The notes under the pieces were generated by a model that searched no databases, had not been told where the DNA came from, and was given only the letters and a program-made list of their open reading frames with translations. This document shows positions 1 to 64,000 of a DNA stretch of 64,000 nt, in pieces; the stretch's first letter is position 1, and the number at the start of each line of letters is the position of its first letter. Position numbers and translations under genes: made by a program. Source of the stretch: Hydrolagus colliei (lineage: Eukaryota); assembly GCA_035084275.1 (NCBI GenBank), contig CM068743.1, positions 92,690,001-92,754,000 on the forward strand. Reading direction: 5' to 3'.

Positions 1-13
1 GACAGTTTTATGG

Positions 14-1050
14 TCAGATGTCAGCAATGAGCATGAACTGGCTTCCCAGCTTCATGTCGTCAAATGGAAGCAACGACAGAATGTCCACATTGCCGGCTGC
101 CAGGTCCTGGTGGGGGGATGGAGTGTTTCCTCCTTCATGTTGGGCAGGAAGGTGTCAGCTCCTGCCTGAAAATGCCGGTGACCTGCCTACCCACTTCCAG
201 GTGCAGGGCAGTGCATCATGCCATCCACGTCCTTGTTGTGTTTCAGCAACAGAGACACCAGAGCTGCCTTGTACAGCTCCACTGTTAGGGCAGTGCTGTC
301 TCCCCACTCATACGATCCTGTCCATCAACTTCTGTTCCATTCTAGAGGAGATGTTCCATTATCTCCTGGTTTCTGCCCAGAATTGTAACATGTAGACATG
401 TCACATCTTGCCAGTTGTGTTGCTCCAGTTCCTGGTGCCAAGACAGAAGTTCTGGAGGTCATGTCTTTCCTGCACTGTGGGCTGCTGTGTCGGGGCCTGG
501 ACACACTGGACCAGCCCATATCACAGGCCAGATGGAGTGCGGTTGTTGCCGTGCAGATCTCCAGCACCTCCACAGAGAAGACGCTGATGAAGTGCACGGC
601 ACATGCTTTTCTGCCTTGTGAATTGCTGCCAGGTGCACAATGGTGCCCCTATCCTCCCCCAGGAAAGTGTAGGGATCCAGGGAAGAGTCTACAACTGTCT
701 TGACCCTGGATTCAGTGGCTCCTTTATTGTCCTCCTCCTGTCTGATCCAACAGGACTTGCCCAGGGTTACAGACAGCGAGTCTATGATGGGCGAGGTGCC
801 ATACCAGGAGCCGAGGCAGTCAGAGAGATATGAGGAGCAATAACTGAAGTTCAACTGATCCTCCTCCACTTCCTCTATCTCCACTTTGTTCAATGGCTCC
901 TGGGGCTCTCTGAGTGATTCAACCAAACCCGAATCACACCAAGATTTATCCACATCAAACCTTCCACCGGGATCTGCTTTACCGCGTGTTCCATTGTATT
1001 TCAGATTAATATCGTGTGAATTAGCCGCTTCCTCTTGATGGCGGAACAAT
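14..1050 (-). pseudogene. NFKBIE: Processed (intronless) pseudogene of NF-kB inhibitor epsilon (IkB-epsilon)
   Basis: Minus-strand translation across frameshifts gives WCDSGLVESLR (degron, 915-935), SWYGTS, TFLGEDRGTIVHLAAIH, EVLEI, HGN-TALHLAC, QHNWQDVTCLHVTILGRNQEIMEHLL*NG, QAGADTFLPN and LSLLPFDDMKLGSQFMLIADI* (stop 14-16). These are collinear with IkB-epsilon motifs (DSGIESLR, EDGDTLVHLAVIH, QNWQGLACLHIA, LLPFDDLK). Premature TAG at 342-344, several frameshifts, no introns. Confidence 0.88.
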
Positions 1051-1337
1051 GTTGCAAAGCTGACTTTGTTTACTCCTCCACCACCTCCCACACCCCACTC
1101 ACCCCTACACATCAGTGAATGAGCTGCTTGTGAATTTTAGGTAAATTTCAATGCAGGTCAAGATCTTCTTGTTGCAACGGATGATTCCCAACTCTCTCCT
1201 TTTGGTTATCCAAGTTCCAATATTTTTCTCCCTTTTTGCAAAACCCTGAGTCTCTGTGTGTTGTGTTTGTGTTGTGTGTGTGAGTTGCTCTCTCTGCGGC
1301 CCTACGTTGCTGCAATTGCACAGGACTCTGCCTGACT

Positions 1338-1348
1338 GGGGATTTCCC
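1338..1348. promoter_or_regulatory. NF-kB (kB) binding motif GGGGATTTCCC
   Basis: Exact match to GGGRNNYYCC about 290 bp 5' of the NFKBIE-derived CDS; function unproven. Confidence 0.5.
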
Positions 1349-1589
1349 TCAGGTTTCCTTTCGAACAAAATATAGTAAAAGCCCATTTATCCAGTACCCT
1401 TGGGACCTGGCCAATGCTGGTTAAAGCATATGCCAGATATTCAGCCCCAAACACCAAAAAAAAATAATAAAAAAAAGTAATACATTGTGCCAGATAAATT
1501 CTGGTTAATTCAATGCGGACCTTTTTTTGAGGTGCTGATGATATGGAAGTTACGGTTGATTGGGTCACGGATAAATGGGCTTTTATTGT

Positions 1590-1840
1590 AGTGCCATTCA
1601 TGTCAGGAGGTTGTCTCAATGCACTTCAGAGGATTCATTGCGAGTTGCAGTGACTGCGTATTCTTTAGATGAAACACGGTAGCTAATTTGTGTGCAGCAA
1701 AATCCCGCAAACAGCCATGAAGTGATTGATTAGTTTATTGACTAGGACCCTGGAAGAAAGTCCCCTTGTCTTTTTCAATGGTGCATGCTTGAATGTCCAC
1801 TTCAACAGGCAGACAGGACGTGGGTTTAACGTCTCATTAC
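1590..1840 (-). mobile_element. Old DeuSINE (SacSINE-like) fragment
   Basis: Reverse complement contains ATGAGACGTTAAACC...TGGCTGTTTGCGGGATTTTGCTGCACACAAATTAGC, resembling the Deu domain. Confidence 0.65.
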
Positions 1841-2084
1841 CTGGGTCTAAGTATAGTGTGCCAATGGGAGGAGCTATCTTTACAGCTACTGCCACAAATG
1901 AATTGAGTTTGGTCAATCTTCGTCCAGGCGTTGCTTTCCAAATGAACTTGAATGTCTAGTTCTATCATTCTCAGGCTGTTCTTTACATAAAACATGTCAT
2001 TTTGCATTTACTCAGTAATTACTGCATTATATGCTTTGGTTATTATTGTTAACTATTGGCATTTAAAGCTGAGCTATATTCAGA

Positions 2085-3170
2085 TCAGGGAGGGTGGAGG
2101 GCAGAGAGGGTAGGAGGGTGGCTGAAAGCACGGTCGAAAATGAGAGTCTTGAGGCATGCCTTAAAGGAGGCAAGCGAAGGAAGGAGGTGAATGGAATGTG
2201 GGATGTGTTCTAGGGTTCTAGAGGTTGGAGGCAGAGATGGAAGGCCCGACTGACCAATGGTGGGGCAGGCCAGGAGGGGGGAAGAAATGGAACAGGTTGG
2301 AGCCTGCTGAGTGGAGGGAAGGGATAGGTTGATACGGGGTTAGCAGGTTGGAGGTAGGAGGGCGCAAGGTCATGGAGAGCCTTGAAGGTAAGAATGAGAA
2401 TTTTGAACTCGATCCTCTGAGAGATGGGAGCCAGTGCAGCTGGCCGAGGGTGGGTGGAATGGGGTCAAAGAGCTTGATGTGGGAGAGGACACGAGCTGCA
2501 CAGTTAATAATAATAATAATCCTTGCATTTGATATAAGCTATATAGGACTTCTAGACGTCTCAAGGCACTTCACACAATATACTGTACTGTAAAGTGAAT
2601 TGACTAGATATTTTGTGGACAAAACACGACAGCCAGTTGCGCACAACAGTGTCCCACAAATAGTCGTGGATTGACCAATTTTTTTTTGAGGGATTATTAT
2701 CAGGTGTGGAGTAAGGAAACTTGCCCATGGCTGTGCCCTTCCTGGAATCGAACCCAGGTTTCTTGTTTGCAAGGTGGGTGCTCTAACCACTGAGCTACAG
2801 GACTCCACAATTTCCCTCCCCAGCTACAGGAGTTCTGGATGATCTGCAGTTTATGCAGGGAAGAGTTGGGAAGGCCGACAAGCAGGGCATTGGTAAAGTC
2901 GAGTCTGGTTTCAATAAAGGCATATATGAGGGTTTCATCGGCCAGTGGCGGTGTCGGGCATTGTTGCAGTGGTTGGTGAAAACAGAGCTGGTCATGGCAC
3001 CATTGTGGGAGCGAAAGGACAGTTGAGGTCGGACAAGATGCCCAGGTTCCTGACTGGCTTGGTGAGTTGGAGTGTAACTTTGTGGATGCTGATGTTGCCA
3101 GTGTTTGAGGTGCAGAGGTGTTGGTGTGAGCCAATCAGGAAAGCCTTGGTCTGGCTAACTAGACAGTTAC
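2085..3170 (-). mobile_element. L2-clade LINE 3' portion, interrupted by a SINE
   Basis: Minus ORFs give ETLIYAFIETRLDFTNALLVGLPNSSLHKLQIIQN and VRNLGILSD, typical of the L2 ORF2 C-terminal region. Confidence 0.8.
2505..2806 (-). mobile_element. Young tRNA-derived SINE (short form)
   Basis: Head GGAGTCCTGTAGCTCAGTGGTTAGAGC (A box), GGTTCGATTCC (B box), Deu-like GTGGGACACTGTTGTGCGCAACTGGCTG, tail ATCAAATGCAAGGA(TTA)n. Confidence 0.9.
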
Positions 3171-3417
3171 TGTGAAGTGTATTTGGTGGGCTGGTGCGGC
3201 AGGCAAATTTATGGCATGCCCCACAAATAGCCATATGAGTGACTAGTTTTTTAAACATTTAATGGGATTGTTGGTCTGGACAGTAGGATAAACTACCTGC
3301 TTTTTTTTTGGAATAGTGCCAAGTCATCGGTTTAATGTCTCATCTGAAAGATAGCACATCAGACAATGCAGCTCAGCTTCAGCACTGCTTTGGAGCATCA
3401 GCCTATGGGTCCCAAGG

Positions 3418-3674
3418 AGAGTCCAGTAGCTCAGTGGTTAGATCAATTGCAAGCGAGAGACCTGGGTTTGATTCCTGGCAGGACGAAACCTTGAGCAAGT
3501 TTCCTTACTCCTTACACCTGAAAATAATCCCTCAAGATAATAAAGCCGCAATTGGCTGCCACGTTTTGCCTATAAATATACAGTTAATTCACTTTACAGA
3601 GTATTCTGTGAAGCGCCTTGAGACATCTACAAGACGTGAAAAGTGCTGTATCAAATGCAAAGATTATTATTATT
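3418..3674 (+). mobile_element. Young tRNA-derived SINE nested in a minus-strand DeuSINE (~3170-3755)
   Basis: Same head, A/B boxes and (TTA)n tail as 2505-2806; the host DeuSINE sequence resumes after 3675. Confidence 0.85.
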
Positions 3675-3859
3675 GTAATGTCTGAATGTGGATCTTGAAC
3701 TTGCAACCTTCTGACTCAGAGGCAAGAATACTACCAGCAAAGATGGGCTGACACACAATGTCCTGGATAAGATCAGCTAACTCAGAAATGATTGGAACTC
3801 AAGCCTGTAACCTGAATAGGGCTTAGTGTTGCACATGCAGTGCCTTTTCCCACTAGAAG

Positions 3860-4428
3860 GCTTGACTACGGAAACTCTCTCCTCATCGGCGTTCCCAGCT
3901 CTTCCCTTCACAAGCTGCAGATCATCCAAAACTTTGCAGCTCCTGTCCTCTCCCACAGCATGTTCCGTGACCCCATCACCCTCGCCCGGCTCCGTTGACT
4001 CCCCGTCCCCCAGAAGATCGGATTCTAGATCCTTGTCCTCCCCTTCAAGGCCATCCATGGCCTTGCCCCTTCCTTCCTCTCTGACCTCCTAACTCCCCAC
4101 CAACCTGCCTGCCCACTTTGTTCAGCGAGCTCCGGTCTGCTCCATGTCTCCTGCCCAACCTGCCTACCATTAGTGGCCAGGCTTTCAGCCTCTCTGCCCC
4201 CTCACTCTGGAACTCCATCTCAAGGTTCCTTTGCCTTGCTTCTTCCCTTGCCTCCTTCAAGGCCAGTCTCAAGACCCTCCTTTTTGTTTGTGCCTTCTGC
4301 CGCCCTCCAACTTCTCTCCCTCCCCTCCTGCCCCACCCCCATGCTCCAGTCCCTACCCCTGACTGTTCAGCGCCTTAGGACGTCCTCTCGACTTGAAAGA
4401 CCCTCTATCAATGTAATTTTGTTGTTGT
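3860..4428 (+). mobile_element. L2 LINE 3' end
   Basis: AFSLSAPSLWNSI...ASFKASLKTLLF, then terminus CAGCGCCTTAGGACGTCCTC...AATGTAATTTTGTTGTTG. Confidence 0.85.
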
Positions 4429-4511
4429 AACAATAATATAGGGAAAAATACAATTGTAGTATTTTAATTCAAATATTCAGGCTCGTTTAACTGTTTTTTT
4501 TTACCTTGCAG

Positions 4512-5353
4512 GATATGGCCATGCAGCTCCAGGAACTGATCCGGGCAAAGCCTTTTGCATGTTTTATGCTGTCCTGGGAATACCACTGACTCTAGTTATG
4601 TTCCAGAGCCTCGGAGAACGAATGAACACGTTTGTTAAATATCTTTTAAAACGAATAAAGAAGTGCTTTGGCATGAAAAGCACTGATGTGTCCATGGAGA
4701 ATATGGTGACCGTTGGTTTCTTCTCGTGCATGGGAACCCTGTGCATTGGAGCTGCAGCCTTCGCTCACTATGAAGACTGGAGCTTTTTTCACGCGTATTA
4801 CTACTGTTTCATCACATTGACTACAATAGGGTTTGGGGACTATGTGGCACTCCAGAAAAACAGAGCCCTCCAGAGAAGGCCACTTTATGTGGCTTTTAGC
4901 TTTATGTACATTTTAGTGGGTTTAACAGTAATTGGAGCTTTCCTGAACCTGGTGGTTCTAAGGTTTTTGACGATGAATAGTGAAGATGAAAGACGGGATG
5001 CTGAGGAGCGAGCATCTTTGGCAGGAAACAGAAACAGCATGATTATCCACATCCAGGAAGATCCCCAACAGGGCAGACAGCGGTACAAAACTGAAGTGAC
5101 GGATCTCCAGTCTGTCTGCTCCTGCATGTGCTACAGATCGCACGAGTACACCAACAGGGTGGTATCTCACCAGAATTCATTCAGTTCCCATCTGAATCCC
5201 CAGTACTTTCATTCTGTATCTTACAAGATTGAGGAGATTTCACCAAGCACATTAAAAAACAGTCTGTTTCCATCTCCTGTGAGCTCTGTGTCGCCAGGTT
5301 TGCACAGCTTTAATGACAACCACAGGCTCATGAGAAGGAGAAAGTCGATTTGA
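4512..5353 (+). CDS. KCNK9: Potassium channel subfamily K member 9 (TASK-3), last coding exon; first exon lies outside the window
   Basis: Polypyrimidine tract and acceptor ttttttttaccttgcag| at 4511, phase-1 junction giving (G)[38 protein letters not shown]; second pore TLTTIGFGD; TASK-3-specific tail [19 protein letters not shown]...[10 protein letters not shown]. Open frame with no disruptions. Confidence 0.96.
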
Positions 5354-6695
5354 AACGTTTATTTTGGTTCGTTTTTGAGTGTGACGGAGAAAAAAAAGAA
5401 AAAAAGAAGCCTTTCTCTGGGACTCAGAAACCAAGCATGAAGCATGGTTAATAAGCTCCACAGCACCAACAATATGCCTTACATATGGCTGTTGGATTCA
5501 AGGGTTAAGCATTGAGTTGGCATCCATCGAAAACCACACAAGCGGACTCATTAGACTGGCATTAATCTGCTTCACCTGGAAGTAAGAATAAACTGTTAGA
5601 TTAAGACTTGTTATTGATATAGTGGGATGTGTGGAAAACTAATGCATCAGGTATACATTTTGTAAACAGTTTAAACACTGAGATGCAGACTGATGAAAAG
5701 AACAGAAAATCCAAACCCTGTTGCCAAACAGCATGCGCATTGACACAAGAAGCAGTCAGTACACCGGGTGTGCCATTGTATTTTCAACAGCTGGATCTTT
5801 ACTACTGGATAGGAAAGTGCAGAAGGATCATTTTAGCTTGCCAGTTAAACGCATGCAATTTGTAAAACTGGTATGCATTATAACTTACCTGAAAACACAA
5901 AACTTAACTAGCAATGAAATGAATAAAGCAATTAGTATTTATTGATTTATTACGAGTATTACATACATCTTTATATTATACTTTTGTGATCGTTCCAGCC
6001 ATTTGTCCTTTCTCTTCATTCAAGGGAAATGCAAGTGACTGGAATTGGATTTCTCTGATAATTTTAGTGCAGTTGTTAGCTGCATGAACTGGAATTATTT
6101 TTTGAATGCCTGGATAAAGACAGTGAGACTGTATATTTTACAGGACTAACAAATAGCCGGATTACCTTTGCCAGAAAGGTTGAAGTGATTTCAGCTGTTA
6201 TATTCCAAATCTGACCTTTTGCTGTTCTATGAAACAGTACAAATGATAGAAAGCTGTAACAAAATGTTTACAACTCCAAGTAGACTTCACTCATGTACAA
6301 ACTTGTAATTATTTCGGTTGCTTCTTTTTTTGTAATGAATGCACTATTATGTATATATTTTACATTGTCTTTACAAACAATTACTGTAGTGTTGTAAAAT
6401 AATGCACTTTTCTAAGTTTTTCATTAAAATATGGCACGTTTTAAAATGTAGATTGTTGCTTTTATACGAATGTACAAGGTTAAATACGTTCCTGTAAACT
6501 TGCCACCACAGAAGCTGCCTTCAGTGGTTATATTTGTACAAAAAGAAACAGGAATCTATAGAGATTTATCAATTATATATATTCAATTCTGAATGAAATG
6601 TACAGAGAAGATTTAACTGATGAATTTAAGTATAAAAGAGATGTTATAAATGACAACTATTTTGCATGCAATAAAAAGTACCTTTTCTTGACAAC
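5354..6695 (+). other. KCNK9: Putative KCNK9 3'UTR with alternative polyadenylation signals
   Basis: Repeat-free AU-rich sequence; AATAAA at 5587-5592, 5922-5927 and 6670-6675, the last followed by U/GU-rich sequence; many TGTA motifs. Confidence 0.6.
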
Positions 6696-8879
6696 AGTGT
6701 TATGTGCAGACTACATCCACAGCTTTCCCCTAGTGGATCAAGGGTTGCTAACGATGGTTGGGTGAATGTGAAAACATTCAAGATCCCTCAATGATACATA
6801 ATAGTAAAACAGATAAAACAAATAACAGATAAAACAGATAAGCCAGTTTGAAAGTTTTGCCTAACATAACACACAGAGCTGTCATCTCAGCACCTGTCTT
6901 GTGAACTGATCATGCAAATACCATTTGGCAGCTCTAAAAATTGTTTTTTTTCATCTCAGAAAAATGTTGGGCCTTGGCACAATAGGAGTATGCTGTTAAA
7001 GGGTTGAAAATCAGCCTTGGTAATACAGTATCTTGGCCTCTTTTCCTAGGTTGACTGATTTAACAACACTGGAGAGCAATGTGGAAAGAGCTAATTTAGC
7101 CCAACTTGGGTCTGGCAGCTGAAAAAAGTTGGATGTAGGCCACACTGTACAGGTTTATTGCACTGTATCACAATTGAAGTGCAGAAACAGTCATAAACAT
7201 GCCAAAGATTGCAATTCATGGAAACAACTTGTGCATATTGAATGGTACCTCTCAATTTAACCATGGGACGTCCTCCCGACGTGAAAGACGCTCTATAAAT
7301 GTAATTTTGTTGCTGTTCTTAACCAACCACTGTTGGAACAAGTGTGATTTGCAGGACATTGTTTCCAAAATAAGTGACACTGCCAGTGAGGGTCTAATCT
7401 GTGATATTCTCTAACAAGATTCAAACACAAGTTATGATTTTTATTTGTGAATATTGGGAGCTGTTTAATTTGCGATGCATAAAGCCGAACATGCGATGAA
7501 GAACATTTGAGAGCAAAACACTGTAGTTTTCCCACCATTACTAAAAACAAAAGAATTTTGGAGTCTTATACAGTGAGAATGACACAGAATGTAGATAGAA
7601 GATAGGCTCTGATTGTGAGATCTCCATAGAATGTACAACAACCACAAAAACAATTTAACATTTATATAGCGTATTTCACATTGCAGATGGTATCTCAAAG
7701 TGCTTTGCAGGGCTGGCTCAGAGCCAAATTGGTGTAGAGGGAAAGCTGACCAATATAAAAGTTTTAAGGTGGGTTTTTACAAGTGGGGAGGAAGGGAGGG
7801 GTTGAGTCAGAGGCTGAAGGAGTTTCAGAGAGCAGGGGCAGAATTGTTGAAAGCTTTGCCACTGATGGTGGGGTGTGTTGGGAGAAGGATGTGAAGCTGG
7901 TCAGTGTTTGCAGAGCCAAGGGATTAGCTGGGGGAGTTGGGCTGCAGAATATAGGGTACTTAAGCAAGAGGACTATTCTTCAAATACAATATAAGAGTAA
8001 TTTGCAGGAATATGGAGAAAACGCAAGTAAATACGACTGAATGGATTGTTCGTTCAAGGAGCCACAGATATAATGGACAGAATGGCTGCCTTGTGTGCTG
8101 TAAATGTCAATGGTTTGATGCAATACAATACTAATTTACATTTATATAGCTCCTTTTACATTATTTGCAGCAAGCTGGATTTGGGAAGTGAGGGAAGGCA
8201 GGAGACAGGTTATGGATAATAGATTTCTTAAAAAGGGAGGAGGTACCAAACATGAACATCGATGTCTATGGTTTAGAATTTAAACTATCCACAATAGATA
8301 AAAAGTGGATTTAGGTTTCCATAGTTTATTTTGCATCTGCCTAGCTCTGTGTGTTTCTGAAATATATAAAAACAAACTATACATATTCTTAGTAAATTGA
8401 ACAAATACCGAAGATATACTACTTGTTTTGGGGAATTGAACATGGGAGGTAAGTAGCTTCACTGGGTAGTGAGATTCACAACAACATTTTAACAGCAATT
8501 TTTTTTCTCTGAATACAGCATGCTGGCAGTGTATACCATACTAAGAAATAGCCTTTATAAATCATTATTGGGTTCAGTCAGCCTAAATATATAACTTAAA
8601 AGCTTGGAAATCTAGTACATGAATTATAAGTTCAGGCAACCTATATAACTGTCTTATTGCCTTGGAGAACCTTAAATGTTAGATAGTCTACTTAAAAGCT
8701 GTAGGTTCAGAAAACATGCAATATACGTGACTTATAAAAGACAATGGAAATGACATATAATCAAGAAACCTATACATGTTTTATTCCTAATCCCACTTAT
8801 TGTTAAAAAATATCCTAGTGTGAAAATCAATTTTCATTTGCTTATACACTTCATTATATAATAAGATGAGCAATGAAAA

Positions 8880-9225
8880 AATGAACTTACATTTATATTC
8901 TGCCTTATCTCATAAAAATTGTTTTACAGTGCTTCACAGGAGATTGTCATCATCTTGCAATAACTATTTTGCAGGCAACTGCAGCAAACTATGATCAATT
9001 AATCAGAGAATTGTTGTCCAAAACATCAGACATAACTCCCTCCTCTTTTTGAATAATTTCACAGGATTTTCTTAAGATCCACCTAGGACCTTGGTTTAAC
9101 ATTTCATCCAGGCGACAGCATTCTCTTGGTGCTGTCTTATTAGAATCAGCTGAAACAAAGGTTGGAGTGAGACTTGATCCCAATCCCTACAGACTGACAG
9201 GTAAGAGTGCTACCAACTAAGCCAC
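8880..9225 (-). mobile_element. Old DeuSINE
   Basis: Degenerate head (GGCTTAGTTGGTAGCACTCTT on minus) and central ATGAAATGTTAAACCAAGGTCC. Confidence 0.6.
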
Positions 9226-9799
9226 ATTTACAGAGCAACTCAACCCACCCCATTGACATGCTATTATGAAATATATTTTTAAACACTAAAAAGCAGCATG
9301 AATGTGAATGGATTTAGCACAGAAAACTTTGATTTTCATCTCACACATGAGTGCCCTAATAGTACTATGGTTCCATGTTTCCTCTCCAATAGATGCCAAA
9401 GAAGTAATTTCTGAAACTAATCTATATAACAATTAAAGTACTCTTTATTAAAACCAATAGAATTAAGTGAACCAAAAGTAATTACAGTGAGATCCTTACC
9501 TTTAGGGCCTCTTTTTAAAAATATGATTACCAAGTTACTGGTAATATCTATTTTTGTCAATTTTTAAACTAGATATTGTTCGGAAAAGCTGATGGCATTA
9601 AATCACTGGTAATTGAGGTTAAGTGGGCATCAAGTTACTGAGTCTGATTGTTTGGGAGTTGATTTAATACTAGTATATCTCAGATATTTTAAAATCATTG
9701 AGCGCTTACAACACAGAAGAAGATTGAAGTTCTACTGGTGCTTTCCATCCACTGGAGCTACCAACTCTCATCTGATTACATTTATATCAGTTATTGCAG

Positions 9800-10175
9800 G
9801 TTCCTCACATTCAAAGCCCACGTGAGGACTTTGAGCTCGTAGTGTTAGGCTGACACCCCAAAGCATGATCGGCGAAGGGCTACCAACAACTACCATTGTT
9901 GGTAGTGCCATCCTTTGCACAAGGTGTCCCTCTGCCTTGTCAGGCACACGTGAATAAAGGTCCTGCGGCACTATTCGCAAAGAGAAGGGAGTTGCTCTAG
10001 CGTCCTGGCCAACAAATGACTTTTCACTTCCACTTCATTCTCTTTTGTGGAATAATGCTGTGTGAAAATTGGCGATGGTGTCTGCAAATACAGTTACTGC
10101 TCTATACAGTAAATCCAACAAAGTGCTTTAAGGCAGTTCAACAATGTGATAAGGCAGTACTGTATACTAAATACA
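9800..10175 (+). mobile_element. Old DeuSINE
   Basis: TTCAAAGCCCAC...AGGCTGACACCCC...GTCCTGGCCAAC...GCTGTGTGAAAATTGGC. Confidence 0.6.
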
Positions 10176-10794
10176 AGATTCATTATTTCTTCCATGCTCT
10201 GATGTTGAGATTGCACTCACTGTTTAAAATCAATATTTTAATGATAGGCAGCATAGAACAAATGGATGCTAATACTATCCCCCAATTTTACTGCTGGGAG
10301 CAGAAATTCTACTTGAATCTACTGTTTTGATATTGTAGAGAGTGAAGTTTTGAACATTCCTTAAATTCAGTTTCAATTTTGAAGCTGTTTTTTTCTGCAT
10401 TGTTTTCCCCCAAGACTTAACAATTGAATCTGACTTTTAGAATTGCATTGTCTTAAAGAAAATATCAAATTGTTGATCTAGGTGGAATTGCTCCCCCTAG
10501 AAACAAAGTGATGTTGATTTGTGTGGTTGCCTTTATTTAAGATGGTCTCAACAACAGGGCTCAATGATTCTATGCTGCTTAACCCCAATCTATACCGTAT
10601 GATTCACAGTGTGAAATACACTTCTATAATAAACTATAAATATAGCATTCATTTTCTAGTTTTTTTTCAGAACAGTGGCGTTCTGGAGATGAGACGCATT
10701 GCTTAAATTGTTGAAAATCTTTAATTAATTCCTTAATGATATTGAGAGTAAAGTACTAACCATTGATTTGCTTTTTCTTTGAATTCCTTCAATG

Positions 10795-11105
10795 ACCGAT
10801 GAGACCATTGAAGAGGGGGGTCTTGAGGCGAGACTTGAAAGAGGCTAGGGAGGCGAGGCGGAGTGATTGCGGGATAGAATTCCAAAGGTTGGGGGAAGCG
10901 TGGCTGAAGGCTCATCTGCCGATGGTGGGTGGGTCGGGGGACATGGAGCAGGCCAGATCCCACTGAGTGGAGGGAGTGCACAGGTTGAGAGGGGGTTAGG
11001 AGGTCACAGAGGTAGGGTGGGGCAAGGCCATGGAGGGCTAACGGTGAGGACCAGGATCTTGAATTGAATCCTCTAGGTGATGGGGAGCTAATGGAGTCAG
11101 GTGAA
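10795..11105 (-). mobile_element. L2 LINE 3' fragment
   Basis: Homologous to the reverse complement of the 3860-4428 copy. Confidence 0.75.
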
Positions 11106-11654
11106 AATAGGGGATAGATGCAATATAAATGTAAATTGTTGTTGTGATCTTACCTGCTCTTTTCCAGCATTGTTTATGTGCTCCACTTCCCCTTAAAATC
11201 TGGCCTTTAAAAAAATTAAAATAGGTATGATCAAGGGAATTCATCCAAGGCTGCATCGTGAGAACAAGCAATTTGTCAGACACATGCATAGAATTATGAG
11301 TGGAATGAAATATGTGTGTGAGAGAGACTATAATGACACAATAATGATAGAACCAGAGAAACAGAGAAATTGGCAGCTCAGAAATTCGGCCGATTAGATT
11401 TGTGCCGGGACTTTGAGAGAACAATAATTTCAGTCCGATTTACCTGCCTTTCCCCATACCCTTGTAGTTTACTCCATGTTTTACCTCATTTTAGATATCT
11501 AACTAATTCCCTTTCAAAAGCAAATATATATTCTGCTGTCCCTAATTTCTCTCCATTTTCTTGAACTAAAAATCACCTATTGCATGCCTTACAAATCTCC
11601 TAATTAAATTAATCATTTAAATCAAGAAAATAATACCAAAATAATAAGAATCTA

Positions 11655-12050
11655 TATGTTTTATCTAGCACCTTTCACATAGGGCATCTTTAAGGATATA
11701 CTATAAATGGAGTTTTGTAGTCGTATGCACAGGGCCATTAGCGCACAACAATACCCTACAAACAGCCATAAATTAATTTTATTAGGAAATTATTGGCCAG
11801 GACACCAGGGGCAATGCCCTCAATAGTGCCATAGGATCTTTAAATTCAATTTAATTGATCTTTAAATTCCAATTGAACAAGTAGATGTTTAGTGTCTCAT
11901 CTGCAGACCAACACCTCCAATAATGCAGCTCACCCTCAGCATCATATTGGAGTGTCAGCCTGGTTGATACGAGTTTCAAATCCTGACATGGAGCTTGAAT
12001 TCACAACCTTCTCACTCGGAGGTGAGAGGGCTACCAAGTCAGGGTGACAC
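11655..12050 (-). mobile_element. Old DeuSINE
   Basis: Plus strand TTGGCCAGGACACCAGG...AATAGTGCCATAGGATCTT...GGAGTGTCAGCCTGG...CACAACCTTCTCACTC is the reverse complement of the consensus. Confidence 0.7.
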
Positions 12051-12709
12051 AAAAGGCTATAAGTACAATGGAATATGTAGAATGGATGGAAGTGTAATAC
12101 GATAAATCTCACTTTTGGTGTCAAGCCAGGTGGAGTTGACTCACATAGGAGTTCTAGTCAACCGTATACTATATGAGTTGGAATCGAGCCTAACGTCTGT
12201 GGTGGTCATGACAGCCTAGTTCCTGAGCCGGGCAGATAAGCGGTATTCCAGGGTACTACTGATGTCTGACCAGCCAGGCTGACTCAGCAGCAGGACTTGA
12301 AAGGGCAGATGTGTCACCAGGGGCAGGGATTCCTCCCACTCAGCGCCAGACAAGCCTAAGTCCTAGGGTGCTCCAAGGCTCTTAGCTGGACAAACAGTGG
12401 GAAAACTTAGGTGGAGGGATTGCGGGATGCCAGATAATGCTACCTCTGGCAAGCTATGCAGTTTTAGCTGATTAGATTCCATCATTACCACAACACACTC
12501 TGGGGTCCTTGAGCCTTGGATCCTGCCAATCTCTGATTAATTTTTTTCAGAATTAGGTAAGTAGCATGCATCCCTCCAGGGCGCAAGTGCACATTCCATT
12601 CCAATAAATACCTCTGGAATGTATAGATGGCTTGGAATTCTCAGTTTGTTGTGTATATTCTTGAGCATAGTGACTCCCACCATGTTTAAGCTTGTTATTT
12701 TTGTTATAT

Positions 12710-13160
12710 AACAACAATAAATTGACATTTATAGAGCACCTTTCACGTCGGGAGGACGTCCCCAGGGCGCTGATCAGTCAGGATGGGACCCAAGCAAGGG
12801 AGATAGGCTGGGTAGGGGTGAAGGGTGGGAGAGAGTTAGGAGGGGAGGGAGAGTTGGGAGGGCAGCAGAAGGCACGGTTGAAGAGGAGGGTCTTGAGACT
12901 GGCCTTGAAGGAGGGCAAGGGAGTGAGTGAGGCAAAGGGACTGTGCGATGGTGTTCCAGAGTGTGGGGGCAGAGAGGTGTGGAACCCTGTCCGTTGATGG
13001 TAGGGTGGGTCGGGCAGGGGACATAGAGCAGGCCGGAGCCCACTGAATGGATGGGGTAGGAGGTTCGTAGGGGACAGCAAGGCAAAGAGGTGGGGTGGGG
13101 TGGGGGGCAAAGCCGTGAATAGCCTTGAAGGTGCGGGCGAGGATCTTGAATCTGACATCC
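12710..13160 (-). mobile_element. L2 LINE 3' end
   Basis: PSFKASLKTLLFNRAF on minus strand plus the conserved L2 terminus. Confidence 0.8.
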
Positions 13161-13249
13161 AACACTAAGACTGAAACTAAGTAAAATAACGTAATGAAGG
13201 GGAGAAACTGAGGACAGAGAAAATTAAGAAACAATAGTAGAAATCATGG

Positions 13250-13420
13250 TGAACACTTCGGGCCCATGACTTTTTGTCAGAACTCACAAACCTTCTGATT
13301 ACCCGAAACAATTATTCACTTTTCCTTTCTCCATAGATGTTGCCTGACCTGCTGAGTGTTCCCAGCGTTTTATATTTTTGTTTCAAATTTCCAGTATCTG
13401 CAGTATTTTGTGGTTTTGTA
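13250..13420. mobile_element. Degraded Penelope-like fold-back element
   Basis: Homologous to 54729-54969: ACCCGAAAC...TTTCCTTTCTCCATAGATGTTGCCTGACCTGCTGAG...ATCTGCAGTATTTTG with a short inverted left arm. Confidence 0.6.
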
Positions 13421-14026
13421 GAAGAAATTAAAGCCTTTCAACAGACCATGGCTACAGTATCATGGATTATGAACTCCTCCTATAACAACTCACACTTATA
13501 CAGCCGCTTTCACGTATGAAAGACCATATCAGAGTCCTTCAGAAAGATGATTTGAATCTCCGAAAAGGGAGGAAAGCAGTTCTTAGTTTGAGGCTATTGA
13601 CCAAAGACATGATCAAACACGCTAGTTTTCAGGAGTGTTTCGAAATCCCAATGGGAAGAGATTTTGGGAGAGAGCTCCAGAAAGTAGGATGCACTTGACT
13701 ATACTTGATTGAAGGCATGGCTAACCCTTATCGAAACAGGGAGAAAATGAGGAAGGCAGCAGCACAGTGCATCACGTTAGAGTTAGGATTAGGATTCGCT
13801 AGTGGCTTCCCACTGAACTTTCCTTGCTGCTAATTAATAAAAAGCAGCAGTGTTTGAGAAAGGAATTAGAGGCGATTGCAAACTGGCACAATAGTTGGCG
13901 TTTCAACATGCTGTGCTGGAAAGATGCAGATTTAGGTTTGTAATTCCTCACACGATGAGCTCCTAGTCTCCATGGTTTCATCAGGGAGCTGCCAAGCGCA
14001 GGCCACGTGCTTCCTTACAGCACAAG

Positions 14027-14050
14027 AGGGAGAGCGAGAGAGAGAGAGAG
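14027..14050 (+). repeat. (AG)n microsatellite
   Basis: Direct reading. Confidence 0.85.
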
Positions 14051-15763
14051 TGACAGAAAGAGAGAGGACAGAGATAAAGTGAAGGAAATAAATAAACCAG
14101 ACAAAGACATAGACGACAAAGAGATACAGTATATAGAGAGATGGAAACCCTGCTTATTTTAATGTATAACCCTAACCCCTATATTATAGATTTAACATTA
14201 TTTTCAGATCATTTAAACAATGAAAGTACAGAATAAATCAGGTTTGAAATTCATCAATTCTGAGCCCCATTTCTGAATTCACTTCCAAAAAGAAGGCTTC
14301 TGAATAGAATTGCTGTGATTGGGTGCAGCATAAATCCAAAAGCACTTTCAAACTAAAAAAAAAGTTAAGCTTACAACTGGTATTTGTTTTGCTGTTATTT
14401 GAAATGGCACCGGGCTTCAGTGCTGGATAGCTGATGCATAGCAGTGCATGTACAGAGTTCTCTCTGTATTCTGTCTACATGGTTCCTTCATTAGTGACAC
14501 CCAGGATGTAGTATTGACAGCATGTGATCAACTTTTATTCTGTCCCTCATCTAAATCATTAATGAGCATTCCATTGGCAGTCAGTCTCACTGGGTTTACG
14601 TGTCATGTGGATAGATTCCAAAACTACACACTGGAATGCTGATGGTGTGTCTGTCTGTGTGTGTCTGCATGTGTGTGTGCTTCAAACAAAATCCAATATG
14701 GCTATTCATCAACTACAGAAGGGTAGCTCCTAGACAATTAAATTTTTTGGGGTTGGCATTGATCTGTAAGACCTTTGCCATTTTCCATCCTTTCTCTCAA
14801 GGCAGCGTTTAAAAGCTCAGCATTAATACCCTCCACATCTGCTGTCTAACTCTAGAATTAGCAAGGAAAAATAGTGCCGTCCACTTCCTCCAGCACACTG
14901 GATCATTAAGGCCTTCAATCTGTCAACATCTCCTAACAGCTTTTCCAACCCCTTTGCGGGAGGATTTTATGGCTTGTTGGCACAGGCACCAACTCAGCGT
15001 AATGCTCCCTCCAGAGCACAACAACAAATTACACTTGAATAGCACCCTACATGTCGGAAAGAACTCCCAAGATCCTCATGGATCTGCTGAGGAACATTGG
15101 ACTTGTCAAACATTAGTATCAGGACAAAGGACCCATGTTAACCCTGGCTAATGACAAATGTTAGCCAATTGAAGAAAGGTGAAGAATCATATTAGTGCAA
15201 TTGCAATCCTTTACAGAGTGGAGCAAACCACTGATCCTCCTTAAATCCCATTTGTCCCTCTTTGAGTCACCTTGTGCTTGATCATAATCATTTTTTGCAG
15301 CAATCCTATCTTGCTACAGTAGTATATTTCTAATATTGCTTTTAAAATTCCTATATTTTTACCTAAAACATTTTAAAATGTGTAGCAGAAATGCATTTTT
15401 AGTGATGATTCATGGAATGCTTTTAGATTTGAGGTGAACCTCATGATGAGGGGAAGGAAATGTGAGAGACTAGTGTACTCTGCAGCTAAACATATTTTAC
15501 TGAAACCATGAATAATTACCTGATAAAGATACGCAAGGACATTGGACAAGACTTAACATTAATTCTCTTTACACAATCTGTAGTTCTGGTTAAAAAAACA
15601 AAGAAGAAATTGTGAAGCAGTGGCAGTGAGATGAGAAACTATCAGGAAAGAAAAATGTGAGGGGGAAGGCTCCGAAGGTGGAGCAAGGTCGACAAAAATA
15701 GCTGTTGATTACCAAGAGACAAAGTAGAAACAGTGACTGGAGAACAGGCATTCGCTGTAAGCA

Positions 15764-16142
15764 GGCATCCTGCAGCTTAGTGGCTAGAGCTCTCGTCTCG
15801 CAAGTGAGCGGACTTGGGTTTGATTACCGGGGAGGGCGAAATGTTTGGCAAGTTTCCTTACTCCACATGCCTCTATTTACCTGACAGTGAGTAGGAACCA
15901 GATCGGTAGTCAATTGGTGGATTCCTTTTTTGGGGGTAATATTCCCGTTAGAAATAAAAAAAATAGTGGTTACTCAATCCACGATTGTTTATGGAACACT
16001 CCTGTGCACAATTGGCTGTCATGTTTCACTGACAAAATATACAGTCAATTCACTATACAGTATATTCCGTGAAGCACTTTGAGACTTCTCAAAGATGTGA
16101 TAAGGTGCTATATCAAATAAAAGGATTATGATTATTATTATT
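15764..16142 (+). mobile_element. tRNA-derived SINE (long form)
   Basis: Same head and tail as the young SINE plus an extra segment GCCTCTATTTACCTGACAGTGAGTAGGAACC...GGTGGATTCC. Confidence 0.85.
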
Positions 16143-16711
16143 TAATTGAGTCATCAGACAATAGGCTTTAGTAATGACACAAGAAGGCAGCTATAGCATT
16201 GCATGCAAAGAGGTCACAGAACAGAAGATACTTCATCTTGGTCAACAACTGTCCTTCCTTCACGAATACTTGCCTGAGGGCATCTATTATAGTAATAGAA
16301 TTAGCTTTTTAACAACTACATGAGATGGAATAACAAGTTGAATGAGGATATTTCTGTTTTACAGTATGGAATAATGACAGACCACAGACAAGAAGGAAGT
16401 TGCTCATTACTGACAATTAAATTGTTTCCTTGGAGTCAATCTTAATCCATTCTGAATTCATTGTGTGAGACACATTCCCATGCTTGAGTGCCTTTGGCTG
16501 TATTTACTGAGTAGCTGAGAAAATCAATGATAAGTGAAGGTTCAGTGTAAAAAATATTATTCTCATTATTGCTGCACAGGCACCAAGAATGAGAAGTAGC
16601 ATATCATGTCTTATTTTCACAATTGTAAACACTTTTTTTGCCTTCATGTAGAGCACCATTGATATTGCCAATGAAGGAGAGCGTCACTGAAATATGAAAC
16701 AATTAATAATC

Positions 16712-17770
16712 AACACAAATTTGCACTAATATAGCACCCTCCATGCTGGGCAGTGTCTCAGCGCAGTATAAGCATGGTCGAAGCGGAAGGTTTTCAGGAG
16801 GGGCTTGAGGGAGAGTGTTCCGGGGTTTTGGGTCATAGCGGCTGAAAACGCAGCCTCCGATGGTGGGGTGGAAGTGCGATGGATGAGCAGGAGGCCAGTG
16901 CCAGTCGAGCGGAGGTGCTGGGTGGTGGATTGGGGAGTCATGAAATCACCCAAAGGGAGCATATAGACAAGGAAAAGAAGAGGGCTAAGGATGGAGACCT
17001 GGGGTACACCGCAGGCGACCAGGCCGGGTGGGAGGAGAGACCATTTGCTAAGATGAAATGGAGGAGGTTCGTTTAGTAGGACTTAAACCATGCGAGTGCA
17101 GTCCCAATAAGGTAGATGAGGGAGGAGAGGTAGTGGAGGAGGATGCGTGGTCAACTGTGTTGAACACAGCAGAGAGATCCAGGAGGATGAGGAGTTCAGA
17201 GAGAGCTCTAGAGAGAATGTTGTTTGTGACTTTGACAACAATAGTCTCTGTCTAATGGGCAGGGAAAAACCAGACTGCAATGGCTCAACGAGGGATTGGA
17301 TAGAGAGCTGTTCTAGGATTTTGGTAAGGGTCGGCTGGACATGGGACATTAGTGAGAGAGATTAGCGGGATCAAGGGTGGGTTTTCTGAGGAGAGCAAAG
17401 ACAGTGGTTTTCAGGGGGTGTGGAACAGAGCCTGAGTAGAGAGGCTGGTTGCCCTGTTGACCAGCCGTTGGGAGAGAAGGGGGAGTTGAGTGACCAGCAG
17501 TTGGGTGGGGGAAGGGATCGAGGTAGCAAGTGCTGAATTTCATCTGAGTGATTGTGCTTGAGAGGGAGGGAGAAATGGGGGCAAAGGAGTGTGGGGAGAG
17601 GAAAGTGGCAGGAACTGAGGCAGAGGCAATTGTTGTTGTTGTTGGTCTGGGTGGGTTTAAGGTGATATGGTGGGTGGGGAGGTGGGAGGAGAAGAAGTCT
17701 AGGAACTCTTCACACGGCGTCTGATGTAAGGATGAAGGGGGCTTGAGAGGGTCCACTGAGGAGATGATGG
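16712..17770 (-). mobile_element. L2 LINE, internally deleted and decayed
   Basis: Minus ORFs: CEEFLDFFS, STCYLDPFP, LRKPTLDPANLS, EPLQSGF, MLPLGD; L2 terminus near 16715-16765. Confidence 0.8.
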
Positions 17771-17809
17771 ATGGTGAAAAACAGCATCTTTAGATAGTTG
17801 TTTGCCTCC

Positions 17810-18032
17810 AGGTTGACTTTGGAGTAAAACACGTCAGCCAATTGCGCACAGCAGTGTCCCACTGCTGTGCGCAACAGTCGTGGATTGAAGGGACCAATTT
17901 ATTATTTTTTTCTTGAGGGATTATTATCAGGCATGTAGAGTAAGGAAACTTGCCTAACGTTTCATCCAGCCAGGAAGCAAACCAGTCTCATTTGTGCGGC
18001 GAGTGCTCTAACTACTGAGCTACAGGACTCCA
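17810..18032 (-). mobile_element. Young tRNA-derived SINE, 3'-truncated
   Basis: Head ACTGAGCTACAGGACTCC (plus strand) ends near 18031; Deu-like core present. Confidence 0.8.
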
Positions 18033-18266
18033 GGGAAATCAGGTAAGTGCTTTTAAAAGAGTCAATGAATACCAGTGAGAGAACTCCTTCATTACCTTTC
18101 CCTGAGCTAGATGTGTACCTGAATTTTCATAGGTAAAGGACAATTTAACTGTGCCTTACCTCCTGGAATTGAATACTACCTGTGTAGGCCCTTAAATAGA
18201 TGCCATCTTAAAGTAAATTTTGAAAATTAAGGTTAAATCAAATGCATCATATTTTACATATTTTGT

Positions 18267-18639
18267 GGAGCTCCTCTAGCTCAGTGGTTAGAGCACTCAC
18301 CTTACAAGCGTGAGACATGTGTTTGAATCAAGGCAGATCAGGGTGAAACTTTGGGCAAGTTTCCTTACACCACATATAATCCGTCCCCCCAAAAATCTAG
18401 AATAACAAAAATTGGTCAGTTCAATCCACGACTGTTTGTGGGACACTGCTGTGTGCAATTGGCTGACACGTTTTGGCCACAAATATACAATAAAATTGAC
18501 TTTACAGTATATTCTGAGACGTTGATAAGATGTGTTTTGGCCACAAATATACAATAAAATTGACTTTACAGTATATTCTGAGACGTTGATAAGATATGAA
18601 AAGCGCTATATCAAAATGCAAGGATTATTATTATTATTA
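18267..18639 (+). mobile_element. Young tRNA-derived SINE with internal 64-bp-period tandem duplication
   Basis: A/B boxes, (TTA)n tail; 18470-18531 is repeated at 18534-18595. Confidence 0.88.
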
Positions 18640-19165
18640 CAAACGCACTCTCCCTAAAACTTCCAATCAAAATGATACATTTTATTTTACAGATTTGTTA
18701 TCTATTACATTATCTTTGAGGAGTTCTCTATGAGTAAATCCGTTATACTAAGCACAGCATTCATTCAGCAAGCAATACACTACCCTGGAAATGCCGTAGA
18801 AAAAATTATTTGAAAAAAACTCAGAAATGGATGTTGAGTAAAGTGAATTGACTGTGTATTTTGTAGGAAAATGCAAAACAAAAACAAACCTCCTACAATG
18901 GAACACAATGTTGATCCAATAAACCACTGAGCTGCCTTGGCCAGAAAGGTTGCATGTTGAATCTCTGGTCTGTTGTCACTGCCTTAGGATGTCCTCCTGA
19001 CATGAAAGGCTCTATATCAATGCAATTTGTTGTTGTTGTGTTGGCTATGCTGATCTCAATTGGTTGCAAAATTGTGTGTGTCAGCCTAGCTTGTAGTAGC
19101 ATTCTCACCTCTGAGTCATAAGGTTGTGGGTTCAAGCCCCATGGCATGACATGGAATCAGATAGT

Positions 19166-19626
19166 TGTAACTGATAGGTATGAATGAATGTTAAGAAAGT
19201 ATGTTTCAGGTTAGCAATGAGTCAGCAGAATAGAGAAGAACATTCTGAGGTTTGAGACTGGAACCGGTCAGGAGCGGAATGTGATAAGTGTGCGAGGCTC
19301 AGTTTGAGGAGTGAGTGCAGCTGGGCAGATTAGAGTGGGTGCAATAGCAACAGGGCTGTTCACGTGAACGACACGATGGAAGGAATCTCTATCCCTTATA
19401 AGGGATTTCCAGTCACGTGAAGCATGAACAGCTCTGCTTTGATAGGAAGACAAGACTCCCCCACGGGCAAATGACAGTTTATCAAGAGCCATGACTAATA
19501 GTTTGTTGGAATAACGCAAGAAACGTACCTGCATGTTGTAACTCTGACAAGTGCTGCAATAAAGAACTTTTGTTTGAACAACTTTGACTCAGGAGATTTT
19601 TTGCAGTAAAACAGCCTGATCTAACA
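19166..19626 (+). mobile_element. Probable solo LTR inserted in a DeuSINE
   Basis: TGTAAC...CTAACA termini, TATAA at ~19397, AATAAA 19558-19563; it splits a DeuSINE whose head is at 19078-19165 and which resumes at CTGACACTCC (~19630). TSD not cleanly preserved. Confidence 0.65.
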
Positions 19627-19818
19627 TGACTGACACTCCAACAAAGTGCTGGGGGAGTGTTGCATTGTCAGAGGTGAGGTCCTTCAGAGGACATGTTAAA
19701 CCAAGGTCGCATCTGCCTGTTTAGATAGACTTTGTAGATCCCATAACTGATAGTGCTACATACAGTCAATCCACAGTATATCCCGTGAAGCGCTTTCAGA
19801 TGTCTCGAAGATGTGATA

Positions 19819-20120
19819 ATAATAATAATAAACCTTACATTTGATATAAATCTTTTCATGTCTTCTAGAAGTCTCAAAGCGCTTCACAGAATATACTGTA
19901 AAATGAATTGACTGCATGTTTGTGGGCGAAACACAACAACCAATTGCATACAGCAGTGTCCCACAAACAGTTGTGGATTGACTTGATCAATTATCTTTCC
20001 TCAAGGGACTATCAGGCGTGTGGAGTACGGAAACTTGCCCAAGGTTTTGCCCTGCCTGGAGTTGAACCCGGGTCTCTTGCTCGTATGGCGAGTGCTCTAA
20101 CCACTGAGCTACAGGACTCC
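19819..20120 (-). mobile_element. Young tRNA-derived SINE
   Basis: Full head-to-tail copy; lies tail-to-tail with a plus-strand SINE 3' segment at ~19755-19818. Confidence 0.88.
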
Positions 20121-23100
20121 AAGGCACTATATTAAATCCAACTGATTGCATTTAATGACTGTGAGGTTAAGGAGAGAGAAATCAGGCAATTTTCCTTGTC
20201 CTGATCTTTATCCAGCAAACTCTTCAACCCATCACCCTCAATCAAGATACTGGTTCGACTTAAAGATTATCATTCTAACCTTTAACTCCTCCTAAGAGCA
20301 CTTTCCCTGTTCAGTCTCTGTGGTCCAGCCTATACTCTGCACTTTGCCAATTCAAATCTGCTCCATGTCTCGCACCTACTCCGGCCTGTCATACGTGAGC
20401 ATGCTTCAATTACTCTGTGCCTACTGTTTGGAATTCTCTCTCTAATTATCTACACCCGCTCTCTGCTTTCAAAACCATTCTGAAAACAACCTCTTTCACT
20501 GCTCCAGTCAATCTTCTTCCAATTGCCCCTCTCCTCCCCTTCCATCCCAACTCCCAACCTTATTTGAGGCTCCATTTTGACACTGTGAAGCACTTCATAA
20601 AAAATTTCTAGGTTGACTCAGATGTGAGAGTATTATCATCTGAGCAAAGCTGACACACAAAAACTATCATTGTGGCAAATAAGAAGGGATGACTACACAA
20701 AAAACAATAATTCTGAACAAATATTTCCTTTACCTTCCTGAAACAAACGATAAAGATTCATACCATAATAATGTTCAATGTTACTTTTCCAATGTAAATC
20801 AAAGTTGTAACTCAAGCACAGTAAAGTCCTATTGAATTTTCTACAATTCAAAATGTAGGCTAACTCTCTTACATGCAGTACTAAGGACTTCCATTTGCAC
20901 TGACCCACTGAGAACCTAATGACAATCATAGCAGCTGAGAAAGATCAAGTCAGATGGAAAAGGCATTACTGGTATCAAATCATCACCCCAGCCTTCTGTA
21001 CTAAAGCTCATTTAGAAGCAGCTACAATGCCTTTGAATTTTGCTAATATCCTTAATATCCTTCACCTTTCTCATCTCAAAGTAATTCGTCCCATATTCAT
21101 TTCTCTCATTGAAGCAATTGGGATGGGCAGTGGGTGGGGAGGTGAGAGAACTGGATGGAGGAGGTTCCAAAACATCTGAAGGACAGTTTCTATTCCTTTC
21201 ACAGGTAGCGAGACAAAACTACTAGCCTCCCTCCTCAAGTACACCTCAGAGAAATACATACCTACAGGCCCATTTAATTTTACACATATTAAGTTTTACT
21301 GCAGATAGGAGCGTAATATTGCACAATAAGGCTGAACTGCTTCATACCACTCCCTCTGGTTTTCTTTCCATCACTTTCTGTGCTGCCTCATACCTTCCAC
21401 TCTGCCTCGTACAAACTTCTGAGAAGCAGCATGTAGAGTGATGGGAAGAGAGCTGGAATGGGAGGTGCGTGGCAGTGAAGAGAATGATGGGAAAAGAACC
21501 GATGTGGGAAGCATGAGATAGAAATTGGCAGCAACAGGAAGAGAACAGGAGGTATGACTCGTAAATAAATCCCCAAATAATACTGTACATACAAATATAA
21601 ATGTGCTATATAAATAAAAAGATTCATGAAAACTAGCCTTCATATCTTTCTAAAGCAGGTACTTTAACATCATCCCCTTTTTAAACTTTTTAAAAAAGTA
21701 TAATTTTGCACAAATTTCATTTTTTGTTTGCATATTTTTTTTCTGTGTATATATTTCCCTGGGGTGCACTCGGGGGAAGTCTGAATGCAAAATATCGACC
21801 AAGAATGGGAAGCAAATGTTTATTTCTCAAATAAGACAGATTTAAGATCCAGTTTAGAGATGTGTGCCTCCTTCAAGTCCTGCCTCAAGAACCTCCTCTT
21901 CGATGGTCCCATCGGTCACCCCAAATCCCCACCCTTTCCCTCCACCCTTCCCGTCCTCGACCCCAGCTCGGGTCTGATACACTGACTGTCCAGCACCTTG
22001 GGATGCCCTCTTGACGTGAAAAGCGCTATACAAGTGTAATTTTGTTGTTCTTGTGAAACAAGAACATTTAGATGAATACTTCAATTTCATATCTCGTCAT
22101 TCGAAATATTTTACAATTGTCACCTTACCCATCAAGATTAACATTTAGCAGGATGGAGAGAAACCATTGGTGGTTTGGCAGATGCTCAGAAATATCAGCT
22201 TTGAATAGGAACACAGATGATCTCGGTGTAATAATTGTACAACAGAACATAATAGTGTGTTCAACAATGATAGGGGACTTTCTTAACAGTCTGCTATTCT
22301 CGTTCTAATTGTTTGTGTTGTTTGTTTCAATTATCAATTTCCCTTTCTTGTTTTCTATTGCCTGGAAATGATCTGCAACAGAATCAGCCAAAGGCACTCA
22401 AAGGTAATGAAGAGTCTTGTCTTTCAATTCTTTCGTGCACTATGATATTGCTCCACTGATGTCTCATCAGAGTTTCAGTGTGTGGGGGAAGCATCTCAAG
22501 ATAACTCTCTCAACACCTAGATAAGTGGCTGTGAGTGGCTTTTATTAACCTCCAATAGAAACAAACACGGGAAAGCCATTGAAGGTAAAGTGCTGTCACT
22601 GGGATCCAGTGGCAACACTCAGCATCTTGTATCTGTTATACAAGGTGACAGATAATCACTAATAACTGAACCGATAATTTTATGTGTACAGAGATTTCAG
22701 ACTATCTAAAAATATATGTATCTATGCATAATTATGAACTGTTAGTAGAATGAATGCTTATTTTCTTCACAAGCCTGCTGAGCTTGAGCTATGATTGTAA
22801 AGTAGCAAGCCTTGCTACTCAACGCATACAGTAAACTACATAACAACAGCTGTAATTTCAAAACCTGTATGTTATTTATTTTCCACATTTTTTTGAAGAC
22901 TGAAGTGCACTTCAAGGAGGTGATACATTATGAGGATGGATGACAGCATAAATTGCAGGAGTAAAATTCAGTTTATTCCAGAGTTGAGATGTGTCTCTGC
23001 CTTGTAACGTATGACAGATCATTTTATTTTGTACAACATACGCATACTATTTTTTTCAGCCAAATTTCTTCACCAACTTCTTCTGCATCCTCTTCTAAAG

Positions 23101-24404
23101 GCGCTTGTCTCCTTTCTCCTGTGGACTGCAGCTCCATTGGAGCCAGAGACTCCTTTTGTATCTCATTCATGAGGGTAGTATTCACAAATGAACCTTGACA
23201 CAAAGTGTTGACAAGCTCTTAAACCAAGGGGAGCTGATTCTATCCTCGCCAGTGTGTAGCAAAGACAATTTTTGTTTTAATGTCTTTTTGCCTTTAAGGC
23301 ACACAATGTTCACAAATACAACGTGGCTTTTGTTAAATTTGCAAATTTGAACACATGCACATTCATTCACAAATATAATATTGTAGATGCAATGTTAATA
23401 CTGAATAATCTTTGTTACATTTACAAGTTGCTTTTGCATTTGTTTTCTGTAAATCCCTTCACCATATTACCTTTGAAAACTGGATCCATCAATCTTGGTA
23501 AAACTGGATGCACTGCAATTGCTGTAACTATATAAAGTTATTAAGTCTGAATCATTGAAAAGTTTGCAGGTTATAATTCGCAGTGTTTATACATGAATCT
23601 TGAATATGTTACTTGGAACCACAATCGATTTGTGCAGTAGTAAAATTTTCAGAGGTTATGTAACCATTGCTAACCAGCACCTTGCGACGTCCTCCTGACG
23701 TGAAAGGCGCTATACAAATGTAATTTTGTTGTTCTATATAGTACTGTATACAGTACTGTATATTTTTAGACGTAGTTCTACTATCTTCTTCAAGATGTAA
23801 ATTAGGGCCTCACAATAACTTAATTAAAAGAGAAGCAGTGAAAATTATCATGAATGTTGATATGACTACTACTCCTGCCTCTTTTTTTTGCATAACGCAG
23901 GATTTTTGAGCCTCAGCCGTCTGAATTTGCTCCAAGACTTAGACTGCAAGACAGTTTTTTTTGTTTCAATATGTAAGATTGCCCAGAAATATAGAAATAT
24001 ATGTACATTCATTAATTTGACAGCTAATTATTCTTAAGAAGTGGAAGGCAAGCTTCCAAATTAAGAAGTATGAGTTTCAAGACATAATAGTCTACAGGCT
24101 AAGGTTGAAATTTCAGGCCCCAAAAAGAAAGGAATCTTAGTTTATTTTCCACATCTCACCTGATATACTGACATCTGTTACAGGGTTCCTTGCACCACCT
24201 CAAAACGTGTGTTATTTCTTCAAAAGCCATCTTTGATCAAAACATGCAACCAATTGACACAATTTTAATCATTAACATTTGGTCTAACATGAATTGCAAG
24301 ACTATGACATCCAATTAAGAGTCTTGATTAGATGTCTTGGGTTAGCTTGGCGCCTTTTGAGAGTACTGTACTCTCATTTCTCAATGTGTTATGGGTTCAA
24401 CAGT

Positions 24405-24920
24405 AACAATAGCTTGCACTTATATAGCACCCTCCACGCTGAGTAGCATCTCAGAGCACTTAAAATTGGTGGAGCTTGACTCCGAGCCAGGTGGTTTATG
24501 AGGGGAGTGGGGAGGGGTGGATGAAGGGGGAGGATGAGGGGATGGTGGCTGTAAGCACAGATGAAGAGGAAGGTTTTCAGGTGGGACTTGAAAAGGGGGA
24601 GAATGGGGGCAAGGTAAATGGATTCAGAGAGAGTGTGTTCCAGAATTTTGGAGCGTAGTGGTTGAAAGCGCGACCTCCGATGGTGGGTCAGAAGGTTCCA
24701 GGGACGAGCAGGAGGCCAGTGCCAGTCGAGTCAAGTCACTGGGTAGTGGAATGGGGATTGAAGAGGTTGGAAAGATAGGGAGATTGGCAGAGAGTGAATG
24801 GATTTGAACACAAGTGTGAGGATCTTGTAGTTTGATCCATTCGGTGATCGGGAGCCAGTGGAGCCTAACCAGAATTGGTGAGATGTGGGTCCAGGTCAAT
24901 ATGCGGGCCGCTAAGTGAGT
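24405..24920 (-). mobile_element. L2 LINE 3' end inserted in a plus-strand DeuSINE (~24335-25250)
   Basis: AARILTWTHISPILVRLHWLPI on minus strand; DeuSINE continues at TGGCTGACACTCC (24961). Confidence 0.8.
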
Positions 24921-25344
24921 CCCCATGAGGCCCCATGTTACAAATTTGAGCTTAAAATCTTGGCTGACACTCCGGTGTAGGGTTTAGGGAGCACTGCATT
25001 GTCAGAGGTGCCAGTCCTCGGATGAAAGGTAACATTTTCATGTTAAAGATGTCATTAGCATAATGTGAAATTAGAAGGGAGTTTCACCCAGGGTCCTGGC
25101 CGACAATCCTCCAGATAAAAATGGTCATTCATTTCATGGCTGTTTGGTAGACCTTTGTGCAAACGTATTGCCCTGTTTGCTTACAAACGCACATTCTCCT
25201 CTGAGCTTTGAGTCATTTCAGCGACATGATAAGGTGCTATATACAATGAGCAGTTATTATTACTTTGTTTACTGCATTGTGAGTGAGCACTTCAATAAAA
25301 AATATTAGCATTTTAAAATATTTTGGCCATGATATCTGCTCTCT

Positions 25345-25442
25345 CACTTCTCCTCACCCCCATCCACTCCTCCCCCCTCCCCACCTCCTCCTTCTCCTCC
25401 CTCTCCCCTCCTCCCTCTCCCCCTCTCGACCCCCTTCCTCCC
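25345..25442 (+). repeat. Polypyrimidine (CCT/CT-rich) low-complexity tract
   Basis: Direct reading. Confidence 0.75.
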
Positions 25443-27917
25443 AGCATAACAATGAATGAAATGATTCCCATTACTGCAACACTCCACAGCTGAGGAACCA
25501 GGTCAAAAAATCAACATTGAGCTTTAGCTCATACCTGGCACTTAGTGGGGGTGGGGAAAGCCTTAAACTATTTATACAGAGCTGGAAAGAAATTTTATAA
25601 CATAGCTGAGTGACCGGGAGCATGCTTAGAGTGATGTTGACATTACTTAATGACTGAGAAATGTTTTGGCACAACATTTATCTATTGCTGACCTCCACAA
25701 ATTAACTACCTGACTCATCTTCATAATGAAGTCGAAACTTAGAACTGGCACCCCAGATAGCAATTCCAAATTGCATTTCCTGCTGTCCAATTTGTGACCT
25801 TCCTTAACCAATTCATTGTGCTATTTTACATGGCATAGAAGCAATAACAGCTTTTAATCACACATTTCAAACCTTTTCACACTTTACTTTAAAATATATT
25901 TTGATTCTGTGTCAATCCTGTGAAGCGCTTTGAGACGTCTCAAAGATGTGATAAGGTGCTATAATTAATGCAAAAATTATTTATTAATTAACACAAGGAA
26001 TTGAATAAGGAAGGTGACTAAATTTGACAATGTGAAGGAAAGAATTTATCACACAAAGATAGCAGCCAAACCAATCTGCCACAAAATTCTATTCTATTCT
26101 ATTCTATTTAAATTCTAGTTTGTTACCTTTTGTGAAGCTCAGTCTGAATATTCTATTTTGTGGTAATTTTTAAAAATAAAAAAAGTATGTAATATAGATG
26201 TAGAAAGGAGATGTGTAGCCAAAGGATAAAAATGGATGAAATATTCCATAAACTCAATAAGATATAACATTAGGTGCAGGTAAGGTAAAAGAGGAAAGGG
26301 AGTTGGAGACTTTGAAAAAAATTATCTTTAATATTTAAAGATTAAAAAGATCTTTTGAGTTTAAACCTGAAGGGAAAAGTTGCAAAAAAAGATACTTTTC
26401 AAGTGAAGACCAGTCAGGCAGAAATAAATCAAAATCACATAATCATCAATTTACTATAGGAATAAGAATGACTGTATTTATAAAAATATACCATTGGAAT
26501 TTCCCCCAAATTTATCCCTCTTCCTCACTGTGTTCCTATGTTAGGGAAATAGAATATTTTCATCTATGGAATATGTCCATGGTTTCTGACATCTGTTATG
26601 CTTTTCACTAGAAATGACAACAACAACAACAAAATTACACTTGTACAGTATAGCGCTTTTCACGTCAGGAGGACGTCACTAGGCATTGTTTCAGACCCGA
26701 GCTGGGGATGGAGGGTGGAGGGAAAGAGGGGATTTGGAATGGCCAATGGGACCGTCGAAGAGTAGGGTCTTAACTCGGGACTTGAAGGAGGCCAGGGAGG
26801 GGGCGAGGTGGGATGGAGTTCCAGAGGTTACAGTGGAAGAGTCAAACTTCACTCCCCCATATTTGGCTGCCGCGTTTCGCCCACAAATATACAGTCAATT
26901 TTCCTACTCTTCTTCGTCCCCCCTACTGTTGTCACTACGTAACTGTATAGCACCTTGGGACATCCTCTTGACATGAAAGGTGCTATATAAATGTAAGTTT
27001 TGATTGATTGATTGATTGATTGAAGCCAGTGTTTTTTTTAATATGACTGAATCATTAAGGGAGAGTATCAGAGGGTATTCTATACAAATGTAATTTTGTT
27101 GTTGTATTCAAAAATGGGTTACTAAGCAAATACGTTATTAATTATTTGAAGAGATGTCCTAAACCAATTAGCCTTGATGAAGTAGGTGGCACCAGAACAT
27201 CTTGTAGCACCATTTCCTGTTTTAATGCTAGGTGCAAGAGGATGGTACATTATTTGATTGCATGCCAGTCTTGTCTCTAGTTGCTTTGGGTTTCAAGTCC
27301 CACAAAAGCACATGTAATGAAACACTCAAAAACATGGCTATTTAAAAAAAAAGTAATGCAATAAGAAACATATCTTAAAGTGGAATATTTCCCTTTAATT
27401 AAAATTTTCACAGTTGTGGGTTAGACATTTTCTTAGCCGCCTGGATAAAACGTGCTTCTCTAATTGATGCTATGGGAGAATAATCCCTTTCATGGAATAC
27501 AGTATTATGATGAGGTTCTGCAGTGACCTTATCCTTGAACACATATTGAAAAAGGATATAAGGCTGAATAAAAGGTTAAAAATAACTTGAGGTTTGGTTC
27601 TACAATAAGTGGATGTCATCTTAGTTGTCAACTTTGTTCCAATAATTAGGTGCTGAATATAACATTGTGCTGCTTGGCCTAGCCTCCAACATTAAAAGCA
27701 ATGAGCAGAGCTGATAAGATGACGGGCATTTCCATAAGATCACAAGAGAGGTTCAAATAAAATCAGCACTTTAGCCTATATGATTATAGCTTCCAGAAAC
27801 TCAACCAAGCTTCTTCCCATTAAAGCATGTAGCTACTGCATTTCTTAAAAGAGTCTTATGGTCCTGGCCTCTACCACCCTTCCTGGTAACCAATTACAGC
27901 TATTAATTACCTCTAAG

Positions 27918-28780
27918 TGTCAGCTTGGCTTAGTGGTAGCCGACTTGCTTCTGAATCAGAATGTTGTGGGTTTAAATCCCACATCAGGAGTTGGGAATCA
28001 CATAGTCTTGGAATCACGTTGTCAAACGCTCCAAAGTGGTGCTGGGGATGGGCTGCATTGTTGGACATGTCATTCTTTGGATGAGACATTAAAATCAAGC
28101 CCGTCTGCCTGTTCAGGTGGATGTTAAAGATCCCATGGCACTGCAGGTAGACCCCGCTTAACGTCACAGTTTGGTTCTTGAAAAGTGCAATTTTAAGTGA
28201 GACGACATTAAGCGTATACATTTTTCCCACAAGAATGAATGTAAAAACTGGAATTAGGTTATTTTGGACATTTTTTGTCCAAATTTTGTTTAAAACAACC
28301 CATAATACTCACTCCCTGACAGCCTGCCCGGCTCACTCACTCGCTCCCTGACTGCGTGCCTGGCACACTCGCTGCCTGCTAACTCTCTCTCTCGCTGCTG
28401 GCCTGGCTCACTCCCAGGTCCTAGCACCGCTGTGCCTCCTTTCCATCCGTGCGAACGACGTAATAGCAAACATCGCAATGTTACATATGTTCCCAATGTA
28501 TCAGCAACGTAATAACGAAATAACGTTAAGCGGGGTCTACCTGTATTTGAAAAGAGATGTTAGTTTCTCCTGAGGTCCTGGCCAACAATCCCCAAAATAA
28601 AATTTGTGATTCATTCCATGGCTGTTTGTGGGACATTGCTGTACACATCTAGCTACTGCATTTCATCCACAAAATACACAGTCACTGCACTATATAGTAT
28701 ATCATGTGAAGCACTTTGAGACATCTCAATGAAGTGATAAGGCACCATATCAAATGCAAGGATTGATTATTATTTATTAT
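27918..28780 (+). mobile_element. DeuSINE carrying a nested MITE
   Basis: TGTCAGCTTGGCTTAGTGGTAGC head; GATCCCATGGCAC[insert]TATTTGAA; GGCTGTTTGTGGGACATTGCTG; tail ATCAAATGCAAGGATT. Confidence 0.8.
28144..28543. mobile_element. Tc1/mariner (Tigger/pogo-like) MITE, 400 bp
   Basis: Perfect 21-bp TIR CAGGTAGACCCCGCTTAACGT / ACGTTAAGCGGGGTCTACCTG; flanks TG (mutated TA) and TA. Confidence 0.9.
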
Positions 28781-29819
28781 TCTGTGCAAAGTAATATTTC
28801 CTTGTAAATGCATTTACTTGCATTAAATGCAAGTACTTTCAGATATGCAACAAGCAATAAGCCAAGTATTTGCTGCCGCGTTTCGCCCACAAATATACAG
28901 TCAATTCACTTTACAGTATATTCTGTGAAGCACTTTGGGATGTCTAGAAGACATGAAAAGCACTATATCAAATGCAAGGATTATTATTACTGTTCTGGGT
29001 TTCCTTTTTCTAGCTCATTTACTAACTCTTAACTTCTAAGTACCTCTATCCCCCTCTGGAGATGTCTCTTTTCAAAGCAGATGTTCTCTAGTTATTTAAT
29101 TGTTCCTCATTGCTTGTCCCTCTGGAAGTGGGGATCTGGGCATTGGGGATCTTATTTGATGATATAGAACAGAACTCAATATTTCAGATGCCCTAACCAG
29201 TGAAACACAACAGCTTGAAACAAAAGCTACAAAACACTACAGCTTGATCATGACATTTGGCAATCTCAATACATTGTATCCAGCATTCTGTGTACCCTGT
29301 TTATTGCTACCCCATATTATTTGAACATTGTGATTGACGAGTTAATTAACGTCTCACAACTTGCCTTTAGGCATGTTCTATCCTTTCCTGCATCTCCTAT
29401 TACTCACTTGTAACAATTCAAGTTTGAAGACAGTGCAGAACTCGTGGCTTCTGTTGCTAGGGCAGTTATTATAAAATAGGAGTAAATAATCTTAAATATA
29501 CAACTGAAAGTTGAGCATTTTTTGTTTGAATGACAATAGGTCATTTTGACCTTGTAAATTCTTCTAACCCCTTTGACCTGTGATCCCCTCCACTTTGCTA
29601 GTTTATGCTTGTTATGTGTCTCCTCACCCATTCCTACCACCATCAGTGGCTGACACTTCAATAACTAGATTTTGGACTTCTGGGATTCTAACTTCAACCT
29701 CTCTAACTTTTGTACATTTTCTTCACAGTACAGAAACAATAAGACAGGTTGTGTCTCTTTTATAATAGTAATAATAATCCTTGCATTTGATATAGCACTT
29801 TTCACCTCTTCTAGACATC

Positions 29820-30146
29820 AGCTCTTGTAGCTCAGTGATTAGAGCACTCGCCTTACAACTGTGAGAACTGTGTTTGAATCCTGGCAGGTCAGGGCGAAAC
29901 CTTGGACAAGTTTACTTACTCCACACGCCTAATAATAATCCGTCCAAAAAAAACCACAATAATAAAATTGATAATTTCAATCCATGACTGTTTGTGGGAT
30001 ACTGCTGTGCGCAATTGGCTGCCACATTTCACCCACAAATATACAGTCAATTCACTTTACAGTATATTCTGTGAAGCGCTTTGAGGCATTGATAAAATGT
30101 GAAAAGCACTATATCAAAATCCAAGGATTCTTATTTATTATTATTA
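29820..30146 (+). mobile_element. Young tRNA-derived SINE
   Basis: Complete head to (TTA)n tail. Confidence 0.88.
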
Positions 30147-30402
30147 TCTCAAAGCGCTTCACAGAATATACTGTAAAGTCAATTGACTGTATATTTTGGG
30201 GTGAAATGCGGCAGTCAATTGCGCACAGCAATGTCCCACAAAATGTCGTGAATTGAAATTACCCATTTATGACTTTTTTTTTAGGGATTATTATCAGGCG
30301 TGTGGAGTAAGGAAACTTGTCCAAGGTTTCGCCCTGCCTGGAATCGAACCCTTGTCTCCCACTTGCAAGGCAAGTGCTCTAACCACTGAGTAACAGGGCT
30401 CC
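30147..30402 (-). mobile_element. Young tRNA-derived SINE abutting the previous copy in inverted orientation
   Basis: GGAATCGAACCC (B box, reverse complement) and GTGCTCTAACCACTGAG (A box, reverse complement). Confidence 0.85.
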
Positions 30403-30764
30403 ACCATAATACTATACTGTAAGGTGAAATAACACTATATTTGTGGGTGAAATGCGGTAAACAATTAGGCACAGCAGTGTCCCATAAACAGTTTGATAAT
30501 GCAGCAGCCAACTGCCCTCTGCCCACACAAGGTGAAACACATTGATCTTAATAAATCATTGATTTGGGGGAAGCTTCAAAGGGCTCAATAGTTCAGAGTG
30601 TGAAATAATTTATTATTGTATTTGGGACAATGACTGTGGAACATTTTACGGTTTCAGCAGATTAACAGAGGAGGGTGAATAATTTGTAAAACAAGTTATC
30701 CCAGACATAATGGGGCCCAATTGTTGACTCCAAGTTACTATTTTTTACTCACGTGGACACATAT

Positions 30765-30810
30765 GCGCGCGCGCACACAGACACACACACACACACACAC
30801 ATACACACAT
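30765..30810 (+). repeat. (GC)n(CA)n microsatellite
   Basis: Direct reading; alternating purine-pyrimidine tract. Confidence 0.9.
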
Positions 30811-32429
30811 GGCTTTTCGATATTAAAATATTGTTGCAGGCTCCAAAATCTTACTTGTTTGAAGTACCAACTAGTCACTATCCTGTGAGTGAAGTCTATT
30901 TGGAGCTGAACCGGTTCCAAGATGTCATGCTTGGCAATGGAATATTGGAATCCAGCTGATCCACTTTGCCAGTTTCTGTTGTTCGATTCCTGAGCTAGAT
31001 GGGATGGGTACACATCACTCTAAGCCACTACTGATGATAGTAGAGCCGATTCTCGCTGAATACAGTACTTAACTGTTCTCCCGACGTGAAAGGTGCTCTA
31101 TAAGTGTAATTTTATTGTTGTGGTTGTAACCCTGTAGTCCTAAAGTAACGGTGATCTTAGTTGGACAAGTGGTGGGAAGCTTGCCAGACAGTGCTAACTG
31201 CTTAGACTCCAGCTATACCCCTAACTCACAGTCTAGGCTCCCCAAGCCTTGGCTCTTGTCAAAATATGCCTATGACTCTCCAGAATTAGGTAAGCAGAGT
31301 ATTTCCTGCCAGGGAGAAAGTGTGTATTCCATTTTGGATACAGGGAAATTTCAATGCACAAGCGCATGCATATGTGGAACTCTCAGTCTGTGGAATTGGA
31401 TACTCTTGTCCACATTTATCAGACATCCAGCTGAACATAAAAGTGAATGAGACATTGGAGGGAAACAGACTGGATTCCAGTAGTAAAATCCTGACAGGCT
31501 GGGAAAACAAGAGAATTAGTGAGAAGAAAACACTAAAAAAAAGTGTCAGCAATGACAAATTTCTCTTTCTTGTTAATATTCTCAAGGCTATACCAATGGT
31601 TATTTATTTATTGTTTAGATCAAACTGGTGACATGTTACAGGAGGGCTGGATGAAATGTGTTCACATGGAATGAATGATTGCAAAAAGGGAAACATGCTT
31701 TTGTTATCTATTGGCTCCAGTCTGCATTATTGTACTGAATGCTCAATCTTATAAACTACACTTCACATAGAAGAGAAAGGGAGCATTTAATGGAATGCAA
31801 AACCTCCAGCCAGAGGTGATTTATTAGTGGGTTAATTGTTGCAAATAGCTGTGCGCTGAAAATTGTATTATATGTGAGGGGTGAAGGAACCCACTGCTAT
31901 ATGTAGCTGAATAGTCAAGCACAATCCACAATGACAAGCCCATTTGAGTACATTTAGAGATAATCCTGCTTGGCAAGCAAGAGCAAACTCAGCAGAACCT
32001 TTCCTAAAGAGATTAAATGGGTTGAGTAGAGTCAGTGGCAGAGTGGATGTATATCTTCTGTGAAAACAAGCTTGAGGGCTAAATGGCCTTTTTTTGTTCT
32101 ATGTTTTCTTGTCTCATACTCTTATTCAATACTGATAGCTCCCAGGGGGAATTTTCTTTCCATTTAATGCTTTTCTTCTGGTATACTGTAATATACTGTC
32201 ATACATTCTTGATGGCACATTGTTCAATAAACAAGCAAACCATGTCACTATTGATGCCCATATTGGAATAAGGGTGATGTGTGCAATACTCTTAATCAAT
32301 ATTTTAAACTTATTTTAATGGTATTAATCTCTTTATTGTTCTTCCTGCACATACTATCATTGAGATGGATGGTCACTGATATTGTTTGTGCTGTAATAGT
32401 TGTTTTTATGTGAATGTGGTATAATACAA

Positions 32430-32845
32430 TAATCGTTGTATTTAATAGAGTAGTTTATCATGTTGTGGAAATGTTTCAAAGTGCTTTACAGGATTTTACT
32501 GTACAATGTAGTAACTGCGGGTTTTGTGGGCAAATGTAGCAGACAATTTGCACACAGCAATGTCGCACAAACTATAATCAAGTGAATGTTTGACTTTATC
32601 TGAGAGATTGCTGGCCAGGATATTGGGGCCAGCTCACTTCCCTTTTCAAACAGCGCCAAGGATACTTTACTGTCCTCATCAAGAAGCAGCACGGACCTTG
32701 ATTTAATATCTAATTTGAAGAACAGCACCTACAGCAATGCAGCCCTCCCCCAGCACTGTATTGGAGTGTCAAAATCCTGACATTGGACTTGATTTCCACA
32801 ACCTTTTGACTCAGATGCGAGAGTTCTATCAACTGAGCCAGGTTG
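32430..32845 (-). mobile_element. Old DeuSINE, near full length
   Basis: Reverse complement of Deu domain (CAATTTGCACACAGCAATGTC) and head (CACAACCTTTTGACTCAGA...CAACTGAGCCA). Confidence 0.7.
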
Positions 32846-34359
32846 AAATACTGATCACTGATTGGGAGGCTTGTTAGAGTACGCACTGTATCTCACCCTT
32901 TATTTTTTAAATGTCCTTATTGTATAGTACCTATCTCTCACTCAGCATGTCCCCATAATATGTGCATCCTGAACCATAAGTTATTGCAGTTGAACATCAG
33001 CAAGACAGAATCTATTTTATTTACAACTTGTATGTGCCTCTGGTTCCATCAAACTCCCAATGCTGCTCACTTAGGCTGAACCAGGTGAACCTTTGTGTTT
33101 GCTTGACCTGTGCGCGGTTGGAAAACCTTACATTTGGTCTATAAACAAGGCTATCTTGAATCTCCAGACTTTGGCGGCCTCCGTCTTTACCTCACCTTCA
33201 CTGAAACCCTTATTCCTGCTTTTGCCACCATAAGAATAGATATTTTCAATACTCCACTCACTGGGTTCTCCAGCTCCATTCTGAGGTATCTTCCAAATCT
33301 GCAATTGGCACCTAAAATATCACTAACAGGGACTGATTTATAAGAGCAACCCTCAATATTTGATATATATAACATCTCTGTAATTACTGTTAAGTGCACT
33401 GACTGTATTTGTGGCCAATATTCCATAAACAGCCAGAAAGTGAATGGACAACTTATTTTATTGGACAATGGCTGACACTCTCTTCTTTATTAGTGTCATG
33501 GTCAAACTTCTGATTCAAAGGACAGCATCTCTGACAACCCAGCACTTCTCCAACACTGCCCTAGAATGCCAGTTTAGTCTAGACAGTGAGCTCAATGTCC
33601 CTCAAGTGGGAATCGAACCCATCATTTTCCTATCCAAAAGTAATGGTGCCACCAAATGAACTAAGCTGATAAATCCACCTTGTGATGATTTGACACCATA
33701 AAGACTCAAATTCATGAAACAAATTAACTGATGGCACAGAAAGGAAAAGGAGATAGTTGATCTTTAATGACTAGGAGCTTAAATGTGATAGTTTTACATT
33801 TGGGAAAGGCTTTTGCTTTTATTTAAGTAGCTGTGATCCCTTCAGGGATAATTTAAGTGGTTTCTAAACATGCCAATACATTTTGGATGCAAGGACACAC
33901 ATACCAGTGGTTGAATTTCTGGAACCTAAGCGTATGAACTGTATTGCAAAGAATGTAAGTGCAATTTTGTTGTTGTTGTTGTTGTAAATTGTGCCCAAAT
34001 TTCACACACAAGCTGTAAATATAAAAGTTGCATTTAAATTATATTAAAATTATGTGATTTCAGCTCATTTACAAAATGATTTCTTTTCTATGCAATTACT
34101 GACTGAGTTTGCCAAAGAGATCAACTGTTATCAGGCACCAGTTACTCGCCATGTCTGCAGGTTTGCATATTATCTATGTTTGATGGTGTGATTGGCAAAC
34201 TAGGTATAGAGCTGCAAAGCACAAATAATACTTCCTACTCTAAATTTAATTAGACCTGAAATTCTCTAGCACCCAATTTTGCCATTATAATCTTTACATA
34301 TGATACAAATAACAGTAGAAATTAATACTCCAGCAATAATCATTGCATGTAATACAGCA

Positions 34360-35060
34360 ACTTGCATTTATATAGTTCCCTTCACATAGGATAGCATCTT
34401 GGAGTGACACAATGTTGATCACATTGTGAAAATATATTAATGCACATCACAGGATTCCCAGTAAAGGGTAGTGAATAGGTGAAAACTGCAGCTAATTTTG
34501 CACACAGCAATGTCTCACAAACAGCCAACAAGTGAATGATTGGTGTTAAATAGGAGATTGATAGCCAGGAGACACAACTAGCTTTCACTTTTTGAATAGT
34601 GCTAGGGAATCTTTACTGTCCATCTGTAGAGGCAGACAGTAACATAGATTGAGTGTCAACCTCGCTCAGTAGTAGCACTCTCACCTCTATGTCAGAAGGT
34701 TGTGGGTTCAAGCCCCATGTCAAAATTTGAACTAGCAATATTCAATATTCAATGCAGTGTTGGAGGAGTACTTGGAGGACTCCTTCGAATGAGACATTAA
34801 ATCAAGGTCCCTTCTGTCTGTTCAGGTGAATGTTAAAGATCATATCCCACAATTGAGGAAGAAAAGGGAACTTCTCTTCCATAACATAAACAACATAAAA
34901 TAAAATTGGCCATTTGTTTTATGGCTGCTTATGGGATATTGCTATGTGCAATTGGACTGTCAGGTTTGCCTACAAATACATAGTCACAACACTTTGCAGT
35001 AAAAATAATGTAAAGCACTTTGGGACTTTCTTCCAACATGAAAAGCATTATACAAAAGCA
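34360..35060. mobile_element. Two old DeuSINEs in divergent orientation (- 34360-34650, + 34653-35060)
   Basis: Deu domain on both strands; head TGTCAACCTCGCTCAGTAGTAGCACTCTCACC at 34654. Confidence 0.7.
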
Positions 35061-35766
35061 ACCATTATTACTCTTATAAGATCTACACCTACAGAAATAA
35101 AGCACTTACAGCTCCCCCAGCACCACACTGGAATGTCAGCCCAGGCTATGAACTCAAAGTCCCGACATTTAGCTTGAATTCACAAGCTTCTGACTCAGGA
35201 CTGAAAGTGCTACCAACAACAACAACAACAGCAAAATTGCACTTATATAGCGTCTTTCACGTCGGGAGGACGTCCCAAAGCGCTGACTGAGTCAAGCTGT
35301 CACATGCTCTGCACCAAGGGGCTATTAGGTCTGATATAGTACCTATCATGTTGAAATATCTCACAAAGCTTCACAAGCAATTTCTAAAAACTACAACAAC
35401 AACAAGAAATTGCATTTATATAGTGCCTGGGATGACTGTGTTGGACAGTCAAAGGTTTGTACCAGAGCTGGGGGTTGATGTGGGAGTTAAGGGGATGGGA
35501 GGATGACTGAAGAACAGTCAAAGTGGAAGATCCTCAGATGGGCCTTAACGGAGGTGAGATGAAAGCATCCTGGGATGGAGCCCCAGAGGATAGACCCAGA
35601 AAGGTTGAAGTCCCGACCGCTAATGTTTGGGAGATGACGGGGGATATGGAGCAGGCCAGTGGTTGCTGACCAGAGGGAACGGGAAGCTTGGTATGAGGGA
35701 GTGAAGAGAGGAGTGGAGGACTTTGAAAATGTGGAGGATGAGAATTGTAAGCTTGATCCTCAAGGG

Positions 35767-36014
35767 CCGTGTTTCCCAACCTTGGGTCCCGACCCAAATC
35801 AGGGTCATGGGGGTCCTCAATAGGGTCGCGAAGAGTCATCAGAAAAACATTTTGTTTCTTTTTTAATGCTGAAAAGTACTCGAGGCAACACCGCCGACCA
35901 ATTTGTACGAAAGATCGTACTGGCGAGTTGCGCTGAGTCCACAAAAGAGACAGAGATATTGTTTCGGCTGAGCTTCGCTTCAGTCGCGATGTCATCCCTT
36001 AAGGGTCTGGAGGA

Positions 36015-36050
<36 letters not shown>

Positions 36051-36066
36051 AGGTTGGGAACCACTG
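35767..36066. mobile_element. hAT (Charlie-like) MITE, 300 bp, inserted in a minus-strand L2
   Basis: TIRs CCGTGTTTCCCAACCTT / AAGGTTGGGAACCACTG; 8-bp TSD CTCAAGGG (35759-35766) / CTCTAGGG (36067-36074); repeated GGGTC subterminal motifs. Confidence 0.88.
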
Positions 36067-37154
36067 CTCTAGGGGTCGGGAGCCAGGGAAGCTGGACGAT
36101 CGACTCACTGAGCTTGGTGCTCAGAGGCCATGAGCTGCTGAGTCCTGAATAATTTGCAGTCTATGGAGGGGAGAGTTGGGAGGTCCAGTTAGCGGGGAGT
36201 TAATATAGTCAGCCTAGACATAATAAAAATCAAGGTAGGTTATCTTTTGTCAGCAGCATCCCACTAACAACCATAAAGAGACTGACCAAATAATATGCAG
36301 GATTAAAAAAAATATATTAAAGAGCCTATCACATGATTTCCTTTTCAACAGCACAAAAATAGGTCTGACGAATATTCCCCTGTCAGCCCGAGAGCTGTCA
36401 ACAAACTTTGAAGAAATAAATCCAAATCATGCTGATTCTCCAATGTAAACAAACACAAGGCTGCATATAGATATCTACAGGTTGGCGTATTTTCAGAATA
36501 CCTGCAAAAGAAAATGTGTTTGGTAAAGGGTTTGTTATTGATGAATGAAGAGGACTGTATAACAGATCTGCTACATTTACTAAACGCCTAGCATTCCATT
36601 TTGGCACTTTCGGAACTTCATTACTCTGATAAGTGCTAGTGCAGCGCTAGTCATGCATAATGATGCATTCACTAATTACTCCAGTGTGTTTCAAGTACCA
36701 TGAAGACCTGATAAGCCATCGACTGAAGCAAACCACCATCCATCACAGCAGTAGATACTGTGATTGCGTTCAATACTCTGGCTATTTTAAGTACGGACTT
36801 GCTATTTTTAAAACCAGGTTTATGGAGCAATGTGTTCTGAAGTGCAGCAAAGAATACATAAATATCAGAGTGGCATTTTTGGGTTAGGTCAATGCACATC
36901 ACTTAAATTTAGGCCTCCATCAATTTATATGCAAGCAGTTTTATTTTTAAAGTGGCCCTCACATTTTACTCTTTATTCTGTACTGATTTAATGCTGTACA
37001 AGTGTAAGTTTGTTGTTGTTGTTATTTCTGGTTTATTGTATTAACACTGATAGTCACTACAGGAACTGTAAATGCATACAATGAAAATCTATTATTGGGG
37101 CAAAACTAGCGGTATTCCTTATTTAATGCTGATGTAGAATAATGGCAATAGAGA

Positions 37155-37168
37155 CCACTAGGTGGCAG
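37155..37168 (+). promoter_or_regulatory. CTCF core motif CCACTAGGTGGCAG
   Basis: Near-perfect match to CCACYAGRKGGCRS in non-repetitive sequence. Confidence 0.65.
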
Positions 37169-37511
37169 CCCATCCCTCCACATTTATAGTTGATCAAGAG
37201 GACGAAGCTGCTGGATCAATAATAATTATTGTTTTGGTTGAGATGGGCATGTATGCAGTCAACTCAGCAATTGTTGGTTGACATCAATTTGTTGACTGGA
37301 CTCTTAACTTGTTACTCTTGTTGTTATTGTTGCCATAATTGATATGAAGCTGCTTCATGGAGCCTATTGCACTGATCTGATGTAAATCATCCTTGCCATT
37401 AGGCAGGAAACTATCTTAATTTAGCCAATTTATATTATTATTAAGCTTATATCAGTTTAGCTTATATCCACCAAGTAGTGGTAGCCATTTATGTCCTCCA
37501 TAGCACAAAAA

Positions 37512-37650
37512 ACATAGGACCATAAGAATATAGAGCAGGAATAGGCCATTCAGCCCCTCAAGCCTGCCCCACCATTCAATAAGATCATCTGCAGATCTTC
37601 TAATCTAACTCCACCTGCCCGCTTTATTCCCATATGCCTTAATCCCCTTT
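37512..37650 (-). mobile_element. CR1 LINE 3' end fragment
   Basis: CATAAGAATATAGAGCAGGAATAGGCCATTCAGCCCCTCAAGCCTGC is the reverse complement of the terminus at 43600-43688. Confidence 0.8.
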
Positions 37651-39007
37651 TGAGCTATACAAAACTGAGAGGTTGCTGGATTGAGTTCTGGTTTGTTTGT
37701 GCTGTACTTGATTATCTCAACTGGGTAGTAGGGTATCTGGCTTAGGGAGAAGAGAAATTAACCTTTGTTTCTACTCCTGAACACTATCCAGTGACTTCTG
37801 CTGGAAATTGTCTTTGTGGATATTGTGGAGTTTGGGAATAGCTTCGGGGACAATGGCCCAAATGGATGACCAAACATTGTGTAGAATCACACATAATGAA
37901 TGACTTGATGTGAGGCCCATCCAGGTCTTGATGTCTGACAGGCAGGTGGACAGAACATCAGTGGAATTAGAGTAGAAGTACAAAAGTAGATTTGGATGTA
38001 TTCCATGTACATGTGGAAGTTAACCCTGTAAATGAGGATTTCATCACCATGGGGGATATTTAGATGAGGAAAACGATGGGAATCAAAGATAGAGCTATGA
38101 GGAATTTATGTATGTATGTATGAGGAGAAACAAAGTTAGTGGAGACAAAGCTAATGTAACGTGTTAACTATGACATCAAAAAGACTCAAAGCACTTCACA
38201 GGGAATTGTGTCGAGTATGGTAACTGTACTTTAAGTGAAACTTCTGGATGGATCCATCTAGAAAGAGCAGTAGTACAGCATTGTAGTGCTCAAGAGAATA
38301 CTGCTACAATATGGTATGATTCCAAGTGACATGCTCACTTATGTACATAGTGAGCTTTTTTAGCTCCTATTCAAGTGTACCATTCAGAAGTAGATTGTTC
38401 CACTTGGATTGCGGGTACAGAAATTCAAACGTTACACTGATAAGGCTCCAGCCCTTCCTCAAGCATCGACAAGGCTCAAGCCCTTCCCCCACCCCACCGT
38501 TCCGCTACCCCAGCTATCTGTGTACTACAGTGCCAGCTATAGCAGTTTGTGCTGTGAAGATTAACAGCTTTCTTTAAAAAGAGATAGGGATTGAGTGTTA
38601 TAAAGATAAATGCAGATAAGGAAGATGCTGTGTGGATCAGGATGGGTTCCTGAAATTCCACCCAGTCTTAGCCAGTAAAACAAGCTCAAAATTTAAACTC
38701 ACACAGAAATGTAAAAACAATTGATTCAGTCATTATTTAGAATCATCTCCGGTGATTTTTTGGGGAAAAAAAGTTAGTGCTGGGTTCCAAATCAAAACGT
38801 ATCTATTTATGAATGATGTGCATTGATGAATATTTCATAATTCTGTGTAAACATAAATTTTAAGACAAGGCTGTTTTGTGGGCTGAGACAAGGTGAAATT
38901 CAACACCTCTCTGGTTGCTGGAACTTTGGAAATGAAACTTTGGAATGTAAAGGAAAGGAACCAATGGAAGACAAATAATAAAGGATACATTTCTTGATAA
39001 AAACAAC

Positions 39008-39326
39008 AATAATAATAATTATAATCCTTGCATTTGATATAGTGCTTTTCACATCTTATCAACATCTCAAAGCACTTCACAGAATATACTGTAAAGTGAA
39101 TTGACTGTACATTTGTGGGTGAAACGAAACACGGCTGCCAATTGCAGGGTCCCACAAACAGTCGTGAATTGAAATTACCAATTTTTATTAATTTTTTGGG
39201 ATGGATTATTGTTAAGTATGTGCAGTAAGGAAACTTGTCCAAGGTTTTGCCCTGATCTGCCTGGATTCAAACACAGGTCTCATGCTTGTAAAGTGAGTGC
39301 TCTAACCACTGAACTACAGGAGCTCC
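39008..39326 (-). mobile_element. Young tRNA-derived SINE
   Basis: Complete copy from (TAA)n tail to head. Confidence 0.88.
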
Positions 39327-41374
39327 ACAAATTCCAGTTGTACAGCGCCTTTCAGGTCAGGAGGACATCCCAAGGCTCTGGGATCTTGCAAGTCTGATTT
39401 GTTTGGGGGATCGTGGTGGGGTGGAGGGAGATGAAAGGAACTTTTCTGTGAAGATTCTCACAGGAGATTTAACAGACTGAGCAAAGGGAATGAAAAGGCT
39501 GATATTTGCGATACAGAACAAGGGCTTTTGGCCCATTGTGCTTGTGTTGTTTCTCTGAATAAACAATCTATTCAGTTCTGTTATCTATATTTTTCCTTTT
39601 CAGATATATATAAATATCTCATAGATAAGGGATTCTGCTTCAACCACAGTTCCAGATAGGGGTGTCTACATTTAAAGAACCATCTGTGAAAAAAAATTCA
39701 ACCTCGTGTTTTGTTCATTTAATAATTACCATAAATGTATGCCCTTGAGCTAGTTTTTGTGAGTGAAAAGGGAAAGTTCTTCTGCTTTTTCCTAGCTACC
39801 TTCTAATTAATTTTACTGGTTAGCTTTGCCCACAAAACACACAGTCGATTCACTTTAAGTATATTCTGTGAAGTGCTTTGAGGCGGCTCAAATACGTGAT
39901 CATTTTTATACATCAATTGCAAGGATTAATATTATAACTTATGCTTTGATCTTCGCCTACTGGCCCACCCATGGAACAGATTTGTCCAGCAGTGTTTATA
40001 TCACACTGCTTGTGGCAGGTATTTCAATTTAAACAGGATAAAATACTGCTCCAAAACTCTAGGCTCTTTCTATTCCCTCCTGGAGCACCATAGAAAGGTA
40101 ATCTGACAAATGACAGCAGTGAGAGCTAGTGGGGCTGGGGTGGGAGGTGGGGTAGTGAAGGAATGTTGTTTTAGATGTGATTTTTCACACTTGCTGGTGG
40201 CGAGGTTGCGGTGTTTATGAATAATCTTTGAACTTCTCCAAATAAATATTATGAATCCTGAAAGATATATGTGCTAATTTAATACAGAACAATTGTGTTA
40301 CAAGCAAATTGGACATATGTATACATTCAGCTAAGTTTGTACATTTAAGCATGTTGTGAATCACTATTTCCAAAGAGACAATAGGTAAATCACTAGAATT
40401 CTATATGGTAACTTGGGCTCTTATTAACTTAACCTTATCGTGGTTAGGTAAACAACAACAACAACAACAACAACATTCCATTCATAAAACGCCTTTCACA
40501 TCAGGAGGACGTCCCAAAGTGCTGAACAATCAGGTCGGCACCTGAGCAAGGGGGGAAGGGTCGGGGTAGGGGGAAAGGGCAGGAGAGTCAGAGAGGTGAA
40601 AGAGTTAGAAGTGGAGCAGAAAGCCTTCTTGTGTATTTTAAAAATTGTACTTTGAAATTATTTCCAAACATTTTATGAATCATTGTTTAGTGTTGTAGTT
40701 TGTTTTACGTTTATAGAAGACAAACGCTTCTGCACTATCTACTGTTGGATAGGGTTGGCTTTCAGCTTGTGCTTTCTGATTTCCTCGAGAAATGTGTGGA
40801 GTGGAATTCAGTTTGCATTATGCACAGCATCATTGGTGATACCAGTGGCTAATGGGATTTCACCCATTATAACAACATATTGGCAAAAGCACAATAGTAA
40901 AGCTGACTGCAATTTAAGTCCTGAGTACAGATGCTGAATGAGTGCCCTCCAGTGCTGTGTAATGATTTAAGTCAAATAACTTGCTCGCATCATTATCATC
41001 CTCTATGTTTCTTATGCTTGGTTTAAATCACTTTGCACAAAAATCCTGCCAACTCGCCACACAGAAAAGCGTATTATAAATCAGGTTTGAGACACTCAAT
41101 CTCAAATCCACACTGGAGCTTGCCTGATAAAAGCCTTTTGAGGAAATGGTTATACCACAGCATTGATCTCACTGCTGCAAGGACTAGTAATGGGAAGCTT
41201 TAATGTGATTAAAGAACTGGTCACACAATTGTCTCTTTAATAAGATTTTTTTAAAACATCGAATTGTGGTCATGGATATGCCTTGAGGGACCAGAGCAAT
41301 TGGGATTAGGAAGTGGGAATAACATGGAGTATATCCAATTGTAGCAAAATCAACTTCCTTGAATTATGGAGTTG

Positions 41375-41870
41375 AATTGGAGCATGAGGTTAAGTGAACA
41401 ACCATGGAGGTTGATGCTGCCTGCACCTGATGCGTGAAGGTGCTGGTGCAAGCCAAGAAGTAGGGCCTCGGTCTTGTTGACATTCAATTGTAGAAAGTTA
41501 GCTCTCATCCAGGACTTGATGTCTAACAGACAGTCTGTCAAGACAGTAGTAGTCCCGGAGTTGAGAGTGGAGATGGAAATATAGAGTTGGCTGTCATCCA
41601 TACATGTGGAAATTAACCCTTTGTCTGCGGATGATGTCACCAAGTGGGAGCATGTAGACGTTGAAAAGTAGCGGGAGCTCTGGTGGATGCCACAGGTGAC
41701 AGTGTGGGGGCTGGAAGATAAGCCGTTGGTGGAGACAATGGGAGAGGTAAGAGTCGAACCAGGCAAGGGCAGGTCCGCGGAGATTGAGGAGGGAGGAGAG
41801 GCAGTGTAGGAGGATGGAATGATCAACACTATCAAAGGTGGCAAGAGAGACCAAGGAGGACAAGGAGGCA
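41375..41870 (-). mobile_element. L2 LINE reverse transcriptase fragment
   Basis: ATFDSVDHSILL, LLFNVYMLPLGDII, DDSQLY, DIKSWMRANFLQLNVNKTEALL. Confidence 0.85.
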
Positions 41871-42009
41871 AAAAAAAGCCCTGATTACAGATTTTCCCAG
41901 TCAATTCAATTTACAGTATATTCTGTGATGCGCTTTGAGACGTCTAAAAGAAGTGAAAAGCGCTGTATCAAATGCAAGGATGATTATTATTAAGGAATAA
42001 TTATAATTA

Positions 42010-43688
42010 TCAAGAAGACAATGCTAGCAAACAATTTAGGGAGACTAATATTAGTAAAGAGATGGTTCTAGGTAAATTGTCGAGTCTTAAAACCGATAAA
42101 TCCCCTGGACCAGATGGCCTACATCCTGGAGTTTTAAAGGAGGTGGCTACTGAGATAGTGGATGGCATGTCTATAATCTTCCAAAATTCTGTGGATACTG
42201 GAAAAGTTCCCATTGATTGAAAGATTGCAAACGTAACTCCACTATTCAAGAAGAGTGGGAGAGAAAATATGGGAAACTATAGACCAGTTAGTCTGACGTC
42301 AGTTAAAGGGAAAATTCTTGAATCCTTAATAAAAGATTAAGTTATGGGATACCCTAAAGACCATAAAAAGATTAGGCAGAGTCAACATGGCTTTACAAAA
42401 GGGAAGTCATGCTTGACTAATCTTTTAGAAATTTTTTGAGGATGTATCCAGCAGGTTGGATAAGGGGGAACCAGTAGATGTGGTATATTTGGATTTTAGG
42501 AAGGCTTTTGACAAGGTGCCACACAAAAGGCTGTTACTCAAGATTAAGGCCCATGGGATTAATGGGAAAATATTAACATGGATAGAAGAGTGGCTAACGG
42601 GTAGAAAGCAGAGAGTAGCGATAAACGGATCATTCTCGAATTGGCAGGATGTAATTAGTGGAGTGCCACAAGGATCAGTGCTTGGGCCTCAGCTATTTAC
42701 TATTTACATCAATGATCTAGATGAGAACATTGAATGTAACGTGTCTAAATTCGCGGATGACACTAAACTAGGTAGCAGAGTGAGCTCTGAGGATGATGCA
42801 AAAAGATTGCAACAAGATATAGATAGGTTAGGGGAGTGGGCAAGTAGGTGGAAGATGGAATTCAATGTTAGCAAGTGTGAAATTATTCACCTAGGTAGCA
42901 AGAATGAAAGAATAGATTATTTTCTAGAGGGGGAGAAGTTAGATAGTGTTAGTATTCAAAGGGATTTGGGTGTCCTTGTACACCAGTCCCAAAAGGTTAG
43001 TTTGCAGGTGCAGCAAGCAACTAAGAAGGCGAATGGCATGCTAGCGTTCATTTCAAAAGGTTTAGAGTACAAGAGTAGGGAAGTCTTGCTGCATCTGTAT
43101 AGGGCCTTGGTGAGACCGCACCTAGAGTATTGTGTGCAGTTTTGGTCTCCTTATTTAAAAAAGGACATACTTGCCTTAGAGGGGGTGCAGCGTAGATTCA
43201 CTAGGTTAGTTCCTGGGATGAGGGGACTGACCTATGAGGATAGGTTGAATAAACTAGGGCTGTATTCTCTCGAGTACAGAAGAATTAGGGGGGAATCTTA
43301 TTGAAACATATAAGATTCTTAAAGGGCTAGATAAAGTAAGGCACTGAGGGACTGTTTCCCCTGGTAGGAGAATCTATAACCAGGGGTCACAGTCTTAAAA
43401 TTAAGGGTCAGCCTTTTAGAACAGAGTTGAGGAAACATTTCTTTACTCAGAGGGTAGTGAATTTATGGAATTCACTACCCCAGAAGGGTGTAGATGCTCA
43501 GTCCTTGAACATTTTCAAGGCTGAGACTGATAGATTTTTGAAAAATAGAGGGATTAGGGGATATGGGGATAGGGCAGGTAATCAAAGTTAGGTGAGAAGA
43601 TCAGCCATGATCTTGTTGAATGGCGGAGCAGGCTCGAAGGGCCAAATGGCCTACTCCTGCTCCTAATTCTTATGTTCTTATGTTCTTA
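42010..43688 (+). mobile_element. 5'-truncated young CR1 LINE (ORF2 RT domain plus 3'UTR)
   Basis: KSPGPDG, NYRPVSLTS, VDVVYLDFRKAFDKVPH, GVPQGSVLGP, KFADDTKL, LVRPHLEYCVQFWSP; 3' terminus ...CCTACTCCTGCTCCTAATTCTTATGTTCTTATGTTCTT; a few stops and frameshifts outside the 42456-43304 ORF. Confidence 0.95.
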
Positions 43689-45745
43689 TTATTCATATAA
43701 CCCTGCTAGAATGTTGCTACCACAGCCTCAACGTTCAGTCAACATAATGACTGAAGGAAAGCACAGCCATGCTGTGTAACTTATCTGTTGTACGCCATAT
43801 GACAGCTGCCTCTTGTAAAAATGTCACTTGTACATCAGCTGCACAGCTTCAGTGGATTGATTTTCTGCATCTATGAATGTAAGAGGACATTTCACTGTGT
43901 TCATGTTTGTCAAAGATTATACTTCAAAGCTTCCGAGCAAAGGGATTGCACCAAGGACAGTACAATTCAAAGGTCAGAGCTGAAAATCCAAAGTGAAAAG
44001 CAAACAGATGTTTGTCAAAGATGCAAGAAGAAAGAATGCTTAGTTTAGGCTGTTGGCTGAATTCATCACTCAATAACTAAATAAAACTATACAAAATAGA
44101 CTGTGAATGAGAGGGCATTTTGGCTTCAGAGCTATAGGGGAAGAAGATGCATGATGGAGAGATGCAAGCAGTACTCTTTTTCCTTGAATACCTAAGAGTT
44201 ATCTGAAAGGCTTTGGACCAGCCCTTGTGCCTGTACTCTCATGCCTCCTAGTAGTTGTAGAGGCAATGCGGACAGGTGAAGGTTCCTCTAGCTTTGAACA
44301 GGTGAAGGACTCTTGAAGTCTTTCCCTTCCAAATGAATAAAGTGATGAGTTGGGTGTCATCAACATACATGTGGAAGTATGAATCCATGAAGCATTTGTT
44401 AAAACAACATGAAGTCACTAAAATATTAAACAATAAACATATAATTTTGGTTTATCATGCCAAATGCTTCAAGTACATTTCGTCAAGTGCAGTAACTGTT
44501 CTGTAGGCAAATATTCGGGCATTTGTCCATAACAATGGTTTTAGAAACAGTCATGAGGTGCACAACCAATTAATAAGTAGGATTGTTGACTAGGATAATG
44601 GGCAAAACAGCCTTCTCTCTCTAAATGGTATCACAGGATCTTTGTATCTGCCAGAAAGAGGCAGACGAGACCTTAGATTAACCTTTCATATGAAAGACAA
44701 TAGAGCTTGTGAAACGCAGAGCTAGTTTGAAAAAAACAGGCTATATTTGGTTTACATTTTCTACCTGAGAGAAATGAAATACAATTAGTACAATGGTCTA
44801 TTTTTAAAAATATTGTGCACTTGAAGCCAACTAATTCTGTGTGTTAAAATTTTTTATATCTTCCTTCTGACTTTTGGGAATATGGGATTAGTTAATTTCT
44901 ATAATGTTCATTGATTGTGGGTCCATTTCTTGAATATTTGATGCAGATCATCTTTCTTACAAATACTCCATATTTTAAAACCCTTACGCCATCAGCTTTG
45001 TAAGTGAAATTCGAATTAGGTTTTATGACCACAAACAGGCTTAACTCAAGAAATTTCATTTAATTATTTGTAATGCATGACACAATTTCCAAAGTGAAAT
45101 GAGTTTAAACTTTAATTATGTATTGGAACTCATCATACTGTAGCGCGGGGGAATTTGTCAAATATTGCTGCTTTGTGCAATAGGTATAACAAAGGCATTA
45201 GCAATACTTTGCATTGAAGTGTTTGGCACAGGAGGAAAAGCTTGCAGGTTTAATAGAATAAACCAAGTTCCATGTTTTAAATTTAATCAAGTGAGGGAAT
45301 TAAAGAGCATGGCATCGAACATCTAACAGAAAATACAAGAGCTACAGCAAGCGTGTTGAACAACAAGTAACACTTTTGTGCCGTGCATTGACTAGGCTGC
45401 AAGAAGAAAAGAGACACCTGATACAGAATTGATTAAAATAAACTGTTGAACAACTGTCCAACAAATTCATCAATGAATAAATCAATCTTCTATTTCCAAA
45501 CATGTCAAAACAAAGCTAGCTTCATTGAATTTTGCTGTAAAATTATGTTTTTATATGTTGTAAAATCAAGAACAATGATTCCAGGAAGAGAAGAGCAATC
45601 AGTACTCAATGTGGAAACTAAAATAAGATAGGGTTACTGCTCTTGGTTTCACTTCAGCATTCTCTACGGTTCTATGAATTTCTGGAAGCCAGGTGGGGAG
45701 GAGTCATGCTTGGCTGCAACAATAACTATAATGATATTAATAGTA

Positions 45746-46441
45746 AACCTTTCATTTGATGTAGCGCTTTATCACATCTTCTAGACGTCTCAAAGCGCTT
45801 CACAGAAGATATTGTTAAGTGAATTGACTGTATGTTTTGTGGGCGAAATGCAGCAGCCAATTGGGCACAACAGTATCCCATTAAGTGACCAATTAAAAGT
45901 ATTTATTATTACAAAAGCCCGTTTATCCACACCCTCCGGGGGGTCGACTAATTGACCGTGCCGGATAATCAGACGGCAAGTTGCCAAAAACCCAACACAA
46001 AAAATTAGCTTATCTTAAAACATACCATAAATAGTAACAGAATGTTGTATGGCTACTTACCAATAAAGATTCCAGCACACTCGGTAAAAAGATCGGTAAA
46101 GCAGCATTTTTTACCGATCAGTAAAAACCTCCAAGTTCAAAAGTTTAATAAGTGCCATGTGCGCATGCGCAAAGTGAGCATACTCGCGATTGCTGGAATG
46201 GGGAATTGCCCCAGGAGGCGGTCGAGCAATCCGGTTGATCAGATCACGGATTACTGTACTTTTGAAGGGATTATTACCCCCGGAAAAGCGATCTGCCAAT
46301 CAACTAACAACCATGTTCCTACTTATTGCTAGGCAAACAGAGTCATGTGAAGTAAGGAAACTTTCCCAATGTTTAACCCTGCCATGAATCAAACCCCGGT
46401 TCTCTTATTTTTTAGGTGAGTGTTCCAACCACTATGCTACA
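45746..46441 (-). mobile_element. tRNA-derived SINE (long form) split by a MITE
   Basis: Tail at 45746-45909; head resumes at 46259-46441. Confidence 0.75.
45912..46256. mobile_element. Probable Tigger-like MITE with degenerate TIRs
   Basis: TA on both sides (45910-45911, 46257-46258); right end ...GGATTACTG reads CAGTAATCC on minus; left end CAAAAGCCCGTTTATCC; CpG-rich and interrupts a SINE. Confidence 0.55.
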
Positions 46442-46833
46442 AGATATGCTCCATGCTCTCTAAAGACTAGTGGCCTGCTAACAATGAAATGCTCTGAGAC
46501 GCCGTCCGGCATGGAGGGCGCTATATAAATTGAAGTTGTTGTTGTAGTTGTAGCCAACACTCACTGCCAAGGTTCACCTATGAACAATGGCCAATACCAG
46601 AGAACATCCAATGGGATCCATAATCCAGAAGAGGAGACCAGACCAACAGCAGAGAAAAATAAATGGAGATGCTAAATTTATAGAGAAAAAGAAAGAAATC
46701 CTGGGATCAGTTAGCAGCCTCTCTTCTTAGCTATTGATGGTACATATATCTTGAGGGACAAAGCATAGACAAAATGGCAGAAGACGTCAGGGGTTGATAA
46801 CCAAACACAACACAACAGTATTATTATACACAA

Positions 46834-47170
46834 ACAGAAATCACTTGGAACACTCAGCAGGTCAGGCAGCATCTATGGAGAAAGGAAAAGTGAGTCAACA
46901 TTTCGGGTCCACGACTCTTCGTTACAACTGGGGCATGTTGGGTGTGAGAGGCTTTTAAGAACTAACAGGGGCAGGGCAAAGAAGACAAAGGAGAAATTGG
47001 GGTAGAGGACAGAAGATGATGGGTTAAAGAGGTGTTAATGTTGTGAAACAAAAATGGAGGATTGCAACAAAACTGGAGAGAAGTGGGTGTTAATAATGTT
47101 CAACAAAGAGGGGTGAAATTGTAAAAGAACTGGCAGATCAGATGGTCACAGAAGAAGGAGAAGGTGAGCT
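46834..47170. mobile_element. Penelope-like element end with adjoining internal sequence
   Basis: ACTCAGCAGGTCAGGCAGCATCTATGGAGAAAGGAAAAGTGAGTCAACATTTCGGGTC matches the left arm of 54729-54969; followed by purine-rich sequence. Confidence 0.55.
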
Positions 47171-47184
47171 GTTATGGCCTGAAA

Positions 47185-49872
47185 TTATTTACACTATCAA
47201 CCTGTCCCTCTCATTCATTATCACTATCAATATCACTGTTCCCATACAGCTCAATACAGCCACTATCACCCCCATTCTGAAGAAACCTTCACTCGACGCC
47301 TCACAACTTTCCAGCTACCGGCCCATCTCCAACCTTCCTTTTCAGTCAAAGGTCCTTGAAACCACAGCTCCCTCTGCCTCCTCATCCTCCTTGATCTATC
47401 CGCTGCCTTTGATACTGTGGACCATTGAACTCTCATCCACTGCCTTTCCTCCCACCACAACCTTCAAGGTTTTAACCTTTGACTGGTTCAGGTCTTTCAC
47501 ATCATCTCCACTTTGTGTCTGCTGATGGCTTTTCCTCCAGTCCCCACACCATCTCGTGCAGTGTTCCTCGAGGCTCTGTCCTTGTGCACAAGTTGTGCAC
47601 AAGTTTCCTTACTCCACATGCCTACTAATATTCCTCAAAAAAAATTGTTCACTTCAATCCATGACTGTTTGTGGGACACTGCTGTGCGCAATTAGCTGCT
47701 GCGTTTTCCCCACATAAATACAGTCAATTATCTTTTCAGTATATTCTGTGAAGCTCTTTCAGACATTGATAAGATGTGAAAAGCGCAACATCAAATCCGA
47801 GGATTATTATTATTATAATTATATATGCTCCCCCTCAGTAACACCATCCACAGACATGGAATAAATTTTCATATGTACGCAGATGACACCTAACTCTATC
47901 TCTGTGCTTCTATCCTTAACTCCAGGACTACCAAGAACAACAAAATTACATTTGTATAGCGCCTTTCACGTCAGGAGGATGTCCCAAGGTGCTGGACAGT
48001 TACTGCTCCAGCTGAGGATGGGGGGGGGGGAGGGGGAAAGGAGTTGCCAATGGGTCCATTAAAGAGGAGAGTCTTGAGGCGAGACTTGAAGGAGGCCAGG
48101 GAGCGGGCGACGCAGATTTCGGGATGGAGTTCCAGAGGTTTGGGACAGAGTCTCTGAAGGCTCACCCACCAATGGTTGGGTGGGTGGGTCGGGGAACGTG
48201 GAGCAGACCAGAGCCTGCTGAACGGAGGGGGCAGGCGGATTGGTAAGGGGATAGGAGGTCACAGATGTAGGGTGGGGCGAGGTTGTGGAGGGCTTTAAAT
48301 GTGAGGACCAGGATCTTGAATTGGATCCTCTGGATAATGGGGAGTCAATGGAGTCGGGCAAAGATGAGGAGATGGGGGTCACAGCATTTGCAATGGTAAA
48401 GGACATGGGCCGCAGAGTTCTGGATTATCTGCAGGCTGTGGAGGGAGAAATTGGGAAGGCCAACCAGCAAGGCATCCTGAGTAGTGTCCTGACTGCCTGC
48501 CTGTCTGGCATTAAGTCCTGGACAAGGGGCAACTTTCTTCAGTTCAAAGTCAGCTAGAGCGAAGCTCTCCTGATTGGCTTGAGTCGGCACCTCCGCACCT
48601 CAAGGGTTGGCAGCATCCGCATCAGTGGCTGCACTCGCCACTTCTCAAAGCCAGTCAAGAACCTTGGTGTCTTGTTTGACCTGAATTGTCCTTCCTCCCC
48701 CACATCCGCGCCATGACAAGCACTGCCTTCCACCACCTCTGTAACATTTACAGACTCCGCCACTGCTTCACCCCTCAGTAGGGTCCGTTGATATGGAAAT
48801 TTTCCGATATCGATATATCGGTCGGCTCATATCAATATATAAGGATATATCGATATTTCTGTTTTTTTTAATACTGTGCATGCGAGCGCATTGAAAGGTG
48901 CGCGTGTATTCGGGGGTGCACGCGCATTCGGGGATGTGTGCGCATTTGGAGGTGCGCGCGCATTCGGGGGTGCACGGGCATTCCGTGTGCGCACGTGCAT
49001 TCCGTGCTCTAGGCCCAGGAGGTTTGCAATGCCGGCAACAAGGTAAGTTGGAAAAGTTTGCATTATACGGATAATACCGATATATCGATATATCGCCGGA
49101 AAGATATACCAATATTTACGATATACCAATTTTTTTTATACTGAATTTTTTGATATATCGATATATTTTAAATTCCAATATCGGCAGATTGATATGAAAA
49201 TTTATATCGATGTAACCGATACACTACCCCTCAGGATGCCCAAACCCTTGTCCATGCATTCGTCACATCAAGGCTCGACTATGGAAACTCCCTCCTCATC
49301 GGCCTCCCCTGCTCTTCCCTTCACAAGCTGCAGATCATCCAGAACTCTGCAACTTGTGTCCTCTCCCGCACTGAGCTCTGTGAACACATCACTCCCACCC
49401 TCACTGGGCTCGATTGGCTCTCCATGCCCCAGAGGATCAAATTCACGAGGCTCATCCTCACTTTCAAGGCCATTCACGGCCTTGCCTCCTCCTACCTCTC
49501 TGACCTGCTGAATCCCTATCAACCTGCCCACCGCATCCATTCAGTGGGCTCCGGTCTGCCCCATGTCCCCTGCCCAACCCGCCCTACCATTGGTGGCTGG
49601 GCTTAAAGCCTCTCTGTCCTCACACTCTGGAACTACATCCCACAGTCCCTTTGCCTAATTTTCTCCCTTGCCTCCTTCAAGGCCGGTCTCAAGACCCTCC
49701 TATTTGATCGTGCCTTCTGCCAGGGCCCTCCCAGCTCATGGTCTTGCCCCCTCTCCCACCTCTTGCCCCACCCTGGCCCTTCCAGTTACTCGGGTTCCGA
49801 CCCCTAACTGTTCATCCACTTAGGACGTCCTCCCAACTTGAAAGGTTCTCTATAAATGTAATGTTGTTGTTG
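47185..49872 (+). mobile_element. L2 LINE fragmented by nested SINE (47600-47815), inverted L2 (47935-48478) and hAT MITE
   Basis: ITPILKKPSLDASQLSSYRPISNLPF, FHMYADDT (47866-47890), KNLGVLFD and L2 terminus at 49810-49872 are in collinear order once inserts are removed. Confidence 0.8.
48779..49226. mobile_element. hAT-family non-autonomous element, 448 bp
   Basis: Perfect 8-bp TSD CCCCTCAG (48771-48778, 49227-49234); ends TAGGGTCCGTT / AACCGATACACTA; many subterminal CGATAT/ATATCG motifs; central 18-bp minisatellite. Confidence 0.88.
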
Positions 49873-51306
49873 TCTGGTGTTATTGTTGTTGAAATCAATA
49901 TTAAAGGTAGAGGGCTGTAAGGTCCCTAAATAGAAGATAAGGAGCTATTCCTCAAGCTTGCGCTGCGGTTCATTGGAACAGCATAGGAGACCATGGATGG
50001 AGAGGTGAGACTGTGAGTGGGAAGGAGAGTTGATATGGCAAGAAACTGGTTGGACAGGGTTGTATTATTATACTACCTGGTATTTATTGTTGGTGGTAAA
50101 AAAACCATAATGCATCATAATGGACTTAATATAATAATATCATATTAAATCTACATTAAAATATCCTTCAACCCATTGTATCACTCTAACACGGCCAGTC
50201 AGAATAGAGCAGAGCATAGATAACATGACTAGCAGTATATTTTATAAACATATAGTCAGTCTGCGCTATAACCAACATTTGGTATGATATATACCTCAGT
50301 TAGTAAATATTATAAATAATAGTCAGTATATATTGCAAACAACAGTATATTATGAATAGTTGTGAATCAGTATCTATCATAAATAATATGGTGCACAAAC
50401 ATATTCTTCTACTTAACTGTATTTTTCCCTCTGCAGGTGAAAAGCTAGCATAAATAATTTTACTGCTACCTGGTCATTTGTGACAGATTAATGTTTTGAA
50501 AATCACATCAACTGTGAAATTGTGTAGGAAGTGGAATTGCAAACAAACAATTCACTGGAAGTTTTATTCTGTATTCATATTGCTTAAACTTTTAAAAATC
50601 AAGAATTATGTAAAACAAAAATGATGGCTGTAATCTCCACCAGTAAATAACAAATAATACTAATAATCCTTGCATTTGATATAGTCTTATCACATTGTTA
50701 AAGCATTTTGAATGACTTACTGCAAAGTGCAGTGATTTATAGGCAAAATCACAATAAATTACAATGTTGAATAGGATCCTCAGAGTCCAGCATATGGGTT
50801 TATTTTCTGTGTTTCCTCGGCTGAATATCAATACTTTACAATGAGATTTAAAATGAATTATTTTGTGTGGAAAGGTGACACGAGCAGAAAGCCCGAAAAC
50901 TCACTCACTGGTGGAGAGGTAAATAGGATAGGGGGATATGAAATTATCAGTAGTGGTTTCAGTTGTTTTACCACTGCCTGGATATTCAGATCATAATCAC
51001 TTGGGTCACCAAAACAGCGTTTACAGTTAGACCCTACACACGTTCATTGCACTTCATGGTAAATCCTGCCAAGCATCTTGAGATATCCTCCCTTGAAAGG
51101 ATTTTTTAAATGATCATAATTTATAATTTATCATCAATACATTGAATTTGTTTTTTTCAAATTTGTGCAATACACCTTACGTGGAGTTCTTTCCTGAAAA
51201 TTCAAGATAAATGCTCCTTCCAACCACTACACCAAATGCCCTAAGTAAATGAAAAATACTCTCCTATTACAAAATACGTTAAAAATAATAAAATGAAGAG
51301 TAAACC

Positions 51307-51650
51307 AATCCTTGCATTTGATATAAAGCATTATCACTACTTTGAGGCATCTCAAAGCTCTTCACAAGAATGTACTGTAAAATGAACTGACTGTATATTT
51401 TGTGGGCGAAACGCGGCAGTGTCCCACAAATAGTCGTGGGTTGAGTGACAAATTAATATTTATTTATTCTGAAAGGATTATTACCCCTGGAAAAGTAATC
51501 CACCAATCAACTAACAAGTGGGTTTCTACTTACTGCTAGGTAAACAGCGGTGTGTGAAATAAGGAAATTTACTCAATTTTGCTTTGCCCAGGAATCAAAC
51601 TTGCGAGTCCTCTCACTTGCGATGCGAGTGCTCCAACTACTAAGCTCCAG
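51307..51650 (-). mobile_element. tRNA-derived SINE (long form)
   Basis: Tail AATCCTTGCATTTGATATA, extra segment CTACTTACTGCTAGGTAAACAG, head at ~51650. Confidence 0.8.
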
Positions 51651-52169
51651 CCTTGCAAAAAGCACAAGGAATGTGCATGGTTAAATTGTTGCTTCACAAA
51701 GATCTAAGAGTGGATGAAAAATACAATGTTTTGCAATAGATTCAATGGGCTCATTTTCAATTTTCAATCAGTGCCTTGAGACATCCTCCCGATATGAAAG
51801 GTGCTTTGGAAATGTAATTTTGTTGTTGGATTTGTGTGAACAACAGTTGACTACAGCACAAAGGTTGAATCCAAAACCCATTTTCAAAATGTTCTGCCAT
51901 CATCTTGCTTTCCTGCTGAATAGCCCTGATTCTTGGAACCCGTATTTAATTGCTGTTTCTTTATAAAGTGGCACTGAAATGCCTCTCTGTGTGATTAAAA
52001 TTAGCAATGAGAGTCCTGAAATCTTAAATTCCAACCATTATGGCTAAATTTGTTCAAACAATAATTATTGAGAAAATTCCACATTTCTTAACCGAACCAA
52101 TGTGGTAAATGATCACACTGAATCTATTTTACAACAATTAATGACTGCTAACCTGGACCCTTGACACAT

Positions 52170-53800
52170 CCTACTAACAACCCATTGGTGGGCAGATTCT
52201 TGTATCTCCTCCTTTGTATCATATGCCTTCCTACAGTGGCTTCAGATGGAGCTGCTTTCTTGCAATTGCTTGGATTTGAATGCACTGGAAGATGGCTGGG
52301 ATTGGAAAGTAACATGCTTTTTCCAGTGAGAGCAAGATAAATTCCTTCGCATTTGGGTTGCAGTCTCACAAGACTGCAAATCACGGGTTAATAGTTGAAG
52401 TAAGATCCAGTATTTTTTAGTCTATGTTGTTAAGAGCCAGGTTCCTTCTCTTTGCACAGTATGTTGAATGACAAACGGTTCCCTCAAGAGACAAGTCCTT
52501 TTATTGTTGTTGCTCTGCCTCCAGGAGTTTATTCCTTACTATTCTTCACTTTTATCCAGGAATCTTTTTATGGTGCTTTGTAAATGTACTATCCAAAAAT
52601 ACAGTGCCTTTGTTCCCTTGTTTCACAGTTTGAAAAACCAACATCATAAAGCACTCCAGTAATCAGAATATATAGTGTGTTTTAAATTCTTGTGGTGGAG
52701 CCTTCCTCAACTGTTTTGTCACAGACACTATATTAATAAAATGGACAAAAATATAGGAACGCATTGCAGTTTTCTTTACTTTAGCTTCTAATTCATGTTA
52801 ACTTATGGGTTATTTAACCAATCTCCCTGTGTGATCAGGAGTTGAAACTTCTTGAGTACAAGCAGAAGACATTGAAATCGGTGCAATACTGCAAGTGTTT
52901 CGAAGCACTTGGAAGCAAGTTACAAAGAAAAATAGATAGCAACAGACCTGCAGGATCTACCATAAACCCAATCTGTAACTCAGGTTTCAAAGAGCTGCCA
53001 AGATGCTCGAAATTATTCCTCCTCTGAAGCTATTATTTTCTTTGTACTGTTTGTTGTTTCATCTTCCTTTTGGTTGTGGTTTTCTTCTCTGTAGCTCGAA
53101 TATGTTCGGTGCCCGTCTCCTTACTATTGTCATATTATTTATAAATGGAACCTATAACTTTGTCAGAGTTTGTTACTTTGTTTAAAGCTTTTATGATATA
53201 TGAAGCTTAAGCTCTTCCTGCCAGTAACACGCAAGGTTAATTGTCTGCGGTCCTATTGATCACTGGCAAAACCTAACTATCCTGTCAAAGGTGACAAAGG
53301 TATCTTCAAGACACTCAATTAACTTGGTTACTGATGGTTGCCTTGTGTCTTCTCTTCATTCTCTGTCCATGGTCCCTAATCTTGCAGTTTGTGTCCCTGC
53401 TCTAACAAACTATCCATTTTACATTTCCTTCCCTTTCCTTTTAAATTCCCCTTCTCTTTTTCCTGTGGCAGTCACTCGCCCATCCACTCATCAATCCAGT
53501 TTATCCAGTGCATTTGCAAAATAGGGTGCAAAGCTTGATCAATTCATCTGGTGGTTCTGCTTTGTTGTTTTTCTTTCTTGTTCTGTGTATCGTTGTTTTC
53601 CTTCTTTCAGCATCAGCCATTCAGTAAGCCTGCCACAGTTGAAGGCTCCTTTTCAGCCAAGAGATTTTCTTCTATTTCACACCAAGTTGGCTTCCTATTT
53701 ATCTTGTCAGCCACTCTCCATTCATGACTTGTTTGACTTAATTTTATTTTCTTCTCGGGTCCAGTGGTTACCAAGATTACAAGGTGCAGTCACATCACAC
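52170..53800 (-). other. Decayed A-rich ORF-like region, possible endogenous retroviral (foamy-like) env remnant
   Basis: Stop-interrupted minus-strand peptides SYRLGLW*ILQVCCYLFFFVTCFQVLR and EKACYFPIPAIFQCIQIQAIARKQLHLKPL*EGI*YKGGDTRICPPMG; resemblance judged by eye only. Confidence 0.3.
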
Positions 53801-54728
53801 TAACACAGAAATATATATTCGTGTAATTAGGACAATTAAACAGGAGGAAGAAAAAGATTTATAACAGATACATCTCATGCAAATCAATGATGTGCTATAC
53901 ATAATTCCACATTCAGCCTACTTGCAAAATGTCACTACATGTCACTGTTTATGTCAATTCATTTGATAATTCAATATTTCAGGATTATTTACTTTTGCTG
54001 CTGGTTATATGTTGCAGAATCATTGCTGCAGTTCAAATGAATTCATTCATTTCAGGGCATTTTTAAAAACTTATTTGGGAACTTAAGTGAAGCCTTTAGA
54101 CATACTCACTGCTATTGGTAAAGCTTTTCATTCGTGTCAGTATGCCTCTGTGCAGTAAGTTCACATCTGGCCATGACTTTGGAGGTGAGGTCTCGCGAGT
54201 TAGCCTGCAGTTGCCCTGCAGGAAATGCAATATATATCACAAAATGTTTTTTTTTGGCATTGAGGTGTTGGTAACATTGCTATTATAGTACTGTGCTATT
54301 ATAACAGTGAATCACGGCCATTTTCTTTCTCATGGCCGTATCACAGTCTGAAGCCACAAAGCGGGCACTAATTTTTCCTCTGAGGGTTAAGCAAGTGACT
54401 GTGCAACAATGCACTAGTGTTTTCAAGAACACAAGAGCTGGTGCAAATTTATTTCAACAATTGGGATTAAACAATTAGGCACTGGGATGACAAGAATTGA
54501 CAAGATTTCATGAACTGGTGGAACAGATTTGATGGTCTAAATGGCTTCTTCCTGTTTTCCTATGTTCACAACAATATTCTTGACAACCGGAATCGGTAGA
54601 CAGAGCATGCACGCCCTTGAATAAGATAGTATCGAAGAAAACAGAAACATGCTAATATGATTATTTGAGGCAGGTCAGATTTGGACCAGGAAGACATGAT
54701 CCAGTGAAAACAACATGTCTCTACTCAA

Positions 54729-54969
54729 AACACAAAATACTACAGATGCTGGGAATCTGAATCCAAAACAAAAGTTGCTGGGGGAAACTCAGCAGGTCAA
54801 GCAGCATCCATGGCGAAAGGAAAAAGAGTCAATGTTTCGGGTCTACAACCCTTCGTCAAAACGAGCCCCAGTTCTGACGAAGGGTTGTTGACCTGAAACG
54901 TTGACTCTGTTTCCTTTTTCCATGGATGCTGCTTGACCTACTGAGGTTCCCCAGCAACTTTTGTTTTTG
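54729..54969. mobile_element. Penelope-like fold-back element with minimal hammerhead ribozyme core
   Basis: ~100-bp inverted arms (54764-54862 / 54871-54969); CTGACGA-AGGGTTGTTGACCT-GAAACGTT at 54874-54902; flanking 14-bp direct repeats ATGTCTCTACTCAA / ATGTCTCTAGTCAA. Confidence 0.72.
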
Positions 54970-55808
54970 ATGTCTCTAGTCAATTCAGGATATCAAGCAA
55001 AACGGCACAAGAAAGCTGAAGGAGAAGGCTCTTTGGCCACTTTGACTGTTATTTTAATGGGTTGCACAACTGATACATTCAGTGGAAATACACTTCTAAC
55101 TTTCCTGGGATGCTCTAAATGAAATGCACAGTATCAGTCCATTTAGTCTTTTGAAAGCCACAATATAAACACATTGAATTCAGTATCAGAGCTGAAATGA
55201 GCTTCTTATACAAGTCATTAAAAATCCATAAGTTTTAAGTAGGGCTATTCCTGGGTGGACTTGTGCAACTTGGGTTGAACAATTCCACACTGTAAAATCC
55301 CTTGTTCCTTAATAGATCACGTAGGTAATTAAATTACATCAAACAAAGCCCTGTTGTGAACTCTAACATGCCCATTTGTTAATGAGAACATTTAATACTT
55401 CATTAATAGTCTTTTGATCCTCACTAACAGTGGTGTTATGATTCCTGAAGTGGAGTAGTCCAGTTTTATTGTATTGGTGACGCAGTCGGTTTAATGATCC
55501 ATCCACAAGCTCGTGCTCAGGGATTCATTGCCTCCTGTGACTCAAGGAAAATTCAAACACATCAATCACTAAAAATTCAGGCTCACGCTTCTCTTTCCAA
55601 ATTTGTGTTAAACCCACTCGCCGAGGGTTAAGCAAGCAAGAGTCCCCACTCTATATTACGTTTTCACTGCCAAAGTTTATATTGTGGTGATGAGCTGTGG
55701 GAGATGAGATGGTGTGATTTGAGAGATCATAAGAAAGACCACTTATGTGCTATTATTAGTGCTACTGGTGCGATATGGATCATATCCTGCAGTTCTTTGT
55801 CACAATAT

Positions 55809-56031
55809 AATAATAATAATCCTTGCATTTTATATAGCGCTTTTCAAGTCAACTAGACGTCTAAAAGCTCATCACAGAATATACTGTAAAGTGAATTAAC
55901 TGTACATTTGAGGGTGAAATGTGGCAGTCAATTGCACACAGCAGTGTCCCACAAACAGTCGTGGATTGAAATGACTAATTTATTATAGGTTTTTTTTCTT
56001 GCAGCAATGTTATTAGGCATGTGGAGTAAGG
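55809..56031 (-). mobile_element. tRNA-derived SINE, 5'-truncated
   Basis: (TAA)n tail and Deu-like core; head missing. Confidence 0.8.
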
Positions 56032-56465
56032 ATCTATTTGGCCAATAGATCTATACTGGAGTTCGCTCCTCCAATGAAGCTGTATCCTTTAATTTCACTC
56101 TCTGCTCTTTCCTTGTTTCTGATTTAACTTATAATTTTAAATACAACACATAACAATTTACATTTATGTAGCCCCTATCACGTTTGGAGGCCTCCCAAAG
56201 CACATTCACAGGGCACCTGAGCTGGGAGTGGGAGTTGAGGGGGTTGGGGATGAGGGGAAAGATGACCAAAAGTGCGGGCAAAGAGGTACATTTTGAGATG
56301 GATCTTCAAAGAATGAGAATGTGAAGACTAGATTGATCCACAATAGTAGAATAGCTTTAAGCTTGGTGATTGAATCATTTTGTCTCTTTCGGTGCTATCA
56401 GTTCTCACTCTGATACTATCTCAAAGCAATACAGAAAATATTTATTGAGATGAAATGATAATATA

Positions 56466-56845
56466 ATAATCCTTGCATTTGATATAGAGTCTAATCACAT
56501 CTTCCAGCCACCTCAAAGCACTTCACAAAATATACTGGAAAGTGAATTGACTGCATATTCTGTGGACAAAACATGGCAGGTAATTGAGCACAGCAGTGTC
56601 CCACAAACAGACTTGGATTGAGTGATTAAATAATAATAATTTTTTTTAATTGTTCTCTTTAAGGGGTTATTACCCACTGGAAAAGGAATCCGCCAATTGA
56701 CTAAAAACTGGACTCCTACTTACTGCTAGGTAAACAAAAGCATGAGGAGTAAGGAAATTTGTCTAACGTTTCACCCCACCCAGGAATCTAAACAAGGCCC
56801 TCTTGCTGCAAGGCGAGTGCTCTAACTACTAAGATGCAGGACCGC
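56466..56845 (-). mobile_element. tRNA-derived SINE (long form)
   Basis: Tail, extra segment CCTACTTACTGCTAGGTAAACA and head all present. Confidence 0.82.
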
Positions 56846-57489
56846 AGGACTTCATGATACTTACACATGCAATGCTATTCACAGGATCAGTATTGACTGC
56901 AAAAGAAGGATTGATTTATGATCATTCTAGGGCAGGGTTGGATAATTCACTAGTACTTTGTACAATCTTTGACAAGGCTTTGGCATGCTCTGGTAATACT
57001 TCAATAGATGGTTCAACTGAAGGAGAAGCCTGCTGTGCTGACATAAGATTTATGCCTTTCAAAGTATCCTAGAGAAGCCATTTCTTAGTTTTATTGATGT
57101 CAGCTATAAATCCTTTACATGCATTCAAACCATATTAGTACAAACTCATTGGGGAGCGTAAAGTAGTTCTTAAGGCACCTTTATTGAAGATTGAACTCCT
57201 TTACTAACGTTCTGCTGATGTGCAGGGAACCATTTTATTAATCAAGGTTGCTGGACCTGTTTCAGCAGAATAGTGGCATTTTAGTTGCAGCAAAAGGTTG
57301 TTATTGTGGGAGAGTTCCAGAGAGTGCGGCCGAATGGCTGAAGGCTTGCTCAGTGATGGTGCAGCAGATTAGACAGGGGACATGAGCAGTCTGGTGTTTG
57401 CTGACTGGTGGAAGGGAAAACCAATGGAGTTGAGTGATGGACTTGTGGACATGTGAGAGGACACCTGTGTTTTTCAAATATTTAAAAAT

Positions 57490-57812
57490 AGAGTCCTTTA
57501 GCTCAGTGGATAGAGCACTTGCCTTATAGGCGTGAGACCTGTGTTCGAATCCAGGCAAGTCAGGATGAAACCTTGGGCAAGTTTCCTTACTCCACACGCC
57601 TAATAATAATCCCTCCAAAAAAAACAATAATAAAATTGGTAATTTCAAACCACGATTGTTTGTGGTTCACTTCCATGCACAATTGGCTGCCATGTTTCAC
57701 CCACAAATACAGTCAATTCACTTTACAGTACATTCTGTGAAGCCCTTTGATATGTCTAGAAGATGTGAAAAGTACTATATCAAATGCAAGGATTATTATT
57801 ATCATTATTATT
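57490..57812 (+). mobile_element. Young tRNA-derived SINE (short form)
   Basis: GAGTCCTTTAGCTCAGTGG, GTTCGAATCC, (TTA)n tail. Confidence 0.88.
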
Positions 57813-60707
57813 AAAAGGTAGGCACCCTGGCAGGTGTCTCTGTAGGTCCAACTGTCCTGGCAATTCTAAAAGTTTTGTTGGAATATTATAATAATAAATA
57901 TAAAAGTTTCTTTGGGAATATTATATCTTTTGCCACCAATTATTGCTGCTGGAGATTTTATTAATTATTTACAAAGAGAATTGGATAGACGTTTGAAGCG
58001 GAGAAATATTAATACTAATCCTTGCTTTTAGCCTTATTGCTGGAAACATCCTGAGACATTTCAAAGATTTCTGTAAGTGTAGTGACTGTGTGTAAGTAAA
58101 CTAATGAATTACAATAGATGTCTTATGATTTGAGTCATGTATCTCAAAAATCTATATACTTGCCATTCTTCATGTGTTACCTTTTACTTTGAGATGTGCT
58201 GAATTGTTGTTGTGTGTTAAATTGTCAGCACTTTTACAAACCATGCATGAGGCAACTTTATTGTTCGCGCTCGGTCACTGAAACAAATACATTCGGATTC
58301 AAAAGATTGCAACAAAGAGAGCAACTCTAGGGCAAGTTTGAGAGAATAAAGCAACATTGGCCCAAAGCTGGGATTTGAACCTAATTGTGCATTTAATACC
58401 ATGGGTTGTGCAGCAGAACTGTGATGCTATACTCCTGAATTTTATTTTATTTTCAAAAACTGAAGAAAATAGCCATTGTAGCTCAGTGGTTAGAGCACTC
58501 GACTTACAAGTGAGAGAACTGGGTTCAATTCCAGGCCAGGGCGAAACTTTGGGCAGGTTTACTTCCTCCTCATGCCTGATAATAATCCCTCAACCAAAAA
58601 AAATAATAAATTGGTTAGGTCAACAAAAACAACAAAATCACATTTATAAAGTGCCTTTCACGTCAGGAGGATGTCCTAATGCAATTTCAATCCAGATGTG
58701 AAAGGTGATATACATATGTAATTTTGTTGTTGTATGGGACCTTTATATATCTACCTGAACAGTCGACAGGGCCTCAGTTTAGTGTCTCATCTGAATAATG
58801 GCACCTCCAACAATGCAGAACATGCCCAGCACTGCATTGACATATCGACTTAGACAAAATGAGTTCCAAGACTCAATGTGGACTTGAAGTTACATCCTTC
58901 AGACTCGGAGGCGAGAATGCAACCAACTGAGCCAGGCTGAACACACGTTGGGGCTGTTATCGATTGCATTATAAGGTAACCATAGCACTACATACAACCC
59001 ACAGTCAGTAGTAAAAGAAAATAAAGGCTTAGAGTTGCAAAGTGAACTTTTAATACGGGAGGAAGTATTTCTTTACGCAGGGATATTAATGACTGGAGCA
59101 GTTTATCAGGAAGTGGTAGAATATGGTAGAATGATGGATTGTTTTTTTTAAAAAAAGCTTAGTTTTATGAGTGGAAGATGGTAAGGTGCACATTCTGGAG
59201 TCAGCCTGGCTTAGCTTGTAGCTCACTCGCCTCAAATCAGAAGGTTGTGGGTTCAAGCTCCATGTTGGGACTCTGAGATTATAGTCTAGGCTGGCATATC
59301 AATGCCATGCTGGAGGAATACTCCACTGTCAGAAGTTTGCTCCTCAGAAAATACATTAAACCAAGGTCTTTTCAGGTGGATGTCATGCATACCCTAGCAC
59401 TGTTTGAAATGAGTAGGACGTTTCTCCCTATACCTGGGAAACAATCCCTCAGTCAAATTGATTATTCACTTCGTAACATTTTGTGGGACATTGTTATGTG
59501 CTATCTTTTGTCTCCGAGTGAGATTTGGGCCACTTGGGCAATACATTGAAGGCAATTATCTTTATTTACTACCAAGCACTAACACAAGATGTACCACTTT
59601 TTGGAGAATTAGTTTACTGCTGCCAGTAAGTTAAATCAATCAGGGGCAGATTGGATGTAATCATGCAAATTAAACCGCTTAACAAAGCAAAGTAAGCCAC
59701 ATGGATTTTGGTAATGACTCACTTTTTATTTTCACCAGTACGGAGAAATAAAAATGATCCCATTGAAGTCTAAGCTATGCTTCATTTATTAAAATAACAC
59801 CAGCAGTTATGATATCAAAAAGGATGAGATTAGGCAAAGTTGGTATTAAACTGCTTGACTAAATCACATAAGAAAAATTAAATTTCCCAAATCAGATAGA
59901 TTGGGTTAAAAACGCACTTAAATAGGTGGCAGATCTTAGTCCTGCAAATGTATTCTCTATTCATTCTGGAGGATGGCCTTCTTCCTGACATCCGCTGATC
60001 TGATACCAAGTTTGTGTGGTTAAATGACTATAAAGAAGATAGTATACGGAAAGATCTGGACCAATTATGCAGATGCGGTAAAGAATGGCTTATGGATTTT
60101 AATGCAGCTAAATATATTTGATGTACAGTAGTATTTTTCAAGTCTTCTAGACGTCTGAAAGCTCTTCACAAAATATTCTGTAAAGTGAATTGACTAAATA
60201 TATATATATGTGGGCAAATGCATATTGCTTACCAACAATCCCCTGAAATGAAATTAGTCATTCAGGCCATTGGTCATTTGTATACAAATTGGCTGCTACA
60301 CGCACACGCAAAGTTCGCACAATAAGCATCATTTTACAGCTTGTCCTATGCAGCACTTTGCGACTTCTTGAAGCCATGATATATTAAATGCAAGGATTAT
60401 TAGAGTGGTAAACTATAAATATGTATCAAATGCAAGGATTATCATTATACAATAAAATAAATCCCATGAATGGAGTAGGAAGCAGAAAAAGATATGTGGC
60501 CTATTATGTCTCCTCTTAGCATTAAGAGGAGATATAATGCCTTGAACTTTAAGATTGCCTTGAACTTTAAGATTGTTGGAACATTTTAAATTCAGTCTGG
60601 CAAGTAGTTATTTTCAACCAGAAGTAGAATGTTTGCATGTCTGGTTATTACAATTGATTGGTACTTTATAAAGTAAATCAGTTACCAACATTTATATCTT
60701 GAGACAA

Positions 60708-61083
60708 TGTGTAGTTTAGTGGTTGGAGCACTCACCTTGCAAGTGAGAGGACTTGGGTTTGATTCCTGGACAGGGCAAAATGTTGGGCAAGTTTCCTTCC
60801 TCCACACACCTTCATTCACCTAGCAGTAGGCAAGAACCTGGTTGTTATTTGATTAACAGAATGCTTTCTGTGGTTAATAATCCCTTCAAAAAACAAAATA
60901 GATAAATAAGAATTTGGTCACTCAATCCATGACATTTTGTGTGACACTGCTGTGCGCAATTGGCTGCCGTGTTCCACACACAAATATACAGTCAATTCAT
61001 TCTATAGTATATTTTATGAAGCACACTGAGACATCTTGAAGGCATGATAAGGTGCTGTATCAAATGCAAGGATTATTATTATT
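60708..61083 (+). mobile_element. tRNA-derived SINE (long form)
   Basis: Head, extra segment CATTCACCTAGCAGTAGG, Deu-like core, (TTA)n tail. Confidence 0.85.
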
Positions 61084-62139
61084 TGACTCACTGTAAGAAG
61101 AAAGAATTTTGAAACTACTGTACTGAAATTAACCCCATTTCATAACTCATTGATCAGTTTTCAATTCAGCAATAGAGTATTTATTACAGGCACTAGAACA
61201 GACACGATGGATTGAATAATCTTCTTTGCTGTAAATTTCTATGGTAAACATTTATTACCCACTCAAAATCATCCTTCACCCCCTCTACTACAGATTGGGA
61301 CTACATACTTTTTCTCTTTTCAATTCTATCCAAATTGAATCACATCATCTTTGTTTTTAATATTGCACACTTTTTTTCTGGTTGCTAGAACTGCCTTATA
61401 AATTTTTACTTTTAAGATTAATTTCAGGGCACTGTCTGGTTGATTGATTAAATATTTTCTTGATTCTATTTTAAAAACAGGTTTAAGAATCATGTTTTAT
61501 GTAGTGGGAGATAATTGAGAAACAGAATGCATTTAGAAACACTACAATTTTTACCCTGTAGTTTCTCTTTCTGCAGGGAAGCCATAAAGCTAATTTACCT
61601 TCTCACTCCTTACTTCCATATATGCATTACTGTATTTATAATATTCAAATATTTGGCACTTTTGATAGTTTGCAAATGCTTGAAAATTTAAAAACTCCTT
61701 GCACTTGTATCATAGTCATTCTTAATGTGTTGCAGTATCCTCCTTGGGGGAGAGGTATGTGGGGTAGATGTATGTGGAGCTGAGCTGACTCCAAGGTGCG
61801 TACTTGACAATGAATGTTGAAATCAAGCAACCCTCTTGGACGGTCCCAGTAGTCCTGTTCCCGAACCAGAATTTTGTGTTTTTTGGAAGATATATATTTA
61901 TTTATAAATATGTTTGATACAACTCAAATTCAAATCAAATACAAAGTACAATATTTTTCAATTTTCCTTTTCTTCCGATAAAATAAAACCAATCTGTTGT
62001 TTATGGTACATTTCCTAACCGTATAAAGGCTATGCACACATTTTGGGGGGGAATGCTCCCTTAAAACCGCTGTATGCACTATATCCATGTGTGCGCCTGC
62101 AAATACCCTGATAAAGTACTTGTTGCTTTCGCAAGGCAT

Positions 62140-62448
62140 GGAGTCCTGTGGCTTAATGATTAGAGGACTCACCTTGCAAGCAAGAGATCTGGGTTCGATT
62201 CCAGGCAGTGTGAAACCATGGGCAAGTTTCCTTACTCCACATGCCTGGCAATGATCCCTCCAAAAAAAACACTCAATAAATTGGTCATATCAATCCACGA
62301 TTGTTTGTGGGCTCTGCTGTGCTCAATTAGCTGCTGCGTTTCGCCCCAAATACACAGTCAATTCACTTTACGGTATATTCTGTGAAATGCTTTCAGATGT
62401 CCCGAAGATGTGGAAAGCATTATATCAAATGCAAGAATTATTATTATT
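62140..62448 (+). mobile_element. Young tRNA-derived SINE (short form)
   Basis: GGAGTCCTGTGGCTTAATG head, GGTTCGATTCC B box, (TTA)n tail. Confidence 0.88.
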
Positions 62449-63239
62449 AAAAGCCCCTTCACGTCCTAGCACCTTTATAACTGTAAACTCTACCCCATGC
62501 TTCCGCTCCCCACCTCCCTGCCCCCATGCAATTGGTTGACCAGCGACCGACTACTGAGCGTCCTCACCCATCTGCACCACCAGTGGTGGCCGAGCTTTCA
62601 GCAACTGCATTCAGAACCGCTTGTTTGTCCCTTCCTCTCTCTACCTGTCTTTAAATCCTAACTAAACTCTTACCTCGTTGGAAATCCTGTGTTCATCTCC
62701 CTTTTTGCTCCGTGTTTGCTGCCCAACTTTTATCCCTGTGAAGCATTCCAGGATATTATACAATACACAATTACATTTGTATAGTGCCTTTCACGTCAGA
62801 AGGTGACCCACATGAAGGGTGCTGTCTGAGTTATTAATTCATTCTCCAGTGAAAGAAACATTGATTTCTTTCTAAAAGCTTGTTTTCGACATTAAAATTT
62901 GAGTTACTGTTCCCTAAGAAAATGATTTTTTGAGACCTGAGTGACTGGAGAATAATAAAAGGGCCACAGATCTGAGAAATAGCAAATCATACAATATCTT
63001 AATGTGCAAAACCATAAAAAGTAACAACCGAGTGGTTGGTAAATTCACGACAGACACATTGGTGAACGATAAACAATGTCAGCTGAAATCCCCTGTAAGT
63101 TTCCTGGCTTTCAAATCATTTTAGTAACATTTCGTGGTAGTGAGATGACAACACTGAATCTGAAGCTTCTGTTCCTGAATGTTTCAGGAAATCATTGTTT
63201 ATTTTGCTTCTACCTCTAGTGTTTAATAATGGGAGTGGC

Positions 63240-63276
63240 GGTAAGGGTAAGGGTAAGGGTAAGGGTAAGGGTAGGG
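63240..63276 (+). repeat. (GGGTAA)n hexamer repeat
   Basis: About five and a half copies; direct reading. Confidence 0.9.
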
Positions 63277-63364
63277 AGAGTGGGACGGGGGTGGGAGGCA
63301 GTCACACTGTCATTCTCACTCATGACACTTGTTTGGACCTGCTATTATTTCTAAGATGTGTATT

Positions 63365-63570
63365 GTGTATGTCAGTCCCCCACAAGAATTCATTGAATGC
63401 CCTTGATACCTCTTTGAAACGCCTGGCCAGCCTCCGCAATGGAATCAAGCCCAGGATATAGTTTATTTTTGGAACAACCATCATTTTCATAGTCTCAGCA
63501 GCTGCACCCCAGAGCAATATCTGAATACTCCTCCATCTGTCCAGGCTATAGCTGATTTGATTTTTTTAAA
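63365..63570 (-). mobile_element. L1-clade LINE ORF2 fragment
   Basis: DRWRSIQILLWGAAAETMKMMVVPKINYILGLIPL...FKEVSRAFNEFLW resembles the L1 post-RT block (W..L.L.GR..VKM.ILPK..Y....P....FK.......F.W). Confidence 0.65.
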
Positions 63571-64000
63571 CTGAGTCACAAATGATTTGCAATTTCTGAC
63601 TCAGCATCATTACCAGTACTGCTCTTTTATTTTTGAGTATCATCTATTTCCTCGGTGACCACTCAATAGTGAGTGATCTAACATGAACATTTGTACAGAA
63701 CATCCAAATTGGTGATATGACATGTCTCTGTTAGCTGTCTGAGTGCATTATGTTTGAAATAGTTTTCTCCTCTTCAAGACGAATGTTCATCTTTTTTACT
63801 TCCGAGTACTGAGGGCCAAAATGTATTTTTTATAAGAATAGTTCCTAGGTAAGTTCCGTCAGCAAAGTCACTCGTTCAAAATATTCTTCCAAGTCTATCA
63901 CTTTGATAATGTGAGCTAAGCCCCAGTGTACCATCCTTGTTAGCACACAGCAAAGCACTGTTTCATTTTTTGTTACTTCTCGAACTGGGACCACTTTACC

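What the first reader, a model, noticed from the sequence alone, without database searches (positions are those of the whole stretch)
14..1050. Hidden NFKBIE (IkB-epsilon) retrocopy antisense within the presumed KCNK9 intron
Seen: no single ORF shows it, but joining minus-strand frames rebuilds nearly the whole IkB-epsilon protein from the degron through the ankyrin repeats to the LLPFDD tail, with no introns, a premature stop and frameshifts. Known: vertebrate NFKBIE is multi-exon. Inference: LINE-mediated retroposition. The poly(A) tail and 3' TSD would lie left of base 1.
Basis: partly seen in the sequence, partly recalled or inferred. Interest (0 to 1): 0.7.

Follow-up and report, generated by a model that had tools for sequence, protein, structure and literature searches.

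The report
Dead NFKBIE retrocopy inside KCNK9 intron
A broken, intron-free copy of the immune-brake gene NFKBIE lies backwards inside an intron of the potassium-channel gene KCNK9; pieces of an intron-bearing parent appear in public sequence data and the parent likely hides in a gap of this assembly, so this is likely an ordinary dead retrocopy and not a lost gene.

Summary
Confirmed. The minus strand at 14-994 aligns to elephant-shark IkB-epsilon (residues 7-368 of 369; 239 of 313 aligned codons identical) with 7 frameshifts, a stop, a 35-codon deletion and an out-of-frame start codon. It lies antisense in the 34-kb KCNK9 intron. The lesions are real: two samples of this organism match, and a second species shares most of them, with a neutral 14:3 nonsynonymous:synonymous split. 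No parent is in the assembly, but a 200-N gap sits at the expected site between the SLC35B2-like and TMEM151 genes, and contigs from three runs carry an intron-bearing NFKBIE with splice sites at four junctions that the window copy has joined. So: processed pseudogene, not a decayed unitary gene. The predicted poly(A) tail and target-site duplication were not found; instead a LINE 3' tail starts about 10 nt after the stop, leaving the mobilising element open. Retrocopies are common in cartilaginous fishes. Ordinary kind, well supported, modest interest.

The parts
14..994 (-). Disabled, intronless NFKBIE coding sequence (ATG 994-992, TGA 16-14): degron, ankyrin repeats, LLPFDD tail; 7 internal frameshifts, 1 stop, 35-codon deletion at ~556, start codon out of frame
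995..1366 (-). 5' UTR-derived part. Homology to the intron-bearing parent is shown to ~1087; extent to ~1366 is inferred (single-copy sequence up to the first repeat)
   Evidence: X8 records 12, 14 and loose end at 1058; 1 of 1 match, itself
1339..1348 (-). kB-like site GGGAAATCCC near the presumed 5' end; consensus recalled; 12 such sites in 104 kb, both strands; function untested
642..646 (-). Joined exon 1/2 junction; the parent has a GT donor here (EDGDT|GTAAGT)
   Evidence: X8 loose end at 655
404..408 (-). Joined exon 3/4 junction; the parent has a pyrimidine tract and CAG acceptor here
   Evidence: X6 loose end at 405
315..320 (-). Joined exon 4/5 junction; the parent has a GT donor after DAQ
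   Evidence: X8 loose end at 323
80..85 (-). Joined exon 5/6 junction; the parent has a GTAAGT donor after VD (contig from a second sample of the window's organism, depth 2.6)
   Evidence: X5 loose end at 83
1..5 (-). Start of a ~75-nt LINE 3' tail (continues left of the window to about G000:C2:92689928), same strand as the copy, ~10 nt after the stop; followed by ~330 nt of single-copy, 50% GC sequence
1371..1590 (.). Small inverted-repeat element (MITE-like, TA-flanked) at the 5' edge, itself inside a SINE/LINE-type tail; obscures the insertion boundary
4512..5353 (+). KCNK9 exon 2 (host gene); the intron that holds the copy runs ~34.2 kb from G000:C2:92660331 to window 4511

Best explanation
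The stretch is an intron-free, disabled copy of NFKBIE lying antisense in the KCNK9 intron, likely made when a LINE reverse transcriptase copied a spliced NFKBIE mRNA in the germ line of a chimaera ancestor, and likely inert since. Shown: spliced structure at four junctions where the parent has introns; a different chromosome-scale contig (C2) from the conserved parent neighbourhood (C3); fixed lesions shared by two species; neutral change between them. Inferred: the intact parent of this organism lies in the assembly gap on C3; the copy was dead on or soon after arrival; the LINE tail after the stop is more likely a separate insertion into the copied 3' UTR than the priming end; poly(A) and TSD have eroded or been overwritten by repeats.
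For: Identity. Spliced versus parent: 4 of the 5 IkB intron positions (all five visible in the NFKBIA paralogue on C17) have a splice site in parent contigs from X8 (two donors), X6 (one acceptor) and X5 (one donor); the fifth falls inside the deletion. Parent pieces differ from the copy at 46 of 419 aligned letters and at 4 of 4 amino-acid-changing codons tested carry the C. milii residue (7 of that record's 16 differences were tested). Parent site: HSP90, UAA-transporter, 200 N, TMEM151, LRR gene in that order on C3:105.24-105.28 Mb; 200 bases cannot hold a six-exon gene, and the transporter gene resumes at an internal exon 25 nt from the gap, so real sequence is missing. Parent introns and gap flank are GA/TC-rich, the kind of sequence long-read HiFi data under-cover (PMC9186530, passages). 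Lesions real: X1 0 differences and X5 2 differences over 1039 nt, no gaps; X6 (organism B) 24 substitutions and 16 gap letters, none at six of the seven frameshifts, the start lesion or the large deletion. Neutral: 14 nonsynonymous to 3 synonymous among 17 scored changes, expectation 72%, p=0.43.
Against: No poly(A), no AATAAA within 1.8 kb of the stop, and no TSD (3 exact 9-mers, shuffled mean 1.5, none at plausible ends). The parent is seen in the window's own organism only as one 430-nt contig at depth 2.6 against 47.8 (X5) and not at all in X1 (1 record laid); a 22-nt parent intron pattern has 0 matches in the assembly. The parent's reading frame was seen only in pieces, never whole. The gene order used to place the parent and the names SLC35B2, TCTE1, HSP90AB1 are recalled from human, not from a call. 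Retrocopies of HSP90 and RPSA are scarce here (1 old fragment among 27 HSP90 matches, 0 evident among 3 RPSA-family matches), so a near-full-length copy of an inducible gene is not what bulk retroposition would favour.
Confidence: 0.9

Rival explanations
1. Same retrocopy, different making: the copy ends at the LINE tail. A tail-recognising (L2-type) reverse transcriptase began on its own 3' tail, either by switching template from LINE RNA to NFKBIE mRNA just after the stop or by using a tail already in the parent's 3' UTR. This is a variant within the best explanation, not an alternative to retroposition.
For: The tail starts ~10 nt after the stop on the same strand; chance from local density is 0.2% within 15 nt, 1.2% within 100 nt, 5% within 400 nt (69 other copies in 277,876 bp; a test made after seeing it). 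Its age fits: 7 of 68 from the local majority (median 12% over 36 copies) versus 11% between copy and parent. It is present in organism B (X6 records 18 and 23). No poly(A). No L1 ORF1 family match in the genome (a weak blank: nothing rang in controls either). Stringent 3'-end recognition by non-L1 LINEs is reviewed in PMC3747384 (passages).
Against: About 330 nt of single-copy, 50-51% GC sequence follows the tail against 29-45% in the 100-nt bins from -500 to -1400, as a copied 3' UTR would look; one X7 contig from another locus aligns there (97 letters, 10 differences, 7 gaps), identity unverified. 51 of 69 local tails also stand without a LINE body by a crude motif test, so solitary tails are common. 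The one other retro-fragment examined (HSP90, C6) has no such tail at its end. The L2 label rests on recalled motifs; Pfam gave no family for the LINE fragment tested.
Confidence: 0.25
2. Decayed unitary gene: NFKBIE moved here as a working retrogene, or simply lost introns, the parent was lost, and the gene later died, leaving this organism without IkB-epsilon.
For: No intact NFKBIE among 81 of 81 candidates scored in the assembly, none in 60 kb at the expected site, no parent contig in X1, pattern search blank.
Against: Intron-bearing NFKBIE pieces occur in X6 at depth 37-43 (organism B), in X8, and in X5 (same organism as the window); the expected site is an assembly gap that also removes the 5' part of the neighbouring transporter gene; lesions predate the split from organism B, which still has the parent.
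Confidence: 0.05
3. Transcribed regulatory pseudogene: the kB-like site drives an inducible non-coding RNA, or the KCNK9 pre-mRNA supplies antisense RNA that pairs with NFKBIE mRNA.
For: GGGAAATCCC at 1348-1339; antisense position in a gene intron; ~89% identity to the parent in aligned pieces.
Against: Neutral substitution pattern and 2.3% substitutions plus indels between two species; such sites occur 12 times in 104 kb; an upstream in-frame ATG at 1112 (217 codons, degron included) is frame-shifted by a 7-nt insertion in organism B.
Confidence: 0.04
4. Assembly artefact: the frameshifts are consensus errors in an intact intronless gene.
For: None beyond the general possibility.
Against: A single 1,439-nt contig matches with 0 differences in X1 and 2 in the independent sample X5; most lesions recur in organism B.
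Confidence: 0.01

Closest known systems
Vertebrate processed pseudogenes (retrocopies), as catalogued for 244 genomes in bioRxiv 10.64898/2026.06.26.734816
   Same: Intronless copy with joined terminal exon junctions, far from the parent, disabled reading frame; the paper counts 14,081 retrocopies in cartilaginous fishes (section 5).
   Different: No poly(A) or TSD is left; the parent is missing from this assembly, so a pipeline that starts from annotated parent mRNAs (methods passage) would likely miss or misread it. The paper's supplements were closed and may or may not list this copy.
NFKBIE / IkB-epsilon of Callorhinchus milii (P0001, XP_007896402.1)
   Same: Degron, ankyrin array and C-terminal tail; 76% identity over aligned codons; sister in the tree.
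   Different: The copy is intronless, broken in at least nine places, and on another chromosome-scale contig than the parent neighbourhood.
SINE/LINE pairs that share a 3' tail (stringent LINEs; PMC3747384)
   Same: A LINE-type tail ending in a short repeat follows the copy on the same strand.
   Different: Here it is one copy of an mRNA, and it is not shown that the tail took part in making it.
Retrogene replacement (amphioxus SYCP1, PMC5803294; seen only as search listing and start of abstract)
   Same: Intronless copy at a new site with no parent in the assembly.
   Different: The copy is dead and the intron-bearing parent is present in raw data.

Membership tests
Processed pseudogene | Lacks introns that the parent gene has | tested here: met
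   4 of 5 junctions joined in the window and carrying splice sites in parent contigs; the fifth is deleted in the copy
Processed pseudogene | An intron-bearing parent exists elsewhere | tested here: met
   Pieces in runs X5, X6, X8; not in the assembly; whole intact frame not seen
Processed pseudogene | Lies away from the parent locus | tested here: met
   Copy on C2 in KCNK9; recalled parent neighbours on C3 around a gap; placement of the parent in the gap is inferred
Processed pseudogene | Disabled reading frame, neutral evolution | tested here: met
   (14:3 among 17 scored changes)
Processed pseudogene | 3' poly(A) remnant (hallmark of young L1-made copies; erodes) | tested here: not met
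   No poly(A) run or nearby AATAAA in 3 kb scanned. Not required for old copies or non-L1 machinery; it lowers the claim 'L1-made', not 'processed'
Processed pseudogene | Target-site duplication | tested here: inconclusive
   None above chance; both ends are overlaid by repeats, so the ends are not defined
NFKBIE (IkB-epsilon) orthogroup | Groups with NFKBIE rather than other IkB paralogues | tested here: met
   Sister to C. milii NFKBIE 100/98, inside a 100/100 clade of shark, bony-fish and tetrapod NFKBIE; 24 of 120 listed proteins used; no NFKBIA or named NFKBIB row in the tree; NFKBIA is a separate gene on C17
NFKBIE (IkB-epsilon) orthogroup | DSGxxS degron plus intact ankyrin array in one frame | tested here: not met
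   Degron present, array broken and partly deleted: derived from NFKBIE, not a functional member
Unitary pseudogene | No functional counterpart in the genome | tested here: not met
   Intron-bearing counterpart in raw-data contigs of three runs
LINE-tailed chimeric retrocopy | mRNA-derived part is fused directly to a LINE 3' end that forms the end of the insertion | tested here: inconclusive
   Tail adjacent and of matching age, but likely 3' UTR continues beyond it; parent 3' UTR not available
Transcribed or regulatory pseudogene | Copy-specific RNA | not testable with these tools
   No RNA run was offered

The most novel reading that the evidence does not exclude
The copy was made by a tail-recognising L2-type LINE that captured an immune-inducible mRNA through a LINE 3' tail placed right behind its stop codon, which would be a worked example of how mRNAs get retroposed in a vertebrate genome where poly(A)-recognising L1 is not evident.
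Probability: 0.25. Interest if true: 0.55.

Novelty: new member of a known kind. Interest (0 to 1): 0.3.

Why it matters
Mostly as a caution and a marker. From this assembly alone one would conclude that this chimaera has lost IkB-epsilon, an NF-kB brake, because the only NFKBIE-like sequence is a pseudogene; the raw data show the parent and point to the gap that hides it. The insertion is shared by at least two species and evolves neutrally, so it can serve as a presence/absence and neutral-rate marker among chimaeras. If the LINE tail proved to be the priming end it would bear on which elements make retrocopies outside mammals. I found no paper on this copy: 0 papers hold both 'nfkbie' and 'retrocop', 1 unrelated paper holds 'nfkbie' and 'Callorhinchus', and none of the listings (15 of 565 shown), 43 and 49 concerns it.

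Tried and rejected
Own-genome DNA searches with the coding part, the 5' part and the part beyond the tail each returned only the locus itself; a protein search with the N-terminal frame likewise. The C17 hits were considered as parent and rejected: they are the intron-containing NFKBIA. Poly(A) and TSD scans were blank. No RNA holder listed: no evidence on expression either way. The first read-laying was swamped by repeat tails, so its loose-end table did not show the parent; the second, on the coding part only, did. Two X6 loose ends (at 361 and 557) and the 4-nt insertions at window 312 and 1161 did not look like introns; they fall at GATC or GANTC sites and are read as proximity-ligation junctions (inference), and were not counted as evidence. 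Extra depth in X6 beyond the tail was considered as parent 3' UTR and dropped: overlapping contigs of the same locus can explain it. L1 ORF1 family search was blank but uninformative. HSP90 and RPSA family searches, meant to show how other retrocopies end here, gave one old HSP90 fragment on C6 with neither poly(A) nor tail at its end. Three look-ups of earlier findings returned nothing. No structure prediction was run: nothing here depends on a fold.

Full report
Observation. Six-frame translation shows IkB-like pieces in all three minus-strand frames of window 14-994. The open N-terminal frame finds one protein, C. milii NFKBIE (P0001), at 74% identity over 70% of the query, among 154 candidates. 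A frameshift-aware alignment covers residues 7-368 of 369 with 239 of 313 matched codons identical and a score of 1005 against 29-40 for five shuffles. It needs seven frameshifts (about 607, 521, 438, 289, 216, 169, 125), passes one stop (342-344) and a deletion of 35 residues between 148 and 186. The homologous ATG at 994 is out of frame and closes after 34 codons. In a tree of 25 rows (24 chosen from the 120 proteins listed, plus the copy read through with X) the copy is sister to C. milii NFKBIE (100/98) with a branch of 0.30 against 0, inside the clade of shark, bony-fish and tetrapod NFKBIE. The organism is a holocephalan other than C. milii by inference: its intact NFKBIA exon 1 is 73% identical to the C. 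milii protein.

Host. A two-exon K2P channel gene on the plus strand spans the copy: exon 1 about 30 kb left of the window, exon 2 at 4512-5353, canonical splice sites, intron ~34.2 kb. PDB matches rank KCNK9 above KCNK3. The copy is antisense, 3.1-4.5 kb before the acceptor.

Are the lesions real? Eleven public runs hold part of the stretch, none on record as RNA; five were laid. X1 (possibly the source) gives one contig with 0 differences and X5, a second sample of the same organism, one with 2 differences and no gaps. X6 (organism B) spans it with 24 substitutions and 16 gap letters: 11 at 210, 4 at 312, 1 at 362. So six of seven frameshifts, the start lesion and the large deletion are shared, and no change is listed at the stop (21 of 24 substitutions are listed); the 11-nt loss near 216 is specific to the window's organism. 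Of the 21 listed substitutions 17 fall in aligned codons: 14 nonsynonymous, 3 synonymous, against 72% expected under neutrality (p=0.43).

Is there a parent? Not in the assembly: with P0001, 81 of 81 candidates were scored and only this locus matches well; the next hits are NFKBIA on C17, which shows introns at the five IkB positions. In human (recalled) NFKBIE sits between SLC35B2 and TMEM151B. Family searches put a UAA transporter gene and TMEM151 within 12 kb on C3, flanked by HSP90 and an LRR gene. Sixty kb there hold no NFKBIE match but a run of exactly 200 N between the two genes; the transporter gene resumes at an internal exon 25 nt from the gap and TMEM151 exon 1 starts ~870 nt on the other side (exon numbering recalled, not aligned). 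Laying contigs on the coding part alone exposed the parent: X8 shows EDGDT followed by a GTAAGT donor and DAQ followed by a GT donor, X6 a pyrimidine tract and CAG acceptor before exon 4, X5 a GTAAGT donor after VD (strings reversed). X8 holds both the copy's orthologue and the parent. Parent pieces differ from the copy at 46 of 419 aligned letters (biased low, only alignable parts count), lack the copy's lesions where visible, and carry the C. milii residue at 4 of 4 changed codons tested. Against this: in the window's own organism the parent is one contig at depth 2.6, X1 shows none, and a parent intron pattern is absent from the assembly. The parent's introns and the gap flank are GA/TC-rich, and HiFi under-coverage of GA-rich sequence is reported in PMC9186530 (two passages seen); that this caused the gap is inference, and the tool also warns that some contigs are filtered.

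Ends. Left of base 1 there is no poly(A) run, the first AATAAA lies 1.87 kb away, and no direct repeat links the ends beyond chance. About 10 nt after the stop begins a ~75-nt tail of an abundant LINE, same strand, present in organism B. Beyond it lie ~330 single-copy bases at 50% GC, then more repeat tails. At the 5' side homology to the parent reaches ~1087, single-copy sequence reaches ~1366 and includes a kB-like site, then a TA-flanked inverted-repeat element inside another repeat tail. The true ends are therefore not defined.

Mechanism. Best reading: a LINE reverse transcriptase copied a spliced NFKBIE mRNA, 5' UTR included, into the KCNK9 intron before the split of organisms A and B (copy-to-parent distance 11% against 2.3% between the two species' copies), and the copy decayed neutrally. 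Shown: splicing pattern, lesions, neutrality, parent pieces. Inferred: reverse transcription, the parent's place in the gap, inertness. Which LINE is open. The adjacent tail is unlikely by local density (0.2% within 15 nt, 5% within 400 nt) and of matching age (7 of 68 from the local majority), L1 ORF1 was not detected (weak), and retrocopies of HSP90 and RPSA are scarce. But solitary tails are common, likely UTR continues past this one, and the one other retro-fragment examined has no tail. I give the tail-primed reading 0.25.

Comparison and verdict. Processed pseudogenes are well known, and bioRxiv 10.64898/2026.06.26.734816 (abstract, section 5 and passages seen; supplements closed) counts 14,081 in cartilaginous fishes and credits CR1 or Tx1 LINEs outside mammals. 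PMC3747384 (passages) reviews stringent versus relaxed 3'-end recognition. No paper on this copy was found (one search listed general reviews only, none read). It meets the structural tests for a processed pseudogene, lacks poly(A), and fails the test for a unitary pseudogene. New member of a known kind; interest 0.3.

Noticed in passing
G000:C3:105255685-105255884 (L047): A 200-N gap between the UAA-transporter gene and TMEM151 removes the 5' part of the transporter gene and likely the whole NFKBIE gene; annotation of this assembly would report both as broken or lost.
   Followed up: yes
G000:C6:66753100-66754550 (L081, L085): Old 5'-truncated processed fragment of the C17 HSP90 gene (79-83% identity, last intron missing), split by a ~1.2-kb inverted-repeat element; no poly(A) or LINE tail at its end.
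   Followed up: partly
G000:C17:12905592-12908300 (L051): Intact-looking NFKBIA with introns at the five IkB positions.
   Followed up: partly
proteins P0024, P0025, P0031, P0033, P0048, P0049, P0053, P0066, P0105: Sharks and rays have a second IkB clade, variously named epsilon, epsilon-like or alpha-like, far from true NFKBIE (branch 1.03, 100/100). It may be mislabelled NFKBIB; no counterpart stood out in this assembly's hits.
   Followed up: no
window 462-1112 (-): An upstream in-frame ATG opens 217 codons that include the degron before running out of frame; a 7-nt insertion at ~1086 in organism B breaks it.
   Followed up: partly
window 1371-1590: TA-flanked inverted-repeat element (MITE-like) with copies on C3 and C17, inserted in a SINE/LINE-type tail.
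   Followed up: partly
window 42429-43301 (+): 291-codon reverse-transcriptase fragment (RVT_1, E 5e-24), CR1-like by recalled motifs, among many L2-like fragments.
   Followed up: no
run X6: Contigs of this run carry apparent proximity-ligation junctions at GATC/GANTC sites, which mimic insertions and loose ends.
   Followed up: partly
G000:C2:92659460-92660047 (L004/L005 boundary region): The KCNK9 frame stays open ~196 codons upstream of the usual MKRQN start, with an in-frame ATG 89 codons before it; not examined.
   Followed up: no
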